Shown here: positions 1 through 64,000 of the stretch, in pieces | Position numbering within the stretch: the stretch's first letter is position 1 | Layout of the letters: every line of letters starts with the position of its first letter | Assembly: GCA_005879535.1 (NCBI GenBank) | Contig: VBKI01000047.1 | Location: 88,731 to 152,730, forward strand | Reading direction: 5' to 3' | Length of the DNA stretch: 64,000 nt | DNA from: Deltaproteobacteria bacterium | Lineage (GTDB): Bacteria; Myxococcota; Myxococcia; Myxococcales; 40CM-4-68-19 | Notes under the pieces: generated by a model | The model's input: only the letters and a program-made list of their open reading frames with translations | Told to the model about the DNA's origin: nothing | Database searches by the model: none | Position numbers and translations under genes: made by a program

Positions 1-378
1 GACGAGATCAAGGCATGGGATCCGAACCTGAGCCCGCCCCCGGTCGCGAACGACTTGCGCAGGTTCGACAATACCGGGGACCTGCAGCACCCCATCATCA
101 TCGGTCACGGCTCGCATGATCCCATCGTCTCGCCGGGCGAGACCTTGGTGTACAAGCGCCTGGTCGAGGCGCGCTTCGGCGTCGCCGGCGCCCGCAAGCT
201 CCTGGCCGTGTATTTCATCCCGGGCATGGGGCACGGCGGAGCCGAATACGACGCCGCGCTCCCCGCCATGTTCAATGCTCTCGAGGCGTGGGTCGACTAC
301 CGCGAGAGCGGCGGCCGCACCGGATCCCCGCCCCCGAACGTCCTGGTGGGCGGGCTGGGTAGCTATCCGCGCAACTGA
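1..378 (+). CDS. alpha/beta-hydrolase, C-terminal fragment (tannase/feruloyl-esterase-like); 5' end lies outside the window
   Basis: Frame 1 is open from nt 1 to the TGA at 376-378. The translation ...HPIIIGHGSHDPIVSP...YFIPGMGHGG...LEAWV resembles the C-terminal catalytic-His region of tannase/feruloyl-esterase-type serine hydrolases. GC3 is high. Confidence 0.55.
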   Translation, partial: DEIKAWDPNLSPPPVANDLRRFDNTGDLQHPIIIGHGSHDPIVSPGETLVYKRLVEARFGVAGARKLLAVYFIPGMGHGGAEYDAALPAMFNALEAWVDYRESGGRTGSPPPNVLVGGLGSYPRN

Positions 379-475
379 CGAACATCTCCGGGGAACGGCA
401 GATGAGCTGCGGAGTCGTAGCGCTGAGAGGCGCTGCGCTCGAGGTTGAGGTATTGCTCCGCATCCGGAGGACACA

Positions 476-1081
476 ATGACGCGTTTCGCTGTCGGACTCT
501 TTGCCGCTGCCGTCCCCGCAATTGCCTTCGCGCAGGCGCCCGCCAATCCGCCCGTGAGAATCCGCGGGACCGTTGAGAAGCTCGACGGGCAGAATCTGAC
601 CGTCAAGGACCGCAGCGGGCAGAGCATGAACGTCAAGCTCGCCGACAATTTCGTGGTCGTGGGGATCTTCAAGGGAAGCGTCGCCGACATTGCAAGCGGC
701 AAGTTCATCGGCACCACGACGGTGGGCGAGCGCGATGGTGCGTTGGTCGCGCAGGAAGTGCACATCTTCCCCGAGAACATGCGAGGCACCGGCGAAGGGC
801 ATTACGACTGGGATCTCAAGCCCGAGAGCAAGATGACCAACGCGAACGTCGCCAACATCGTCAGCGTGGCGAACGACCGCGTGATGACCGTGCAGTACAA
901 AGGCGGCGAGAAGAAGATCCTCGTCACCAAGGACACGGTCGTCGTCACCTACACCCCCGTCGACAAGAGCGAGCTCAAGCCCGGCGCCCGCGTATTCCTG
1001 GTGTCGCAGAAGCAGTCGGATGGAGGCCTGACCGCTGCGCGTGTGAACGTCGGAATGAAGGGCCAGGTGCCGCCGATGTGA
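476..1081 (+). CDS. exported hypothetical protein (repeated beta-rich modules)
   Basis: GGAGG lies 7 nt upstream of the ATG at 476. Signal peptide MTRFAVGLFAAAVPAIAFAQA. High GC3. No catalytic motif recognised. Confidence 0.7.
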   Translation: MTRFAVGLFAAAVPAIAFAQAPANPPVRIRGTVEKLDGQNLTVKDRSGQSMNVKLADNFVVVGIFKGSVADIASGKFIGTTTVGERDGALVAQEVHIFPENMRGTGEGHYDWDLKPESKMTNANVANIVSVANDRVMTVQYKGGEKKILVTKDTVVVTYTPVDKSELKPGARVFLVSQKQSDGGLTAARVNVGMKGQVPPM

Positions 1082-2293
1082 TCACGCGGCGCCGGCGCCA
1101 AACGAAGGCAGCGAGCAACCAGAGGCTCCACCCATCGGCGCCAGCGCTGGCGCAGTGCGATCCGCCAGACGGCGTCGACCCGCCTTGGCCGGCGTCCCGC
1201 GTTCCGATTCCGAGGACCCCCTGGATCCGTTCCCAATGCGCCTGGCAGTTGGTCTGCACCGGCGTACAGGTGAGCGGTCCCAACAGCTCCCGGAAGCTCA
1301 TCACCCGCTGGAACGTCGCACCGTTGTCGTCGCTGGCACCGAGGCTGTAGCCGTCTACCACCAGGTCCGTGCAGCCGTAGATGCGCGTGGTTCCGGGACG
1401 CTGGCCGAGACAGCGCAGGTGCGGAGCGTCCTGCACCGTGAATGCGATCGCGTTCGGCTTGCGGATGTACAGCTTGCCGCTGCGCGTGGCCGCGTACAGT
1501 GTGCCGTCGCTCGCGCGCAAGAACGAGGAGAGTGGGGCCTCGGTGGAGTCCAGGATGGTCTGGAAAGTCTGCCCGCCGTCGAGCGTGACCCTGATGGAGT
1601 CGGAGACAGCCCCGACGATGCGCAGGTAGACCTTCTTCTCGTCATCCGGGTCCACGGCGAGGATCCGCGGCTCCGTCGCGGGGTCGAGCGGGAACGTCTT
1701 CGCGATGCCGGGCGTCGTGAACCGGTCGGAGCTGGCCACGAACGTCCCCGAACTGCTCGAAAACGAGGTCGCGTACGCGGCCCCCGGCTTGGACCGCGCG
1801 ATTTCCACGCCCGTCAGGATCTGCTGAGTTTCGTAGAGATGGGGCGCATCGAAGGTCTTGCCGCCGTCGTGCGAGGCGACCATGTAGCTGCCGGTCGGCG
1901 TCTCGGATCGGGAAAGAAATCCGCCACGAGCTGGTCGGTGATCGAGCCTGTGGACGACGGCCAGGTACACGCGACGTCGCTCGAGCGCGTCATGTTCCTG
2001 ATAGCGCCCGCGTCCGCGAGGAGGGCGCCGTCCGCGGTGAGGTTGTAGAAGCTGACGCTGGCGAACGCGAGCGCCGCGTTGGATCCCGCGACCACCCACG
2101 GCTCGCAACTGTAGCGCCAGGTCAGCCCGTCATCCTCGGAGACGAGCAGGCCGAAGTTGGCTCCGATGAAGATCCTGTGGGGAGAGCTGACTGGAAAATG
2201 GATGCTGAACTCGTCGGGAAAGGCGCCGTCCGCGTGCACAGCGCTGACGGCGCCGATCGCGATCGCCGCAAAGACCACGGTCTCCGCGCGCAA
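975..2293 (-). pseudogene. exported BNR/sialidase-fold protein with MYXO-CTERM-like tail, frameshifted
   Basis: ORFs 1814..2293 and 975..2108 carry the N- and C-terminal parts of one protein. It has signal peptide MRAETVVFAAIAIGAVSAVHA and BNR-type motifs SEDDGLTW, SHDGGKTF, TLDGGQTF and SDDNGATF. The frames switch inside 1900-1922 (...VADFFPDP / ETPTGSYMVASHDGGKTF). The C-terminus GGSHCASAGADGWSLWLLAAFVWRRRR resembles a MYXO-CTERM sorting signal. The in-frame stop comes only 36 codons later (975), while a TGA sits 1 nt out of frame at 1084..1082. Confidence 0.7.
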
Positions 2294-2299
2294 GGACCC

Positions 2300-3838
2300 T
2301 CACGGGAGGAGCTGTGACAGCGGCTTCGTGAATTTCACGATCATGAACCCGTTGTCCTGCCCTGCGAACCAGAGATAGTTCTCGGAGCCGATGGTGCGGA
2401 AGCGCACGTTGGCCGAGACGCGGTCGGTGGTCCGGTCCTTTCCGCCGTAATCGGTCCACAAGGAGGACCCCGGCAGCGTCTTGGTCCGTTGTGCGGGCGG
2501 CTTGTAGTACGCGATCTCCTTCGGAAGATACGGATTGCGGACGTCGAAGACGCGCAGCCCGGCTCCCCAATAGCCGCACGCCATGATCTTCGGATCCGTC
2601 CTGGAGTCGGGGGTGCAGTAATGGGCGGAGTATCCGTAGTTGTCGAGATCGGCGGTGTCCGTCGGGTAGTCGCCCACGTACTGGTGACACAGCGACGCGT
2701 CGTTGACCTCCAGCATCAGCTTGGCGACGAGCTTCGGATTCTTGTCGTCGCTGATGTCGATGATTCGGGCGAACCCGAATACGTTCAGCCCTTTCGAGCA
2801 TGAATCCTGCCGGCCAGCCGCGGGAGAGGCGAGCTTGCTGGTTCCGGTCTCGTCCGTGAAGATGATGTGCGGCTTTCCACCCCATGTGACGGGGATCGAC
2901 TGCTGCGCGACGCCACCGTCGTCCCAGTAGAAGGCGCTGACGAACTTGGGCTGCGCCGTGGCGACACGCTTCTGGATGTCGCTCGTGTCGAGGATCACCA
3001 ACCCATTGGGCCCGGGCAGGCCGAAGGGAACGAAGTTTCCCCAGTGCGTCAGATAGGCGCGATTCCCGTCGTTGCTGATGGAGATGTCGTGCGTCTCGTT
3101 GATGTCGCCGGCGCCATGCCAGAGCAGCTTCGGCACTTTCGGATCGCTGATGTCCATCGCGGTGAATCCGGTGCCGCCGGCGCCGGTGCCGTAGTACGTC
3201 ATGCCATCGGGGGCAAAGTCGCCCGCATGCCCCGTGTGCCCCGGAACATCTACGTCCGAGAGCAGCGTCGGATGGGCGCAGTCGGACGAGATGTCGTAGA
3301 AGGCGAACTGCCGATCCGTGGGCTGGGAAGGCCCGAACCCGGGACCCTTGGTGGCCCCGAGCAGCTTGCGCGGCTCGTTCACCTTCAAGGACTCCCACGG
3401 GTCGATCATCGCCCTGGCGTTCAGGTAGGTGGTGACTTTCGGGCTTGCAGGGTTGGAGGCGTCCACCACGGGGACCCCGGGGTGCGTCTTCGTTGGGTTG
3501 TTGTAGGTACCGAAGTAAGCGCAGTCGTTGAACCAGGTGAGCTGCCACTGGGCGCCCTCTTCCTGGATCTGGCTGACCAGCTGGAGGTTGCAGTTGTATG
3601 CCGTCTCCGAAGCGCTCGGATGACCCGTCCGCTCCGCCAACGTCGTCTGACCCTGCAGCCCCGTTTCGACGCGGTCGCTCGCGCCGCACAGGGCCTTGGG
3701 CACCGGCCGCGTCCATGCGGCCGGAGAGCTGCTCCCGCCGCAAGTGACGATGAACGGCACGAGCGCGAGCAACGGCATGAAAATGGCTGGTCTGCGCAAT
3801 CCGACCGTCACCGGACCATACGCCGAGCGGTTCCGCAT
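2300..3838 (-). CDS. LVIVD-repeat beta-propeller lipoprotein
   Basis: Lipobox ...LVPFIVTCGG. Six hhhhD-hS-type repeats are present (VPVVDASN, FAFYDISS, FTAMDISD, LVILDTSD, ARIIDISD, LRVFDVRN), as in the LVIVD repeat family. The start could instead be the internal Met at MPLLALV. Confidence 0.75.
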   Translation of the reverse strand: MRNRSAYGPVTVGLRRPAIFMPLLALVPFIVTCGGSSSPAAWTRPVPKALCGASDRVETGLQGQTTLAERTGHPSASETAYNCNLQLVSQIQEEGAQWQLTWFNDCAYFGTYNNPTKTHPGVPVVDASNPASPKVTTYLNARAMIDPWESLKVNEPRKLLGATKGPGFGPSQPTDRQFAFYDISSDCAHPTLLSDVDVPGHTGHAGDFAPDGMTYYGTGAGGTGFTAMDISDPKVPKLLWHGAGDINETHDISISNDGNRAYLTHWGNFVPFGLPGPNGLVILDTSDIQKRVATAQPKFVSAFYWDDGGVAQQSIPVTWGGKPHIIFTDETGTSKLASPAAGRQDSCSKGLNVFGFARIIDISDDKNPKLVAKLMLEVNDASLCHQYVGDYPTDTADLDNYGYSAHYCTPDSRTDPKIMACGYWGAGLRVFDVRNPYLPKEIAYYKPPAQRTKTLPGSSLWTDYGGKDRTTDRVSANVRFRTIGSENYLWFAGQDNGFMIVKFTKPLSQLLP

Positions 3839-3907
3839 GGCAGATGTCCTTTCCGTCGAAGCGCTGCCTATCCGGGCCGCGACCGTGCAAGGTCGGTCAT
3901 CACAAAG

Positions 3908-5620
3908 TCAAGGAGCGCTGCGTCGAGGCGCGTCTCGCATCAGACGAAGGGCTTCGAACCGCTCCGCGAAGGGTCGCTTCGAATCGAGCGCGGCCTTCAG
4001 CTCGGTGCGCGCGAGTTCCGTCTTGTTTTCGCGGGCGTAGATCGCCGCGAGATGGTAATGCGGGCTTGGCTCATCCGGCGCGCCGTTCACGGCGGCTTCC
4101 AGCGAGGCGCGGCCGCGGGTCGGATCGCCGGCGCGGTACAGCGCCCATCCCAACCCATCGAGAAGCAAGGGATCGGAAGGGTGATCCGAACGCAAATGCT
4201 GCAGGAGCTGCAGCAACCGCCGCGACGATGCGCCATTCTCGTCCTCGGAAGCAAGCAATCCGGCGAGCTTGTACTCGACGACGTCCAGGTCCGGTCTCCG
4301 CGAGAGAACCTCCTCATAGATCCGGATAGCCTCCTTCGAGTTGCCGAGTTGAGCGCTCACTTGTGCCGCCATGATCTGGAGATCGGGATCGCGCGGGAAC
4401 CGATCGAGCGCTTGTTGCAAGAGGCTCATCGCCTCGGCACTGCGATCGACTTCCAGGTAGTAATCCGCAAGATGTTGCCAGGGCACCGACGAATCCGGTT
4501 GCAACACGAGGCCGCGCCGGAGCGCGGCCTCCGCGGCGGCCGGATCGCGAGCATCCACGAAAGCGTGAGCAGCCAGATAGCGCGCAAACGCGAACCCGCG
4601 GTCGCGTTCCGCAAGGCCCATCAACCGTTCACCGGCAAACGCGGCGCCGCTCTTGCGCGACCAGGCCTTCGCCAAAGCGGTGGCGATCACGGGGGAACGC
4701 GGCGCCGACTTCAGTGACTCGGACAGGTATCGTTCCGCTTCGCCGGCGTGGCCTTGTGCAAGCTCGACGATGCCCGTGAGGAAGGGACCAAATGCCGTGT
4801 CGGGATATCCCTGCCGAGCAGAGTCGACGATGCGTTGCGCCGCGGCCCAATTCTGTTGCCGCATCTCGATTTCGAGCGCCTGCCGGATCTGTGCGAGCCG
4901 TCCTGGCCAGTGCTCGCGCGCGACGGACGCAAATCGGTTGCCGGTCGACTGCGTCTCGGCGCGAAAGCGGGTCGAAGGGATCGGCCCCAATCTCCCAACG
5001 GATTCCTGAAATCGACCATCCGCGGCTTCGGGTTCAGCGCGCGCCGCCGCGCTCCGCACGAGCAACGCCCGAGCCGCAGCGTCCTGGGGCGCTTCCGCTA
5101 CCGCCGTCTGGGCATCGACGTGGGCGCCATGGTAGCGACCGACGCGGAAACGGATCTCGCCTCGAAGCAAGTGCGCATCGGCACGCGTCGGCGCTGCCGC
5201 GATCGCCTTGTCCAGGGCGGCCTCGGGCGCATCGTGCAAACCGCCTTTCACCATCAGGTCGGCAATCCCGATCCAGCCGTTTGGATCTTGCGGTTGCATC
5301 TCGGTGAGGGTCTGAAATTCCAGGAAGGCGACCTCCCGGTTTCCCAGACCGAGCTCCATCGTAGCGAGCTGGGTGCGCGCCTCGGCATTGCCTGGCTCCA
5401 AGCCGAGTGCCTCGTGCAGCTCGCGCCGAGCCTGATCGAGCTCCCGCGCTGCCAGATGTGTCCGGGCGCGCTCGAGGCTGCTCGCCAGGCGGCGCTCTGA
5501 CATGAATCGCGACGAGAGGAACCGAGGCAGTCCCACCGCGGCAGCGAGGATCAGGCACAATGCGATCCATCCCCGCAGCTTCAGCCGATCGCGAAGAAAG
5601 CGGATCGATCGGAACGTCAT
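3908..5620 (-). CDS. membrane-anchored TPR-repeat protein
   Basis: N-terminal TM helix WIALCLILAAAVGL. It is followed by many 34-residue A/L/Y/G-patterned repeats (e.g. ...AEARTQLATMELGLGNREVAFLEFQTL...). Confidence 0.8.
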   Translation of the reverse strand: MTFRSIRFLRDRLKLRGWIALCLILAAAVGLPRFLSSRFMSERRLASSLERARTHLAARELDQARRELHEALGLEPGNAEARTQLATMELGLGNREVAFLEFQTLTEMQPQDPNGWIGIADLMVKGGLHDAPEAALDKAIAAAPTRADAHLLRGEIRFRVGRYHGAHVDAQTAVAEAPQDAAARALLVRSAAARAEPEAADGRFQESVGRLGPIPSTRFRAETQSTGNRFASVAREHWPGRLAQIRQALEIEMRQQNWAAAQRIVDSARQGYPDTAFGPFLTGIVELAQGHAGEAERYLSESLKSAPRSPVIATALAKAWSRKSGAAFAGERLMGLAERDRGFAFARYLAAHAFVDARDPAAAEAALRRGLVLQPDSSVPWQHLADYYLEVDRSAEAMSLLQQALDRFPRDPDLQIMAAQVSAQLGNSKEAIRIYEEVLSRRPDLDVVEYKLAGLLASEDENGASSRRLLQLLQHLRSDHPSDPLLLDGLGWALYRAGDPTRGRASLEAAVNGAPDEPSPHYHLAAIYARENKTELARTELKAALDSKRPFAERFEALRLMRDAPRRSAP

Positions 5621-5706
5621 CGAGAAAGCTGCTTTCCGGTTGAGATATCCGACGCTTCTACTGCGGCAGGTCTTCGGCCGTCCACCGGAGCGCTAGAGTG
5701 CGCCGC

Positions 5707-7404
5707 ATGAACCTGATCGTCTGCGCCCTCCTGCTCGCTGCCGCTCCTGCAACCGATGACGCCCGCTTCGACGTGTTCGCACAGAAGTACGTCCAGGAGC
5801 TCCTCGACCGCGACCCGGAGACTGCGACGCGCCTCGGTGACCACCGCAACGACGCGCGCCTCGACGATTACAGCGCGAAGGGGGTGGAGCGCGATCTGGC
5901 GGCGGCGAAAAGTGGGCTCGCGGAGCTGGCGCGCATCGATCCGAAGAAGCTGTCCGCCGAGGACGCAGTCGATTACCGCATCCTGAAGAACCGGCTCGAG
6001 TCACAGGTCTACGAGCTGCAAACGCTGCGAGGGTGGCAGTGGAATCCGCTGCAGTACAACGTCGGTGGCGCGATCTACGCGCTGATCTCACGAGAGTTCG
6101 CGCCCCCGGAGCAGGGGCTGCGATCGGTCATCGGGCGCCTGAATGGAGTTCCGGCGGTAGTCGCCGCGGCAAAGGCGAATCTCAAGTCTCCGCCGAAGGT
6201 GCATACCGAGACTGCCATCCAGCAGAACAAAGGGACGTCGAAGCTGGTGAAGGAGCAGCTGGAGCCGCTGGTGAAGCAGGCGCCGGGGTTGGAGAAGGAG
6301 TTCCGGACGGCGCAGTCGACGGCGCTGGCGGCGCTGGCGGACTACCAGCAGTGGCTGGAGAAGGAGCTGCTGCCGCGCTCCAACGGAGATTTTCGCCTCG
6401 GCGACGAGAAGTTCCGCAAGAAGCTGAGGTTCGCTCTCGATTCCGACCTGTCGAAAGAGGAGATCCTCCACCGCGCGGAAGCCGACCTCAAGTCGACGCG
6501 GTCGGCGATGTACTTCACCGCGATGCAGATGTGGCCGAAGCTGTTTCCGGAGAAGCCGCCGCCGGCGGATCAGGGCGCCGCGATCAAGGCCGTCCTCGAC
6601 GAGGCGGCGAAGAAGCACCCGAACAACGACACCGTCATTCCGCAGGCGACCAAGGCGCTGGCCCAGACCACCGCGTTCGTGAAGGAGAAAGGCTTCGTCA
6701 CGGTGCTCGAGGAACCGCTGGACATCGTCGCCACACCGGAGTTCCAGCGGGGAGTCGCGGTCGCATCCTGCAGCCCGGCGGGACCCCTGGAGAAGAACAA
6801 GAAGACTTTCTATTACATCTCTCCCACGCCGGAGGACTGGACGCCGGAGCGCGTGGACTCCTTCTTCCGCGAGTACAACGATTCCATGCTGCAGGAGATC
6901 ACCATCCACGAGGCGATGCCGGGCCATTATCTCCAACTGGCGCATGCGAATCGCTTCCGGGCGCCGACGTTGGTGCGCGGCGTGGTCTTTTCCGGCACGT
7001 TCGTGGAAGGCTGGGCGACGTACGCGGAGCAGTTGATGGCGGACGCCGGGTACGGCGGAGCGGACGTTCGCATGCAGCAGCTGAAGATGCGCTTGCGGAT
7101 GATCCTCAACGCCATCATCGACCAGAAGATCCACACCGAAGGGATGAGCGAGAAGGAAGCGATCGCGCGGATGATGAACGACGGCTACCAGGAGGAGGGC
7201 GAGGCCGTGGGGAAGTGGAAGCGCGCCCAGCTCACCTCCACGCAGCTCTCCACGTATTACGTCGGCAATGCGGAGATGAACGACATCCGCACGGCCTGGG
7301 AGAAGAACCACGGCAAGTATCCCGACCTGCGCGCGCTGCACGATGCGATGCTTTCCTTCGGCAACGCCGCGCCGAAGTACGTCAGGGAACGATTGGGAAT
7401 CTAG
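5707..7404 (+). CDS. DUF885 family protein (metallopeptidase-like, exported)
   Basis: Signal peptide MNLIVCALLLAAAPA. The family-typical segment is ITIHEAMPGHYLQLAHANRF. A GTG at 5698 is an alternative start. Confidence 0.85.
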   Translation: MNLIVCALLLAAAPATDDARFDVFAQKYVQELLDRDPETATRLGDHRNDARLDDYSAKGVERDLAAAKSGLAELARIDPKKLSAEDAVDYRILKNRLESQVYELQTLRGWQWNPLQYNVGGAIYALISREFAPPEQGLRSVIGRLNGVPAVVAAAKANLKSPPKVHTETAIQQNKGTSKLVKEQLEPLVKQAPGLEKEFRTAQSTALAALADYQQWLEKELLPRSNGDFRLGDEKFRKKLRFALDSDLSKEEILHRAEADLKSTRSAMYFTAMQMWPKLFPEKPPPADQGAAIKAVLDEAAKKHPNNDTVIPQATKALAQTTAFVKEKGFVTVLEEPLDIVATPEFQRGVAVASCSPAGPLEKNKKTFYYISPTPEDWTPERVDSFFREYNDSMLQEITIHEAMPGHYLQLAHANRFRAPTLVRGVVFSGTFVEGWATYAEQLMADAGYGGADVRMQQLKMRLRMILNAIIDQKIHTEGMSEKEAIARMMNDGYQEEGEAVGKWKRAQLTSTQLSTYYVGNAEMNDIRTAWEKNHGKYPDLRALHDAMLSFGNAAPKYVRERLGI

Positions 7405-8588
7405 CGCGTGGTCACACGCGCTTTCGACGACCCGACTTCCTTCGAGAGGGCCAGGTCCTCGAGGAACACGGCGGCCTCGCGCTGGGCGAGGTTCTCGTCG
7501 ACGACGACGACGGTGCCCTCGTTCAGCTTGTTCAGCGACAGTGCGTCGAGATTCGTCGATCCCACCGCCGTGATGCGCTCGTCGACCACCATGAACTTCG
7601 AATGCATCATCGTCGGACCGTACTCGTATGCCTTGACTCCTGCGCCGACGAGCTGATCCATCCTGGCCCGCTGCTGCGACAGATACGCTTTGGTATCCGT
7701 ACGCTCGCCGGCAGCCAGGACGCGAACGTCGACTCCCTCGCGCGCCTTGCGCATGAGGAGATCGAGGATCGGAACCGATGGCACGAAGTAGGCGTTGCTG
7801 ATCCAAAGGCGCTTGCGCGCGGCTCCGATCAGGAGCTGCGTCAGACGATCGCTCCTGGTCGCCACGCTGTTCTCGCTGCTGCTCACGAAAGCGGCGAGCG
7901 ACCGGCCGGCATCCTCCGAAGCCGGAAACGTGTCGCGGGGCAGCAGGGTCCTGGTCGCTTCCTCCCAGCTCTCCGCGAAGGCCTGCTGCATCTCCAGCAC
8001 GGCGGGTCCACGCACGAGCAGGTTGGAGTCGCGCCACTGCGGCGGCTGGTCCGTGCGGCCGTCGCCGTCCCATTTGTCGTCGATGCCGAACCCGCCGGTG
8101 ATTCCGACGCGCCCGTCGAGGATGAACATCTTCCGGTGCTCGCGGGCCGCGTCGTCCTGCCCAGGAATGGGACGGAAACGATGCGTCGCGCATCCGATGC
8201 CCTCGAGCTGCTTCTGCACGTTCGCGAAATTGGGGCTTCCCAGCGCGTCGACGATCACCCGGCAGGGGACTCCGTCGCGGGTCCTGCCCGCGAGTGCGGT
8301 GACGATCCGGCTGGAGACCTTCCCCTCGCTCCAGATGAAGCTCACCACATGGATGCTGCTGCGCGCCCGTGCGATCTCCTCGATGGCGACGTCGAAGACG
8401 CGGCCGTTGTTGACCACCTCCACCTGGTTTCCGGGCCGGAGCTGGACGCCTACCGTCTGAAAGAGGGCGTTGTCGAAATCCTGCGGCGCGATTGCCGCTC
8501 GATCGAGCCGGAACTCGCCCTTCGGGCTGCTGCGCCCGAAGCAGGCGGCCAGCCAGAGGCATGCGAGAGAAGCGAGCAAGCGCAGCAC
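7401..8588 (-). CDS. phospholipase D / cardiolipin-synthase-like lipoprotein (two HKD motifs)
   Basis: HKD motifs HRKMFILDGRVGITGGFGIDD and HSKFMVVDERITAVGSTNLD. A GTG start at 8588 gives (M)LRLLASLACLWLAACFG, a lipoprotein signal. The 508-aa ORF extension upstream is not protein-like. Confidence 0.85.
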   Translation of the reverse strand: MLRLLASLACLWLAACFGRSSPKGEFRLDRAAIAPQDFDNALFQTVGVQLRPGNQVEVVNNGRVFDVAIEEIARARSSIHVVSFIWSEGKVSSRIVTALAGRTRDGVPCRVIVDALGSPNFANVQKQLEGIGCATHRFRPIPGQDDAAREHRKMFILDGRVGITGGFGIDDKWDGDGRTDQPPQWRDSNLLVRGPAVLEMQQAFAESWEEATRTLLPRDTFPASEDAGRSLAAFVSSSENSVATRSDRLTQLLIGAARKRLWISNAYFVPSVPILDLLMRKAREGVDVRVLAAGERTDTKAYLSQQRARMDQLVGAGVKAYEYGPTMMHSKFMVVDERITAVGSTNLDALSLNKLNEGTVVVVDENLAQREAAVFLEDLALSKEVGSSKARVTTR

Positions 8589-8633
8589 GTGAACATGGTG
8601 CGCACCCGTAATTTCCGCAGCAAGTTGACAGGT

Positions 8634-9554
8634 ATGCGCGAGCTCCTGAACACCGCTTTGCTCGCCAGCCTGCTCGCTGCGTGCGCGAGCCCCCGCCAGG
8701 AGCCCGCGGTCCGCGGCCTGCCGAGGGACGACCCGAGCGCGACACTGAGCGTCGTCTGGGTCGGTCACGCGACGGTCCTGATCCGCCTCGGGCACCGATT
8801 CGTTCTCACCGACCCGAATCTGAGCGGCTCCATGGTGGTCGTGCCGCGCATCACGCCGCCCTCGCTGACCGCGGACCAACTTCCGCCGGTGCAGTTCGTG
8901 TTGCTCTCGCACTTGCACATCGATCACTTCGACCGGCCTACGCTGCGCAAGTTACCGCGCAACACCGAGGTCCTCTTCCCACCCGATGCCGCGAGCTACC
9001 TGCACCTGATCCGGCAACAGCGGAAGCAGGCGATGGAGTTCTGGAAGCCGATCGAGCGGGGCGGGTTGAAGATCACCGCGGTCCCGGTGCGACACGCAGG
9101 CGGGCGTTTCGTGGTCGATGCGCTGTGGAATCGGTCCTCCGCCGGCTACGTGATCGAAGGCAGCGGCCGGCGCGTGTTCTTCGCCGGGGATACGGGCTAC
9201 GACGAGAAGATCTTCGCGCAGATCGGGCAACGGTATCCGGGGATCGATCTGGCACTGCTTCCCATCGCTCCCGCCCGCGGTGGCAACCCGAACCACGCCA
9301 GTCCGGAAGAGGCCCTCCGCATCTTCCGCGACCTCGGCGCCCGGTACATGGTGCCGATCCATTTCGAGGCGTACCACTCGATGGCGGTGCCTCTGGGCGA
9401 GCCGCGCAAGCAACTGGCGCAAGCCGTAGAGAAGAGCGGATTGCAGGGTCGGGTCTTCGCGCTCTACACCGGCGAACGTTGGGTGGAGCCGGACGACGGA
9501 GGGCCACCTCGGGTGACGCGCGAGACGCACGCCGCGGATCAAGCCGCCCGATAG
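8634..9554 (+). CDS. MBL-fold metallo-hydrolase lipoprotein (NAPE-PLD-like / Lactamase_B_2)
   Basis: ATG at 8634 gives MRELLNTALLASLLAACASP (lipobox). VWVGHATVLIRL...LLSHLHIDHFD is the HxHxDH metal motif. This gene is the last part of the artefactual 1173-aa ORF 6033..9554. Confidence 0.85.
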   Translation: MRELLNTALLASLLAACASPRQEPAVRGLPRDDPSATLSVVWVGHATVLIRLGHRFVLTDPNLSGSMVVVPRITPPSLTADQLPPVQFVLLSHLHIDHFDRPTLRKLPRNTEVLFPPDAASYLHLIRQQRKQAMEFWKPIERGGLKITAVPVRHAGGRFVVDALWNRSSAGYVIEGSGRRVFFAGDTGYDEKIFAQIGQRYPGIDLALLPIAPARGGNPNHASPEEALRIFRDLGARYMVPIHFEAYHSMAVPLGEPRKQLAQAVEKSGLQGRVFALYTGERWVEPDDGGPPRVTRETHAADQAAR

Positions 9555-9557
9555 TTC

Positions 9558-9738
9558 TCAGTACACGGTCGTGACCGTCATGTCCTCGCGACCGCTCCAG
9601 GTGCCGGAGATGGTCGGCGACGTCCTTTTCGCGGATGGAAACTCGGTCGGACAGTTCACGCGCTGTGGCGGGTCTGCGCAGCAACTCCTCGCGAATCGCC
9701 TCTCGTACCGTCCGGGTCCGGTCCACCTTCGCAAGCAT
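9558..9738 (-). pseudogene. remnant of a small wHTH regulator (COG3357-type HTH + Zn-ribbon family) lacking the Zn-ribbon half
   Basis: The ATG at 9738 opens MLAKVDRTRTVREAIREELLRRPATARELSDRVSIREKDVADHLRHLERS, a good match to the N-terminal HTH of that family. After this point the frame loses its coding character and runs antisense through the MBL gene. A different frame with high GC3 ends at 9558 (...GREDMTVTTVY*). The interval length is not a multiple of 3. Confidence 0.4.
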
Positions 9739-9781
9739 GGGGCCGGCCGAACCAGTGTCAACATCACGTGTGATGTCTGTG

Positions 9782-10306
9782 ATGACGGCGGGGCCGGCGC
9801 TCAACTCGAGCGCGCTCGACTGGCGCGCGTTCCTGTACCGTCCGGTAGACTGCGGCGCCGTGCTCCTCGCCACCGCTGTCTGCGCGCTGCTCAGTTCCGC
9901 CGAGATCTCCGCGGTCCAGGGGGAGGCGCCGATGCGAACCAAGCCCAGCGCGACCGAGAGCCCGGGGCTCGCGGTGGAGCGTTGTTTCTTCGAGCTTCGC
10001 TCGTTCCCGAAATCGATCTCGCTCGAAGTCACGCGCGGTCCTGGCGTCCGCGCGCTCTGGCGGAGATCCTTTCACGAGGACCGCGGGGCCGGGCGGCAGG
10101 AGGAAGAGGAGAAGGACCAGCCGCCTCCGAGGCCCGTACGCGGGCTCGGCGATGAAGCGTTCTGGGTGGGCACTCCGCGCCTGGGAGGCCTCTACGTGCT
10201 TCGGACGGACGCCATGCTCCGCCTGGCCGTGGGCGGAGGGGAAAGCGTCGAGAGCAAGCTGCGAAAGTTGCGGCGGCTCGCGCACAAGGCGCTGCCGCGC
10301 CTGTGA
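9782..10306 (+). CDS. hypothetical exported protein
   Basis: GC3 is strong from about 9780 to the TGA at 10304-10306. There is a hydrophobic stretch AVLLATAVCALLSSAEISA. The start is uncertain, with ATG candidates at 9737, 9773 and 9782. No family recognised. Confidence 0.5.
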   Translation: MTAGPALNSSALDWRAFLYRPVDCGAVLLATAVCALLSSAEISAVQGEAPMRTKPSATESPGLAVERCFFELRSFPKSISLEVTRGPGVRALWRRSFHEDRGAGRQEEEEKDQPPPRPVRGLGDEAFWVGTPRLGGLYVLRTDAMLRLAVGGGESVESKLRKLRRLAHKALPRL

Positions 10307-10312
10307 GGCGGA

Positions 10313-12154
10313 CTATTTCGGCAGCGTGCCGTCGTAGGCGCGGAACAGCGTCTTGCCGCTCGCCTGCCGCGCGATCGTGGCCAGCGCGTCCTGCGCGCTC
10401 GCGGGACCGAACGAGGCGTTCGCGGTGGGGTCGTCGACGCAAGAGCCCGTGCAGCCGTCGGCATAGCCGATCAGCACGCGGCCGATCCTGTCGACGGTGA
10501 TGTCGTTGAAGTCGAGCAGGTTACGGCAGGGATTGCTGCCGCCGCCATTCCAGATGCAGCCGCGCTGCACTGGATCCGCCGGTGTGATGTCCGCAGTCAC
10601 CCACGTCTTGCCGGCGTTGTAGGTCGTCGCGACGTAGAGGTGCCAGACGCCGTTGAAGCCGCTCGACTGGTCATCTCCAGGGGTGGGAGTGCCCAGGAAG
10701 GCGAACGCAGCGCGGTCGTCGTCGCCGGCGATCACCTCCGCGAACTCGGCATTCTGGATCCCGTAACCGGCGCCCGCGTCGAACGGCTTCGACCAGGTCA
10801 GGCCGTGGTCGCGCGAGATGGCGATGTTCGGGTGTCCGTCATAGTTCACGTAGCCGACGTACAGCGTGTTGCTCGCGCCTGCCGCCGCCGAAGGATCTCC
10901 GCCTGGCCTGCTGGACTTTGCACGGCTGATGGTGCGGACATTCCACGTCAGGCCGTTGTCGTTGCTGACGACCACCGCCGGCCGCTGCACTCCCGCGGCA
11001 TCGGTGCAATCCTCGTTCGGAACGTAGGCCGTCCCATCGGGCGAGACGCGGATGTGGCCGTGGAGCCCACCGCACTGGGTGAGGTTGTAGATCGGCACGC
11101 CCGGACCGAACGTAAGGCCGCCGTCGTCGCTGCGGGCGCAGACCGCCGTGACGACACCCTGCGAGCAGTAATAGATGGCATGTGGATAGGTCGTGACCGC
11201 GGGCTGGGGCGTTGCGAAGTTGCCGCCGCCCAATGTCTGGTGGTCCGGTCCGGCGGGCGTCCCACAGCCCTGCGACAGGAACCAGGTCTCGCCGTCGTCC
11301 TCGGTATAGGACGTGGTGCTGCAGGCGCCGTCGAGCTGCGATTCGAACACCCGGCCGGTGCTGCTGTCCGCCCAGAGAATGGGGTCGAGCGAAACGCGGG
11401 CGAACGGCGAGCGCTTGTCTGCCCAGGTGACCTTCGCCGGAGAGACGCTGTCATCGAAGATGGCGCGCAGCGTGTGATTGCCGGCCTCGATGAAGGTGGC
11501 GCCGGTCTTCCAGTTCACGCCGACGGATGGCTCGCCGGCCCCGTGCGCGCCGTTGGTCGTGGAGCCGAGTGCGGGAGCCATCTGATCGTCCGCCGGGTAG
11601 TTGGTATATCTGGCCGCGCTCGGCGGAATGCGCGGAGTAGGCGGGCTGGTGCGCGTGCCGACGGTGAGCGTCGCCGTCGCGTGTGCGGCCGTGGGTACGG
11701 GCACCAGCGCGGCGGTCTCGCGGACGTGCCAGACGCCTTCCACGGGATCGCTGACCACGATGTCGGCGTAGCCCGGTCCCGTAACGAGACCATCGGGAGA
11801 TCCCGGACCGTACTTGGCGCCATTCGGGGCGAAGGCGAACACATCCATGTCGGTGGGCTGGTTGCTGGTCCACTCATAGTGCAGCGTCAACGTGGCCGTG
11901 TTGCTTACGTAGAACTGGGCGGCTGGCTGGGGCAGCGTGACGGTGAGATCGTAGTTGTCGCAGAGCCCCGGCGGACAGGCGTCCTCGACGCCGACGTCGG
12001 TGAACTGTCCGGCTACGACCGCAGCGAAGTCCCAGACGGCGGTGGTGGTCGAGCTGACCGAGCCGCTCGGCGGAGTGGCGGCGCGCACGTGAGGCGCGAC
12101 GCAAATGATGACGGAGAGAACGGAGGTCACCAAGGCAGCGAGCGGCTTGTTCAT
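10313..12154 (-). CDS. secreted BNR/sialidase-fold protein
   Basis: Signal peptide MNKPLAALVTSVLSVIICVAPHVRA. BNR motifs TEDDGETW, SDDGGLTF, SNDNGLTW, SRDHGLTW and YNAGKTW. Confidence 0.85.
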   Translation of the reverse strand: MNKPLAALVTSVLSVIICVAPHVRAATPPSGSVSSTTTAVWDFAAVVAGQFTDVGVEDACPPGLCDNYDLTVTLPQPAAQFYVSNTATLTLHYEWTSNQPTDMDVFAFAPNGAKYGPGSPDGLVTGPGYADIVVSDPVEGVWHVRETAALVPVPTAAHATATLTVGTRTSPPTPRIPPSAARYTNYPADDQMAPALGSTTNGAHGAGEPSVGVNWKTGATFIEAGNHTLRAIFDDSVSPAKVTWADKRSPFARVSLDPILWADSSTGRVFESQLDGACSTTSYTEDDGETWFLSQGCGTPAGPDHQTLGGGNFATPQPAVTTYPHAIYYCSQGVVTAVCARSDDGGLTFGPGVPIYNLTQCGGLHGHIRVSPDGTAYVPNEDCTDAAGVQRPAVVVSNDNGLTWNVRTISRAKSSRPGGDPSAAAGASNTLYVGYVNYDGHPNIAISRDHGLTWSKPFDAGAGYGIQNAEFAEVIAGDDDRAAFAFLGTPTPGDDQSSGFNGVWHLYVATTYNAGKTWVTADITPADPVQRGCIWNGGGSNPCRNLLDFNDITVDRIGRVLIGYADGCTGSCVDDPTANASFGPASAQDALATIARQASGKTLFRAYDGTLPK

Positions 12155-12316
12155 GCGGCGCTCCAGGCGCGAGCCCTGCGGATCCCGGCAATGTAGGGAC
12201 GCCCCGATCGACCGAAAACCCCGCCAGGGCGACGGACGGGCGCCGGGAGAGCGAGCAGCCTGGGAGATCCCTCGGTGCGCCGGGCGGTGCGGCGCGAAGA
12301 GGCCCTTCGCTGTCGC

Positions 12317-12354
12317 TTGACAATCACTTAGGTACTTAGGAAACTCCCTAAGTG
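12317..12354 (+). promoter_or_regulatory. putative promoter plus ArsR-type operator overlapping the arsR-like start codon
   Basis: TTGACA at 12317-12322. After 17 bp comes GAAACT at 12340-12345, a weak -10. Perfect inverted repeat CACTTAGG (12325-12332) / CCTAAGTG (12347-12354). Direct repeat ACTTAGG at 12326-12332 and 12334-12340. The right arm contains the GTG start (12352). A TAA lies immediately upstream in frame, and there is no SD. Confidence 0.5.
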
Positions 12355-12654
12355 CTTCCCGGCGATCTGGCGGCGGCCCTGGCCAGCGACCGCCGGCTTT
12401 CCATTCTCAACTGGCTGAAAAAGCCCCGCGACCACTTTCCGCCCCAGGTCGACGGTGACCTGGTCAAGGACGGAGTGTGCAGCGTCTTCATCGCCAACAA
12501 GCTGGGCGTCACCCAGGCGAGCGCGCACGAACACCTCAAGATCCTCGCGCGGCTCGGGCTCATCAGGCCGAAACGGATCAAGCAGTGGACCTTCTATCGC
12601 CGCGACGAGAAGCGCATCGCCGAGGCCCGCCGGGTGCTCCGTGAGTCCTTCTAA
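12352..12654 (+). CDS. ArsR/SmtB-family transcriptional regulator
   Basis: LASDRRLSILNWL...VFIANKLGVTQASAHEHLKILARLGLI is a typical ArsR wHTH. GTG start, with an in-frame stop directly upstream. Confidence 0.85.
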   Translation: MLPGDLAAALASDRRLSILNWLKKPRDHFPPQVDGDLVKDGVCSVFIANKLGVTQASAHEHLKILARLGLIRPKRIKQWTFYRRDEKRIAEARRVLRESF

Positions 12655-13582
12655 CGTCGGTCGGACCCAGATCGAAGCCACCGAAAAGGTGATCCGGCGA
12701 TACATCCGGCGCACGCCGATCGTCGAGGTGGAAGGGCGCGACTTCGGCCTCGAGGGCATCACCATCGTCCTCAAGCTCGAGCTGCTGCAGCAATCGGGCT
12801 CGTTCAAGGCGCGCGGCGCCTTTGCCAACCTGCTGTTGCGGAGCGTCCCCGCCGCCGGAGTTGTCGCCGCCTCGGGCGGCAACCACGGCGCGGCCGTGGC
12901 GCACGCGGCCAAGGAGCTGAAGGTACCTGCGCGCCTCTATGTGCCGCGCATCTCGAATCCAGCGAAGATCGAACGAATCCGCGCTTCCGGCGCGGAGCTG
13001 ATGCTGGTCGGCGAGCGCTACGCCGATGCGCTCGCCGCGAGCGAGGCGTGGGCCGGGTCGTCCGGCGCCCTGCAGGTGCACGCTTTCGATCAGGACGAGA
13101 CGTTGATGGGCGCCGGGAGCCTCGGTCTGGAGCTGGAGCAGCAGGCACCCGCGCTCGACGCCGTCCTTGCCGCGGTCGGTGGAGGCGGCCTCATCGGCGG
13201 CATCGCCGCCTGGTTTGGCGATCGGGTGAGAATCGTGGGAGTGGAGCCCGAGCTGGCCCCTACGCTCACCCGCGCTCTCGAGGCCGGCAAGCCGGTGGAC
13301 GCGCCTGCCGGAGGGATCGCCGCCGATTCGCTCGCGCCGCGCCGGGTGGGCGAGAGAGTCTTCCCCATCGCGCAGCGCTACGTGAAGCAGGTCGTCCTCG
13401 TCAGCGACGATTCCATCGCGCAAGCGCAGCAGGCTCTGTGGAGCACTCTGCGCGTCGCGGCGGAGCCTGGCGGCGCCGCAGCCCTCGCAGCGTTGCTCTC
13501 GCGGCGCTTCGAGGTCCAGACCGGGTCCCGCGTGGCGGTCGTGATCAGCGGCGGAAATACCTCTGCCGTGAACTTCGCCTGA
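12641..13582 (+). CDS. PLP-dependent threonine/serine dehydratase family protein
   Basis: The GTG at 12641 overlaps the arsR-like gene by 14 nt. Motifs LQQSGSFKARGA (PLP lysine), ASGGNHGAAVA and GGGGLIGG. Confidence 0.85.
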   Translation: MSPSNVGRTQIEATEKVIRRYIRRTPIVEVEGRDFGLEGITIVLKLELLQQSGSFKARGAFANLLLRSVPAAGVVAASGGNHGAAVAHAAKELKVPARLYVPRISNPAKIERIRASGAELMLVGERYADALAASEAWAGSSGALQVHAFDQDETLMGAGSLGLELEQQAPALDAVLAAVGGGGLIGGIAAWFGDRVRIVGVEPELAPTLTRALEAGKPVDAPAGGIAADSLAPRRVGERVFPIAQRYVKQVVLVSDDSIAQAQQALWSTLRVAAEPGGAAALAALLSRRFEVQTGSRVAVVISGGNTSAVNFA

Positions 13583-13594
13583 AGGGCAGGAAGC

Positions 13595-14473
13595 ATGGCT
13601 TCCCGAATCGAGACTCGCCTTCGAGAGCTGAACCTCATATTGCCCGAGGCAGGCCGCCCGGTCGCGAACTTCGTGCCTTGCGTTCAGGCCGGGTCGCTGC
13701 TTTTCGTGTCCGGCCAGATCACGACCTGGAACGGCCAGCTTCGCCACGTCGGCCAGGTCGGCGCTCAGGTGTCCCTCGACGAAGCCCGCGCAGGCGCGCA
13801 GCTGTGTGCGCTGAATCTGCTTGCACAGGTGAAGGATTTTCTCGGCAACCTCGATCGCGTCGAGCGCGTCGTCGAAGTGCGCGGGTTCGTGAATGCGGCG
13901 CCGGGCTTCACCCAGCAGCCGGCGGTGGTGAACGGAGCCTCCGACCTCTTCGTGGACGTCTTCGGCGAGGCGGGACGTCACGCGCGCTTCGCCGTCGGCG
14001 TCGCCTCGCTGCCTGCGGGCGCCGCGGTCGAGGTAGCGGCGACGTTCGCGGTCCGCGAGGTGTCGTCGCGGCGCGTGGACGTCTTCTTCTACGGGCTCTT
14101 CATGGACGTCGAGTTGCTGCGCGCGAAAGGAGTCGAGCCGAAAGGCGTCGAGCTGGCGACGGTCGACGGCTTTGCCCTGCGAATCGGCCAGCGCGCGGCG
14201 CTCGTTCCCGTCGCCGGCGCCCGGGTGCATGGCGTCGCGATGTCGCTCACGTCCTCCGAGCTGCACCAACTCTATTCGGAGCCGAGCGTCCAGGCGTACA
14301 AGCCGCAGGCCGTTCTCGCGCACCTGGCCAGCGGCGCGGTGATCGGCGCGCTTTGCTACAACCTCCCTGAGGCGCCCTCGCCGAGCGAACGGAATGCAGG
14401 ATATGCCGCCAGGCTCCGCGCCACTGCGGAGAAAGTCGGGCTGCCCGCGGAGTACGTCACTTCCCTCCGATGA
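13595..14473 (+). CDS. RidA/YjgF-family domain fused to a gamma-glutamyl-cyclotransferase-like (AIG2/GGACT) domain
   Basis: N-terminal ~155 aa: ...GSLLFVSGQ...RFAVGVASLPAGAAVEVAATFAV (RidA-like). C-terminal ~135 aa begins VDVFFYGLFMD...ATVDGFAL...VHGV..., the pattern of GGCT-like proteins. Confidence 0.75.
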   Translation: MASRIETRLRELNLILPEAGRPVANFVPCVQAGSLLFVSGQITTWNGQLRHVGQVGAQVSLDEARAGAQLCALNLLAQVKDFLGNLDRVERVVEVRGFVNAAPGFTQQPAVVNGASDLFVDVFGEAGRHARFAVGVASLPAGAAVEVAATFAVREVSSRRVDVFFYGLFMDVELLRAKGVEPKGVELATVDGFALRIGQRAALVPVAGARVHGVAMSLTSSELHQLYSEPSVQAYKPQAVLAHLASGAVIGALCYNLPEAPSPSERNAGYAARLRATAEKVGLPAEYVTSLR

Positions 14474-16139
14474 CCGATGCCTTTCCCCATGTGTCGCGCA
14501 GGGGCACGACCAGGTTGAACACGGGCGCGCCGTCCTTCGAGTCCTTGGGATCGGCGAAGTAGTACCCCTTGCGCTCGAACTGGTAGCGCTCTGTCGCCTT
14601 CGCCGTCGCCAGCGCGGGCTCGACGCGCGCGCTCTCGATGACCTCTAGCGAACGCGGGTTGAGTTGGGTGCGGAAGTCCGCATCCCCCGCGCCCGGGTTT
14701 GCGACATCGAAGAGCCGGTCGTACAGACGCAGCGTCGCCGGTTTCGAGAGCGGTGCCGAGACCCAATGGATGGTGCCGCCGACCTTGCGCCCGTCGGCCG
14801 GATTCGCCGAGCGCGTCCCGGGATCGATCGTGGCGCGCAGCTCCTTCACTTCGCCCGTCCGCGAGTCCTTGGTGACGCCGGTGCAGCGCAGGACATAGGC
14901 GTGGCGGAGCCGCACTTCCTTGCCGGGCGACAGACGCTTCCAGCCTTTGGCGGGCACCTCCATGAAATCGTCCCGCTCGATGAACAGCTCCCGGGTAAAG
15001 GGAAGCTTGCGCGAGCCGGCCGTGGGCGCATCCGCCAGGAACGGCGCCTCGATCTCGTCGACCCTGCCTTCCTCCCAGTTCTCGATCGTTATCTTGAGGG
15101 GTCGGTGCACGCAGAGCGCCCTCTTGACGGAAACGTTGAGCAGCTCGCGCAGCGTGTTTTCGAGCAGCTCCACCTCGACGGTACTGTCGGCCTTGGCAAC
15201 GCCGATCCGATCGCAGAAGAGACGGATCGCTTCGGGCGTGTAACCGCGCCGCCGCAGCCCCGCGATGGTCGGCATGCGCGGGTCGTCCCAGCCGGAGACG
15301 AGGCCCTCGGTCACCAGCGCCCCGAGAAGGCGCTTGCTCATCACCGTGTACGTGAGGTTGAGCCGCGCGAACTCGATCTGCCGCGGCTTGTGGGGAACCT
15401 GGATCTGCTCCAGGTACCAATCGTAGAGCGGGCGGTGCGCCTCGAACTCGAGGGTGCAGAGCGAATGGGTGACGCCCTCGATGGCATCGGACTGTCCGTG
15501 GGCCCAGTCGTAGGTCGGGTAGATGCACCACTTGTCGCCGGTGCGGTCGTGGTGCTCGCGGCGGATCCGGTACATCACCGGATCGCGCAGGTTGAGGTTG
15601 GGCGAGCCCATGTCGATCTTCGCGCGCAACGTGCGCGCGCCGTCAGGGAACTCCCCCATTCGCATGCGCCGCAAGAGGTCGAGGTTCTCCTCGGGCGAGC
15701 GGTCGCGGAACGGCGAGGGTGTCCCCGGCGTCGTCAAAGAACCGCGGGTCCGCCGCACCTCGTCGGCGCTCTGGTCGTCGACGAACGCCTTTCCTTCGCG
15801 CACGAGCTTTTCGGCCCAGTCGTAGAGGCGATCGAAGTAGTCGGCGGCGTGGTACGAGTGCTCGCCCCAGTCGAAGCCGAGCCAGCGGACGTCCTCTTTG
15901 ATCGACTCGACGAACTCCTGCTCCTCCTTGGCCGGGTTGGTGTCGTCCATCCGGAGATGACAGCGGCCTCCGTAGTCGCGGGCGATGCCGAAGTTGAGGC
16001 AGATCGACTTGGCGTGGCCGATGTGGAGGTAGCCGTTGGGCTCCGGCGGAAAGCGGGTGACCACCAGCGAGTGCCTTCCGGCGGCAAGATCGGCGTCGAT
16101 GATCTGGCGGATGAAGTTGGTCGGACGCGTCTCGTCCAT
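14457..16139 (-). CDS. glnS: glutaminyl-tRNA synthetase
   Basis: The ATG at 16139 gives MDETRPTNFIRQIID...RFPPEPNGYLHIGHAKS (HIGH motif), and ...VMSKRLL is the KMSKS-type motif. The upstream part of ORF 14457..16277 is the translated tRNA gene. Confidence 0.95.
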   Translation of the reverse strand: MDETRPTNFIRQIIDADLAAGRHSLVVTRFPPEPNGYLHIGHAKSICLNFGIARDYGGRCHLRMDDTNPAKEEQEFVESIKEDVRWLGFDWGEHSYHAADYFDRLYDWAEKLVREGKAFVDDQSADEVRRTRGSLTTPGTPSPFRDRSPEENLDLLRRMRMGEFPDGARTLRAKIDMGSPNLNLRDPVMYRIRREHHDRTGDKWCIYPTYDWAHGQSDAIEGVTHSLCTLEFEAHRPLYDWYLEQIQVPHKPRQIEFARLNLTYTVMSKRLLGALVTEGLVSGWDDPRMPTIAGLRRRGYTPEAIRLFCDRIGVAKADSTVEVELLENTLRELLNVSVKRALCVHRPLKITIENWEEGRVDEIEAPFLADAPTAGSRKLPFTRELFIERDDFMEVPAKGWKRLSPGKEVRLRHAYVLRCTGVTKDSRTGEVKELRATIDPGTRSANPADGRKVGGTIHWVSAPLSKPATLRLYDRLFDVANPGAGDADFRTQLNPRSLEVIESARVEPALATAKATERYQFERKGYYFADPKDSKDGAPVFNLVVPLRDTWGKASVIGGK

Positions 16140-16201
16140 CGCGTGGCGGCTCCCGCTGTCCCTGCTCGAGACGGGCGGGCAACCTAGCAGATCAGTGAGG
16201 T

Positions 16202-16276
16202 TGGCTGGGGCGGTAGGAATCGAACCTACAAATGGCGGGGTCAGAGCCCGCTGCCTTACCGTTTGGCGACGCCCCA
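16202..16276 (-). tRNA. tRNA-Gln (anticodon CUG), CCA encoded
   Basis: Minus-strand 75 nt: TGGGGCG TC GCC AAACGGTAA GGC A GCGGG CTCTGAC CCCGC CATTT GTAGG TTCGATT CCTAC CGCCCCA G CCA. It folds as a cloverleaf with a 7-nt anticodon loop CU-CUG-AC. U1-A72 and G73 match E. coli tRNA-Gln, to which the sequence is closely similar. Confidence 0.95.
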
Positions 16277-16297
16277 AGAAACGGTCGCGACGTTTGC

Positions 16298-17515
16298 TTA
16301 GACCGGTCGCGCCAGTGGGTCAAGCGATCCGGAAACAGGCGCGAGGGAACAGCATGTCTGGGACCGCGTCGCTTCCTCCCAGCGCGCCGGATACAAGCCA
16401 GGCCGCCAGGCGAACCTCGCCTCGAGCGGATGGCCCCGGTCTTCGACCACGTCGGCGATCAGGGATCCCAGCACGGGGGCAAACTTGAACGCATGACCGC
16501 TGTCGCCGGTTGCGACGACGACGCCGGGGCGATCCGGATCGCGGGCGATCCAGAAATGGCCGTCCCGGGAATCGCAGTAGAGACAGATCCGCGTGTAGAC
16601 GATGGGAGCGTCCTGCAGCAGGGGGAAGGTGGCCGCCAGGAACTCGCGAAGCTGCCGCGTCTCTTCCGCCGTGACGAACCTCTCGGCCGACTCGGGATGC
16701 ATGGGCCGTCCCGCGCCGTGCCGGGCAATCTTGACCACTCCGTTCTCCGGGTGAGCCGGAAAGCCGTAATAGCCGGTGGTCTGGATCTCCGCGCAGAAGA
16801 CCGGGAAGCGCTCCGGCAGGAAGGCGTCGCGATCGCGGGGCGCCAGATGGAAGACGGGATGTCCCGTCGAGCGAAATTCCGCCGCGAGCCGGGGAAGCGC
16901 ATGTGGCGTCCAGGCGCCGAGAGCGAGAACCACTCGATCGGCCGCCATCTTCTCGCCGGCAGTCGACATGATTCCGATCCCGGCGTCGAGCAACCGCGCG
17001 AAGGCGACACCCTCGCGCAGCTCCACGCCCAGCCGCTGCGCTTCCGTGACCAGGCGCGCGATCGCCTTCCCGCTCTCGACGTAGCCGCCTTCGCGATCGT
17101 ACGTTCCGTGGCCGTAGCGCTCTGCGTTCCAGGCAGGAAATCTCGCCCGGACTGCCGCGCTGTCGAGCAGCTCAGGCTCGTGGCCGCGGCGTGAAACGAT
17201 CTCGAAGCTGTCCTGCTCCAGCGTTCCCGGCGCGAGCGGCGTCCGTCGCAGCAGCAACAGACCCGTCTCGTGGTACAGCGTTCCCAGATCGCGGTTCCAC
17301 CGCCGCCAACCCTCGATCGCCCGCTCCGCCAGCTCCGTATAGCGCTCGTCGGCGCCGTACTCGAGGCGCACCACCTTGCTGATGTCGGTGGAAGCGGCCA
17401 GCGGGTGGGGAAGCGGCCCTGGATCGATCAGCGCGACTTCGTGGCCGCGCTCGCGCAGCTCGATCGCAGCGGTGACGCCGAATACGCCGGCGCCGGCAAC
17501 CAGAATTCGGTCCAT
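16298..17515 (-). CDS. FAD-dependent oxidoreductase (DAO / sarcosine-oxidase-like)
   Basis: The ATG at 17515 gives MDRILVAGAGVFGVTAAIELRERGHEVALID, a Rossmann GxGxxG with acidic end. The C-terminal part contains ...VVATGDSGHAFKFAPVLG. Confidence 0.85.
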   Translation of the reverse strand: MDRILVAGAGVFGVTAAIELRERGHEVALIDPGPLPHPLAASTDISKVVRLEYGADERYTELAERAIEGWRRWNRDLGTLYHETGLLLLRRTPLAPGTLEQDSFEIVSRRGHEPELLDSAAVRARFPAWNAERYGHGTYDREGGYVESGKAIARLVTEAQRLGVELREGVAFARLLDAGIGIMSTAGEKMAADRVVLALGAWTPHALPRLAAEFRSTGHPVFHLAPRDRDAFLPERFPVFCAEIQTTGYYGFPAHPENGVVKIARHGAGRPMHPESAERFVTAEETRQLREFLAATFPLLQDAPIVYTRICLYCDSRDGHFWIARDPDRPGVVVATGDSGHAFKFAPVLGSLIADVVEDRGHPLEARFAWRPGLYPARWEEATRSQTCCSLAPVSGSLDPLARPV

Positions 17516-17523
17516 GCCGGCTC

Positions 17524-18057
17524 TTACGTACCGCGATCCTGGCGCGACCGCTCCACCACCTTCCGGATGGTGTCCCACGTGCGGGTGGTGACCTCTTTGC
17601 CGAACGTCCTCTCGATGAGCCCCATGAACACCGCCCCGCGCGGGCTCGGCACGTAAGCGGTGAAGACCTCGCCGTCTTCGATGCGCAGGATGCGGGCGCC
17701 GTCGAGCTCGAGTGGCAAGCGGAGCCTGCCTCGCGGCTTCCCGCGCACGAACGTGACCACGCGCTGCGCGTCGGATCCGAGCCGGAAGCGTTGGTAGGGA
17801 TCGGAGGCGAGCATTTTCTGGAGCGCGTCGATCCGCCGCACGATGGTGAGAAAAGGGCTCCCGAGGTGTTTCTTCATCGCCGCCTCGGCCTTGCGCTCGA
17901 GCGCCGCCTCGGGCGCCGCGGCCGCGCTGAAGACCACGTTGCCGCTCGAGCGCACCGTCCCCACGTCGGTAAATCCGGCCGCCTCGAATGCCGTCTTCAA
18001 CTCCGGCATCTTCGCGTTCATCGGACCTACTCCGCGAAGGAAAGCCGCGTAGTTCAT
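17524..18057 (-). CDS. DUF1697 family protein
   Basis: MNYAAFLRGVGPMNAKMPELKTAFEAAGFTDVGTVRSSGNVVF matches the DUF1697 N-terminal signature. Confidence 0.8.
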   Translation of the reverse strand: MNYAAFLRGVGPMNAKMPELKTAFEAAGFTDVGTVRSSGNVVFSAAAAPEAALERKAEAAMKKHLGSPFLTIVRRIDALQKMLASDPYQRFRLGSDAQRVVTFVRGKPRGRLRLPLELDGARILRIEDGEVFTAYVPSPRGAVFMGLIERTFGKEVTTRTWDTIRKVVERSRQDRGT

Positions 18058-18073
18058 CTTCGCTTCCTCCCAT

Positions 18074-18904
18074 CTACCGGCACGAGTAGCGAGGCGCGTC
18101 CAATTCGACGTGCTTGATCAGCGTATCGAAGTTCAGCGCGTTTGCCTGCGGGCAGATGGTCGCCCCCTTTGCGGCGAGGTCGCCCGACGTGTACTCGACC
18201 TGGAACACCGCCTTGTTTGCCGCGATGAACGGCTGGAGCGAGCTGCACTCGTTGTACTGGAAGCATTCCTCGTTCAGCGCAAAGTCGACGTCGCCCAGGA
18301 GCTGCGGAATCTCGTCGAGGTCGTTCTTCAGCGCAAACGAGAGGCGCCGCGAGTGGGCCTCGGCCGCGAGCGTGCGGATGAAGCCCTGCTGGTCCGCTGC
18401 CGTGATCGGAAAGCCGGGATTGTTGGTGCGCGAATCGACGTCATCGGCCTCGACGGCGTCACAGCCCTTCTGCTGCGCGAGCGCGACTCGGGCCTTCATG
18501 ACGTTCACCACCGCCGGCTGGCGGATGTCGAGCCAGTACTGCCCCGGCCAGCCGGATACGGGATTGCCCTTGTAGGGATCGAGCTGGGACGAGTCGGGTC
18601 GGCCCGGCTCGTAGGCCGTATCGAAGTAGCACACCACCTTGCGGCCCATGCCCTGAAGGGCCGCGATCTGGGCCGGCGCATTGTCGAAGAGGTCGATGTC
18701 GTAGGCGCCAGCGTCGACGGTCACGTCGAGGGCTCCGCTCAGTTGCCACTGCCACGACGTCCCCGGTCTGGGTTGCCACCACGAACCGGTGCCTCCATCG
18801 CCGCCGGAGCTTCCGCCATCGCCCTGTCCGGTTCCCTGCGGCTGCTGTGCAGTGCACGCCGTGAGGAGCGCCCCGCAAAGCACCATGCGCACGACAAGTC
18901 CCAT
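18074..18904 (-). CDS. GH114 endo-alpha-1,4-polygalactosaminidase-like lipoprotein
   Basis: The ATG at 18904 gives MGLVVRMVLCGALLTACTA (lipobox). WQWQLSG...YDIDLFD...VVCYFD...GCDAVEADDVD is typical of Glyco_hydro_114. Confidence 0.8.
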   Translation of the reverse strand: MGLVVRMVLCGALLTACTAQQPQGTGQGDGGSSGGDGGTGSWWQPRPGTSWQWQLSGALDVTVDAGAYDIDLFDNAPAQIAALQGMGRKVVCYFDTAYEPGRPDSSQLDPYKGNPVSGWPGQYWLDIRQPAVVNVMKARVALAQQKGCDAVEADDVDSRTNNPGFPITAADQQGFIRTLAAEAHSRRLSFALKNDLDEIPQLLGDVDFALNEECFQYNECSSLQPFIAANKAVFQVEYTSGDLAAKGATICPQANALNFDTLIKHVELDAPRYSCR

Positions 18905-18997
18905 GGATGCATTGTAATATGCAGCCCTCGGTGTAACTCCAGAGGATGCGTTGCGCCTAGCGCTTGCGGACCCTCCTGCCACTGATTGAGAAAAGAC

Positions 18998-19963
18998 TCA
19001 GCGCGCAGGATCGGCGACGGCGACTTTGTTCACCCCGCTGCAGGCCAGGTACAGGCGGCCGTCCGGCGTCGACACCATGTTGCGTACGACCCCCCCGCCC
19101 GAGGCAATCGGAGTGGCGGAGAATTGCTTCGTTCGCGGGTCGAATCGCACCAACGTGTTGGGCGTCACCCCGGACTCGCTGTACCAGACGCTTCCATCCG
19201 GAACGACGGCGATGCCGTACGGGCGCGAGGAAGGCCCGCCCGGCGAAGCCCATTCCTCGATCTTGCCGGCCGTCAGATCCAGCCGGCCGAGAAAACCTCG
19301 CGCGTAATCGCTGTAATAGACGCTGCCGTCGGCCGCGAGCGCCAGCCGGCGTGGGCGGGCGCCGTCCGGCAGCGGGTACTCGCGGATGGCCATCGTTTGC
19401 GGGTCGATCGTCGCGAGCTTGTTCGAGCCGAACTCGCAGAAGACCGGCGTCCCTTGCGCGGTGATGACCATGCCGTAGGGCTTCGAGTCGCGCGTAGGGA
19501 CCTCGCGCAGCTCCATCTTGCCGCTTCCTGGGTCGAGCCGTCCGACGGCGTTCGCCTGTTGCATCGTGAACCAGAGCCGGCCGCGTGAATCGATCGCCGG
19601 CGTATGTGGGTCCGCGTGCGCGAGCGAGACCGGGAACTCGGCGACCTTTCCGTTTTTCGGGTCGAGCTTTCCCACGTACCCCTTGTAGTTGGCAGTGAAC
19701 CAGATGTTGCCCTCGCGGTCGGCGATCAGCCCGTGCGGGCCAGAGTCTGCGGTCGGCAGCGGATACTCGCGGATCCGGCCGCTCTTTGGGTCGAGCCTGC
19801 CCAGCTTGTTCGCCTTCTGCTCCGTGAACCAGAGAGAGCCGTCCGGCGCGACGGCCGGATCATGCGGACGTGCATCCGGTGTCGGCAGATCGAACTCGCG
19901 GATGGAGACGGGTGCCGCCGCGAGAAGCGCAACCACCGCGGTACCGAGGAATGGATGAGCCAT
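18998..19963 (-). CDS. Vgb (streptogramin/virginiamycin B lyase)-like beta-propeller protein, exported
   Basis: Signal peptide MAHPFLGTAVVALLAAAP. Repeated blades include PHDPAVAPDGSLWFTE, GPHGLIADREGNIWFT, PHTPAIDSRGRLWFT, PYGMVITAQG, PRRLALAADGSVYYSD and PYGIAVVPDGSVWYSE. Confidence 0.8.
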   Translation of the reverse strand: MAHPFLGTAVVALLAAAPVSIREFDLPTPDARPHDPAVAPDGSLWFTEQKANKLGRLDPKSGRIREYPLPTADSGPHGLIADREGNIWFTANYKGYVGKLDPKNGKVAEFPVSLAHADPHTPAIDSRGRLWFTMQQANAVGRLDPGSGKMELREVPTRDSKPYGMVITAQGTPVFCEFGSNKLATIDPQTMAIREYPLPDGARPRRLALAADGSVYYSDYARGFLGRLDLTAGKIEEWASPGGPSSRPYGIAVVPDGSVWYSESGVTPNTLVRFDPRTKQFSATPIASGGGVVRNMVSTPDGRLYLACSGVNKVAVADPAR

Positions 19964-20044
19964 CTCATCACCTCACTGAAGGAACACAGTGGGCTTGGCA
20001 CGGCGCGGCTGCGCCCGCAAGCTGCGCGGGCGAGGAGGCACGGC

Positions 20045-20263
20045 ATGGAACAGAGAAGGCGTCGGGATCTGCTGGTGGCCGGCATCGCGCTGGCAGCGTT
20101 TCCCGCGAGCGGCGCCGGCAAGAAAGCCAAGGAGGACCAGCAATTCGAGGAGAAGGAGCACGAGTTGCTCGGGGAGAACGGTTTCGAGAAGGCCGTCGCC
20201 GAGGTGGCGGAGTTGGAAAGGGGCCTCGCCATTTTTGATCTTGCGAAGTTTACCCCTCGATGA
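20045..20263 (+). CDS. small protein with twin-arginine-like signal (72 aa)
   Basis: MEQRRRRDLLVAGIALAAFPASGAG is followed by a charged helix-like tail. GC3 is mostly high. The upstream part of ORF 19604..20263 is antisense to the Vgb-like gene. Confidence 0.45.
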   Translation: MEQRRRRDLLVAGIALAAFPASGAGKKAKEDQQFEEKEHELLGENGFEKAVAEVAELERGLAIFDLAKFTPR

Positions 20264-20345
20264 ATGACGCTCCTTTCGCAGCCATCGTGGAGCGCTCCCT
20301 ACCGCTTCGGAGCGGAGAACGGCAGAGGATCGCCGGGCTGCCGAT

Positions 20346-21101
20346 TCAGAGCCTGTTCGCTACGCGCCGCAGCACGCCGGCGGGATCCTTCGAGATCACT
20401 CCTCCGTGGCAGGGGATCAGCCGGACCAATCCGGGGGTTTCGGCGAGGCGGAGCAGATGATTGCGCACGCGGCGCCGATCGCGGAGCGCAAACCAGCGCG
20501 CCAGCATCGTCACCCGCGGGCCGCCCGTCGAACCGAGCAGACGCAGGAGCAAGCCGTCGAGACCGGGCAGGTGCGGCAGATTCATGACGGTATCGCCGAA
20601 GAAGCAGAGCGAGGAGCGTCCTCCGCTGCTCGCGAGCAGCACCGGCTCATCGAGTTTGGTGCCCTCGATCGGCACGACCGAGACGTTCCGATCACGGGGC
20701 GCGTCTTCCCATCCGCCGTCCACCGGGGCCCTCTGCTCGACGCGGTGGCGCGATCCAGCCCCGGTCAGGATCCGCAGCTCGGGATAACGCCGCTTGAAGG
20801 CCGCGATGTCGAGGCGATGCAACGAGTTCGGCACAAGGAGGCAGGCGGGGTCGCCAAACGTCTCGATCTTGCGCATCGCCTCTTCGCGCAGCGGCATGGC
20901 ATTGAGGAAGAGGAGCCGTCCGTCGGTCGTGCGCGCGATGCACATCCTGCGCGGCACGTGCCCCCGCGGAAGAACGCCTTCCACGGCCCAGAGGTTTGCC
21001 TCGAGCTTCTCGATGGGGCCGTGGCGGAGGACCGTCCAGGGGCGCTCGGTCGCGGCGATGAACTTTCGCAGATCGCCGTGCAACGAGTTTGAGAGCGGCA
21101 C
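20346..21101 (-). CDS. DUF4336/MBL-fold-like protein
   Basis: Coding signal runs from the GTG at 21101 (VPLSNSLHGDLRKFIAATERPWTVL...) to the stop at 20346. ...LLVPNSLHRLDIAAFKRRYPELRI...CFFGDTVMN... resembles DUF4336. Start uncertain. Confidence 0.5.
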   Translation of the reverse strand: MPLSNSLHGDLRKFIAATERPWTVLRHGPIEKLEANLWAVEGVLPRGHVPRRMCIARTTDGRLLFLNAMPLREEAMRKIETFGDPACLLVPNSLHRLDIAAFKRRYPELRILTGAGSRHRVEQRAPVDGGWEDAPRDRNVSVVPIEGTKLDEPVLLASSGGRSSLCFFGDTVMNLPHLPGLDGLLLRLLGSTGGPRVTMLARWFALRDRRRVRNHLLRLAETPGLVRLIPCHGGVISKDPAGVLRRVANRL

Positions 21102-21117
21102 CGGGGTCCATGCCCGC

Positions 21118-21285
21118 CTAGCGAACGAAGTGGCCACGGGCGGGTTCCTGGCTGGAGTTGGGAGCGGCGACGAAGATGGAATGCTGGCGACGTGCTTCGC
21201 CCAACCGGGTCGCAGCGACCGCGAAACCGATGAACCAGGCGACCAGCATTCCGACCGCAAAACCCCATGCGCGCATCCTGTCCAT
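21118..21285 (-). CDS. small single-pass membrane protein (55 aa)
   Basis: GAGGAGGG lies 6-8 nt upstream of the ATG at 21285. MDRMRAWGFAVGMLVAWFIGFAVAATRL... contains one TM helix. Confidence 0.55.
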   Translation of the reverse strand: MDRMRAWGFAVGMLVAWFIGFAVAATRLGEARRQHSIFVAAPNSSQEPARGHFVR

Positions 21286-21400
21286 GGCATTCCCTCCTCG
21301 TCTTTCCCGCACTGAGCAGGCCGCGTGCCAGAGCAAAGTGGCCTGATTCCAGTCGAAGGCGGCAGGAGGGCGGCGGTGCGGCAGTAGCGCCAGCGTGGCG

Positions 21401-21769
21401 CTACATGGGTCGCGATTGGGAGAGACGGTCCAAGGAGGGAGGCCGGCCAAACCGGATCGTCGCGTATCCGGTGAGCAGACCCACCAGGCTGCCGGGAAGG
21501 ATGATCTCCAGGTAGTACTTCCCGCCCATCTGGGCGATGAAGAAGGCGAGCAAGGCGCCGATGAAGGTGCCGAATGCGAGCGTCCAGCCCAGGCTCGGCA
21601 CCTTGCGCGCGAAAAGACCGATGATCGCGCCGGCCACGAGGCCCTTGCACGTCGAGCCCACCACGATCCCGAGCATCTGGGAGCGCGCTTCGGGAGTGAA
21701 CCAGGCGGTGAGGCCATCGAGAATTCCGAGCACGCCGCCAACCAGGACTCCCACTGTGATGCGGTTCAT
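21401..21769 (-). CDS. integral membrane protein (about 4 TM, Gly-rich helices)
   Basis: GGAG lies upstream of the ATG at 21769. MNRITVGVLVGGVLGILDGLTAWF...GLVAGAIIGLFA...FGTFIGALLAFFIAQ...LPGSLVGLLTGY. Confidence 0.7.
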   Translation of the reverse strand: MNRITVGVLVGGVLGILDGLTAWFTPEARSQMLGIVVGSTCKGLVAGAIIGLFARKVPSLGWTLAFGTFIGALLAFFIAQMGGKYYLEIILPGSLVGLLTGYATIRFGRPPSLDRLSQSRPM

Positions 21770-21843
21770 TGTCAGCTCCGGGTGAACAAGGGCGCGAATT
21801 TGCGCCCCTTGCTTCTTCCCTTGTCCGCCGTGGCGGATTCCTT

Positions 21844-22764
21844 TCACCGGCCCGTGAAGAGGAAGATCAGCGCGCGTCCCGCGAGATACGTCAGGACGAT
21901 TCCGATCGCGATCCGGTGCCGCTTCGCCACGCGCACCGCGCGGTCGAAGAACGTCTCCCGATAGGCGGATACCGCCTTGCCGTCGAGTAAACGGCTGACG
22001 TCCTGCGCGAGGGAGGGGATGTCCGGGTATCGATCGTCCTGCCGCTCGGCGATCGCTTTCGCGATGATGCCTCTCAGGGCCGCGGGTGAGTGGTCCGCGG
22101 CCATCCACCGCAGCAGCGCGCCGAGCGAGTAGACGTCGGTGCGCGCATCCACGCCGGCGCTGCCTCCGGACTGTTGTTCCGGGGACATGAAGCCCGCTGT
22201 TCCCAGGACTGCGCTCTCGCCAGTGTCGCGCACCGGCAAAAGCTCGCCGTCTCCCAGCACCTTGGCCAGTCCCCAATCGAGCACCAGCACCTCGCCGAAG
22301 GCGCCGACCATCACATTCTCAGGCTTCAGATCGCGGTGCAGGACGCCTTGCGCGTGTGCGAAGGCCACGGCTTCCGCGATCCGCAGGAAGAGGCGCAGGC
22401 GCTCGGCCAGCGGGAGCGGCCGCGCCAGGGCCCGGTCGAGCCGGTCTCCCTGCACCCATTTCATCGTGTAGAAGGCCCGCCCGTCGGGGAGCGAACCCAC
22501 GTCGTGGACCGGAACGATCCCGGGATGCTCGAGTCGTGCCAGCACTTGAGCTTCGCGGCGCAAGCGGGCCTCGATGCCGGCGTCCGGCACGTCGATCACC
22601 TTGAGCGCGACCCGCCGCTTGAGCTCGGTATCTTCCACGACGTAGACGGTGCCCATGCCGCCGGTGCCAGCGACGCCGGCGAGGCGGTACTTCGTCCGCG
22701 AGAGATCCGGCTCGCGCACCGCCGCGCGCAACCGTGAGAGCGCGCCGTCGTCGAGTCGGGTCAC
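21844..22764 (-). CDS. Ser/Thr protein kinase, tail-anchored (single C-terminal TM, no extracytoplasmic domain)
   Basis: The GTG at 22764 overlaps the sigma-factor TGA (GTGA). Motifs GTGGMGTVY, ALKV, HRDLKPENV, DWGLA and GTAGFMSPE. The C-terminus is HRIAIGIVLTYLAGRALIFLFTGR*. Confidence 0.9.
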   Translation of the reverse strand: MTRLDDGALSRLRAAVREPDLSRTKYRLAGVAGTGGMGTVYVVEDTELKRRVALKVIDVPDAGIEARLRREAQVLARLEHPGIVPVHDVGSLPDGRAFYTMKWVQGDRLDRALARPLPLAERLRLFLRIAEAVAFAHAQGVLHRDLKPENVMVGAFGEVLVLDWGLAKVLGDGELLPVRDTGESAVLGTAGFMSPEQQSGGSAGVDARTDVYSLGALLRWMAADHSPAALRGIIAKAIAERQDDRYPDIPSLAQDVSRLLDGKAVSAYRETFFDRAVRVAKRHRIAIGIVLTYLAGRALIFLFTGR

Positions 22765-23510
22765 GCCGCGTCCTCCCCCAGGAGCGCGCGGGCCTCCTCG
22801 AGGAATTCCTCTTCGCTGGCGGTCAGCTCGCGCAGGACTTCGAGCACGACATGCCGCAGCTCGCGCCGGACGCGGAACAGGCGATTGGTCACGTCGGTCA
22901 CCGCGATGCCGAATCGCTGCGCCAGCTCGGCGTACGTTGGACGGGCGTCGTCGAGGTCGTACTGCTCGAGCAGGGCGTAGTGACCCGCTTTTCCCGCTTG
23001 CGCGCAGGCGTCGCGCAGACGCCGCAGCGCGGTGGCGAAGACCCCGCGCGCCCACTGCTTTTCGAACAGCGACTCCGGCGATTGGACGGTGTCGGCGACG
23101 CGCTCCAGTTCCTCCCGCGCGTCCTCGAAGTCGAATGGCACGGGCTCCACACCGCCACCTCGCTTCTGACGCCCGGCCGCCTTGTCGTGGTTGCTCACCA
23201 GGCCGTCGATGCAGACGCGCAGATACGTCCGCAAGCGGGCCCGGGAAGGATCGAAGCGCGACAGCAGATCGTTTTCCACCAGCTCGGTGAAGAACTCCTG
23301 CGCCAGGTCCGCCGCGTCTTCGTGCGGCCTGCGCCAGCGAAACCGCAGGTAGCTGTATACCGGCCGCCAGTACACGGAGGACAGCGTGGCAAGCCCGCGG
23401 GCGCGCTCGGTTGCGTCCGCGCTGCGCACCGAAACCAGGGCGGAATGCCGGGTGGGCGGGAATCCTCGCACCAGATCCATGCGGTCCTCATGCGCCGGGA
23501 AAAGACCCAT
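22761..23510 (-). CDS. ECF (sigma-70 family group 4) RNA polymerase sigma factor
   Basis: Region 2-like ...DAADLAQEFFTELV... and region 4 HTH ...TYAELAQRFGIAVTDVTNRLFRVRRELR. The start is taken at Met-26 of the ORF (23510), because the upstream part overlaps the DUF1330 gene. ATG 23480 is an alternative. Confidence 0.85.
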   Translation of the reverse strand: MGLFPAHEDRMDLVRGFPPTRHSALVSVRSADATERARGLATLSSVYWRPVYSYLRFRWRRPHEDAADLAQEFFTELVENDLLSRFDPSRARLRTYLRVCIDGLVSNHDKAAGRQKRGGGVEPVPFDFEDAREELERVADTVQSPESLFEKQWARGVFATALRRLRDACAQAGKAGHYALLEQYDLDDARPTYAELAQRFGIAVTDVTNRLFRVRRELRHVVLEVLRELTASEEEFLEEARALLGEDAA

Positions 23511-23544
23511 CGTACAGCGTTCCGCGCACTCCCGTGCGCGGGCG

Positions 23545-23913
23545 CTATCGTCCCGGCCAATCGTCCATTGGCAGGAGGGCGACATCGCGCAGGGCTGCGC
23601 TGCGCTGCGGCGCGATCGCGCGCCAGGCGGGAGTCGCCAGCATGTCGAGATAGGCAGCCCGATTCGGGTACCGCACCAAAACGACGGCGTCCCAATCCTG
23701 CCCCGGCGCGGCGAGCAGCGGCTCCACGCACTCGCCCGCGTACAGGACCTGGCCGCCGAACGATCTCACGATGGGCTGCGCCGCCACGGAGTAGCCGAGA
23801 TACTGGTCACGTCCGCCCTCGGCGAATCGGAGTAGCTGCACGAGCACGAACGGCCTGCCGCTGTCGCCCTTGCGGAAGCGTTCCAGCTCGCTGCTGCCCG
23901 GGTCGATGCCCAT
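23545..23913 (-). CDS. DUF1330 domain protein
   Basis: ...PFVLVQLLRFAEGG...YLGYSVAAQPIVRSFGGQVLYAG...WDAVVLVRYPNRAAYLDMLATPAW... matches the DUF1330 pattern. Confidence 0.75.
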   Translation of the reverse strand: MGIDPGSSELERFRKGDSGRPFVLVQLLRFAEGGRDQYLGYSVAAQPIVRSFGGQVLYAGECVEPLLAAPGQDWDAVVLVRYPNRAAYLDMLATPAWRAIAPQRSAALRDVALLPMDDWPGR

Positions 23914-23931
23914 GCCGCACCTCTAGCACGG

Positions 23932-25161
23932 TCAGCGCACGTGCTGCTCGATCCAGGCGGCCGCCGCAAGCAGCTCCGCGTCACGCCCGCGGCGCCCGAC
24001 GATCTGAAGACCGATGGGTAATCCGGCGGGTCCTTTCAGGACAGGCAGGGAAAGACAAGGGACGCCGAGCAAGGTCCAGATGCGGCAGAAGATCGGGTCG
24101 CCGGTGGCGCCGAGACCTTCCGGAGCTTCGCCAACCGCGGCCGGCGTCAGCAGCACGTCGACCTGCTCGAACGTCGCGTCGATCTCGCGGCGGCAACGTT
24201 CTGCTTGCTCGCGGGCCGCCGCGAGGCGGTTCGGCGTCACCTTGGCCCCTGCGCGGAGGAACTCACGGAGCTTCGGGCTGAGGCGTTCTTCCGGCTCGTC
24301 GCCGAGCGTCTCCGCCGCCTCCGCGCCCATGATCGCGATCTGCGCATCGATCAAGCCCGCGAACGACGCCCCAGTATCGACGTCGCGCGCGCCGAGCGCC
24401 TTGGCCGCCTGCTCCACCGCAGTCTGCGTCTCCAGTGCGGCGTGGGCCCAGGCCTCCGTCCGGCAGAACCCGAGTCGGGGATGCGCCGGCCGGATCTGCA
24501 GGGGCGACGCCGCAAGGACGGACACGAGGAGCGGGATGTCGTCGAGCGCGCGAACGAAGAGGCCCAGGGTGTCGAGCGATGGCGCGAGCGGGTGGACGCC
24601 TTCCAGCGGAAGCAGGCCAAAGCTGGGCTTGAACCCCATCACGCCACAGTACGAAGCAGGGCGGATCACCGAGCCTGCCGTCTGCGACCCGAGCGCCGCG
24701 GGAACCATTCCGTCGGCGACCGCCGCCGCGGAGCCGCTGGACGAGCCGCCCGGCGTCCGCGAGGGATCGTGGGGATTTCGCGTCTTGCCCGGGGAGTAGA
24801 CGGCGAACTCCGTGGTCACCGTCTTCCCGAGCACGATCGCGCCTGCCTCCCGCAGCCGGCGGACGGACTCGGCGTCGTGCGAAGGCTGGTGGCCGCGGTG
24901 GATCGGGGACCCGTATGCGGTGGGCAGGTCGGCCGTGTCGATCAGATCCTTGACGCCGATCGGAAGCCCGTACAGCGGCGGCCGATCGCGCAGGGCGTCG
25001 ATGCGCCGCGCTTCGGCGATTGCGGCTTCTGCGTCGAGCGCTTCCCAGGCCTGGACTACGGGCTCTCGCTCGGCGATGCGCGCAAGACATCTCCGCACCA
25101 GCTTTTCGGCGGAGATCTCGCGGCGGGAAAGCTGCGCGACGGCTTCGGCAGCGCCGATCAT
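23932..25161 (-). CDS. amidase (amidase-signature family)
   Basis: GLPIGVKDLID...GGSSSGSAAAVA...GSQTAGSVIRPASYCG is the AS signature with the Ser-cisSer-Lys region. The ATG at 25161 overlaps the upstream stop (ATGA). Confidence 0.9.
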   Translation of the reverse strand: MIGAAEAVAQLSRREISAEKLVRRCLARIAEREPVVQAWEALDAEAAIAEARRIDALRDRPPLYGLPIGVKDLIDTADLPTAYGSPIHRGHQPSHDAESVRRLREAGAIVLGKTVTTEFAVYSPGKTRNPHDPSRTPGGSSSGSAAAVADGMVPAALGSQTAGSVIRPASYCGVMGFKPSFGLLPLEGVHPLAPSLDTLGLFVRALDDIPLLVSVLAASPLQIRPAHPRLGFCRTEAWAHAALETQTAVEQAAKALGARDVDTGASFAGLIDAQIAIMGAEAAETLGDEPEERLSPKLREFLRAGAKVTPNRLAAAREQAERCRREIDATFEQVDVLLTPAAVGEAPEGLGATGDPIFCRIWTLLGVPCLSLPVLKGPAGLPIGLQIVGRRGRDAELLAAAAWIEQHVR

Positions 25162-26270
25162 GCCGCGCACCAGGCGCGCGCGAGCTGCGTGTAGATTTCG
25201 ACGCACTGCTCGATTCGATCGACGCGGCAGTGCTCGTCCGTCTGATGGCAGAGCGCCATCTCGCCGGGACCGAGGACGACGGTCGGAATGCCGCCGTACG
25301 CCGGCGTGAGAACGCTCGCGTCGGTGAAATAGGTGGCCGTACCTGGCGGCTCCTGCTCGCCCGTGACGGACGCGGTCACCTCCACCACCTGTCGGACGAA
25401 GGAATCATCCGCGGGCGTGCGCACGCCTTTCAGGTCGACGGTCGGAGTCAGCTCGACGTCCGGGCCCAGCAGCGCCTCGAGCTGCTGGCGCAGCTCCGCA
25501 TGCCGCTGCGCGGGAATGGTGCGGATGTCGATGCCGATCACCGCTTCGTCCGGCACCGAGTTGACGTTCAGACCGCCCTTGATGGTGCCCACGTTGAGGG
25601 TCGGCGCGCCGAGCAGCGGATCGGGCGCTACGTCGAAGCGGAAGGCGCTCAGCGCCAGCACCGCCTGTGCGGCCTTGATCACCGCGTTCACGCCCATCTG
25701 CGGCATCGACCCGTGCGCGGTCACGCCGCGGGTGCGCGCGCGCAGCCAGAGCGCGCCCTTGTGGCCGATCACTGGCCGGTTTCCAGTCGGCTCGCCGACC
25801 ACGAGCGCGCCGGCGTGACCCAACGCCCCCGGCACCTTTGCGAGGTGCGCTGCTCCCTCGCAGCCGGTCTCTTCGCCTGCGACCAGCACCAGCGTGATCC
25901 CCGCCTTGTGCAAAGGCGTCTTCGCCAGTCGCAAGGCCGCCGCGACCATCGCGGCGACGCCGCTCTTCATGTCGCTCGAGCCGCGCCCGTACAGCTTCCC
26001 GCCGTCCAACTCGCCGCCGAAGGGGTCGCGCGTCCACGGCGCGGCGCCGAGGGGCACGGTGTCGAGATGGCCCGCGAAACAGATGGGCAACCCGGGCCCC
26101 TCGCGCCGCGCGACGAGGGAGGCCCGCCCCGCGGCGAACTCGTGGGTCGCCACGCTGTAGCCCGCCTCGACGAGAAGCTGTCCCAGCCGCTCCGCGGCGG
26201 GCCGCTCGGCGCTCTGCGGATTGACCGTGTCGATGCGGACCAGATCGCGCGTCAGCTCGACGGCATTCAC
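25158..26270 (-). CDS. M20 family metallopeptidase (ArgE/DapE/acylase-like)
   Basis: ...FAGHLDTVP...GRGSSDMKSG...VAGEETG...HGSMP... The start overlaps the livF stop (ATGA). Confidence 0.9.
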   Translation of the reverse strand: MNAVELTRDLVRIDTVNPQSAERPAAERLGQLLVEAGYSVATHEFAAGRASLVARREGPGLPICFAGHLDTVPLGAAPWTRDPFGGELDGGKLYGRGSSDMKSGVAAMVAAALRLAKTPLHKAGITLVLVAGEETGCEGAAHLAKVPGALGHAGALVVGEPTGNRPVIGHKGALWLRARTRGVTAHGSMPQMGVNAVIKAAQAVLALSAFRFDVAPDPLLGAPTLNVGTIKGGLNVNSVPDEAVIGIDIRTIPAQRHAELRQQLEALLGPDVELTPTVDLKGVRTPADDSFVRQVVEVTASVTGEQEPPGTATYFTDASVLTPAYGGIPTVVLGPGEMALCHQTDEHCRVDRIEQCVEIYTQLARAWCAA

Positions 26271-27007
26271 GGGTTCCTCCTTCCGGCAGGCGCGCCGCCG
26301 GACCCAAAGTACGCTGCGCGGACCTGCTCGTCACCGAGCAGGCCGGCCGCCGTGCCCTGCGCGACGACCCGGCCCTGCGAGAGCACGTACCCGCGGTGCG
26401 CAATGGCGAGCGTCTGGTGCACGTTCTGTTCGACCAGAAAGACGGTGACACCCTGCTCGTTGATGCGGCGGATCACGGCGAAGTTCTCCATCACGAACAG
26501 CGGCGAGAGCCCCAGCGACGGCTCGTCGACGAGCAGCAACTTCGGCGCGCTCATCATTCCGCGCCCGATGGAGATCATGGCCTGCTCGCCCCCGGACATG
26601 GTTCCGGCGAGCTGCTCGCGGCGCTCAGCAAGGCGCGGAAAGGCCGCGAACACGCGCTCGAGCCGCTGCTGGATGACGCGCGGGTCCTGCTCGAGGTACG
26701 CGCCCAGGCGCAGGTTCTCGACCACCGTCAGCCGGGGAAACACTTTCCGCCCTTCGGGAATGCAGGCGATCCCTTGGGCGACGATCCGGTGCGTGGGCAG
26801 CCCGGTCAGATCCTGCTTGCCGAAGAGGATCCGTCCGCGCCGCGGCGGCGTCAGGCCCAGGATCGATCGGATGAGCGTCGTCTTGCCGGAACCATTCGAG
26901 CCGAGCAGGCAGGTGATGCTCCCGCGCTCGACGATGAGCGAGACGTCCTGCAGCACGTCGGCGCGGTCGTACGCGGTGAAGACGTTCTCGACGCGCAGCT
27001 CTTCCAT
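26267..27007 (-). CDS. livF: branched-chain-amino-acid-type ABC transporter ATP-binding protein
   Basis: Walker A GSNGSGKTT, signature MSGGEQ, Walker B LLLVDEPS. Confidence 0.9.
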   Translation of the reverse strand: MEELRVENVFTAYDRADVLQDVSLIVERGSITCLLGSNGSGKTTLIRSILGLTPPRRGRILFGKQDLTGLPTHRIVAQGIACIPEGRKVFPRLTVVENLRLGAYLEQDPRVIQQRLERVFAAFPRLAERREQLAGTMSGGEQAMISIGRGMMSAPKLLLVDEPSLGLSPLFVMENFAVIRRINEQGVTVFLVEQNVHQTLAIAHRGYVLSQGRVVAQGTAAGLLGDEQVRAAYFGSGGAPAGRRNP

Positions 27008-27010
27008 CCG

Positions 27011-27787
27011 CTACTCCAGCCCGAGATACGCCTGTCTGACTTGGGGATCACGTGAAACTTCGGCGTACGCGCCTTCGGCGATCTTCCGCCCATAGTTCAG
27101 CACCACGCACCGGCGGGTGACGCGCTCGATCACGGACATTTCGTGCTCGATGAGGATGATGGTCAGCCCGCCCACCGTCTGCTGGACCTGAAGGATGTCG
27201 TCCATCAGCCGCAGGGTCTCCTCATGCGTCATTCCAGCGGACGGTTCGTCGAGCAAGAGCAGCTTCGGCCGGCTGATCAGTGCCCGGCAGACTTCCACCC
27301 GCCGTCTGTCGATCATCGGGATCCGGCTGGCCGGTTCCATCATCCGGCCGGCCAGTGGCGGGTCGAAGATGTGCAAGAGCTCCTGCGCCGCGCGGTAGTT
27401 CTCGTCGATTTGCCGCCGGAGCGCCTGTCGCCGCACCAGGTTGAACCAGAGCCCGTGCTCGAGGTGCTGGTGATTGCCGACCATCAGGTTGTCGAAGATG
27501 GAGAGCGGCAGGCACAGGCGCGAGCGCTGGAAGGTGCGCGCGATGCCGATGCGGTAGATCCCCTGCGGACGCAGATCGGTGATGGGCGCGCCGGCGAACC
27601 GGATCTCGCCTGCGTCGGCGGGGAAGAGTCCCGTCAGCACGTTGAAGAACGTCGTCTTTCCCGATCCGTTGGGTCCGATCAGCCCGAGAACCGAGCCAGG
27701 GTCCACCTCCAGATCGAGACCATCGAGGGCGACCACGCCGCCGAAGCGGCGCGTCAGCCCGCGGCAGCTGAGGAGCGGCGCGGTCAC
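27011..27787 (-). CDS. livG: branched-chain-amino-acid-type ABC transporter ATP-binding protein
   Basis: The GTG at 27787 overlaps the livM stop (GTGA). (M)TAPLLSCRGLTRRFGGVVALDGL...GPNGSGKTT...LLLLDEPSAG. Confidence 0.9.
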   Translation of the reverse strand: MTAPLLSCRGLTRRFGGVVALDGLDLEVDPGSVLGLIGPNGSGKTTFFNVLTGLFPADAGEIRFAGAPITDLRPQGIYRIGIARTFQRSRLCLPLSIFDNLMVGNHQHLEHGLWFNLVRRQALRRQIDENYRAAQELLHIFDPPLAGRMMEPASRIPMIDRRRVEVCRALISRPKLLLLDEPSAGMTHEETLRLMDDILQVQQTVGGLTIILIEHEMSVIERVTRRCVVLNYGRKIAEGAYAEVSRDPQVRQAYLGLE

Positions 27788-28920
27788 TCCGGCGACCCGA
27801 TCAGGCGGCGAAGTGGACGGGGGACGAGTCCGATCGGCCGGAAGAGCAGGGTGAGGACGACCATCGCCGCAAACATCAGGAACCGGTACTCCTGGATGAT
27901 CTGCAGCTTCTCCGGGAGGAGGATGACGATGGCAGTCGCCAGCGAGAGTCCCCAGGGATTGCCGATGCCACCGAGCAACAGGATGGAGACGAAGATCAGC
28001 GATTCCGCGAACGTGTAGTTGTTCGGCGCGATGAAGCCGATCATGAACGCCGAGAGCGCGCCGGCGACTCCGATGACGAAGTTGCCGATGACGAAGGCGG
28101 CGATCTTCCAGCGAGCGATGTCCATTCCGAAGCTCGCGGCGGCGATCTCGTCCAGACGCACGGTGTCGAGAGCGACGCCGATCCAGGAGCGTTCGAGGCG
28201 CTGGACGACGGCAAAGGCGAGCGCGAGCAGGACGAGCGCGACCGCGATGTACTTCAGATAGAACGAGCCCTCGAAGGGGCCGATCTGCATGCGGTCGTTG
28301 AATCGCACCGGTCCGATGCGCATCTCGCCCAGCTTCAGTCCCTGCGGCCCGCCGAGCGCGTCGTTCACTTCCAGGAAGGTGCGAAACAACAGGGCGAACG
28401 CGATGGTGATCAGCGCCGCGTAGTGGCCGCGGGTCCTCAGGATCGGCAGGAGGAGGACCGTTCCCGCCAGGGCCGCGGTCGCGCCGCCTGCGAGCAGGAC
28501 GAGAAGGTGGGGAAGTCCCGTTGCACGCGCGAGGACTGCCGCCGTGTATCCCCCGACGCCGAAGAAGCTCGCTCCGGCGAAGTTGACGACGCCGGCGTAG
28601 CCGAACTGCACGTTCAGGCCCAGGCAAGCGACGATGACGATCAACACCCGCGTGAGCAGCAGCAGCGCGAAGTCGTCCTCGCGCAGGATGAGCGCGAGCG
28701 CGACCACGGCGGCGAAAGCGAGGCCTCTTGCGAGCCGCTCGTTGCTGCCGATCGCCTTCGAAAACGGCTCCAGCAGCCGGGTCCGGATGGCCACGGCCCC
28801 GGCGGCAATGCCGAGAACGATGAGCGCCGCGATCGCGCGTTGCGATTCCGCCCGCAGCAGGAACCAGACGTAAGCCGTGGCTACAGCCGTGAAGAGGATT
28901 GCGAGAGCGCGCGATCTCAT
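27784..28920 (-). CDS. livM: branched-chain-amino-acid-type ABC transporter permease
   Basis: The ATG at 28920 overlaps the livH stop (ATGA). The protein is polytopic: ...GLNVQFGYAGVVNFAGASFFGVGGY... Confidence 0.9.
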   Translation of the reverse strand: MRSRALAILFTAVATAYVWFLLRAESQRAIAALIVLGIAAGAVAIRTRLLEPFSKAIGSNERLARGLAFAAVVALALILREDDFALLLLTRVLIVIVACLGLNVQFGYAGVVNFAGASFFGVGGYTAAVLARATGLPHLLVLLAGGATAALAGTVLLLPILRTRGHYAALITIAFALLFRTFLEVNDALGGPQGLKLGEMRIGPVRFNDRMQIGPFEGSFYLKYIAVALVLLALAFAVVQRLERSWIGVALDTVRLDEIAAASFGMDIARWKIAAFVIGNFVIGVAGALSAFMIGFIAPNNYTFAESLIFVSILLLGGIGNPWGLSLATAIVILLPEKLQIIQEYRFLMFAAMVVLTLLFRPIGLVPRPLRRLIGSPE

Positions 28921-29837
28921 ACCCGCTCGCTCGCGCTTTCGCCGATCAGGCCGGTGGGCCGGATCGCCATCAATAGAATCACGACACCGAAGGCGAACAC
29001 GTCCTTGTACGCGCTGGCGAACGGGAGCGCGACGGCGCCGACGGTCTGCAGCGCCGCGAAGAGGAAGCCGCCCACGATCGCGCCGTACATGTTCCCGAGG
29101 CCGCCGAGGATCGCCGCCGCGAACCCGATGACGCCGAGGAGCAACCCCATCCCGAAGAACACTTCGTTGTAGTAGAGGCCGTCCATCACGCCGGCGAACG
29201 CAGCCAGGACGGACCCGAGCGCGAACGTGACCAGCACCACGCGCCGGAAATCGATGCCCATGGTGCGCGCGGTCTCCTCGTCCTGGGCGACGGCACGGAT
29301 GGCGAGTCCCAGCCGCGTGCGCCCGATCAGCAGATGCGTACCGGCGATGAGCAGGCCACCCGCGACGAGGAGGATGACGTTGTCGAACCGCAGGTGGAAG
29401 GCTCCGATGTTCCAGCCGGAGGTGGGGAGCAGGGCGGGAAAGAGCTTGGGCTGGGAGCCTCCCGGATAGAAGAGCCGGATGCATTCGCGCAGGACGGTGC
29501 CCCCCATCAGCGTGACCAGGAGCACGTTGAGCTGCGGCGCGGTCTTCACCGGCAGCACGATGAAACGTGCCACGACTGCGCCGAGCAGCGCGGTGACGAT
29601 CGCCGCCGTCGCGATCACCGCGATCAGCAGCAAGCCCGGCGAGGTCATGCCGGCCGCGGTGAGCAACGTCCAGGCGGCGAGGCCGGAGAAGGCGCCCGCC
29701 GCCACCACGTCGCCGTGGGAGAACTGGATGATGTCCAGCACGCCGAAGAAGAGCGTGAATCCGACCGCGACCAGCGCGTACATCATCCCGAGCATCGCGC
29801 CGTTCATCACGTACTGCGCGATGACGCTCAGGGACAT
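28917..29837 (-). CDS. livH: branched-chain-amino-acid-type ABC transporter permease
   Basis: MSLSVIAQYVMNGAMLGMMYALVAVGFTLFFGVLDIIQFSHGD... is a typical LivH N-terminus. Confidence 0.9.
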   Translation of the reverse strand: MSLSVIAQYVMNGAMLGMMYALVAVGFTLFFGVLDIIQFSHGDVVAAGAFSGLAAWTLLTAAGMTSPGLLLIAVIATAAIVTALLGAVVARFIVLPVKTAPQLNVLLVTLMGGTVLRECIRLFYPGGSQPKLFPALLPTSGWNIGAFHLRFDNVILLVAGGLLIAGTHLLIGRTRLGLAIRAVAQDEETARTMGIDFRRVVLVTFALGSVLAAFAGVMDGLYYNEVFFGMGLLLGVIGFAAAILGGLGNMYGAIVGGFLFAALQTVGAVALPFASAYKDVFAFGVVILLMAIRPTGLIGESASERV

Positions 29838-29840
29838 GCG

Positions 29841-30903
29841 CTACTTCCCGCCGGTCAGCTTCCGCTTTCCGCTCGCGTATTCGCTCTCTTCCCAGGTCAG
29901 CCACTTGCCGTCCTGCACCACGTACTTCGCGATCGCAGGGACGGTGTTCTGGCCGTGGTCGTCGAAGGTGATCTTGCCGACGATGGAGTCGCGATCCTTC
30001 ACGTTCGCCAGCTCCTTGATGATCTTCTTGCGATCCGGTCCCGCCTTCTCGATGGCGTCCATCAGGAGCTCGGCGGCGGCATAGGCGAACGGTCCGTAGG
30101 CTTCCGGCGGATTCGAATAGCCCTGCTTGTTGTAGTCCTCGAGAAACTTCTTCCCGCCGGGCAGCTTCTCGGCAGGAGCTCCCTCGCGGAAGGCCAGCGC
30201 GCCTTCGGCGAGCGGTCCCAGCGCCTTGATGAAGTCGTCGTTGACGATTCCGGACGTGCCGTCGAACTGCGCCTTGAGGCCGAGCTTGTCCATCTGCGCG
30301 CGGATGCGGACGCCGATGGGAGTGAGGCCACCAAAATAGATCGCCTCCGGGTTCTGCGCCTTGATCTGCGTCAGCTCTGCGGTGAAGTCCTGCTGGTCGG
30401 CGGTGACGCCGAAAGTGGCCACGATCTGCCCGCCGCTCTTTCCGAAGAACTGGCTGAAGTACTTGTTGTGACCCTTGCCGTAGTCGGCCGTTGACGCGGT
30501 GGATCTCCTTGAAGTCGTGCGCGTAGGTGATGTCCGGAAGCACGGCACCCCAGACGATCGCCGGAAGCCCGAAGCGGTGGTACGTGTCGACCGTCGCCAT
30601 GGCCACCACCGAGCAGTAGTGGGTCACGCCCCCGACGACGGTGCGATCGGAGCCGGCCTTGGTGGCCATCTGCACGCCGGCGTCGGGCTTGCACTCGTCG
30701 TCGAGCACGAGAAGCTCGTACTGGTACTTCGCCTTGGCGTCCGCGTTGCGCAGCTTGACCGCCAGGTCGGCGGAATTGCGGCCGCCGAGGCCGATGGCGG
30801 AGTTGCCGCCGGTGAGCGGGCCGACGAACGCAATGCGGACGGTCTCCTTGGCGCGCGCGGAGAGGGAAAGCGTGGCGATCAGCGCTGCGGCCGCGAATCT
30901 CAT
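29841..30903 (-). pseudogene. LivK/AmiC-like periplasmic binding protein, disrupted (frameshift plus apparent internal deletion)
   Basis: The N-terminal part is in the frame of ORF 27784..30903 (MRFAAAALIATLSLSARA KETVRIAFVGPLTGGNSAIG...DFKEIHRVNG). The C-terminal part is in ORF 29841..30548 (...ADYGKGHNKYFSQFFGKSGGQIV...). The frames meet at about 30486-30490. The segment that normally separates the F-R-V and D-Y-G-x-G motifs in this family, roughly 25-35 residues, is missing. Confidence 0.7.
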
Positions 30904-31016
30904 TTTGCGCCTCCTGGGCAGCGGGACGGGCGCGTGAAGCTATCAAAAACCCGCCGCAGAGACATCGCCGGTCCGAAGGTTTATAAGTCGCGCCATCCCA
31001 AACCTGGAGGACGGGT

Positions 31017-32360
31017 ATGAGGAAGACGCTCCCCGTCGCGCTGTCGCTCTTGATGTCGCAAGCCGCCTTTGCCGAAGTGGTCGTGCTGCAGGGGGCCACC
31101 CTGATCGACGGAACGGGACGGCCTCCACTGAAGAACGCGGTGCTGGTCATCGACGCAGGGCGCATCTCCGCCGTCGGTCCGGCGGACAAGGTGAAGGCGC
31201 CCCCAGGCGCGCGGGCGCTCGATCTCAAGGGCCGGACCATCATCCCGGGCTTGATCAATGCGCACGGTCACGTCGGGCTCGTGGTGGGCGGCCAGAGCCG
31301 CGCGGATGGATACACGCGCGAGAACGTCCAGACCCAGCTCCTGCAGTACGAGCGCTACGGCGTCACCTCGGTGCTCACGCTCGGTCTCAACCGCGATCTC
31401 GTCTACGACGTGCGCGATGAGCAGCGCCGCGGGACCGTGCCGGGTGCCACGCTCTTCACGGCTGGCCGCGGCATCGGCGTCCCCGATGGAGCGCCGCCGG
31501 TGCCGTCCGCGCCGGATCAGGTATACCGGCCGAGGACGCCGGAGGAAGCGGTGGCGAACGTCGAGGAGGCCGCCGCGCGCAAGCCCGACTACTTCAAGAT
31601 CTGGGTCGACGACGTCTTCGGAAAGTTTCCCAAGATGGACCCGGCGGTGTTCAAGGCCGCCATCGATGCCGCGCATCGCCATTCGATCAAGGTGGCGTCC
31701 CACGTGTTCTACCTCGGCGACGCGAAGGCGGTGATCACGAGCGGCGTCGACGCGCTGGCGCACAGCGTCCGCGACCAGCCGGTGGACGACGAGCTGGTGG
31801 CGATGATGAAGAAGCGCGGCACGTTCTACGTCGCGACCTTGAACGTCGACGCCTCGTTCTCTGCCTTCGCGGACGATCCGGCGCTGCTCGACGATCCGTT
31901 TCTCACCGCCGCGCTGCCGCCGGACTCGGTGCAGCAGTTCCGGAGTCCCGAATATCGGGCGAAGGTCGCAGCCGATCCCAACGTGCCCAAAGCGCGCGCG
32001 GCGCTCGAGAACGGGATGCGCAATCTCAAGACGCTGCACGCAAGGGGCGTGCACATCGCCTTCGGAACAGATTCCGGCGCAAATCCCGTGCGCATCCAGG
32101 GCTGGGGCGAGCATCGCGAGCTGGAACTGATGGTCAAGGCAGGCCTTTCTCCGATGGACGCGCTGGTCGCCGCGACGCGGGGAAGCGCGACAATGCTTGG
32201 CATTTCCGATCGCGGGACGCTGGAAAAGGGCAAACGGGCTGATCTTCTCGTGCTTGCCGGGAACCCGCTCGACGACATCCGGAACACGCGCAAGCTCGTT
32301 TCCGTCTGGCACGACGGAAGGGAGATCCAGCCGCTCGTTGCGTCGGCGTCGGCGCGGTGA
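31017..32360 (+). CDS. exported amidohydrolase-family protein
   Basis: Signal peptide MRKTLPVALSLLMSQAAFA. ...IIPGLINAHGHV...HSVRD...AFGTDSG... are the metal-binding motifs of the amidohydrolase superfamily. Confidence 0.85.
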   Translation: MRKTLPVALSLLMSQAAFAEVVVLQGATLIDGTGRPPLKNAVLVIDAGRISAVGPADKVKAPPGARALDLKGRTIIPGLINAHGHVGLVVGGQSRADGYTRENVQTQLLQYERYGVTSVLTLGLNRDLVYDVRDEQRRGTVPGATLFTAGRGIGVPDGAPPVPSAPDQVYRPRTPEEAVANVEEAAARKPDYFKIWVDDVFGKFPKMDPAVFKAAIDAAHRHSIKVASHVFYLGDAKAVITSGVDALAHSVRDQPVDDELVAMMKKRGTFYVATLNVDASFSAFADDPALLDDPFLTAALPPDSVQQFRSPEYRAKVAADPNVPKARAALENGMRNLKTLHARGVHIAFGTDSGANPVRIQGWGEHRELELMVKAGLSPMDALVAATRGSATMLGISDRGTLEKGKRADLLVLAGNPLDDIRNTRKLVSVWHDGREIQPLVASASAR

Positions 32361-32474
32361 CCGCGCGGGATCGGTAGCCCCCCGTTTGCGATTCGCAAGT
32401 CGGCAAGTGTAGGCTGCGCGCGGAATCGAGCAGCGCGGCGAGATCCTGCCGCTGATCGACAGGGGATACGACAT

Positions 32475-35400
32475 ATGAATCCACATCGGACGACGATCCA
32501 GGTCGCTTCGATCCTTCTCTTCTCGGCTGGGGTTGCGGTTGCTCAGGCTCCGGGGACGACGGCTCCCCCGCCGGCCGACCAGCCGGCGGCCACCGAACCC
32601 ACGGTGCCGACGAGCGCGCCGCCAACGACGGAGAGGCGGCAGACCGTGACGGAGGAATTGGTCGTCACCGGGTCCCGCATCCGGCGCAAGGACCTGACCA
32701 CCCCGGCTCCCGTGACGGTCGTGACCAGGGAGCAGTTCGAGAGCAGCGGCAGGATGACCATCGGCGATTACCTGCAGACGATGCCCGAGCAGGGCAACGC
32801 GCCGAACTTCCAGCTCAACACGGGCGGCATCAACTACGGAGCTGACGGCACCACCCGCATCAACCTGCGCAGCCTCGGGATCCAGCGCACGCTCGTGCTG
32901 ATCAACGGGCGCCGCGTGGTGCCGGGCGGACTCGGCGCCTCCGCGGCGGTGGACCTGAACACCATCCCCACCGAGGCCATCGAGCGGGTCGAGGTGCTGA
33001 AGGACGGCGCCTCCGCCGTCTACGGTTCCGACGCCATCGCAGGAGTGGTGAACGTCATCACGCGCCGCAGCTTCAACGGTACCGACCTCGGCGCGCAGTA
33101 CGGCCTGTCGGGGAAGGGCGACGCGCAGACGTTCGATGCGCACGTCACCACCGGGACCCAGGGCGACACCGCGGGTGCCATCTTCTCGGCGCGCTACTTC
33201 AACCAGCGGGACTCCTGGCTGCGCGACCGGAACTGGTCGCAGCAGGCCCTCGACTACGACTACACCGGCGGCGGGGTGACCCCGAGCGGCAGCAGCCGCG
33301 TCCCCCAGGGTGCGCTGCGGATTCCCGAGGACCCGAACAACCCCGGTACACCGCTGTGCAACGGCAACCCGTTCTGCACCGCCTTGACCAACACCCTGGG
33401 CTGGTCGGTCACCCAGCGCTACATCCGCAACAGCACCTCGTCCGCCGGGTCGACGCCGGTCGTCTGCACGACCGTGCTGGGACAGCCGGAGTGCTTCCGC
33501 AAATTCAATACGGCGGCCCCCGACAACAATGGGACCGGCAACGACTTCTACAACTTCGCCGCCCAGAACTATCTCACCATCCCCTCGACGACGATCCAGG
33601 GCTTCTCGGCGGGTGAAGTAAAGTTCCCGGTGGCCCGCGGGTACTACGAGCTCTCGTACACGCAGCGCAACTCGACACAGAACGCGGCGCCGATGCCGCT
33701 CAACCCCGGCGACTACAACAACATCGTCTACTCCAAGGACAGCGTCTACAACCCCTTCGGCACCGACCTGAGCTTCCTCGGCCGCCGTCTCGTCGAGTTC
33801 GGCAACCGCACGTATTCCGAAGACCTGTCCACGTTCCGCGTGGTGACCGGCATCGACGGCACGCTACCTGATGTCTTCGGTCCGGCGCAGGGATGGTTCT
33901 GGAACGCGTCCGCAAATTACGGCCGCACCGCGGGCACGTTCACCACCGGTGGATCCTTCCGCAACTCCCGGGTCCAGAGCGCGACGGGGCCGAGCGTGCC
34001 CAGCCCGAACGGCCCGGTATGCGTCCAGACGCCCGGCCAAATCAGCACGGAGGTCGCCGGCTGCACCCCGCTCAATCTCCTCGGCGGACCGGGGAGCATC
34101 CAGAGCGCGCAGCAGGACTATCTGGGTTTCACGGGCACTTCCCGCGCTTACGATCAGCTCTTCACCGCGGGTGCCGACCTCGCCGGCGACCTGTTCCCGC
34201 TCGCCGCGGACCGCCCCGTGTCGCTCGCGCTCGGTTACGAGTTCCGTCACCAGCTCGGCTCGCAGATCGCCGATCCCATCGCCGCCGCGGGTGACTCGGC
34301 CGACTTCAACTTCAAGTCGACGAGCGGCGGGTTCCATTCCAACGAAGCGTTCGCTGAGCTGTCGGTGCCAATCCTCGCCAACATGCCCGGTGTCGAAGCG
34401 CTCGAGGCAAGCCTGGCGGGTCGGTATGTGAACTACAGCACCTTCGGCGACAAGTTCACCTACAAGCTGGGAGCGCGCTACACGCCCGTGCGCGATTTCA
34501 CTGTCCGCGGCACCTACTCGACGGCCTTCCGCGCACCCAGCATCTCCGAGCTGTACCTGGGCAACAAGGAAACCGATCCCGCGGCGACAGACCCTTGCGC
34601 CGACCTGGGCGCGGCACCCGGGGGCGCCACGGGGCCGGTCGCCACGCGCTGCAGGAGTGGCGGCGTGACTGGCAGCGGCTCGGGCGACACTGGCCTCCAG
34701 GAACTCACGCGTACCGGCGGCACCCCGACGCTGCAGCCGGAGACGGCGAGGGCCTTCACTGCCGGCCTTGTGTTCCAGCCGCAGGCGGTGCGCAATCTGA
34801 CGTTCACCCTGGACTACTTCAACGTCACCATCGACGATGCCATCGGGCTCACCGGCACGGCCAACATCCTGAATGGTTGTTACGTAGGCGGCGTTTCCGA
34901 GTACTGCGGCCTCATCGTCCGCAACGCCTCCGGCGGCATCCAGTACGTCAATGACTTCTACGCGAACATCGGCCGTATCAGGACTGGCGGCATCGACTTC
35001 GCCGCTCGGTACACGCTGCCCACCGACTTCGGGCGCTTCGCCTTGGGATTCGACGGCAGCTACCTCGCCTTTTACTACATCACCCTCAAGCTGAAGAGCG
35101 GCGACGCAAAGATCCCGGGCAAGGACAACTACGACGCCGGCAGCTTCGGCGCGCTGCCGGCATTCAAAGCCACCGCGAGCCTGGACTGGAGCGTGGGCGG
35201 CTTCATCGCGGGCCTGACCAGCCGGTTCGTCAGCAGCATGAACGAGTGCGCGAACCCGTACGATCCCTCGACGGCCCAGGGCGGCATCTGCAGCGTCATC
35301 AACGTCGATCCCGTCACCGGGACCAGCGTCAGCTCCAACCCGCTCCGGCGGCGGGTGGAATCGTACTACCAGCTGGACGTGCACGCGGGATACACGCTCG

Positions 35401-35558
35401 CGAGCACGCTGGGGAGGACAACCCTCTTCGCGGGCATCATCAACGTGACCGACAAGCAGCCGCCCTACATCTACAGCGCCGCCTTGGCCAATTCCGACCC
35501 CAGCACGTACGACTACATCGGCCGTTACGTGTACGGACGCATCCAGCACCGGTTCTGA
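32475..35558 (+). CDS. TonB-dependent outer-membrane receptor
   Basis: Signal peptide, then a plug domain (...VVTGSRIRRKDLTTPAPVTVV...IERVEVLKDGASAVYGSDAIAGVVNVITR), a long beta-barrel, and a terminal ...YGRIQHRF. Confidence 0.9.
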   Translation: MNPHRTTIQVASILLFSAGVAVAQAPGTTAPPPADQPAATEPTVPTSAPPTTERRQTVTEELVVTGSRIRRKDLTTPAPVTVVTREQFESSGRMTIGDYLQTMPEQGNAPNFQLNTGGINYGADGTTRINLRSLGIQRTLVLINGRRVVPGGLGASAAVDLNTIPTEAIERVEVLKDGASAVYGSDAIAGVVNVITRRSFNGTDLGAQYGLSGKGDAQTFDAHVTTGTQGDTAGAIFSARYFNQRDSWLRDRNWSQQALDYDYTGGGVTPSGSSRVPQGALRIPEDPNNPGTPLCNGNPFCTALTNTLGWSVTQRYIRNSTSSAGSTPVVCTTVLGQPECFRKFNTAAPDNNGTGNDFYNFAAQNYLTIPSTTIQGFSAGEVKFPVARGYYELSYTQRNSTQNAAPMPLNPGDYNNIVYSKDSVYNPFGTDLSFLGRRLVEFGNRTYSEDLSTFRVVTGIDGTLPDVFGPAQGWFWNASANYGRTAGTFTTGGSFRNSRVQSATGPSVPSPNGPVCVQTPGQISTEVAGCTPLNLLGGPGSIQSAQQDYLGFTGTSRAYDQLFTAGADLAGDLFPLAADRPVSLALGYEFRHQLGSQIADPIAAAGDSADFNFKSTSGGFHSNEAFAELSVPILANMPGVEALEASLAGRYVNYSTFGDKFTYKLGARYTPVRDFTVRGTYSTAFRAPSISELYLGNKETDPAATDPCADLGAAPGGATGPVATRCRSGGVTGSGSGDTGLQELTRTGGTPTLQPETARAFTAGLVFQPQAVRNLTFTLDYFNVTIDDAIGLTGTANILNGCYVGGVSEYCGLIVRNASGGIQYVNDFYANIGRIRTGGIDFAARYTLPTDFGRFALGFDGSYLAFYYITLKLKSGDAKIPGKDNYDAGSFGALPAFKATASLDWSVGGFIAGLTSRFVSSMNECANPYDPSTAQGGICSVINVDPVTGTSVSSNPLRRRVESYYQLDVHAGYTLASTLGRTTLFAGIINVTDKQPPYIYSAALANSDPSTYDYIGRYVYGRIQHRF

Positions 35559-35610
35559 GAGGCACGTTGCCGCCGGCGGCGCGGTCGCTCGCGCTGCCGG
35601 CGGAATGAGG

Positions 35611-37703
<2,093 letters not shown>

Positions 37704-37707
<4 letters not shown>

Positions 37708-38126
37708 TTCGCGGCTCCAGGGGCGATGCGCGCCAGCGCTTCGCGGATGGGCGGAGGAATGGGCGCCGGCCGGCGGGTCGCCCGGTCGACGAACACGTGC
37801 ACGAACGACCCCTGGGCGCAGAGCACCTGGCCATGGAAGATGCCGATCGCGTAGCGCACGCTGCTATTGCCCAGCTTTTCCACCCGCAGTCCCGCGGCGA
37901 TGGTGTCAGGGAAGGCGATGGAGTGCTTGTAGGCACATTGCGACTCGACGCAGACGCCGATCACGGCGCCGCGGTCGATGTCGAGCCCGCCTTCCTCGAC
38001 CAGGAAGCGGTTGATGACCGTATCGAAGTACGCGTAGTAGACCACGTTGTTGACGTGGCCGTAGACGTCGTTGTCGTTCCAGCGCGTCTGGATCTCCAAC
38101 AGATGCGGGAAGTCGTCCGGCGTCAT
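37704..38126 (-). CDS. acyl-CoA thioesterase (4HBT/YbgC-like hotdog fold)
   Basis: The ATG at 38126 gives MTPDDFPHLLEIQTRWNDNDVYGHVNNVVYYAYFD..., the hotdog catalytic region. Confidence 0.8.
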
Positions 38127-38431
38127 TTCGGGGTGCCGCAGTCGTAGGCCTTGGCGGCGACGGTGACCACGTCGGGAGAGACGGACTCGCTGTCGTAGAC
38201 GAAGTCCGTTGCTCCGGATGCCGCGCACTTGATGCGCGCCTCCGCCCGGGCCTGCAGGAGCCCCTGCTCGCCCGCCTGGGTTGACGAGCCGACGAAGCGG
38301 CCCAGCATCGTGCAGGCCTTCACCGTCTCCTCGTCCTTCGCTTCGTGCATCGCCTCGACGCGCTCGGGCGCGACCTTCGGAGTGCTTGCGCAAAACGCGA
38401 ACATGCTGGCGAGGAGAAAGGATCCACGCAT
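38123..38431 (-). CDS. small lipoprotein (DUF4156-like)
   Basis: MRGSFLLASMFAFCAS is a lipobox. Two Cys pairs are present. The stop overlaps the thioesterase start (ATGA). Confidence 0.6.
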   Translation of the reverse strand: MRGSFLLASMFAFCASTPKVAPERVEAMHEAKDEETVKACTMLGRFVGSSTQAGEQGLLQARAEARIKCAASGATDFVYDSESVSPDVVTVAAKAYDCGTPK

Positions 38432-38524
38432 GCGAGCGTCTTTATGTCATCGTCATTCCGCCGTCCACGACCAGCGGTCCAGATTCAGGAACCGACACGA
38501 GATTTGTGAGGCCGATCACCTCGC

Positions 38525-39658
38525 TTGACGCATCTTCAGCAGATCGCTTACACACGCGAAGTCTTGAGCCGGATCCGTCCATCTTCCTCGCCGGAGCCGG
38601 CTTCCTGCATCGCGCGCGCCCTCCACCAGCGCCTGCCCGACCGCATCCGGGGCGCCGGCACCCTCTATCTGTGGCTCCGGCGCGGGCGGACGGCGTTGCG
38701 CGTCGCCCGGCGGCTGGCCTCCGCCGGGTGGGAGCACGACTTCATCGACGCCTGCGCGCGGATCCCGCTCGGCAACGGCGACGTCCAGGTCTGCACGGCG
38801 GAGCTCTGCTCGGCGCTGAGCGAGGCGGAGGCGCAGGCCACCCGCGCCCTCTTCGTCCCCGGAGAGGGCGTTCCGCAGCTTCCGGACTTCGCCCGGATGA
38901 CCTCGCTGCACGCGCTCGACGTTCTCGCGCGGTCGGGGTGGCTGCTCGATCAGCTCGCCGAAGGGCGATTCGTCAGCTTCTTCCATCCCATCGTGCACGC
39001 GGAGGATACCGGCCGCGTCTTTGCCCACGAGGCGCTCCTGCGCGGCGTGGAGCGCGACGGCTCCATCATCGACGCCCAGCCCATCCTCACGCTCGCGCGC
39101 GAGGCCGACCTGCTCTCGGAGGTCGACTCGGCGGCGTGCCGGAGCGCGATCCGCGAGGCGGCGCGCCACGGACCGGGGATGTGCGTATTCATCAATTTCT
39201 CCCCGGCCGCGATCCGCGACCCCGAGGCGCACCTGAACTCGACGGTGATGGCCATCGAGGAGGTCGACCTGCCGCGCGAGCGGGTCGTCTTCGAGGTCAC
39301 GGAGGCCGATCGTTACGGCGACTCTCCGCGCCTGCAGCAGGTGCTCAACGCATACCGGCGCGCGGGCTTCCGGGTGGCGCTCGACGACCTCGGCGCAGGG
39401 TGGTCGACGCTCAATCTGGTGCACCGGGTGCGCCCGGACTTCATCAAGCTGGACCGGGAGTTGATCCGCGGCGTGCACGACGACCCGGTGAAGGCCCTCA
39501 TCGCCCGCAAGCTGCTCGAGATCGGCCATGGCATGCGCATCGGCACCATCGTGGAAGGGATCGAAGAGGAGGCGGAGTTGTCCTGGGTCCGCGACAACGG
39601 CGCCGATTTCGTGCAGGGGTTCTTGCTCGGCAGGCCTTCTCCGGTAGTGAGGAGCTAG
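38525..39658 (+). CDS. EAL-domain c-di-GMP phosphodiesterase with uncharacterised ~130-aa N-terminal domain
   Basis: EAL-domain residues are present: HEALLRG, FINFSP, FEVTE, LDDLGAG, IKLDRE, VEGIEEE, QGFLLGRP. Confidence 0.85.
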   Translation: MTHLQQIAYTREVLSRIRPSSSPEPASCIARALHQRLPDRIRGAGTLYLWLRRGRTALRVARRLASAGWEHDFIDACARIPLGNGDVQVCTAELCSALSEAEAQATRALFVPGEGVPQLPDFARMTSLHALDVLARSGWLLDQLAEGRFVSFFHPIVHAEDTGRVFAHEALLRGVERDGSIIDAQPILTLAREADLLSEVDSAACRSAIREAARHGPGMCVFINFSPAAIRDPEAHLNSTVMAIEEVDLPRERVVFEVTEADRYGDSPRLQQVLNAYRRAGFRVALDDLGAGWSTLNLVHRVRPDFIKLDRELIRGVHDDPVKALIARKLLEIGHGMRIGTIVEGIEEEAELSWVRDNGADFVQGFLLGRPSPVVRS

Positions 39659-39660
39659 CG

Positions 39661-41943
39661 ATGCACCCGCGCCTCCGTCGCCAGCTCGCCTCGCTTCGCA
39701 CCGAGCTGCCGCCGGCGTTCCGTCAACTGATCGCCGCCATCGACGCCCATTACCGTGAATTCGACGCGGAGCGGGCGGAGCTGGAGGAGTCGCTCGCCTC
39801 GGTGACGGCACTGCTGCATCGCGCGCAGAGCCGCGCGGCGGCCGCGAGAGGGCGGAAGAACGAACGGCGGGAGAAGGCTGCCAAGGCGCAGCGGCGCCTC
39901 TCGCGCCTGCTCGAGAAGAGCCGGGTAGCCGTGTTCGAGCTCACCCCCGAGCTGCTGATCCGCATCGCGAACCCGGCGGCGGCGCGGCTCTGCGGCGCCG
40001 ACGCGGAAGAGTTGCCGGGCAAGCGCATCTTCGAGGTGCTCGAGCCGATCGGCGCGGAGGACCTGGCGTCGAAGTGGAGCGCGCCGCTGCGGCAGGGCGA
40101 GCCGGTGGCCCGCACGCTGGCGTGCTCGACCCGCGACGGCCGGTCGCTCGCGTGCGACTGGGTGTTCCTGCCCCGCGTCCGTCGCGACGGATCCGTCTCC
40201 CGGATCACGCTGGTGCTGCGCGACCAGACCGAGGCGGTGGAGAAGCACGACGCGGTCCGCGAGCGGGAGGACCGTCTCTCGGTTGCGCTCTCCAGCACGC
40301 CCGACGTGCTCTGGGACTGGGACCTTCGCGCGAACCGCCTCTACCTGTCCCCGCGCTGGCAACAGCTGGTGGGCGGTCCTCCGTCGGCTACCGGCAATCC
40401 GGGCGACTGGCTGGACCGCGTTCATCCCGAGGACGCCGCACCGCTGCGGGCGGCGCTCACCGCCCACATCGAAGGGCATACCGACTCGTTCGAGCACGAG
40501 CACCGCGTCCGCCACGCCGACGGCGACTGGCGCTGGGTGCTGGCGCGCGGGGCCGCCCGACGCGACGAGAAGGGAACAGCCGTTCGCGCCGCCGGGCTGA
40601 TGAACGACATCACCCGCCACCGCACGCTGGTGGAGCGGATGGCGCACGACGCCCGGCACGACGCGCTCACCGGGTTGCCGAACCGGACGTTGTTCCTCGA
40701 TCTGCTGCGCCACTCGTTCTATCGCACCCGGCGCCACGAGGATTACCGCTTCGCGGTGCTGTTCATCGACATCGACCGCTTCAAGATGGTGAACGACGCC
40801 TTCGGCCACGAGGCCGGCGATCAGCTCCTGCAGCAGATCGGACGGCGGCTGGAGTCCTGCCTGCGCGAAGGCGATACCCTCGCGCGGCACGGCGGCGACG
40901 AGTTCACCATGTGGCTCGACGACGTGCGCGGATCGGCGGACGCCGTGCGGGTGGCGGACCGCGTGCACGAGGTGATGCGGGAGCCCTTCGAGGTCGGCGG
41001 GCAGCGGGTCCAGTCCAGCGCGAGCATCGGCGTGGCGGTGGGATCGTCGCAGTACCAGAAGGCCGAGGACGTCCTGCGCGACGCGGACGTGGCCATGTAC
41101 CGGGCCAAGGCATTGGGCAAGGCGCGGACCGCGGTGTTTCAGCGGGAAGCCATCGAGGGCGCGCCTGCCCATGTGCAGATGGAGAGCGACTTGCGCAGCG
41201 CGCTGGTGCGCAACGAGCTCTGCGTCCACTACATGCCCATCGTCGACGTGATGACGGGCAAGGTCCGGGCGGTCGAGGCGCTCGCGCGCTGGCAGCATCC
41301 GCGGCTCGGGCTCGTGCCTCCCTCCAAGTTTCTCGGGCTGGCGCAAGAGGCGGGCCTGATCGTGTCCATCGATCAGTGGGTGCTGCAGACCGCGTCGCGG
41401 CAGCTCCAGGACTGGCGCCGGGACATCGCCACCGCCAACCGGCTGTCCATCTCGGTGAACTTCTCCCGCGATATCCTCGAGCAGGCCGACGTGGGCGCGC
41501 ACATCGATCGGGTCCTGCGCGAATCCCATCTGGTGCCGGCCGATCTGAACATGGACATCAACGAGAGCGTGCTGGCGCCCGACAACGGCATCGACAACCT
41601 CGCCGATCTCCACCAGCGTGGCCTCAAGTTGCACATGGACGACTTCGGCGTCGGGCAGGGCTGGCTGCGCCACCTGCACAAGATCGAGGTCGACACGATC
41701 AAGATGGACCGCTCCTTCCTCGCCGGCGGCGGGGATCGCGACCGGCAAGTGCTCGGACGCATCGTCCAGATCGCGCGCGATCTGGGAAAGACGGTGATCG
41801 CCGAGGGAGTGGAGACGAAGGAGCAGGCGCGCCTGGTGCGCGAGGTGGGTTGCTCGCTGGCCCAGGGCTTCTTCTTCAGCCCGCCGCTCGATCCGGCGAA
41901 GACGCGCACGCTGCTCCAGGGAGGCGTGCTCGACGTGGTGTGA
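39661..41943 (+). CDS. PAS-PAS-GGDEF-EAL signalling protein
   Basis: GGAG lies 8 nt upstream of the ATG at 39661. Two PAS-like modules are followed by ...DALTGLPNR..., an RxxD I-site (REGD) 5 residues before HGGDEF, and then an EAL domain (VEALARW, SVNFS, DINES, MDDFGVG, IKMDRS, AEGVET, QGFFFS). Confidence 0.9.
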   Translation: MHPRLRRQLASLRTELPPAFRQLIAAIDAHYREFDAERAELEESLASVTALLHRAQSRAAAARGRKNERREKAAKAQRRLSRLLEKSRVAVFELTPELLIRIANPAAARLCGADAEELPGKRIFEVLEPIGAEDLASKWSAPLRQGEPVARTLACSTRDGRSLACDWVFLPRVRRDGSVSRITLVLRDQTEAVEKHDAVREREDRLSVALSSTPDVLWDWDLRANRLYLSPRWQQLVGGPPSATGNPGDWLDRVHPEDAAPLRAALTAHIEGHTDSFEHEHRVRHADGDWRWVLARGAARRDEKGTAVRAAGLMNDITRHRTLVERMAHDARHDALTGLPNRTLFLDLLRHSFYRTRRHEDYRFAVLFIDIDRFKMVNDAFGHEAGDQLLQQIGRRLESCLREGDTLARHGGDEFTMWLDDVRGSADAVRVADRVHEVMREPFEVGGQRVQSSASIGVAVGSSQYQKAEDVLRDADVAMYRAKALGKARTAVFQREAIEGAPAHVQMESDLRSALVRNELCVHYMPIVDVMTGKVRAVEALARWQHPRLGLVPPSKFLGLAQEAGLIVSIDQWVLQTASRQLQDWRRDIATANRLSISVNFSRDILEQADVGAHIDRVLRESHLVPADLNMDINESVLAPDNGIDNLADLHQRGLKLHMDDFGVGQGWLRHLHKIEVDTIKMDRSFLAGGGDRDRQVLGRIVQIARDLGKTVIAEGVETKEQARLVREVGCSLAQGFFFSPPLDPAKTRTLLQGGVLDVV

Positions 41944-41950
41944 GGCCAAA

Positions 41951-43003
41951 ATGCGCTTCGCGATCGTGGCCTTCGATCTGTACGGGACGCTCCTCGACGT
42001 GAGCGGTCTTGCGAAGCGGCTGGAGCCGTTCGCCGGACCCGGTGCCGCCGATCTGCTCGCAAGCTGGCGAAGCGCCCAGCTCGAGCGGACCTGGCGGGAG
42101 AAGTCGTACGAACCGTTCGATGCGGTCACCGCGCGAGCGCTGGAAGAAGTCGCGCCCCGCCTCGATGCGAGCACCCGGCGGCGCATGTGCGAGACCTGGC
42201 TGTCGCTGCCGGCCTTTCCCGACGCGGGCGCCGCCCTCGAATCGCTGCACCGGGCGCGCGTCCGGCGCGCCATCCTCTCCAACGGGACGCCGGCGATGAT
42301 CCGCTCAGCGCTGGCAGCCGCGGATCTCGACGTCGACGAGGTGCTCAGCGCGGACGACGTGCGCGCGTACAAGCCGAAGCCGGCGGTCTACGGGCTTCTC
42401 GATCGGGAGCGGTCGCTGTTCGTCAGCGCCAACGGCTGGGACGCCGAAGGCGCCAAGCGCAGCGGGCTGAGCGTCGCCTGGATCGACCGCGGGACGCCAC
42501 CGCCGGCGGTGGCGCCCGACCTGCACGTGCATTCGCTGGCCGAGCTCGCGGCAGCCATCTGGCGCGACCAGGGCGTGCGGGTGGTGAAGGGCAGCGAGCT
42601 GGATCCCAACACGGCGCAGACCGAGGGCATGTCGAGGGCGGCAGCGATCGACCGTGCCCGGGCAGGGGCCGAAAAGATCTGGGCGGGCACCGTGACCATC
42701 CATGCGAACGCGAAGACCGGCGCGCACCATCACGGGCCCCTCGAGTCGGTGATCTACGTGGTTCGCGGCCGGGCCCGAATGCGCTGGGGAGAGAAGCTCG
42801 AGTACACCGCCGAAGCCGGACCGGGCGACTTCATCTACGTGCCGCCTTACGTTCCGCACCAGGAGATCAACGCCAGCCGCGATCAGCCGCTCGATTGCGT
42901 CGTCGTGCGCTCGGGACAGGAGCCCGTGGTGGTGAATCTGGACATCGCGCCGGCGGAGCCGCCGGAAGAAGTGAAGTGGATCGATTCGATCCACACCTCG
43001 TGA
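41951..43003 (+). CDS. HAD-superfamily haloacid-dehalogenase-type-II-like domain fused to a cupin domain
   Basis: N-terminal part: FAIVAFDLYGTLLDV...ILSNG...AYKPKPAVY...FVSANGWDAEGA (HAD motifs I-IV). C-terminal part: ...GAHHHGPLESVIYVVRGRARMRWGE...GDFIYVPPYVPHQE (cupin motifs). Confidence 0.8.
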   Translation: MRFAIVAFDLYGTLLDVSGLAKRLEPFAGPGAADLLASWRSAQLERTWREKSYEPFDAVTARALEEVAPRLDASTRRRMCETWLSLPAFPDAGAALESLHRARVRRAILSNGTPAMIRSALAAADLDVDEVLSADDVRAYKPKPAVYGLLDRERSLFVSANGWDAEGAKRSGLSVAWIDRGTPPPAVAPDLHVHSLAELAAAIWRDQGVRVVKGSELDPNTAQTEGMSRAAAIDRARAGAEKIWAGTVTIHANAKTGAHHHGPLESVIYVVRGRARMRWGEKLEYTAEAGPGDFIYVPPYVPHQEINASRDQPLDCVVVRSGQEPVVVNLDIAPAEPPEEVKWIDSIHTS

Positions 43004-43006
43004 CCT

Positions 43007-43888
43007 ATGCAGGGCGTCCTCGCACCGGTCCTCACGCCGTTCGATCGCGATCTGAACCCGGATGCGCCGCGGTTTGCGCGCTTCTGCCGGTCTCTGCTCG
43101 AAGAGGGCTGCGCCGGGCTGGCGCCGTTCGGCACCACCAGCGAGGCGAATTCGCTCTCGCTGGACGAGCGGGAGCGGCTGCTCGACGCCCTTCTCGATGC
43201 GGGCATTCCGGCGGAGAAGCTGATTGCAGGCACCGGCTGCTGCGCCCTGCCGGACACCGCGCGCCTGTCGCGCAAGGCGGCGCGCGCTGGTTGCGCCGGT
43301 GTGCTGATGCTTCCGCCGTTCTATTACAAGAACCTCACCGAAGAGGGACTCTTCCGGAGCTTCGCGCAAGCCATCGACCGCGCCGCAGAGCCGAAGCTGC
43401 GCGTGTACCTGTACCACATCCCGCAGGTCTCCCACGCCGGCATCCCGCTGCCGGTGATCGGGCGCCTGCTGAAGGCGTATCCGGGCATCGTCGTGGGGAT
43501 CAAGGACAGTTCCGGCGACTTCGAGAACACGCGCGCGATCCTGCGCGCCTTCCCCGGATTCGAGGTGTTCGTCGGAAGCGAGAAGTTCCTCCTCGCCAAC
43601 CTGCGCGAAGGGGGAGCAGGGTGCATCACGGCCACCGCCAACCTGAATGCCAGGGCCATCGCGCAGGCCTTCCGCGAGCGGACCGAGGAGCAGCAGCGCG
43701 AGATCGACGCCGTCCGCGCTGCGTTCGAGCGCTTCCCGCTGATCGCCGGTCTCAAGGAAGCCTTGGCCGCGCGCACGGGCGATCCGTCCTGGCGCGCGGT
43801 CCGGCCACCGCTGGTGGAGCTCACGCCGGAGCAGCGCGACGCCTTCAGCAGGGCGCTTTCTCTGCGTGAGGCAGCCGGAAGTCCCTGA
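43007..43888 (+). CDS. dihydrodipicolinate-synthase/N-acetylneuraminate-lyase family (class I aldolase)
   Basis: ...VLTPF...GTTSEANSLS...LYHIPQVS...VGIKDSSGD... contains the Schiff-base Lys in the IKDS context. Confidence 0.8.
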   Translation: MQGVLAPVLTPFDRDLNPDAPRFARFCRSLLEEGCAGLAPFGTTSEANSLSLDERERLLDALLDAGIPAEKLIAGTGCCALPDTARLSRKAARAGCAGVLMLPPFYYKNLTEEGLFRSFAQAIDRAAEPKLRVYLYHIPQVSHAGIPLPVIGRLLKAYPGIVVGIKDSSGDFENTRAILRAFPGFEVFVGSEKFLLANLREGGAGCITATANLNARAIAQAFRERTEEQQREIDAVRAAFERFPLIAGLKEALAARTGDPSWRAVRPPLVELTPEQRDAFSRALSLREAAGSP

Positions 43889-45479
43889 GCTGGTCGCGCA
43901 GCGCCGCCTTGAGGAACTTTCCCGTCGCCGTGCGCGGGATCTGCTGCAGGAACACGAACGCGTCCGGCAGCCAGAACTTCGCGAAGCGCGGCTCGAGCCA
44001 GGCGCGCAACTCTTCGTCGCTCGCCTTCGCTCCGTCCTTGAGGACGACGCAGGCCACGGGACGCTCCGACCATTTCTCGTGCGGTACCGCCACCACCGCC
44101 GCCTCCTTGACGGCCGGATGACCCATCAGGGCGTTCTCGACGTCGACCGAGCTGATCCACTCCCCGCCGCTCTTGATCAGGTCTTTCGAGCGGTCGGTGA
44201 TGCGCACGTATCCCTCGGGATCGATGGTCACCACGTCGCCGGTGCGGAACCAGCCGTCCGTCGTGAATTTGTCTTCCTCCGCCGGGTTCCGGAAGTAGGA
44301 GCGCGCTACGCACGGGCCGCGGACGTGCAACTCGCCCATCGATTTGCCGTCCCAGGGCACTTCGCCGCGATCGCCGACGGCGCGAATGTCGACGAACGGC
44401 ACCGCCGTCCCCTGCGTGGCCCGGAGGCGGAACCGCTCGGAATCGGGCAGCCGGGCCGCGCGGGGACCCGGCTTGCAGATGGTGCCGATGGGCGACATCT
44501 CGCTCATGCCCCAGGCGTGGATGACCCGGAGGCCATGCCGCTTCTCGAAGCCCTCGATCATCGCCTGCGGAGCGGCCGATCCGCCGACGATCATCGTGTG
44601 CAGCGCCTTCAGGTCCCACTTGCCCGGATTGCAGTCGAGCTGATCCAGGATGGCGAGCCAGACGGTGGGCACGCCGGCGGTCAGCGTCACTCCCTCGTCC
44701 GCGAGAAGGTTCAGGACGCTGACCGGATCGAGATGCGGCCCCGGGAAGACCTGCTTCGCGCCGACCATGGTCGCCGTGAACGGAAGGCCCCAGGCATTGA
44801 CATGGAACATTGGCACGACCGGCAGCACCACATCCGACTTCGCAAGCCCGATCGAGTCCTGCAGCGCCGACATCAGCGAGTGCACCACCAGCGCCCGATG
44901 GCTGTAGAGCACGCCCTTGGGATGTCCGGTCGTCCCGGAGGTGTAGCAGAGGCCGGCGGCGTCGTTCTCGTCGATGCGAGGAGGGGAAAAGTCCGGCCGC
45001 TCCGATTCGATCAGCTGTTCGTAGTCGATGGCGCCCTCCGGCGCCGGCTGGCCGTGTCCCCAGACGATGACGTGGCGCGGCTTCACCTCCGGACGGATGC
45101 GCTCCCACAGTCCCCACAGCACGTCGTCGACGATCACCACCGAATCGTCGGCGTGATTGATGATGTACGCGATGTCCTGCACGGAAAGCCGCGGGTTGAG
45201 CGTGTGCAGCACCCCGCCGCAGAGCGGAATCGCGAAGTAGGCCTCCAGATGGCGGCCGTGATTCCAGGCGAGGGTGGCGACGCGCTCGCCGGGTTTCACG
45301 CCCAGGCGCGTGAGCGCATTGGCGAGCTTCTGGGCGCGGCGGTGGAAGTCCCCGTAGGTGCTGCGCTGGATCGACTTGTCCGGCCTGCGCGAGACGATCT
45401 CGGTGGCGGCGAAGTACTTGCGCGCGCGATCGAAGAAGTGCACCAGCGTGAGCGGGTCCTGCATCATCAGTCCGTCCAT
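43845..45479 (-). CDS. AMP-forming fatty-acid--CoA ligase
   Basis: [12 protein letters not shown] (AMP-binding motif), ...FRTGDV..., ...SGGEWISS... The 3' end overlaps the convergent DapA-family gene by 44 nt. Confidence 0.9.
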
Positions 45480-45566
45480 GGCGCCTCCCGTCCGGGATCC
45501 GCGACTCTACACCCTTGAAATGCAGGGTGTCGTGGAGCGTAAGATGCGCGCCCTTCCGGAGACGAC

Positions 45567-48500
45567 ATGCTCCCTGCGCTCCTTCTCGCCGTCGCGATGT
45601 CCGCAGCCGCAACCCCCATGACCGTCGACGAAATCGTCGCCCGCCATCTCGAGGCGCGCGGTGGGGCCCAGAAGCTCGCGGCCGTGCAGAACCTCAAGGT
45701 CAGCGGCAAGGCGTTCTTCGGCGGCGACGACTTCACCATCACCGCCGAGTTCGCCCAGGTGCGCAAGCGGGCCAATCAGATCCGCACCGAGGTCACCCTC
45801 CAGGGACTGACGGGTATCGACGCGTACGACGGCCAGCAAAGCTGGAGCGTGGACCCCTTCCAGGGACGCAAGGATCCCTTCCGCACCACCGCCGACGAAG
45901 CGCGCGGGCTCGCGCAGGACGCCGACCTCGACGGCGCGCTGATCGGCTGGCGCGAGAAGGGAAACCAGGTCAGCTATCTCGGAACCGAGGACGTCGACGG
46001 GACGCCGGCGCACAAGCTCCGCATCGCGCTCAAGGACGGCGACGTGCAGTACGTCTACCTCGACCCCGACTATTTCCTCGAGATCCGCCGCGTGAGCGAG
46101 CGCCTGGTGCGCGGCTCGGAGCGGGTCACCGAGACCGACTATGGCGCGTACGCGCAGGTCAACGGCGTCTGGTTTCCCACCTCGGTGGAGTCGGGCCGCA
46201 AGGGCGCGCCGAAGACGCAGCGGTTCACGCTCGACAGCGTGGAGGTCAACGTCCCCGTCGAGGACGGGATCTTCCGCTTTCCCGCCGGGCCGGGAGCGCG
46301 CGCCATCGTTCCGCCGAAGAAGCCGGCGCCGCTGCTCGCCCAGGCGCCCGCGCCCAGGAGTGCGGCGAAGGCGCCGGCGATCGATTCCGGCGTCATCTCC
46401 GGATTGAACGCCCGCAACATCGGGTCGGCGACGATGAGCGGCCGCATCTCCGCCGTCGCCGGGAGAAACGTCGGGGGAAAGACCTTGCTGTTCGTGGGAG
46501 CGGCCAGCGGCGGGGTCTGGAAGAGCCAGGACGGCGGCACCACCTTCAAGCCCGTCTTCGACAAGCAGCCGGTGCAGTCGATCGGCGAGGTGCAGATCGA
46601 TCCCAAGAATACGCAGGTCATCTGGGTGGGAACGGGTGAATCGTGGACGCGCAATTCCGTCTCCATCGGCGATGGCATCTACAAGTCCGTCGACGGCGGC
46701 GAGAGCTGGAAGAACATGGGGCTCGGGAAGACGGAGCGGATCACGCGCATCGTCATCGATCCGCGCAACACCGATACCGTCTACGCCTGCGCGCCCGGGA
46801 AGCTGTGGAGCGACAGCCCGGATCGCGGCCTCTACAAGTCCACCGACGGGGGAAAGACCTGGGACCTGATCCTGACCGGGCCGAATCTCTCCACCGGCTG
46901 CAGCTCGGTCGCCATGGATCCCCGCAACCCGGACGTGCTCTTCGCCGCCCTCTGGGACTTCCGGCGCAAGGGGTGGACCTTCCGCTCCGGTGGCAACGGG
47001 GCGACCGCGGCGAGTGCCAGCGCGCTCTTCAAGTCGACCGACGGCGGGAGGAACTGGACGGAGGTCAAGGGTCTCGGCCCGAAGCCTTGGGGCCGGGTCG
47101 AGGTTGCGATCGCGCCTTCCAACTCGAGTGCCGTGTACGCGTTCGTGGAGTCCACCGCGTCCGCGCTGTGGCGCTCTTCCGACGGCGGCAACACCTGGGA
47201 CAAGCGCGACAACAGCCAATGGATGGTCTGGCGCCCCTTCTACTTCGCCCGGCTGATCATCGACCCCGCGAATCCAGAGCGCGTGTTCAAGACCGACGGC
47301 GCGCTCATCGCCAGCGACGACGGCGGCAAGAGCTTCACGCAGGTGGGCGGCTTCGGCGCCACGCATGGCGACTGGCACGACCTCTGGATCGACCCGCAGA
47401 ACCCCAAGCACATCGTCGGCGGCAACGACGGCGGAGTGTTCATCTCCTTCGACGGCGGAAACCGGTGGTGGAAGAACAACAACCTGCCGGTCTCGCAGTT
47501 CTACCATGTGGCCATCGACGACCGGGATCCGTACCGGGTGTACGGCGGCCTCCAGGACAACTCGAGCTGGGTAGCGCCGACGGCGTACGGCGGCGGCATC
47601 TCGAACGCCGTCTGGGAGAACCTGTACGGCGGCGACGGGTTCTGGACGGTCCCCGATCCCACCGATCCGGAAGCGGTCTATGCCGAGGCGCAGGGCGGGT
47701 ACATCGGTCGCGTCGATCGACGACTGCAGATCGCTCGCGACATCCAGCCGAAGGCGAACTACAAGGAACGGCTCCGCTACAACTGGAACACGCCCATCTA
47801 CGCGAGCCCCACCCAGAAGGCGACGCTCTACATCGGCGCGCAGGTCCTCTTCCGCTCGCGCGATCGCGGCGACAGCTGGGAGCGCATCTCGCCGGATCTG
47901 ACCTCCAACGATCCGGAGAAGAGGAGCACACCACGATCTACTCGATCAGCGAGTCGCGGTTCGACGCGAACACCATCTGGGTCGGCACGGACGATGGCAA
48001 CGTGCAGTTGACGCGCGACGGCGGAAAGACCTGGAACAACCTGGTGCGCAACGTGAAGGGGCTGCCGCCCGCGTCGTGGGTGAGCTGGGTGGAGGCGAGC
48101 CGCCACGATGCGGCTACCGCGTACGCCGCGTTCGACAGGCACACGTTCGGCGACATGGATCCCTGGGTGTACCGGACGACCGACTTCGGGAAGAGCTGGA
48201 CGCGTATTGTCGCGCCGGAGCAGGGCGTCAGGGGCTACGCGCACGTGGTGAAGGAGGACCTGATCCGCAAGGACCTCCTCTTCGTCGGCACCGAGCTCGG
48301 GCTCTGGATCTCGGTCGATGGAGCGAGGAGCTGGGCCGAGTTCAAGGGATCGGACTTCCCGGCGGTAGCGGTCCGCGATCTGCAGATCCATCCCCGCGAC
48401 GGCGACCTGATCATTGCCACGCACGGGCGCGGGATCTGGATCATCGACGATCTCGCTCCGCTGCGCGCATTCTCCCAGCAGACGCTTGCGCAAGAGGCGG

Positions 48501-49381
48501 CGTTCCTGCCTTGGCGAACTACGCAACAGCGGATCGCGGGGCAGGGGGGATGGGCGGAGGGCGACGCCACGTTCACCGGCCAGAACCCGGCGACCGGGGC
48601 GGTGATCAGCTACTACCAGCGGACCCGCCACCTGTTCGGGCCGATCAAGCTGGAGGTTCTGGACGCGCAAGGCAACGTCGTTGACACGATTCCCGCGTCG
48701 AAGCGGCGGGGGATCAACCGGGTCTCCTGGACGATGCAGGTCAAGCCGCCGCGGGTGCCGCGCGCCGCGGCGGTGGCGTTCGGCGGCTCGCAGGGTCCGC
48801 GCGTCGTGCCCGGGACGTATACGGTGCGGCTCACCAAGGGCACGCAGGTCTACCAGACGAGGCTCGACATCGGACTCGACCGGCGGGCGCCCTGGACGGT
48901 CGCCGACCGGCGGCAGCACTTCGAGGCGTCGATGAAGGCGCATGCGCTGTTCGGGGAGATGAGCGACCTGGTGGACGGGATCGATTCCGCCACCGTGGCG
49001 GTGGCGCAGAAGGTGAAGGCGCAGCCGCAGGATGCGCGGCTTCCGCCGCTTGGCGCGAAGCTGGAGGCGATGAAGAAGAAGATCGTGGCGACGAAGGAGG
49101 GGGGCGCGATCACCGGAGAAGAGAGGATCCGGGAGCACACAGACCATCTCTATTCGGCGCTCCTGTCGTGGGAGGGGAAGCCGGCGCGGTATCTGCTGGA
49201 GCGGACGGAGGCGTTGCGCAGGGAGCTCGCGGACGTGCGCGCGGAGTTCGATGCGGTGCAGCCGCAGATTCAGGCGATGCATCTGGAGCTTCGGCCTGTT
49301 CTTTTCGTGCCGCGGATGGCGTCGGCTTGCATCCATGACGGCGACGAGTGCCAGGGGTACCGGGAGACCAGCGCGCGGTAG
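45567..49381 (+). pseudogene. LolA-like N-terminal domain fused to a sortilin/VPS10-type BNR double-propeller protein, frameshifted
   Basis: ORF 45567..48011 has a signal peptide and a ~240-aa LolA-like module, followed by BNR motifs KSQDGGTTF, KSVDGGESW, KSTDGGKTW, KSTDGGRNW, RSSDGGNTW, ASDDGGKSF and RSRDRGDSW. It continues in ORF 46643..49381 (...EEHTTIYSISES...TRDGGKTW...TTDFGKSW...SVDGARSW...). The frames meet at about 47915-47925 (...SNDPEK / EEHTTIY). Roughly 15 residues that homologues, as I recall them, carry between these motifs are absent. Confidence 0.7.
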
Positions 49382-50796
49382 TGCCAGGATAAAGTGCTTT
49401 GGAGCTTGGGATGGCGGGTTCCGAATCTGATCCGGGGGGTGGACCTGCCCGGAACCTTGCGCCTCGAACCCCAAGCTCCAAAGCTGACTAAACACCGGTA
49501 ACGTTCTCGCCGCCTTTCGGCGGCCGCGAGCTGCAGGCTGCAAACCAAATTCAAGTGGCGCGAACCCGACAGCTGTTCGCGCCCTTTGAGTGTGCCCAGC
49601 GACCCAGAAGCCGACCGAAACGATGGTCCCCTTCGAAGGTTCCAGCCTCGCCTGCCGCCGCGCAGCCCGGGTTGACCCCGAACTACGCCGCCTCTCGTGA
49701 AGTTCGTCGCTCCCCGGAGTCTTGTATGCGGACGAATTGCGGGATCATTGGGTTCCCCGCTCCCGCCACGGCCTCGGATTTTCACCCGGGCCCACGCGGT
49801 CTCTCTTCGTCCGCCGTCCACCCCATCTTCCGATGAGGTTTCATCCTCCCTCGAGCTTTCCGCCTCCTTCAGAGTTCTACGGCCTGCGCGCCGCCCTTCG
49901 TGCCTGGTTGAACCTCGCGACCCAACCGAACAGCCGAAGAGCGCCTTCCTTGGGGTTCCCTTCCCTCATCGCGACTTCAGCAGCCGGCGTCTACCATTCC
50001 GCGGGGATTCCCGACCCAGCGGTCACGTTCCGTCCTCGACGTTTCTCACGTCCTCGACGGTTTCCTCCGCCAACTGCCTTCGCGGGCTTGTTTCATCCCG
50101 CTGCCACGTCCAGGGTTTGCCCTTCAGGGGTTTGTCCCTCGCCGCGGAGCCGTACCGGGTTTACCCGGCCGATTCATGCCCTCCTGCCGTTGGACGCAGC
50201 CGCCTGTGACCAGCGACCGCGCCCTCGACTTCAGGGCTTTGCTCCCCGCTCCGAATGCGGTGTCGGTCTAGACGGGTTGGGCCTCGACCGATCCGCGCCC
50301 CTCCTGGGCTTGAGCTCCTCCGGGTTCTCTCCCCGCGCAACGTGGGAACGCCTTCACGTCCCCTCCGCCCTCGACCTTGACCAGGAGGAACCCCTCCCGG
50401 CTGATCCCCGGCGTCTCGCCGTTGCATGGATTGGCTTGCCTGGATTCAGGCTGCCGACCCGCTCGAGCTTTCTGGCCTGAACCCCCGTCCTCCTTTCGAA
50501 AGTCGGGTTCGAGGCCTCGTTTCAGGCGGCCCACCGAGCCGCCGGACACGCAGACCCATAGAGCACGCGTCGTGCCATGCCGCGCGCGGCGTAACTACTC
50601 GGAATTGTTGAAAGTCTGGATCAGGCTGACGCGCACGATCTGGACACATTTCTGTGCGCGGATTGGGGATTTTCCGGGGGAGCCTGTGGTCGGGTTGTGA
50701 ACAAGGGGTGCGAGCGTGTCGGTAGCGCGATGTGAATTGTGCAGGGTGTGGACGATCGATCAGAAGCTGGTCGAGTCGTACAGAGACGCATCAGAC
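49382..50796 (-). ncRNA. candidate large structured non-coding RNA of unknown class (strand assignment tentative)
   Basis: No protein-like ORF and no GC3 periodicity. The + strand is 70-75% pyrimidine in the counted lines, and G+C is lower than in the flanking genes. There are more than 10 perfect local inverted repeats. Read on the minus strand, their loops are GAAA, UAAA and CAAA. See findings. Confidence 0.35.
49397..49483. terminator. long imperfect hairpin 16 nt after the sortilin-like stop (possible bidirectional terminator or 3' element of the adjacent RNA locus)
   Basis: CTTTGGAGCTTGGG (49397-49410) pairs perfectly with CCCAAGCTCCAAAG (49470-49483). An inner stem is formed by GGTTCCG (49417-49423) and CGGAACC (49450-49456). 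There is no clear U tract on either strand. Confidence 0.3.
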
Positions 50797-51210
50797 TCAG
50801 GTCAGAGCATTCTCGGGCTCCAACGGGAACACCCTGCGCACGTCCCCAGGAATCCGCGTAGGCCGTCCGCGAGCCAGGTCGACGTACACCCAGTCGGTCG
50901 CCGCGCGGCAAAGCAACTCGCTTCCGCGGAAGATCTCGGTCCGCCGCACGCTGTTTGCGACCTTCATCGACTCGACGCGCGTCTCGATGCGCAACCGGTC
51001 GCGCAGGACCGCCGCGCGCAGGTACTCGATCTCGTGCCTGCGCACGACCCACGCTTCGCCGCGCGAGATGTACGCCTGCTCGGAAAATCCCAGCGCTGTC
51101 GAGTGCGCCAGCGCCGCGTCCTGGACCCAGCGCAGGTAGACGAGGTTCGAGGCATGCCCGAGGTTGTCGATGTCGGCCTCGAGCACCTCGACTTCATGGA
51201 GGAACGGCAT
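50797..51210 (-). CDS. acyl-CoA thioesterase (4HBT/YbgC-like hotdog fold)
   Basis: MPFLHEVEVLEADIDNLGHASNLVYLRWVQDAALAH... is the typical hotdog thioesterase N-terminus. Confidence 0.8.
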   Translation of the reverse strand: MPFLHEVEVLEADIDNLGHASNLVYLRWVQDAALAHSTALGFSEQAYISRGEAWVVRRHEIEYLRAAVLRDRLRIETRVESMKVANSVRRTEIFRGSELLCRAATDWVYVDLARGRPTRIPGDVRRVFPLEPENALT

Positions 51211-51219
51211 TCGCCGAGC

Positions 51220-51681
51220 TTACGCCGCCTTTGCGTGCGCCGCGTTCCACTTCTCGCGCGCCTCGCGCTGCGCCTTGGCGGAGAGCTCCTTGCGGTGCTT
51301 GTCGCAGATGTAGCCGAACCGCGGGCCGCGCGACATGTTCTTGCAGCCTTCGACCCGGCAGTGCATGTCGAGCCGGCGCCCGCCGCCACCGCGGCTGGCG
51401 CGGGCAATACGGGCCGCCTCCTGGTTTTCCTTGGCGCGTTCGGCGAGGATCCTCTTCTGCTCCCGGACGGGAACGCTCCGTGCATGCTCACGGCAGAACC
51501 AGCGGTTGCGGGGACCTGCGCCGGCGTTCTTGCAACCCGGAAACGGGCACATGCGGATGCCGGTCCGCCGGCCGCCGCGTGCAAAGGCGGAGCGCGCGAA
51601 CATCTGCTCTGCGCGCGCTGCGATTGCGGAGGCGAACTGCTCGATGAAATTGTCCAGCAGGCCGTGGATGGGTTTGGGCAT
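51220..51681 (-). CDS. basic protein with two tandem C-x4-C-x12-C-x2-H zinc-ribbon-like motifs
   Basis: CPFPGCKNAGAGPRNRWFCREH and CRVEGCKNMSRGPRFGYICDKH have identical spacing. Each is followed by a K/R/E-rich helix. The start is taken at Met-17 (51681, MPKPIHGLLDNF). ATG 51729 is an alternative. Confidence 0.65.
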   Translation of the reverse strand: MPKPIHGLLDNFIEQFASAIAARAEQMFARSAFARGGRRTGIRMCPFPGCKNAGAGPRNRWFCREHARSVPVREQKRILAERAKENQEAARIARASRGGGGRRLDMHCRVEGCKNMSRGPRFGYICDKHRKELSAKAQREAREKWNAAHAKAA

Positions 51682-51782
51682 GTTCGTCCGCCAAGAAACG
51701 CGGCTTGAAAGCTGGCCGGTGGGGCTCATTCTCTAGCCGATTCGACAATGGATTGCTAGAACCAACGTCTTAAGCGAGTACC

Positions 51783-53072
51783 ATGGAGCTTGGTAATCTA
51801 CATCGGGCGCACGTCGGGCAACTGTTGCGACAAGTTGCTCCCCTGCTGGAGAACGGCGGTTTTTCGGCGCTGGTCGTCCACTCAGGGACGCCGCTCAAGC
51901 GCACCGACGCGGACGATCAGTACTGGCCGCTGCGACCCACGCCGCACTTCCAGCACTGGCTTCCCCTCGCCGACCCGGGGTGCCTGCTGATCGTCGTGCC
52001 GGGACGAAAGCCCGTCCTCGTCCGTCCCCATCCGCAGAGCTTCTGGGAAGCGCTGGCTCCGCCGGAAACGGATCACTTCTGGGATTCGTTCGAGGTCATG
52101 GACGCGGCGCCCGCCTTTCCCAAAGGGCGCGTGGCTTTCGTCGGCGACGATGCGGCCGCGGCGGCCGCGCTGAAGATCGCCGACGTCAATCCACCGGCGC
52201 TGGTGCGCGCGCTCGATGCGCTGCGCGTCTACAAGACTCCATACGAGGTGGAATGCCTCGCCGAGGCGAATCGCAGAGCGGCGCGCGGGCACGAGGAGCT
52301 GCGGCGCCTGTTCCAGGGCGCGGATCCGAGCGAGCTCCAGCTGCATCTCGCGTTCCTCGGCGCCACCCGGCAGGACGATGCGGAAACGCCTTACAAGAAC
52401 ATCGTGGCGCTGGGAAAGCACGCGGCGACGCTCCACCACGTCAGCTACGCGAAGCGCGCCCAGCCGGCGCAGTCATTGCTCGTCGACGCCGGCGCCTGTT
52501 TTGCCGGCTACTGCTCCGACATCACCCGCACCTGGGTGAAGGGTGGCGGAGCGGGCGCGACCGCTTTCGCGCAACTCGTCAGCGCCATGGAAGCGATGCA
52601 GCAGAGACTCTGCGCGCAGGTGCGGGTGGGGATGCCCTACGAGCAGCTCCACGACGAGTCGCACCGGCAGGTCGCCGCCATCCTGCGCGAGGTCGGAATC
52701 TCGCCGCTGCCGGCGGACGAGCTGGTCTCGCGCGGGATCACTCGCGCGTTCTATCCGCACGGCCTCGGGCATTCCCTCGGGCTGCAATGCCATGACGTCG
52801 GCTGCGCCCTGCGGCCGCCGCGCGAGGACAATCCTTTCCTGCGCAATACGACCGACATTGCGCCGGGACAGGTCTTCACCATCGAGCCGGGGCTCTACTT
52901 CATCGAGGCGCTGCTCGCGCCGTTGCGCAAATCGCCCGACATCGACTGGAAGCTGGTCGACGCGCTCACGGCTTTCGGCGGGATCCGCATCGAGGACGAC
53001 GTCGTGGTGCAGGACCAGGGGATCCGCAACCTCACCCGCGAAGTCCTGCCGGTCGGCGGCGGGCAAGCCTGA
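51783..53072 (+). CDS. pepQ: Xaa-Pro dipeptidase (M24B)
   Basis: ...YKTPYEVECLAEANRRAARGH...LVDAGACFAGYCSDITRTW...HGLGHSLGLQCHD...FTIEPGLY...GGIRIEDDVVV contains the M24B metal ligands. Confidence 0.9.
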   Translation: MELGNLHRAHVGQLLRQVAPLLENGGFSALVVHSGTPLKRTDADDQYWPLRPTPHFQHWLPLADPGCLLIVVPGRKPVLVRPHPQSFWEALAPPETDHFWDSFEVMDAAPAFPKGRVAFVGDDAAAAAALKIADVNPPALVRALDALRVYKTPYEVECLAEANRRAARGHEELRRLFQGADPSELQLHLAFLGATRQDDAETPYKNIVALGKHAATLHHVSYAKRAQPAQSLLVDAGACFAGYCSDITRTWVKGGGAGATAFAQLVSAMEAMQQRLCAQVRVGMPYEQLHDESHRQVAAILREVGISPLPADELVSRGITRAFYPHGLGHSLGLQCHDVGCALRPPREDNPFLRNTTDIAPGQVFTIEPGLYFIEALLAPLRKSPDIDWKLVDALTAFGGIRIEDDVVVQDQGIRNLTREVLPVGGGQA

Positions 53073-53090
53073 AGAACTTCATCTGAGACG

Positions 53091-54497
53091 TTACGCGGGA
53101 ACGCTTTCCTGATTCGCGGCGACGAAGGCGACCGGCTTGTAGAGCGCGGCGATGACGGCAAAGAGGATGGCGCCGGCGGTCATGAAGGCTGCCCAGAAGA
53201 GGAAGTAGTTCGCGCGCGAGGCGAACTCCACGTTGCGCGTCACCAGGCTGGTGACGAAGGAGCCGCCGCCGATGCTCAGCGTGTACATGCTCATGATCGC
53301 GCCCTTCATCCGCCTGGGCGCCTGCGTGTATGCGAACTCCAGGCCGGTCACGCTGACGAGGGTCTCCGCCACGGCGATGATCACGTACTGGATCGACTGC
53401 CAGGCGATGTGCGGGTGATCGCCCCCATCGATCCAGCGCTGGATCATCGCCGCGGAGAGGAAGGCGGGGACCGCGATGAACATCCCCGTCGTCATGCGCC
53501 GCAGCATCGTCGGCCGCAGCCCGGCGCGCTCGAGGGCGGGATACACGGCGTACGCAAAGAGCGGCACCATGATCAGGATGAGGATGGCGTTGAGCGCCTC
53601 CATCTGCGCCGACTCCATGTGCCAGCCGAATACGTCGCGGTTCATCTGCTCGGCCTGGTTGAACCACGACGAGCCGTACTGGAAATAGAGCGCCCAGAAG
53701 GTGATCGTCGGCGCGAAGACCATCGCGATGCGGAAGACCGAGCGCGTTCCTGTCACCGCCTCCTCGCCGTGTTTGCGGCGCGCCGCGTCCTCGCCTTCGC
53801 GGAACCGGGTGCGAAGCACGGCGACGAAGGAGTTGGGATCGCGGCCCGCCGGCGGAACCTTCACGTACAGGCGTTTGCCGGCGAGATAGATGACGAGCGC
53901 GAGCGCCATCAGGACGCCCGGCACGCCGAAGGCCCACGCCACCGCGCTGCGCTCGCAGAGCTTGATCGCGCCGAAGGCGCACCCCGCCAGCAGCCAGGGC
54001 GTAGCGATCTGGGACGTCGCCGAGCCGATGTTGATGGCGACGTAGAAGAGCGAGTAGACCCGGTCGAGCAGGCCGCGCTGCTCCTGGCGGAACTGATCTC
54101 CCACGAACGCGGAGAGATTGGGCTTGATGCCGGCCTGCCCCACCACGATCAACGTCATGCCGAGGAACAGCAGGCTCGCGCGCGCCCCCGGAGCGAGGTC
54201 CATCGCCGCCAACGTCGCGTGGCCGGCGACGTATCCGTAGGAGAGCCAGAGGATCGTTCGATAGCGCCCGAAGAAGCGGTCGGAGAGCCATGCGCCGACC
54301 ACCGTCATCGCGTACGCGGCCGCGACGAAGTCGTGGTAGACGCCCTCGGCGCGGTTGCGCGGCCAGTTCAGGTACTGCTGCATGTACGGAACGAGGATGG
54401 TGCTCATCCCGTAGAAGCTGAACCGCTCGCAAGCCTCGTTGCCGAGGATGTATTTGACCGCGGCCGGGAACCTGCGGCCGTTCACGTCACCAGCCAC
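53091..54497 (-). CDS. proton-dependent oligopeptide transporter (POT/PTR2 family)
   Basis: ...ILGNEACERFSFYGMSTILVPYM... is the ExxERFxYYG-type motif. The protein has about 12-14 TM segments. Confidence 0.9.
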   Translation of the reverse strand: MAGDVNGRRFPAAVKYILGNEACERFSFYGMSTILVPYMQQYLNWPRNRAEGVYHDFVAAAYAMTVVGAWLSDRFFGRYRTILWLSYGYVAGHATLAAMDLAPGARASLLFLGMTLIVVGQAGIKPNLSAFVGDQFRQEQRGLLDRVYSLFYVAINIGSATSQIATPWLLAGCAFGAIKLCERSAVAWAFGVPGVLMALALVIYLAGKRLYVKVPPAGRDPNSFVAVLRTRFREGEDAARRKHGEEAVTGTRSVFRIAMVFAPTITFWALYFQYGSSWFNQAEQMNRDVFGWHMESAQMEALNAILILIMVPLFAYAVYPALERAGLRPTMLRRMTTGMFIAVPAFLSAAMIQRWIDGGDHPHIAWQSIQYVIIAVAETLVSVTGLEFAYTQAPRRMKGAIMSMYTLSIGGGSFVTSLVTRNVEFASRANYFLFWAAFMTAGAILFAVIAALYKPVAFVAANQESVPA

Positions 54498-56304
54498 ATC
54501 GCTTCCCCTGGTTCTGCTGCTTCAGCCATCCTTCCAGCGGCTGGAAGTACTCGAGCAACGCGCTCCCGTCCATCTGCCGCTGACCGGTCATCGCCTCCAG
54601 CGCGTCCGGCCACGGCTTGCTGGCGCCGAGCGCGAGCATCTTCCAGAGGCGCTGGCCCGCTTCCTTGCTGCCGTAGAACGAGCACTGGTGCAGCGGACCT
54701 TTCTGGCCGGCGGCCTGGCACATCGCCCGGTAGAACTGGAACTGCAGGAGCCGCGCGAGGAAGTACCTCGTGTACGCGACGTTTGCCGGGATGTGGTACT
54801 TGGCGCCCGGATCGAAGTCCTGTTCGGTGCGCGCGACCGGCGCGGATACGCCCTGGTCCCTGGTGCGCAGCGCCCACCAGGCCTTGTTGTACTCCGAGGG
54901 CGCCGTCTTTCCGCTGAACACGTCCCAGCGCCACTGGTCGATCAGCTTGCCGAAAGGCAGGAACGCGACCTTGGCCAGCGCGTTCTTCATCTGGAAGTTG
55001 ATCACCGCCTTCTCGTCGCTCTGGATCGCCGGGACGAGGCCGAGCTGCTTCAGATACCCGGGCGTCATCGAGAGGACCAGCGCGTCGCCGATGGCCTCGT
55101 GGAAGCCGTCGTTCGCTCCCGCTTGATAGAGGAACGGCAGCTTGTAATAGGCATGGAAGTAATAGTCGTGCCCGAGCTCGTGGTGGACGGTGGTGAGATC
55201 CTCCTCGGTCGGCGGGTTGCGGATGCACATCTTGATCCGCAGGTCGTCGGAGAAGCTGACGTCCCAGGCGCTGGCGTGGCAGACCACCTCGCGGTCGCGG
55301 GGCTTTACGATCATCGACCGTTCCCAGAACGTCTTCGGCAGAGGATCGAGCCCCATCGAGGTGAAGAACGCCTCGCCGGTCTTCACCACCCGCGTCGCGT
55401 CCCACTTCTGCGCGGCGAGCGCACCGTCGACGTCGAGGTTGGCGACTCCCTTGTACGGCTCGACCAGCGGATAGACGTTGGTCCATTCCTGCGCCCACAT
55501 GTTGCCGAGCAGGTGCGCCGGGATCGGCTTGCCGTCGGGGACCTTGTCCTTGCCGTAGGTCTTCTGGAGCTGCGCGCGGACATAGCAATGCAGGTCGTCG
55601 TACAGCGGCTTCACTTGCTGCCAGAGGCGGTCGGTCTCCTTCTCGAACTGCTCGGGAGGCATGTCGTAACCGGCGCGCCACATGTCGCCCATGTTGGCGA
55701 AGCCGGCGCCGCGCGCGCCCTCGTTCTCGAGCTGCACGAACCGCTCGTAGCGCTGGCGCTGTGGCCGGGCCGTATCGTGCCAGGACCGCCAGGCATCGAG
55801 CAGCTCATCGTAGTTGTGGCTGCGGTCGACGATCTTCGAGAGCTCCTCGAGGTCGCGGCCCTTCGCATCCTTGGCGGCGCCGTAATAGCCCTCGAGCCGC
55901 GCGCCCAGCGAGGTCAGCTCCTGCCGCTTCGCCGGATCGTCGATGACGAGGCTCCCGATCCGCAGCAGGTAGAGCATCCGGGTGGTATCCGCATCGAGCG
56001 ACATGTCCTTGAACTTCGTCGCCGTCTTCGCGGCGTCGCTGGAGTATGCCAGCAGGCGCTCGTTGGCGACGGCGGCGTTCCGCTCGGTGTCGTCGGTGAT
56101 GTACGTGCTCTTGATCCACTCCGCCGTCGACGACTCGACCGACAGGTGCTTGAGGTCCTCGTTCACCTTCGCCACGAATTGCTTCGCGTCGCCCGGGGAC
56201 GCCTGCCGCACCTGGGCGCTGCTGGTGGCTGGAGGCGCCTGCCGGGTGGCGGCGGGCGCGCACGCGACGAGCGCGCCGGCAGCGAGCACGAGGGCGTTCT
56301 TCAT
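54487..56304 (-). CDS. M2 family peptidyl-dipeptidase (angiotensin-converting-enzyme-like) lipoprotein
   Basis: The ATG at 56304 gives MKNALVLAAGALVACAP (lipobox). HHELGH...HEAIGD is the HEXXH+E zinc site. The length (605 aa) and conserved blocks (GNMWAQEW, FHEAIGD) match single-domain ACE homologues. Confidence 0.9.
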   Translation of the reverse strand: MKNALVLAAGALVACAPAATRQAPPATSSAQVRQASPGDAKQFVAKVNEDLKHLSVESSTAEWIKSTYITDDTERNAAVANERLLAYSSDAAKTATKFKDMSLDADTTRMLYLLRIGSLVIDDPAKRQELTSLGARLEGYYGAAKDAKGRDLEELSKIVDRSHNYDELLDAWRSWHDTARPQRQRYERFVQLENEGARGAGFANMGDMWRAGYDMPPEQFEKETDRLWQQVKPLYDDLHCYVRAQLQKTYGKDKVPDGKPIPAHLLGNMWAQEWTNVYPLVEPYKGVANLDVDGALAAQKWDATRVVKTGEAFFTSMGLDPLPKTFWERSMIVKPRDREVVCHASAWDVSFSDDLRIKMCIRNPPTEEDLTTVHHELGHDYYFHAYYKLPFLYQAGANDGFHEAIGDALVLSMTPGYLKQLGLVPAIQSDEKAVINFQMKNALAKVAFLPFGKLIDQWRWDVFSGKTAPSEYNKAWWALRTRDQGVSAPVARTEQDFDPGAKYHIPANVAYTRYFLARLLQFQFYRAMCQAAGQKGPLHQCSFYGSKEAGQRLWKMLALGASKPWPDALEAMTGQRQMDGSALLEYFQPLEGWLKQQNQGKRCGW

Positions 56305-56315
56305 GGCGGCGCAGG

Positions 56316-57866
56316 CTACTTGAACAGCGTGTCGAAGCGCCAGCGCTCGCGGGCGCCCCGCCAGAGCTGCTGAACGGTCCGCGCCGCGACCGCCACCGGG
56401 TCGGCGGTGACGGGAACGGCGTCGGCGGGCCGGAAGTACACGTTGGCCGCGCCGCCCTGTGGGACGGCGACGAAGAAGGGAAGGAACACGGACCCGTCGC
56501 TCACCAGCGCCTGGTAATCGCCGAGGAACCAGGCCGGACCCTCGACGAGGGGAGCGGCCTGCAGGTTGAAGGGAGCTCCGATCATCGACTCGGTGAACGT
56601 CGTGCCACCGTCGGTGGACACGGCGAGCCAATGCGTGACGAGAAGGTGCGTGGAGTCGGCCGGATCGTCGCGGCGCAGATCGTAGTAGGTGACGCCGATC
56701 TTTCCGCCGTTGGCGACGGCGACGGTGGGCGTGAACGCAGGCGCGGAGGCTCCGTTGACCTGGACGGGCGCAGACCAGTTGAGTCCGCCGTCGATGCTCC
56801 TGGAGAGCGCGATGCCGTCGCGCGCCATCTGGGAGAAGCGCGCGTCTTCCCAGACGACATAGAGGGTGCCGTTGCTGGAGCGGTCGAGGGCGACGCTGTG
56901 GACCACGCTGCCCGAACGGATTCCGCGCTTCGTCTTGGGGTCGTTGACGCCGACGAACTGTGCCTCGGCGATGCTGACGGCCGGGTCGGGCCAGGTCTCG
57001 CCCCGGCTGGACGATCGAATTGCCTGGATGGTGATGCGCGGATTCGTCGAGCTGTTTTGCGCCGCGACCATCAGCACGTTCACCAGCGCGCCGCCGGGCA
57101 ACACGGCGATCTGGTTGGAGATGGTCTGCGTGTCGGGGCCGGGATCGTAGATCTGGCGGGCTGGCTCCCAGGTGTCGCCGCCGTCGGTCGTGCGCGCGAA
57201 CCAGGCTGGTCCCGTGTTCTTCGAGTTGGTGGGATCGGTGAAGCCGGTGAGCCGATCCCAGACCGCGTAAGCGTACTTCGCGTCGAGCGGGTCCGCGGTG
57301 ACGGTCTCCTTGTCCATCACCAGATTCGGGTCGACGTCGTGCTGCAGCGTCTTCGGCTCGTCCCAGGTGAGTCCGCGATCGCTCGAGCGGCTGACAAGCA
57401 TGGCGCGGTTCACCTTGTCCTGGTCGTACGCGTAGACGATCACGAAGGCGGTGCCGGTCGGGCCGATCGTGACCCACGGATCGGTCCCGCGCTGGTAGGC
57501 GCCTTCGCTGCACCGCGTGAACCGCGGGGTCGTCCGCTGCCAGGTGTGGCCGCCGTCGAACGTGACGGCGCTGACCACGCCGTTGGAACCACCGTTGGAC
57601 CAGCGGTCCTGCTGCCAGGCGCCGATGAGGTGCTTGGGATCGGTCGGATCGATGGCGACCGAGGGCTCGACCTCCGCGTCGTGGAAGACAACGCCCGTGC
57701 CCGCGGGACCCGTGCAGGAGCTGGCCCAGGGAGCATTGGTGGAAACGGTGACCAACCCAGGAATCGATTGCGAAGGCGTTTCGTCGTCGCCGGCACAGGC
57801 GGCGCATGCCAGCAGCAATGCCGCGGCGCGCGCGCAGACGGAACGCGGTGGTACAAGGTCGCCCAT
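56316..57866 (-). CDS. BNR/sialidase-fold lipoprotein
   Basis: The ATG at 57866 gives [24 protein letters not shown] (lipobox). BNR-like motifs [40 protein letters not shown] and STDGGTTF. Confidence 0.85.
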
Positions 57867-58698
57867 GTCCCTCGAAGACAACGTGGTCACCGATTTTCGC
57901 GATCGGATGACGTACGGCGGATACCTGCAGCTTGACAAGCTGCTCTCGGCGCAAACGCCGCTCAGCAACCCTCCGCACCATGACGAGATGCTGTTCATCA
58001 TTCAACATCAGACCAGCGAGCTGTGGTTCAAGCTCGTGCTCCACGAGCTCCGGGCGGCCATCGAATTCGTCCGGCGCGATCAGCTGGAGCCTACCTTCAA
58101 GATTCTCGCGCGAGTGAAGCACATCCAGGCCCAGCTCGTTTCGCAATGGGCCGTCCTGGCCACGCTGACCCCCAGCGAGTACGGGGAGTTCCGGCACGTG
58201 CTCGGGCCGGCCAGTGGCTTCCAGTCGCTCCAACACCGGGTGATCGAATTCATGCTCGGGAACAAGGACCAGCGGATGCTCGCGGTGCACGAGCAGAATC
58301 CGGCCGGCCACGCCGAGCTGCTTCAGGCGCTGAAGTCGCCAACGCTGTACGACGAGTTCCTCCGGCACCTGGCCCGTCGGGGCAAGCCCATTCCCCAGGG
58401 CGTTCTCGCCCGGGACGTGACGGAGCCCCACAGGAGCGATCCCGGCGTACGGGCAGTGGTCCGCGAGATCTACGAGAATCCGGCGGAGAACTGGGATGCG
58501 TACGAGATGTGCGAAAAGCTGATCGACGTCGACGAGCAGTTCGCGCTCTGGCGCTTCCGTCACGTCAAGGTGGTCCAGCGGATCATCGGCTGGAAGCGCG
58601 GCACCGGGGGGACTGCCGGAGTCGATTATCTGAAGAAGCTGGTCGACGTGCTGCTGTTCCCGGATCTGTGGGACGTGCGCACCGAGCTCAAGGGCTGA
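57865..58698 (+). CDS. kynA: tryptophan 2,3-dioxygenase
   Basis: ...[43 protein letters not shown]...GFQSLQHR...WRFRH... is typical bacterial TDO. ATG 57907 is an alternative start. Confidence 0.9.
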
Positions 58699-58715
58699 GG
58701 CGACGCCGCCCGGGA

Positions 58716-60041
58716 TCAAACGACCCCGTGCGAGCGCAGCAGCGGTACCAGCTCCTGCTCCGCCAGGTGGACGCCGCGCTCGTAATCCGGCTGAGCCTGT
58801 TGCGCCAGCTCGGACAGGATGCGGAGCTGGATCTCCCCTGCCAGCAGCGCGATCCGGTACGGCACCCGGGTAAACGTCACGAGCTGGTAGCGGGTCAGAT
58901 ATCGCCCCGGCATCCTTTGTTGAAGACCGCGCTCGATCTCCCGCATGCGGAGGAACTCCGGGTCGGCGACCTTGTCGCGCATCTCGACGAAGTTCTCCAC
59001 CGCGAGGTCCGCGATGGCGTCGGTGTCGGGCTTGCGCGATTCGGCGAACCGGGCGAAGTCGCGCGCCCAGTCCCCCGTGAGCATTCCGGCGAGCAGCGCG
59101 ACGTCCTCGAAGCCGGCATTCATGCCTTGGCCAAAGAAGGGAACGATGGCGTGCGCGGCGTCGCCGATCAGCAGCGCGCTGCCGCGTGACCAGGGCCAGG
59201 CCTTGATCGTCGCCATCCGCCCGAGCGGCGCCTGCATGAACTGCGCGGCCAATCCAGGAATGAGCGGCACCGCGTCGGGAAACCACTTCTCGAAAAAACG
59301 GGCCGCATCCTCCTCGCCGACCAGCTCTGCGAACGACGGCGAGCCTTCGAAGGGCAAGAACAGCGTGCAGGTGAAGCTGCCGTCACTGTTCGGAAGCGCG
59401 ATCAGCATGAAGTTGCCGCGCGGCCAGATGTGCAGCGCGTTGCGATGCATCGCGAAGCCGCCCTCCCTCGGCGGCATGGTCAGCTCCTTGTAGCCGCTGG
59501 AGAGGACGTCCTGCGTCGCGCTGCCGGCCAGGCAGGCGCGCAGGGCGGAGCTGCTGCCGTCGCTTCCGACGATGACCTCCGCCGGCACCTCACCCACGGG
59601 ATCGAAGCGCGCTACGCGCCGGGCGAAGTCGTAGTCGACCAGCCGCTGCCCGAAGTGGATGCGGACGCGCCCCGTCTCCTCCGCCCTGGTCATCAAGAGC
59701 TTGTTGAGCTCGCCGCGGGACATCGAGTTGATGAACTCGCGTTCGCTGCGGCCGTAGGCAAGCAGGGCGAGCTTCCCGTCCAGTGCGTGCGTCATCCGGC
59801 CGAGCATCGGGACCGCCTGGCGGAGCACGTCGTCGTCGAGGCCTACCTCGTGCAGCGCATGGAGCCCGCGCGTGGAGACCGCCAGGTTGATCGAGCGGCC
59901 GGCGGAAATGCCCACGTGGCGCATGTCGGGCCGCCGCTCGTACACGTCGACCGCGTGCCCCTGGCGAGCGAGCATGAGCGCCAGCAGCGAGCCGACCGGC
60001 CCCGCTCCGACGACGACCAAATCAGGCATCGCCCAGCTCAC
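58716..60041 (-). CDS. kmo: kynurenine 3-monooxygenase (FAD-dependent)
   Basis: DLVVVGAGPVGSLLALMLARQGHAVDVYERR (Rossmann), ...GDAAHAIVPFFGQGMNAGFED... ATG 60029 is an alternative start. Confidence 0.85.
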   Translation of the reverse strand: MSWAMPDLVVVGAGPVGSLLALMLARQGHAVDVYERRPDMRHVGISAGRSINLAVSTRGLHALHEVGLDDDVLRQAVPMLGRMTHALDGKLALLAYGRSEREFINSMSRGELNKLLMTRAEETGRVRIHFGQRLVDYDFARRVARFDPVGEVPAEVIVGSDGSSSALRACLAGSATQDVLSSGYKELTMPPREGGFAMHRNALHIWPRGNFMLIALPNSDGSFTCTLFLPFEGSPSFAELVGEEDAARFFEKWFPDAVPLIPGLAAQFMQAPLGRMATIKAWPWSRGSALLIGDAAHAIVPFFGQGMNAGFEDVALLAGMLTGDWARDFARFAESRKPDTDAIADLAVENFVEMRDKVADPEFLRMREIERGLQQRMPGRYLTRYQLVTFTRVPYRIALLAGEIQLRILSELAQQAQPDYERGVHLAEQELVPLLRSHGVV

Positions 60042-61209
60042 CGATCAGCGCGCAGAGCCGCTGAACGTCCTCGAAGCCGTTGTAAAGCGGAGCAGGCGTG
60101 ATCCGGACGATGTCCGGGGGCCGCAGATCGACGATGGCGCCCCGCCTTTTCAGCTCGTTGACGGTTCCGGGACGCCGGAAGCGCACCGTCAGCATCGAGC
60201 CTCGGTCCTGTGGCGTGAGAATCTCCGCCCCGCGCTCGATCAATAGGTGTTCGAGATATCCCGTGAGCCGGTCGCCCTTGCGCCTCAGGGCCGGCATGCC
60301 GGCGCGGTCGAAAAGCTCCATCGAGGCCCGCAACGCCGCGAGCTGCAGGATGGGTGGATTCGACAGCTGCCAGGCTTCCGCACCGCGAATGGGCGAAAAT
60401 CGCGCCGCCATCTCGAACCTGCGCGCCTTGTCGTGGCCCCACCAGCCTTCGAACCGCGGCAACTGCGCATCGGCGTGCCGTTCATGGACGAAGACGCCGC
60501 CGAGACCGCCCGGCCCGGCGTTGAGATACTTGTAGTTGCACCAGACCGCGAAGTCGGGAGCGTCATCGTGCAACGAGAGCACGAGGTTGCCCGCTCCGTG
60601 CGCCAGATCGAAGCCGATGAGGGCGTCCTTCTCGTGTGCCGCCCGCACCAACGCCCGCATGTCGTACGCCCGGCCACTGACGTAGTTCACGTTGCCGATC
60701 AGCACGAGCGCCACGTCGTCGCGCTCCCGCAGCGTACGCAAGGGATCCTCGCTTTCCAGGACGGCGTCGGCGAATCCGTGGAACCGCGCCTGCGAGGCCA
60801 CCGCGTACCGATCCGAGGGAAACGCGCCCTTCTCGATCAGCAGCCGGTGCTTGCCGGGCCTGGGGCGGTAGAACGAGACCATCATCAGATGCAGGTTCAC
60901 CGACAGCGTGTTCATCACCACCACTTCGTGGGGCAGGGCACCGACGAGCCTCGCGGTCGCCGCGGTCAGCAACTCGTGATAACCGACCCAGGGATTGCGC
61001 GCGGCGAAGTGGCCGTCGACGGCGAGGCGCTCCCAGTCTTCCATCTCCTGCAGCACGTACTCGCGCGCACGCCGCGGCTGCAGACCGAGCGAATGCCCCG
61101 CGAAGTAGAGCGGTCCTGACTCGGGGAAGAGGAATTCCGCGCGCAAGGACCGCAAATCATCCGCCGCGTCCTCCGCCTGCGCCCACTCGAGCGAGTCCTC
61201 AAAGGTCAT
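60022..61209 (-). CDS. kynU: kynureninase (PLP-dependent)
   Basis: ...YFAGHSLGLQP...DLAHGAGN...WCNYKYLNAGPGG (PLP-Lys region)...WWGH... Confidence 0.9.
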   Translation of the reverse strand: MTFEDSLEWAQAEDAADDLRSLRAEFLFPESGPLYFAGHSLGLQPRRAREYVLQEMEDWERLAVDGHFAARNPWVGYHELLTAATARLVGALPHEVVVMNTLSVNLHLMMVSFYRPRPGKHRLLIEKGAFPSDRYAVASQARFHGFADAVLESEDPLRTLRERDDVALVLIGNVNYVSGRAYDMRALVRAAHEKDALIGFDLAHGAGNLVLSLHDDAPDFAVWCNYKYLNAGPGGLGGVFVHERHADAQLPRFEGWWGHDKARRFEMAARFSPIRGAEAWQLSNPPILQLAALRASMELFDRAGMPALRRKGDRLTGYLEHLLIERGAEILTPQDRGSMLTVRFRRPGTVNELKRRGAIVDLRPPDIVRITPAPLYNGFEDVQRLCALIGELGDA

Positions 61210-62194
61210 AGGCGGCCGCCTGGCGCCCCAGCCATTCGAGCGCAGTCCCGGATCTCAGCCGCTCCCGCACGTCCGCGGGCAGATGGAGCGAGTCGATCAA
61301 GCTGCCGGGGCGTTCTTCGCCCAGGGGGAAGGGATAGTCGCTGCCCAGCGCGATGCGGTCCGGCCCGAAGACTCCGAGAAGAAAGCGCAGAGCGCCCGCG
61401 TCGTGCACGAGCGAGTCGACGTAGATCCGCTTCAGGTACCGGGACGGCGGATGCGGATTGTCCACCGCGACCAGATCCGGCCGCGCCTGAAATCCGCGCT
61501 CGATCCTCCCCAGCGTTCCGGGGAAGGCGCCGCCGCCGTGCGCGAAGGCGATGCGCAGCCGCGGCAGCCGCTCGAGCACTCCGCCGAAGATGACCGAGCA
61601 GATGGCGAGCGAGACCTCCGCGGGCATTCCGACCAGCCAGGGCAGCCAGTACTTGCGCATCCGCGCCTCGCCCATCATGTCCCACGGATGCACGAACACC
61701 GCCGCGCCCAGCTCCTCGGCGCGCGCGAAGACCGGAAACAGCGCGGGCTCGGAGAGATTCCAGTCGTTCACGTGCGAACCGATTTCGATCCCCAGAAGGC
61801 CGAGCTGCGTCACGCAGCGATCGAGCTCCCGGACGGCGCGATCGGGGGCCTGCATGGGGAGCGTGCCGAGGCCGATGAATCTCCGCGGATGCTCCCGGCA
61901 GAGCGCCGCCACGTGGTCGTTCAGCAGGCGCGCGAGATCGTCGCCGCGCGCAAGTGGCAATTGGTAGGCGAAGAGGACCGGGACGGTGGAGAGCACCTGG
62001 AGGCCGACGCCCGCTTCGTCGCATTCCTTCAGGCGGATGGCGGGATCCCAGCAGTTGCTCCGGATCTCCCGGAACAGCGTTCCGTCCTCGCGCAGCAGGC
62101 GGGCGCCACACTCGTCGACCCGCTCGAGGCGCATCGGGCTCCAGCGCGGCAGCTCCGAAGGGAGCACGTGCGTGTGCACGTCAAGGCTTCGCAT
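61199..62194 (-). CDS. nbaD: 2-amino-3-carboxymuconate-6-semialdehyde decarboxylase (ACMSD, amidohydrolase_2)
   Basis: The ATG at 62194 gives MRSLDVHTHVLP... (HxH metal site). ...FVHPWDM...FAHGGGAFP...GSDYPFPLGE... Confidence 0.85.
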   Translation of the reverse strand: MRSLDVHTHVLPSELPRWSPMRLERVDECGARLLREDGTLFREIRSNCWDPAIRLKECDEAGVGLQVLSTVPVLFAYQLPLARGDDLARLLNDHVAALCREHPRRFIGLGTLPMQAPDRAVRELDRCVTQLGLLGIEIGSHVNDWNLSEPALFPVFARAEELGAAVFVHPWDMMGEARMRKYWLPWLVGMPAEVSLAICSVIFGGVLERLPRLRIAFAHGGGAFPGTLGRIERGFQARPDLVAVDNPHPPSRYLKRIYVDSLVHDAGALRFLLGVFGPDRIALGSDYPFPLGEERPGSLIDSLHLPADVRERLRSGTALEWLGRQAAAYDL

Positions 62195-62687
62195 GCTTGC
62201 GGCCGCACTTGCGGCAGGTCGTGTTCGCCGGGTTGCCCCAGTAGTGCTCGAACACCGGCGCAAGCTGCTGGACGATGTCGGTGAGGTGGAACGACTCCCG
62301 GTACAGCTCGCCGCCGCAGCCGTCGCAGACCCAGAGGAAGGTGTCCTTTTCCTGCGGCAGGCGACGCCGTTCGATGACGAGTCCGACCGTGTTCGCCGGA
62401 CGCTGCGGCGAGTGCGGCGTCTTCGGGGGGAGGAGGAAGATCTCGCCCTGACGGATGGGAACGTCGACGCGCTCGCCCTCCTGCAGCGTTCGCAAGACGA
62501 TGTCGCCTTCCACCTGGTAGAAGAACTCCTCTCCTTCGTTGACGTGATAGTCGGTACGGGCATTGGGCCCGCCCACCACGGTCACCATGAAGTCGCGGTC
62601 GCCCTCCCAGATCTGCGCATTGCCGACGGGTGGCTTGAGCAGATGGCGGTGCTCGTCGATCCACTTCCGGAAGTTGAGCGGTTTCAT
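62181..62687 (-). CDS. nbaC: 3-hydroxyanthranilate 3,4-dioxygenase (cupin)
   Basis: MKPLNFRKWIDEHRHLLKPPVGN...RTDYHVNEGEEFFYQVEGD...PHSPQRP... plus a C-terminal CxxC...CxxC rubredoxin-like site (CDGCG...CRKCG). Confidence 0.9.
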   Translation of the reverse strand: MKPLNFRKWIDEHRHLLKPPVGNAQIWEGDRDFMVTVVGGPNARTDYHVNEGEEFFYQVEGDIVLRTLQEGERVDVPIRQGEIFLLPPKTPHSPQRPANTVGLVIERRRLPQEKDTFLWVCDGCGGELYRESFHLTDIVQQLAPVFEHYWGNPANTTCRKCGRKHAKP

Positions 62688-63109
62688 CGGGACGCGACCT
62701 CCGCGATGCACTTGAGCTCGATGGCGATGGGGGTCGGCAGCGCCGTGACCTCCACCGTGGTCCTGCAGGGACGGACGGTGGCGAAATACTCCGCGTACAG
62801 GCGGTTGTAGGCGGCGAAGTCGCGCTGGATGTCCGTGAGGAAGACCGTCACGTCCACCAGGTCCTCCCATCGCGCCCCGGCATCTTCCAGGACGGCGCGC
62901 ACGTTGTCGAAGACGGAGCGGCACTGCGCCTCGATGTCGTAGCTCGCAACCGATCCGTCGGGCGCGAGCCGGACGCCGGGAATATCCCGCGAGTCGCGCC
63001 GGCGCGGCCCGATGCCGGAAAGGAAGAGGAGATTTCCGACCCGCCGCGCGTGCGGATACGGACCGACCGGCTCGGGTGCGCGCGACGACTTGAACTCGTT
63101 CGAGCTCAT
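62684..63109 (-). CDS. RidA/YjgF-family protein (2-aminomuconate-deaminase-like by context)
   Basis: ...APEPVGPYPHARRVGNLLFLSGIGP...VDVTVFLTD...PCRTTVEV..LP..IAIELKCIA. ATGA overlaps occur at both ends. Confidence 0.8.
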   Translation of the reverse strand: MSSNEFKSSRAPEPVGPYPHARRVGNLLFLSGIGPRRRDSRDIPGVRLAPDGSVASYDIEAQCRSVFDNVRAVLEDAGARWEDLVDVTVFLTDIQRDFAAYNRLYAEYFATVRPCRTTVEVTALPTPIAIELKCIAEVASR

Positions 63110-64000
63110 AGCTTCACGCAGACGTTCTTCGCTTCGGTGAAGAACCGCAGCGCGTCCATCCCGCCTTCGCGGCCGACGCCCGACTCCTTGACGCCTCCGA
63201 ACGGCGTGCGCAGGTCGCGCAACATCCAGCAGTTGACCCAGACGATCCCGCTCTGAAGCTGGGCGGCGACGCGATGGGCCCGCGACAGATCGCGAGTCCA
63301 CAGCGAAGCGGCGAGACCATAGCGTGTCGAGTTCGCGACCTGGACCGCCTCCTCCGCGGTCTCGAATGGAAGCAGCGTCGCCACCGGACCGAAGATCTCC
63401 TCCTGGTTGGTGCGGCAGGCGGGGCCCAGACCCTCGATCAGCGTGGGCTCCACGAAAAAGCCACCCGCGCATCGCCCGGGAACCACCGCCCGGCCGCCGC
63501 CGCAGAGAACGCGCCCGCCTTCCTGCTTTGCGACCGCCAGGCATCCCAACACCTTGTCGAGATGCTGGCGCGAGACGAGGGCACCCTGTTCGGTCGCAGG
63601 GTCGAGCGGATCGCCCATCTCGAGGGCGCGCACGCGCTCGACGAGCTCGTCGCGAACGAGCCCGTACGCGGATTTCTCGACCAGGATCCGCGAGCCGCAG
63701 AGACAGATCTGTCCGGTGTTCGAGAAGGCGGCGCGCACCGTTTGCGGGATGGCCTCGCGCAGGTCGGCGTCGGCGAAGATGACCGTCGGGTTCTTGCCGC
63801 CCATTTCCAGCGAGACCTTCTTGAACGAGCCGGCCGCCTCGCGGCCGATCTCGCCGCCAACGCGCGTCGATCCCGTAAAAGAGATGGCCCGGATCTCCCG
63901 ATGTGCGCACAACGGCGCGCCAGCCTTGGGGCCGAGACCCTGGACGACGTTCAGCACGCCGGGGGGAAATCCCGCCTCCGCTGCGAGCGCGCCGAGCAGG
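63106..64000 (-). CDS. NAD(P)-dependent aldehyde dehydrogenase, C-terminal part (2-aminomuconate-semialdehyde dehydrogenase by context); 5' end lies outside the window
   Basis: ...FTGSTRVGGEI...LEMGGKNP...GQICLCGSR (catalytic Cys)...EEIFGPV... The frame is open to nt 64000. Confidence 0.85.
   Translation of the reverse strand, partial: LLGALAAEAGFPPGVLNVVQGLGPKAGAPLCAHREIRAISFTGSTRVGGEIGREAAGSFKKVSLEMGGKNPTVIFADADLREAIPQTVRAAFSNTGQICLCGSRILVEKSAYGLVRDELVERVRALEMGDPLDPATEQGALVSRQHLDKVLGCLAVAKQEGGRVLCGGGRAVVPGRCAGGFFVEPTLIEGLGPACRTNQEEIFGPVATLLPFETAEEAVQVANSTRYGLAASLWTRDLSRAHRVAAQLQSGIVWVNCWMLRDLRTPFGGVKESGVGREGGMDALRFFTEAKNVCVKL

What the first reader, a model, noticed from the sequence alone, without database searches (positions are those of the whole stretch)
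49382..50796. ~1.4 kb ORF-free, strand-asymmetric, hairpin-dense locus: candidate large structured RNA of unknown class
No frame between the sortilin-like stop (49381) and the thioesterase stop (50797) gives a protein-like translation. The track ORFs here are overlapping P/R/S/G-rich strings, and they lack the third-position GC bias seen in every convincing gene of the window.

Composition shifts:
- The + strand is 45/60 pyrimidine at 49801-49860 and 42/60 at 50041-50100, so the minus strand is purine-rich.
- G+C falls to 37/60 at 49921-49980, against 41/60 in the coding line 48901-48960.

The interval is packed with perfect local inverted repeats:
- 49509-49514 / 49519-49524
- 49557-49565 / 49575-49583
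- 50082-50086 / 50097-50101
- 50155-50159 / 50164-50168
- 50221-50225 / 50233-50237
- 50384-50388 / 50393-50397
- 50438-50442 / 50447-50451
- 50474-50484 / 50505-50516 (one small internal loop)
- 50525-50530 / 50538-50543
- 50563-50567 / 50571-50575
- 50630-50636 / 50654-50660

Read on the minus strand, the loops are GAAA, UAAA, CAAA and GAAGUCG. CUGAA occurs six times, GAUGAAAC twice and GAUGAGGG once. That pattern fits a folded RNA better than a decayed gene.

The locus lies directly downstream, on the same strand, of a tandem zinc-ribbon protein and a thioesterase. I could not align it by eye to 16S/23S rRNA, RNase P, tmRNA or a complete group II intron.
Basis: seen in the sequence. Interest (0 to 1): 0.8.

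Follow-up and report, generated by a model that had tools for sequence, protein, structure and literature searches.

The report
New large structured RNA gene
The ORF-free gap holds a stand-alone gene for a roughly 0.9-kb, intricately folded non-coding RNA of soil myxobacteria that matches no described RNA family, is abundant in soil RNA samples, and may even occur as a circle.

Summary
Window 50551 to about 49541 (minus strand) is a gene for a large structured non-coding RNA.

- **Structure:** 60 non-redundant homologues (median 79% identity) support a fold of 247 base pairs in 47 helices. 96.9% of cells are paired, against 41-48% in slid controls. 134 pairs carry compensatory changes.
- **Not coding:** indels are mostly not multiples of three, and substitutions show no codon periodicity.
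- **Folding energy:** the sense strand folds far better than shuffles (z = -6.9). The antisense strand does not (z = -0.6).
- **Promoter:** an invariant sigma-54-type element (TGGCAC-N5-GTGCT) lies at 50577-50562. About 200 bp of conserved boxes lie upstream of it.
- **Precursor:** a 30-34 bp leader-trailer duplex, like an rRNA processing stem, encloses an 889-nt core.
- **Expression:** 43 RNA-derived soil contigs carry the RNA. None reaches upstream of the predicted start. Several are chimeras with tmRNA, rRNA or a group II intron, joined at the RNA's ends.
- **Possible circle:** five contigs are circular assemblies with exact 123-nt terminal overlaps. True circularity is unproven.
- **No known relative:** nothing matched in Rfam 15, plasmid, phage or viral collections, or in my literature searches.

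The function is unknown. I favour a stable trans-acting scaffold or particle RNA.

The parts
50631..50763 (-). Upstream regulatory region. It holds a palindrome-like box (CTGATCGATCGTCCA, 50763-50749) and a series of CACA-type boxes (50737-50729, 50704-50694, 50691-50683, 50670-50662, 50659-50650). It also holds GTGTCCAGATCGTGCGC (50647-50631). These are presumed activator (bEBP) binding sites.
   Evidence: The boxes are invariant or nearly invariant in 16 diverse loci, including loci with no thioesterase gene upstream (alignment A3). Their function as activator sites is inferred.
50562..50577 (-). Sigma-54-type promoter element TGGCACGACGCGTGCT (GG at -24, GC at -12).
   Evidence: TGGCA[CT]-N5-[GATC]TGCT occurs at a fixed distance in 58 of 58 distinct genomic upstream regions. 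No sigma-70-like site was found in 49200-51900.
50517..50551 (-). 5' leader, with the predicted transcription start near 50551. It pairs with the 3' trailer, or alternatively forms a local hairpin at 50543-50525.
   Evidence: The start is inferred 12 nt downstream of the -12 GC, and sequence conservation begins here. No RNA-derived contig reaches upstream of this point, and about 20 contigs begin 5-25 nt downstream of it. Leader-trailer duplexes of 30-34 bp appear in every species shown.
49628..50516 (-). Mature core of the RNA, 889 nt (G 39.5%, A 22.5%, C 26.4%, U 11.6%), folded into about 45 helices.
   Evidence: RNAalifold predicts 247 pairs, 134 with compensatory changes. Pair counts give 96.9% paired against 41-48% in slid controls, and 0 of 500 shuffles reach the observed values. 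Among unpaired positions, 43% are >=95% conserved.
49592..49627 (-). 3' trailer, complementary to the leader. Together they form the processing stem.
   Evidence: RNAduplex gives -52.8 kcal/mol in the window and -39 to -62 kcal/mol in the 11 other species printed. The variable part compensates, for example CUGAAACGA/UCGUUUCGG in the window against CCGGGUGCGU/ACGCGCCUGG in L020. The circular and chimeric contigs omit it.
49541..49583 (-). Terminator hairpin (GGCGCGAAC...GUUCGCGCC, 49583-49557) plus a U-rich tail.
   Evidence: The stem covaries between species, and relatives have clearer U tracts such as TTTTGATTTTG. The consensus scan did not call it in the window, because the tail is interrupted.

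Best explanation
Window ~50551 to ~49541 (minus strand) is a stand-alone gene for a large non-coding RNA of an uncultured soil Myxococcales lineage.

**Transcription.** It starts from a sigma-54-type promoter (50577-50562). About 200 bp of conserved upstream boxes probably bind an activator. This gives a primary transcript of roughly 1.0 kb that ends at a hairpin terminator.

**Processing.** The 5' leader and 3' trailer pair into a 30-34 bp duplex, like the processing stems of rRNA operons. This duplex is cut and trimmed, most likely by RNase III followed by exonucleases. The product is an ~890-nt core.

**Mature RNA.** The core folds into about 45 helices with many invariant unpaired nucleotides, and it accumulates to high levels.

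**Function.** It most likely acts in trans as a compact structural RNA, either a scaffold for proteins or an RNA-only particle. Antisense pairing and coding are unlikely.

**Shown here:** the conserved fold, the non-coding nature, the promoter element, the leader-trailer duplex, expression, and the positions of the RNA ends.

**Inferred:** sigma-54 and activator dependence, the processing enzymes, and the trans-acting scaffold role.
For: **Conservation.** The gap is 75-83% identical over ~1200 nt in species whose flanking thioesterase protein is only 67-81% identical.

**Structure.** 247 pairs fall in 47 helices, and 134 pairs carry compensatory changes. There are 968 compensatory cells, against 125-174 in slid controls. 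The covariation score is 0.284 against 0.055-0.080, and 0 of 500 shuffles reach it. Invariant G-U pairs fix the strand.

**Non-coding.** Indel lengths modulo three are 440/138/46 for remainders 1/2/0. Variability by codon position is flat at 0.142-0.145.

**Folding energy.** z = -6.9 on the sense strand only.

**Promoter.** The sigma-54 element is present in 58 of 58 genomic upstream regions. The upstream boxes persist across different genomic contexts.

**Leader-trailer duplex.** It forms in every species shown.

**Expression.** 43 short contigs come from about 38 samples. Five of them (of 20 contigs scanned against Rfam) also contain tmRNA, 23S, 18S or 28S rRNA, or a group II intron, so these assemblies derive from RNA. 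None of the 43 includes promoter or flanking genes, and their ends cluster at the predicted transcript and core ends.

**Independence from neighbours.** Divergent members lack the thioesterase or zinc-ribbon genes, or lie next to unrelated genes.

**Constraint outside helices.** 43% of unpaired core positions are >=95% conserved.
Against: - No experiment was done. Function, processing enzymes and sigma-54 dependence are all inferred.
- No activator (bEBP) gene was found in the 64-kb window by a motif search.
- The terminator scan did not call the window's hairpin.
- That the short contigs are RNA-derived is itself inferred, from the chimeras and the pattern of contig ends. No sample metadata were available.
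- Some DNA contigs (L144, L146) also begin at the start of the conserved core. Part of the 5'-end clustering could therefore reflect assembly breakpoints.
- The homologues were found by an exact 19-mer and by synteny, so the alignment samples one clade only.
Confidence: 0.85

Rival explanations
1. The mature RNA is a covalently closed circle in vivo. After the leader-trailer stem is cut, the two ends, which the closing helix holds together, are ligated into an ~890-935 nt structured circular RNA.
For: - Five contigs (L112, L119, L148, L187, L196) have exact 123-nt terminal direct repeats and are circular permutations of the core. Their units are 891-936 nt, and RNA position ~1160-1172 is joined to ~246-280.
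- Further permuted or dimeric contigs exist: L211, L147, L136, L173 and L195.
- A 123-nt overlap is the usual signature of circular assemblies in IMG metatranscriptomes (10.1101/2022.07.19.500677).
- Permuted contigs occur only in the RNA-type sample series. They never occur in contigs that carry flanking genes.
Against: - The same libraries give end-to-end chimeras with tmRNA, rRNA and a group II intron. End joining therefore also happens artefactually, by reverse-transcriptase template switching or tip extension during assembly.
- Some 'dimers' join copies that are only 81-93% identical (L173, L211, L195). Such molecules cannot come from one cell.
- Junction positions differ between lineages. 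The leader is kept in L187 and L196 but trimmed in L112, L119 and L148.
- No self-cleaving ribozyme was detected.
- Many RNA-type contigs are linear and keep the trailer.
Confidence: 0.3
2. It is a protein-sequestering regulatory RNA. It would be a sigma-54-driven sponge like CrcZ or CsrB, or a mimic like 6S RNA.
For: - The promoter type is shared with CrcZ, GlmY and Qrr (general knowledge).
- The RNA is purine-rich, with 43 GGA and 9 GGAGG motifs.
- It is highly abundant.
Against: - Hairpin loops are mostly GNRA-like or long conserved loops, not repeated GGA or A-rich sites. Most GGAGG tracts are base-paired.
- Conservation spans the whole 889 nt and includes 171 near-invariant unpaired positions. 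Sponges conserve only their short binding motifs.
Confidence: 0.15
3. It is a new ribozyme, or a self-processing or self-splicing RNA.
For: - Its size and number of helices are comparable to large ribozymes.
- It has many invariant unpaired nucleotides.
- Its RNA ends are defined, and circle-like junctions exist.
Against: - No match to any group I or II intron, RNase P or self-cleaving ribozyme model, even at E <= 10.
- Leader and trailer sequences near the ends are not conserved apart from their complementarity. This points to structure-specific protein nucleases.
Confidence: 0.1
4. It is a decayed protein-coding gene, a missed gene, or merely a long 3' UTR of the thioesterase operon.
For: - Long stop-free stretches exist, for example a 252-aa ORF on the + strand.
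- One assembly's gene caller placed a 278-aa gene here (L015).
- The RNA lies on the same strand as the thioesterase gene.
Against: - There is no Pfam hit, indels are not codon-sized, and there is no codon periodicity.
- Open frames on the antisense strand are expected in a C/U-rich, high-GC sequence.
- Helices covary.
- The region has its own conserved promoter.
- The RNA is present without the thioesterase gene.
- RNA-derived contigs never include thioesterase sequence.
Confidence: 0.02
5. It is a viroid-like or Obelisk-like RNA replicon, or another mobile element, present in or integrated into the genome.
For: Circular assemblies of about 0.9 kb occur in metatranscriptomes.
Against: - It is encoded in DNA at a syntenic chromosomal site in 9 species-level genomes and in dozens of metagenome contigs.
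- It has a bacterial promoter and terminator.
- The fold is branched, not rod-like.
- There is no conserved ORF and no ribozyme.
- It is absent from the viral, phage and plasmid collections.
Confidence: 0.02

Closest known systems
Large 'ornate' bacterial non-coding RNAs (OLE, GOLLD, ROOL, HEARO, raiA)
   Same: It is hundreds of nucleotides long, has dozens of covarying helices and many invariant unpaired nucleotides, and has no ORF. It is abundant, its function is unknown, and its phylogenetic range is narrow. GOLLD, ROOL and OLE form RNA-only homo-oligomers (PMC12286853, abstract seen). That is one model for what this RNA could do.
   Different: - It has no detectable sequence or structure homology to any of them.
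- It comes from a different lineage, uncultured soil Myxococcales.
- It has a sigma-54-type promoter with a long upstream activator region.
- It has an rRNA-like leader-trailer processing stem.
- It gives circularly permuted assemblies.
rRNA precursors with leader-trailer processing stems (RNase III substrates; circular pre-rRNA intermediates in archaea)
   Same: The mature RNA is enclosed by a long duplex formed by its 5' leader and 3' trailer. The ends of the accumulated RNA lie at the base of this duplex.
   Different: It is not an rRNA, since no SSU or LSU model matches. It is a single 0.9-kb RNA under a sigma-54 promoter. The processing enzymes were not tested.
Sigma-54-dependent regulatory RNAs (CrcZ/CrcY, GlmY, Qrr, Pxr of Myxococcus)
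   Same: It has a -24/-12 promoter, so its expression is presumably controlled by an activator and a signal.
   Different: Those RNAs are 100-400 nt. They act through short repeated motifs or by base pairing. This RNA is ~890 nt with a globally conserved, complex fold.
Viroid-like cccRNAs and Obelisks from metatranscriptomes
   Same: It gives circular assemblies of about 1 kb with 123-nt terminal overlaps in IMG-type metatranscriptome contigs.
   Different: It is DNA-encoded and vertically inherited, with a bacterial promoter. The fold is branched, and there is no Oblin-like ORF and no ribozyme.
Circularly permuted group II introns that produce RNA circles (PMC8637638, listed)
   Same: They are bacterial, chromosomally encoded sources of circular RNA.
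   Different: No group II domain models match in or around the locus. The leader is 35 nt and the trailer 36 nt, too short to hold intron domains.

Membership tests
Any curated Rfam 15 family (rRNA, RNase P, tmRNA, 6S, group I/II introns, self-cleaving ribozymes, OLE, GOLLD, ROOL, HEARO, raiA and others) | A match to the family covariance model at or above its gathering score. | tested here: not met
   The whole window at gathering threshold gave only a tRNA at 16205-16276. The stretch 49200-51000 at E <= 10 gave two chance hits, mir-1304 at 17.7 bits and sR42 at 11.8 bits.
Structured non-coding RNA gene (generic) | A conserved secondary structure supported by compensatory base changes. | tested here: met
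   134 of 247 pairs carry double changes. 96.9% of cells are paired, against 41-48% in slid controls. 0 of 500 shuffles reach the observed values.
Structured non-coding RNA gene (generic) | No protein-coding signal. | tested here: met
   Indel lengths modulo three are 440/138/46, variability per codon position is flat, and there is no Pfam hit.
Sigma-54-dependent promoter | GG and GC dinucleotides spaced by 10 nt, in a TGGCAC-N5-TTGCW-like context, upstream of the start. | tested here: met
   TGGCA[CT]-N5-[GATC]TGCT occurs in 58 of 58 distinct genomic upstream regions at a fixed distance.
Sigma-54-dependent promoter | Dependence on RpoN and an enhancer-binding activator bound upstream. | not testable with these tools
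   Conserved upstream boxes fit activator sites.
Intrinsic terminator | A G+C-rich hairpin directly followed by a U tract. | tested here: inconclusive
   A covarying hairpin sits at 49583-49557, with clear U tracts in relatives. The window's tail is interrupted, and the scan did not call it.
RNase III-type processing stem (as in rRNA operons) | A duplex of >=20 bp formed by 5' leader and 3' trailer, enclosing the mature RNA. | tested here: met
   Duplexes of 30-34 bp, at -39 to -62 kcal/mol, with compensating variable parts.
RNase III-type processing stem (as in rRNA operons) | Cleavage by RNase III. | not testable with these tools
   Only the end positions of RNA-derived contigs are available.
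Obelisk / viroid-like cccRNA replicon | Apparently circular RNA assemblies. | tested here: inconclusive
   Five contigs have exact 123-nt overlaps. However, artefactual chimeras occur in the same libraries.
Obelisk / viroid-like cccRNA replicon | A rod-like fold, an Oblin ORF or paired ribozymes, and no DNA counterpart. | tested here: not met
   The fold is branched, with 47 helices. There is no conserved ORF and no ribozyme. The element has a chromosomal DNA locus in many genomes.
CsrB/RsmZ- or CrcZ-type protein sponge | Many repeats of a short binding motif exposed in loops, with otherwise weak conservation. | tested here: not met
   The loops of the consensus fold are GNRA-like or unique conserved loops, and GGAGG tracts are mostly paired. 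Conservation is global.
Circularly permuted group II intron | Domains 5-6 upstream and domains 1-4 downstream of the circularised segment. | tested here: not met
   No Intron_gpII or D1-D4 hit in 49200-51000. The leader is 35 nt and the trailer 36 nt.

The most novel reading that the evidence does not exclude
This would be a chromosomally encoded, sigma-54-controlled RNA of soil myxobacteria. It would be excised from its precursor through an rRNA-like processing stem and then covalently circularised. The result would be an ~0.9-kb, highly structured, very stable endogenous circular RNA, possibly assembling into an RNA-only particle. Bacteria are not known to make such a molecule from an ordinary gene.
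Probability: 0.3. Interest if true: 0.93.

Novelty: categorically new. Interest (0 to 1): 0.82.

Why it matters
- **Rarity.** Large, intricately folded bacterial RNAs with no known function are rare. Each past case (OLE, GOLLD, ROOL, raiA) opened a line of structural and functional work.
- **Lineage.** This one comes from uncultured soil Myxococcota, a lineage with almost no RNA biology.
- **Testable now.** It is abundant enough to be assembled from dozens of soil RNA samples. It comes with a defined promoter, defined ends and a 60-sequence alignment, so it could be tested directly by in vitro transcription, cryo-EM and RNase R.
- **Unusual combination.** It combines a sigma-54 promoter, an rRNA-like processing stem and circular assemblies. 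If the circle is real, it would be a new route to structured circular RNA in bacteria.
- **Practical lesson.** DNA-encoded RNAs can look like viroid-like circles in metatranscriptome surveys.

Tried and rejected
- **Rfam.** I searched the whole window at gathering threshold and the locus at E <= 10. Nothing relevant turned up.
- **ORFs in the gap.** None has a Pfam family.
- **Other copies.** Self-similarity and profile searches found no second copy in the window.
- **Linkage to the thioesterase and zinc-ribbon genes.** I rejected a functional link. The RNA occurs without them. It is also absent downstream of the more distant thioesterase homologues fetched (68% identity or less; L029-L056).
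- **Conserved protein partner.** I looked in the flanks of divergent loci and found none. The neighbours were a PLP decarboxylase, DAO, an alpha/beta hydrolase and a TPR protein.
- **Activator gene.** A motif search for a bEBP in the window found none.
- **Mobile-element collections.** Viral contigs, plasmids and phages gave no match.
- **Literature.** Five searches on large RNAs, Myxococcota, sigma-54 and viroid-like circles found no description of this RNA.
- **Cognate versus non-cognate leader-trailer energies.** This was a weak test of co-evolution (-49.6 against -45.3 kcal/mol), because most of the leader is conserved. The compensating variable segment is the useful evidence.
- **Unaligned extensions of short contigs.** I first suspected divergent copies. 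Of the 20 contigs scanned, five carry rRNA, tmRNA or group II intron chimeras.
- **Collection scans.** The genome-collection and metagenome scans were each used once, so cultured Myxococcota could not be searched directly for the RNA.
Full report
**1. The observation**

The interval 49382-50796 lies between the stop of a sortilin/BNR-like gene on the + strand and the stop of a 4HBT-type thioesterase gene on the - strand.

These cover the pyrimidine and G+C tallies, the eleven inverted repeats, the loop sequences, and the CUGAA, GAUGAAAC and GAUGAGGG counts.

The features are not chance.
- This is the most strand-skewed 900 nt of the whole 64-kb window, more than 5 sd from the mean.
- The 897-nt core folds with z = -6.9 against dinucleotide shuffles on the minus strand. 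The plus strand gives z = -0.6, and two coding controls give +0.6 and -0.9.
- The full-length MFE is -543 kcal/mol on the minus strand and -428 on the plus strand.

**2. Source and homologues**

The window's thioesterase is encoded identically on soil metagenome contigs and on a MAG, GCA_005879745.1. Its relatives are labelled Myxococcales or Deltaproteobacteria MAGs.

In every relative whose thioesterase is >=67% identical, gene callers leave a 1.25-1.5 kb gap after that gene. The gap DNA is 75-83% identical to the window over ~1200 nt. It is therefore conserved about as well as the neighbouring protein.

A scan of metagenome contigs with an invariant 19-mer brought in 120 more loci.

**3. 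It is a structured RNA, not a gene remnant**

I aligned sixty sequences dereplicated at 96% identity; their median pairwise identity is 79% (A2).
- RNAalifold predicts 247 pairs, 134 of them with compensatory double changes.
- Counted independently, 96.9% of cells are standard pairs, against 41-48% when partners are slid by 1-3 columns.
- There are 968 compensatory cells, against 125-174 in the slid controls.
- The covariation score is 0.284, against 0.055-0.080, and none of 500 shuffles reaches it.
- Invariant G-U pairs and the energy asymmetry fix the minus strand as the RNA strand.

The coding tests are negative.
- Indels relative to the window are overwhelmingly not multiples of three (440/138/46 for length remainders 1/2/0).
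- Variability shows no three-base periodicity.
- No ORF in the gap has a Pfam family.

43% of unpaired core positions are >=95% conserved. This points to tertiary or ligand contacts rather than a loose sponge.

**4. Anatomy of the gene**

*Promoter.* TGGCACGACGCGTGCT at 50577-50562 has the GG-N10-GC spacing of sigma-54 promoters. The same element, TGGCA[CT]-N5-NTGCT, occurs in 58 of 58 distinct genomic upstream regions at a fixed distance. No sigma-70-like site was found. The inferred start is about 50551, which is exactly where strong conservation begins.

*Upstream region.* A ~200-bp stretch carries a palindrome-like box and five or six CACA-type boxes, some about one helical turn apart. These are conserved even in loci with entirely different neighbours. 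They therefore belong to the RNA gene and probably bind an activator. That role is inferred.

*Leader and trailer.* The first ~35 nt (the leader) pair with a 3' trailer at 49627-49592 into a 30-34 bp duplex. In the twelve species printed it scores -39 to -62 kcal/mol. The variable part of the leader is matched by compensating changes in the trailer. This resembles the processing stems that flank rRNAs.

*Terminator.* A covarying hairpin at 49583-49557 with a U-rich tail follows the trailer. In some relatives a U run directly follows the trailer instead.

*Core.* The enclosed core, 50516-49628, is 889 nt long. It is G/A-rich and holds about 45 helices.

The others are the terminator, a leader hairpin, promoter and regulatory inverted repeats, a species-specific hairpin, and one not in the consensus fold.

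**5. Expression and ends**

43 short contigs from about 38 samples (the series Ga0222, Ga0242, Ga0127, Ga0134, Ga0058 and Ga0265726) carry the RNA but never its promoter or flanking genes. None extends upstream of RNA position 246. About twenty begin 5-25 nt downstream of it.

I scanned 20 of the short contigs against Rfam, and five proved to be chimeras. In these, the RNA's 3' end (position ~1160-1175) is joined to one of the following:
- position 1 of a tmRNA;
- position ~24 of a bacterial 23S rRNA;
- position 1 of a group II intron;
- eukaryotic rRNA pieces.

These assemblies therefore derive from RNA. The RNA is abundant and stable enough to assemble, and its ends lie at the base of the leader-trailer stem. 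That the samples are metatranscriptomes is my inference from these facts, since no metadata were available.

One caveat applies. Two DNA-type contigs also start at the beginning of the conserved core, so some of the end clustering may reflect assembly breakpoints.

**6. Circle or artefact**

For a circle:
- Five contigs have exact 123-nt terminal repeats and are circular permutations of the core, with units of 891-936 nt.
- Others are permuted or dimeric.
- A 123-nt overlap is the typical mark of circular assemblies from IMG metatranscriptomes (10.1101/2022.07.19.500677).
- Such contigs occur only in the RNA-type series.

Against a circle:
- The same libraries produce end-to-end chimeras with unrelated RNAs.
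- Some 'dimers' join copies only 81-93% identical.
- Junction positions vary between lineages.
- No ribozyme is present.

I rate true in vivo circularity at about 0.3. The data cannot separate it from template switching between ends that the fold holds together.

**7. Context**

The RNA is not tied to its neighbours.
- In L105 it follows the zinc-ribbon gene directly.
- In L115 and L129 it is divergent from pepQ.
- In L102, L198, L216 and others it sits among unrelated genes: a PLP decarboxylase, DAO, an alpha/beta hydrolase and a TPR protein.
- Downstream of the more distant thioesterase homologues fetched (68% identity or less; L029-L056) there is no such RNA.
- It occurs once in the window.
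- It is absent from the viral, plasmid and phage collections.

**8. Mechanism**

The best-supported reading is a signal-controlled, sigma-54-dependent gene. Its ~1.0-kb transcript is matured through a leader-trailer stem into a compact ~890-nt RNA that acts in trans as a structural RNA.

Among the possible roles, I favour a protein scaffold or an RNA-only particle, by analogy with OLE, GOLLD and ROOL (PMC12286853). A sponge is unlikely, because there are no repeated loop motifs and conservation is global. A new ribozyme is possible but unsupported. Coding, UTR and replicon readings are contradicted by the data.

**9. Comparison and novelty**

No curated family matches, and five literature searches found no description of this RNA. 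As a type of object, a large ornate bacterial ncRNA, it has precedents. As a family it is new. It also combines features not reported together:
- a sigma-54 promoter with a long activator region;
- an rRNA-like processing stem;
- circular assemblies.

**10. Verdict**

Confidence that it is a functional structured RNA gene is about 0.85-0.9. Confidence in any specific function is low.

Noticed in passing
window 16205-16276 (-): A tRNA gene. It was the only Rfam match at gathering threshold in the whole window.
   Followed up: no
window 49395-49485 (+): A long hairpin with 15-nt perfect arms (GCTTTGGAGCTTGGG ... CCCAAGCTCCAAAGC) lies directly after the sortilin-like stop codon. A related TTGGGGCTTGG...CCAAACCCCAA element sits at the same place in L022-L024. 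It is probably that gene's terminator or a REP-like element, not part of the RNA.
   Followed up: partly
window 49509-49524: A GCCGCC-TTTC-GGCGGC hairpin lies between the RNA's terminator and the sortilin hairpin. Among the 12 loci aligned it occurs only in the window and the near-identical L010. Its role is unknown.
   Followed up: no
window 45518-49381 (+): The sortilin/BNR-like gene is split into two overlapping ORFs (45567-48011 and 46643-49381) with an in-frame stop. The near-identical contig L004 encodes one intact 1287-aa protein. The window differs from it by a single gap and a deletion of about 48 nt. This is either an assembly error or a strain-specific pseudogene.
   Followed up: partly
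L171 (Ga0137420_1422639), 406-1702 (-) and 6195-7510 (+): One 7.9-kb contig carries two inverted copies of the whole pepQ, zinc-ribbon, thioesterase and RNA block. Both copies have many small indels and low protein identities. It looks like a mis-assembly or an error-rich sequence rather than a real duplication.
   Followed up: no
L114, L190, L194, L125, L199: Short contigs join this RNA end-to-end to a complete tmRNA, bacterial 23S rRNA, eukaryotic 18S and 28S rRNA, and a group II intron. Chimeric assembly at native RNA ends appears common in these samples. It could mislead surveys of circular or novel RNAs.
   Followed up: partly
alignment A2 columns 401-425 (window ~50211-50208): About half of the lineages carry an extra hairpin (GCGC-GGGUCAAACC-GC) that is inserted at the tip of one helix and is missing in the window. 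It is a variable peripheral element, typical of large structured RNAs.
   Followed up: no
window 51220-51729 (-): A 169-aa cysteine-rich (zinc-ribbon-like) protein has no Pfam family above threshold; only a weak CxC6 hit appears. It is conserved next to the thioesterase in most relatives.
   Followed up: no
L001-L005 loci, roughly 10 kb on the thioesterase side of the RNA: A conserved cluster lies beside the locus. It holds kynurenine-pathway genes (tryptophan dioxygenase, kynureninase, FAD monooxygenase), plus peptidase M2, a PTR2 peptide transporter and PepQ. This may hint at the nutritional setting but shows no proven link to the RNA.
   Followed up: no
window core, e.g. 50309-50298 with 50130-50119, and 50237-50226 with 50189-50178: Invariant three-by-three purine internal loops (GAA opposite AGG) flanked by G-C helices recur. 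They may be tandem sheared G-A modules or recognition sites.
   Followed up: no
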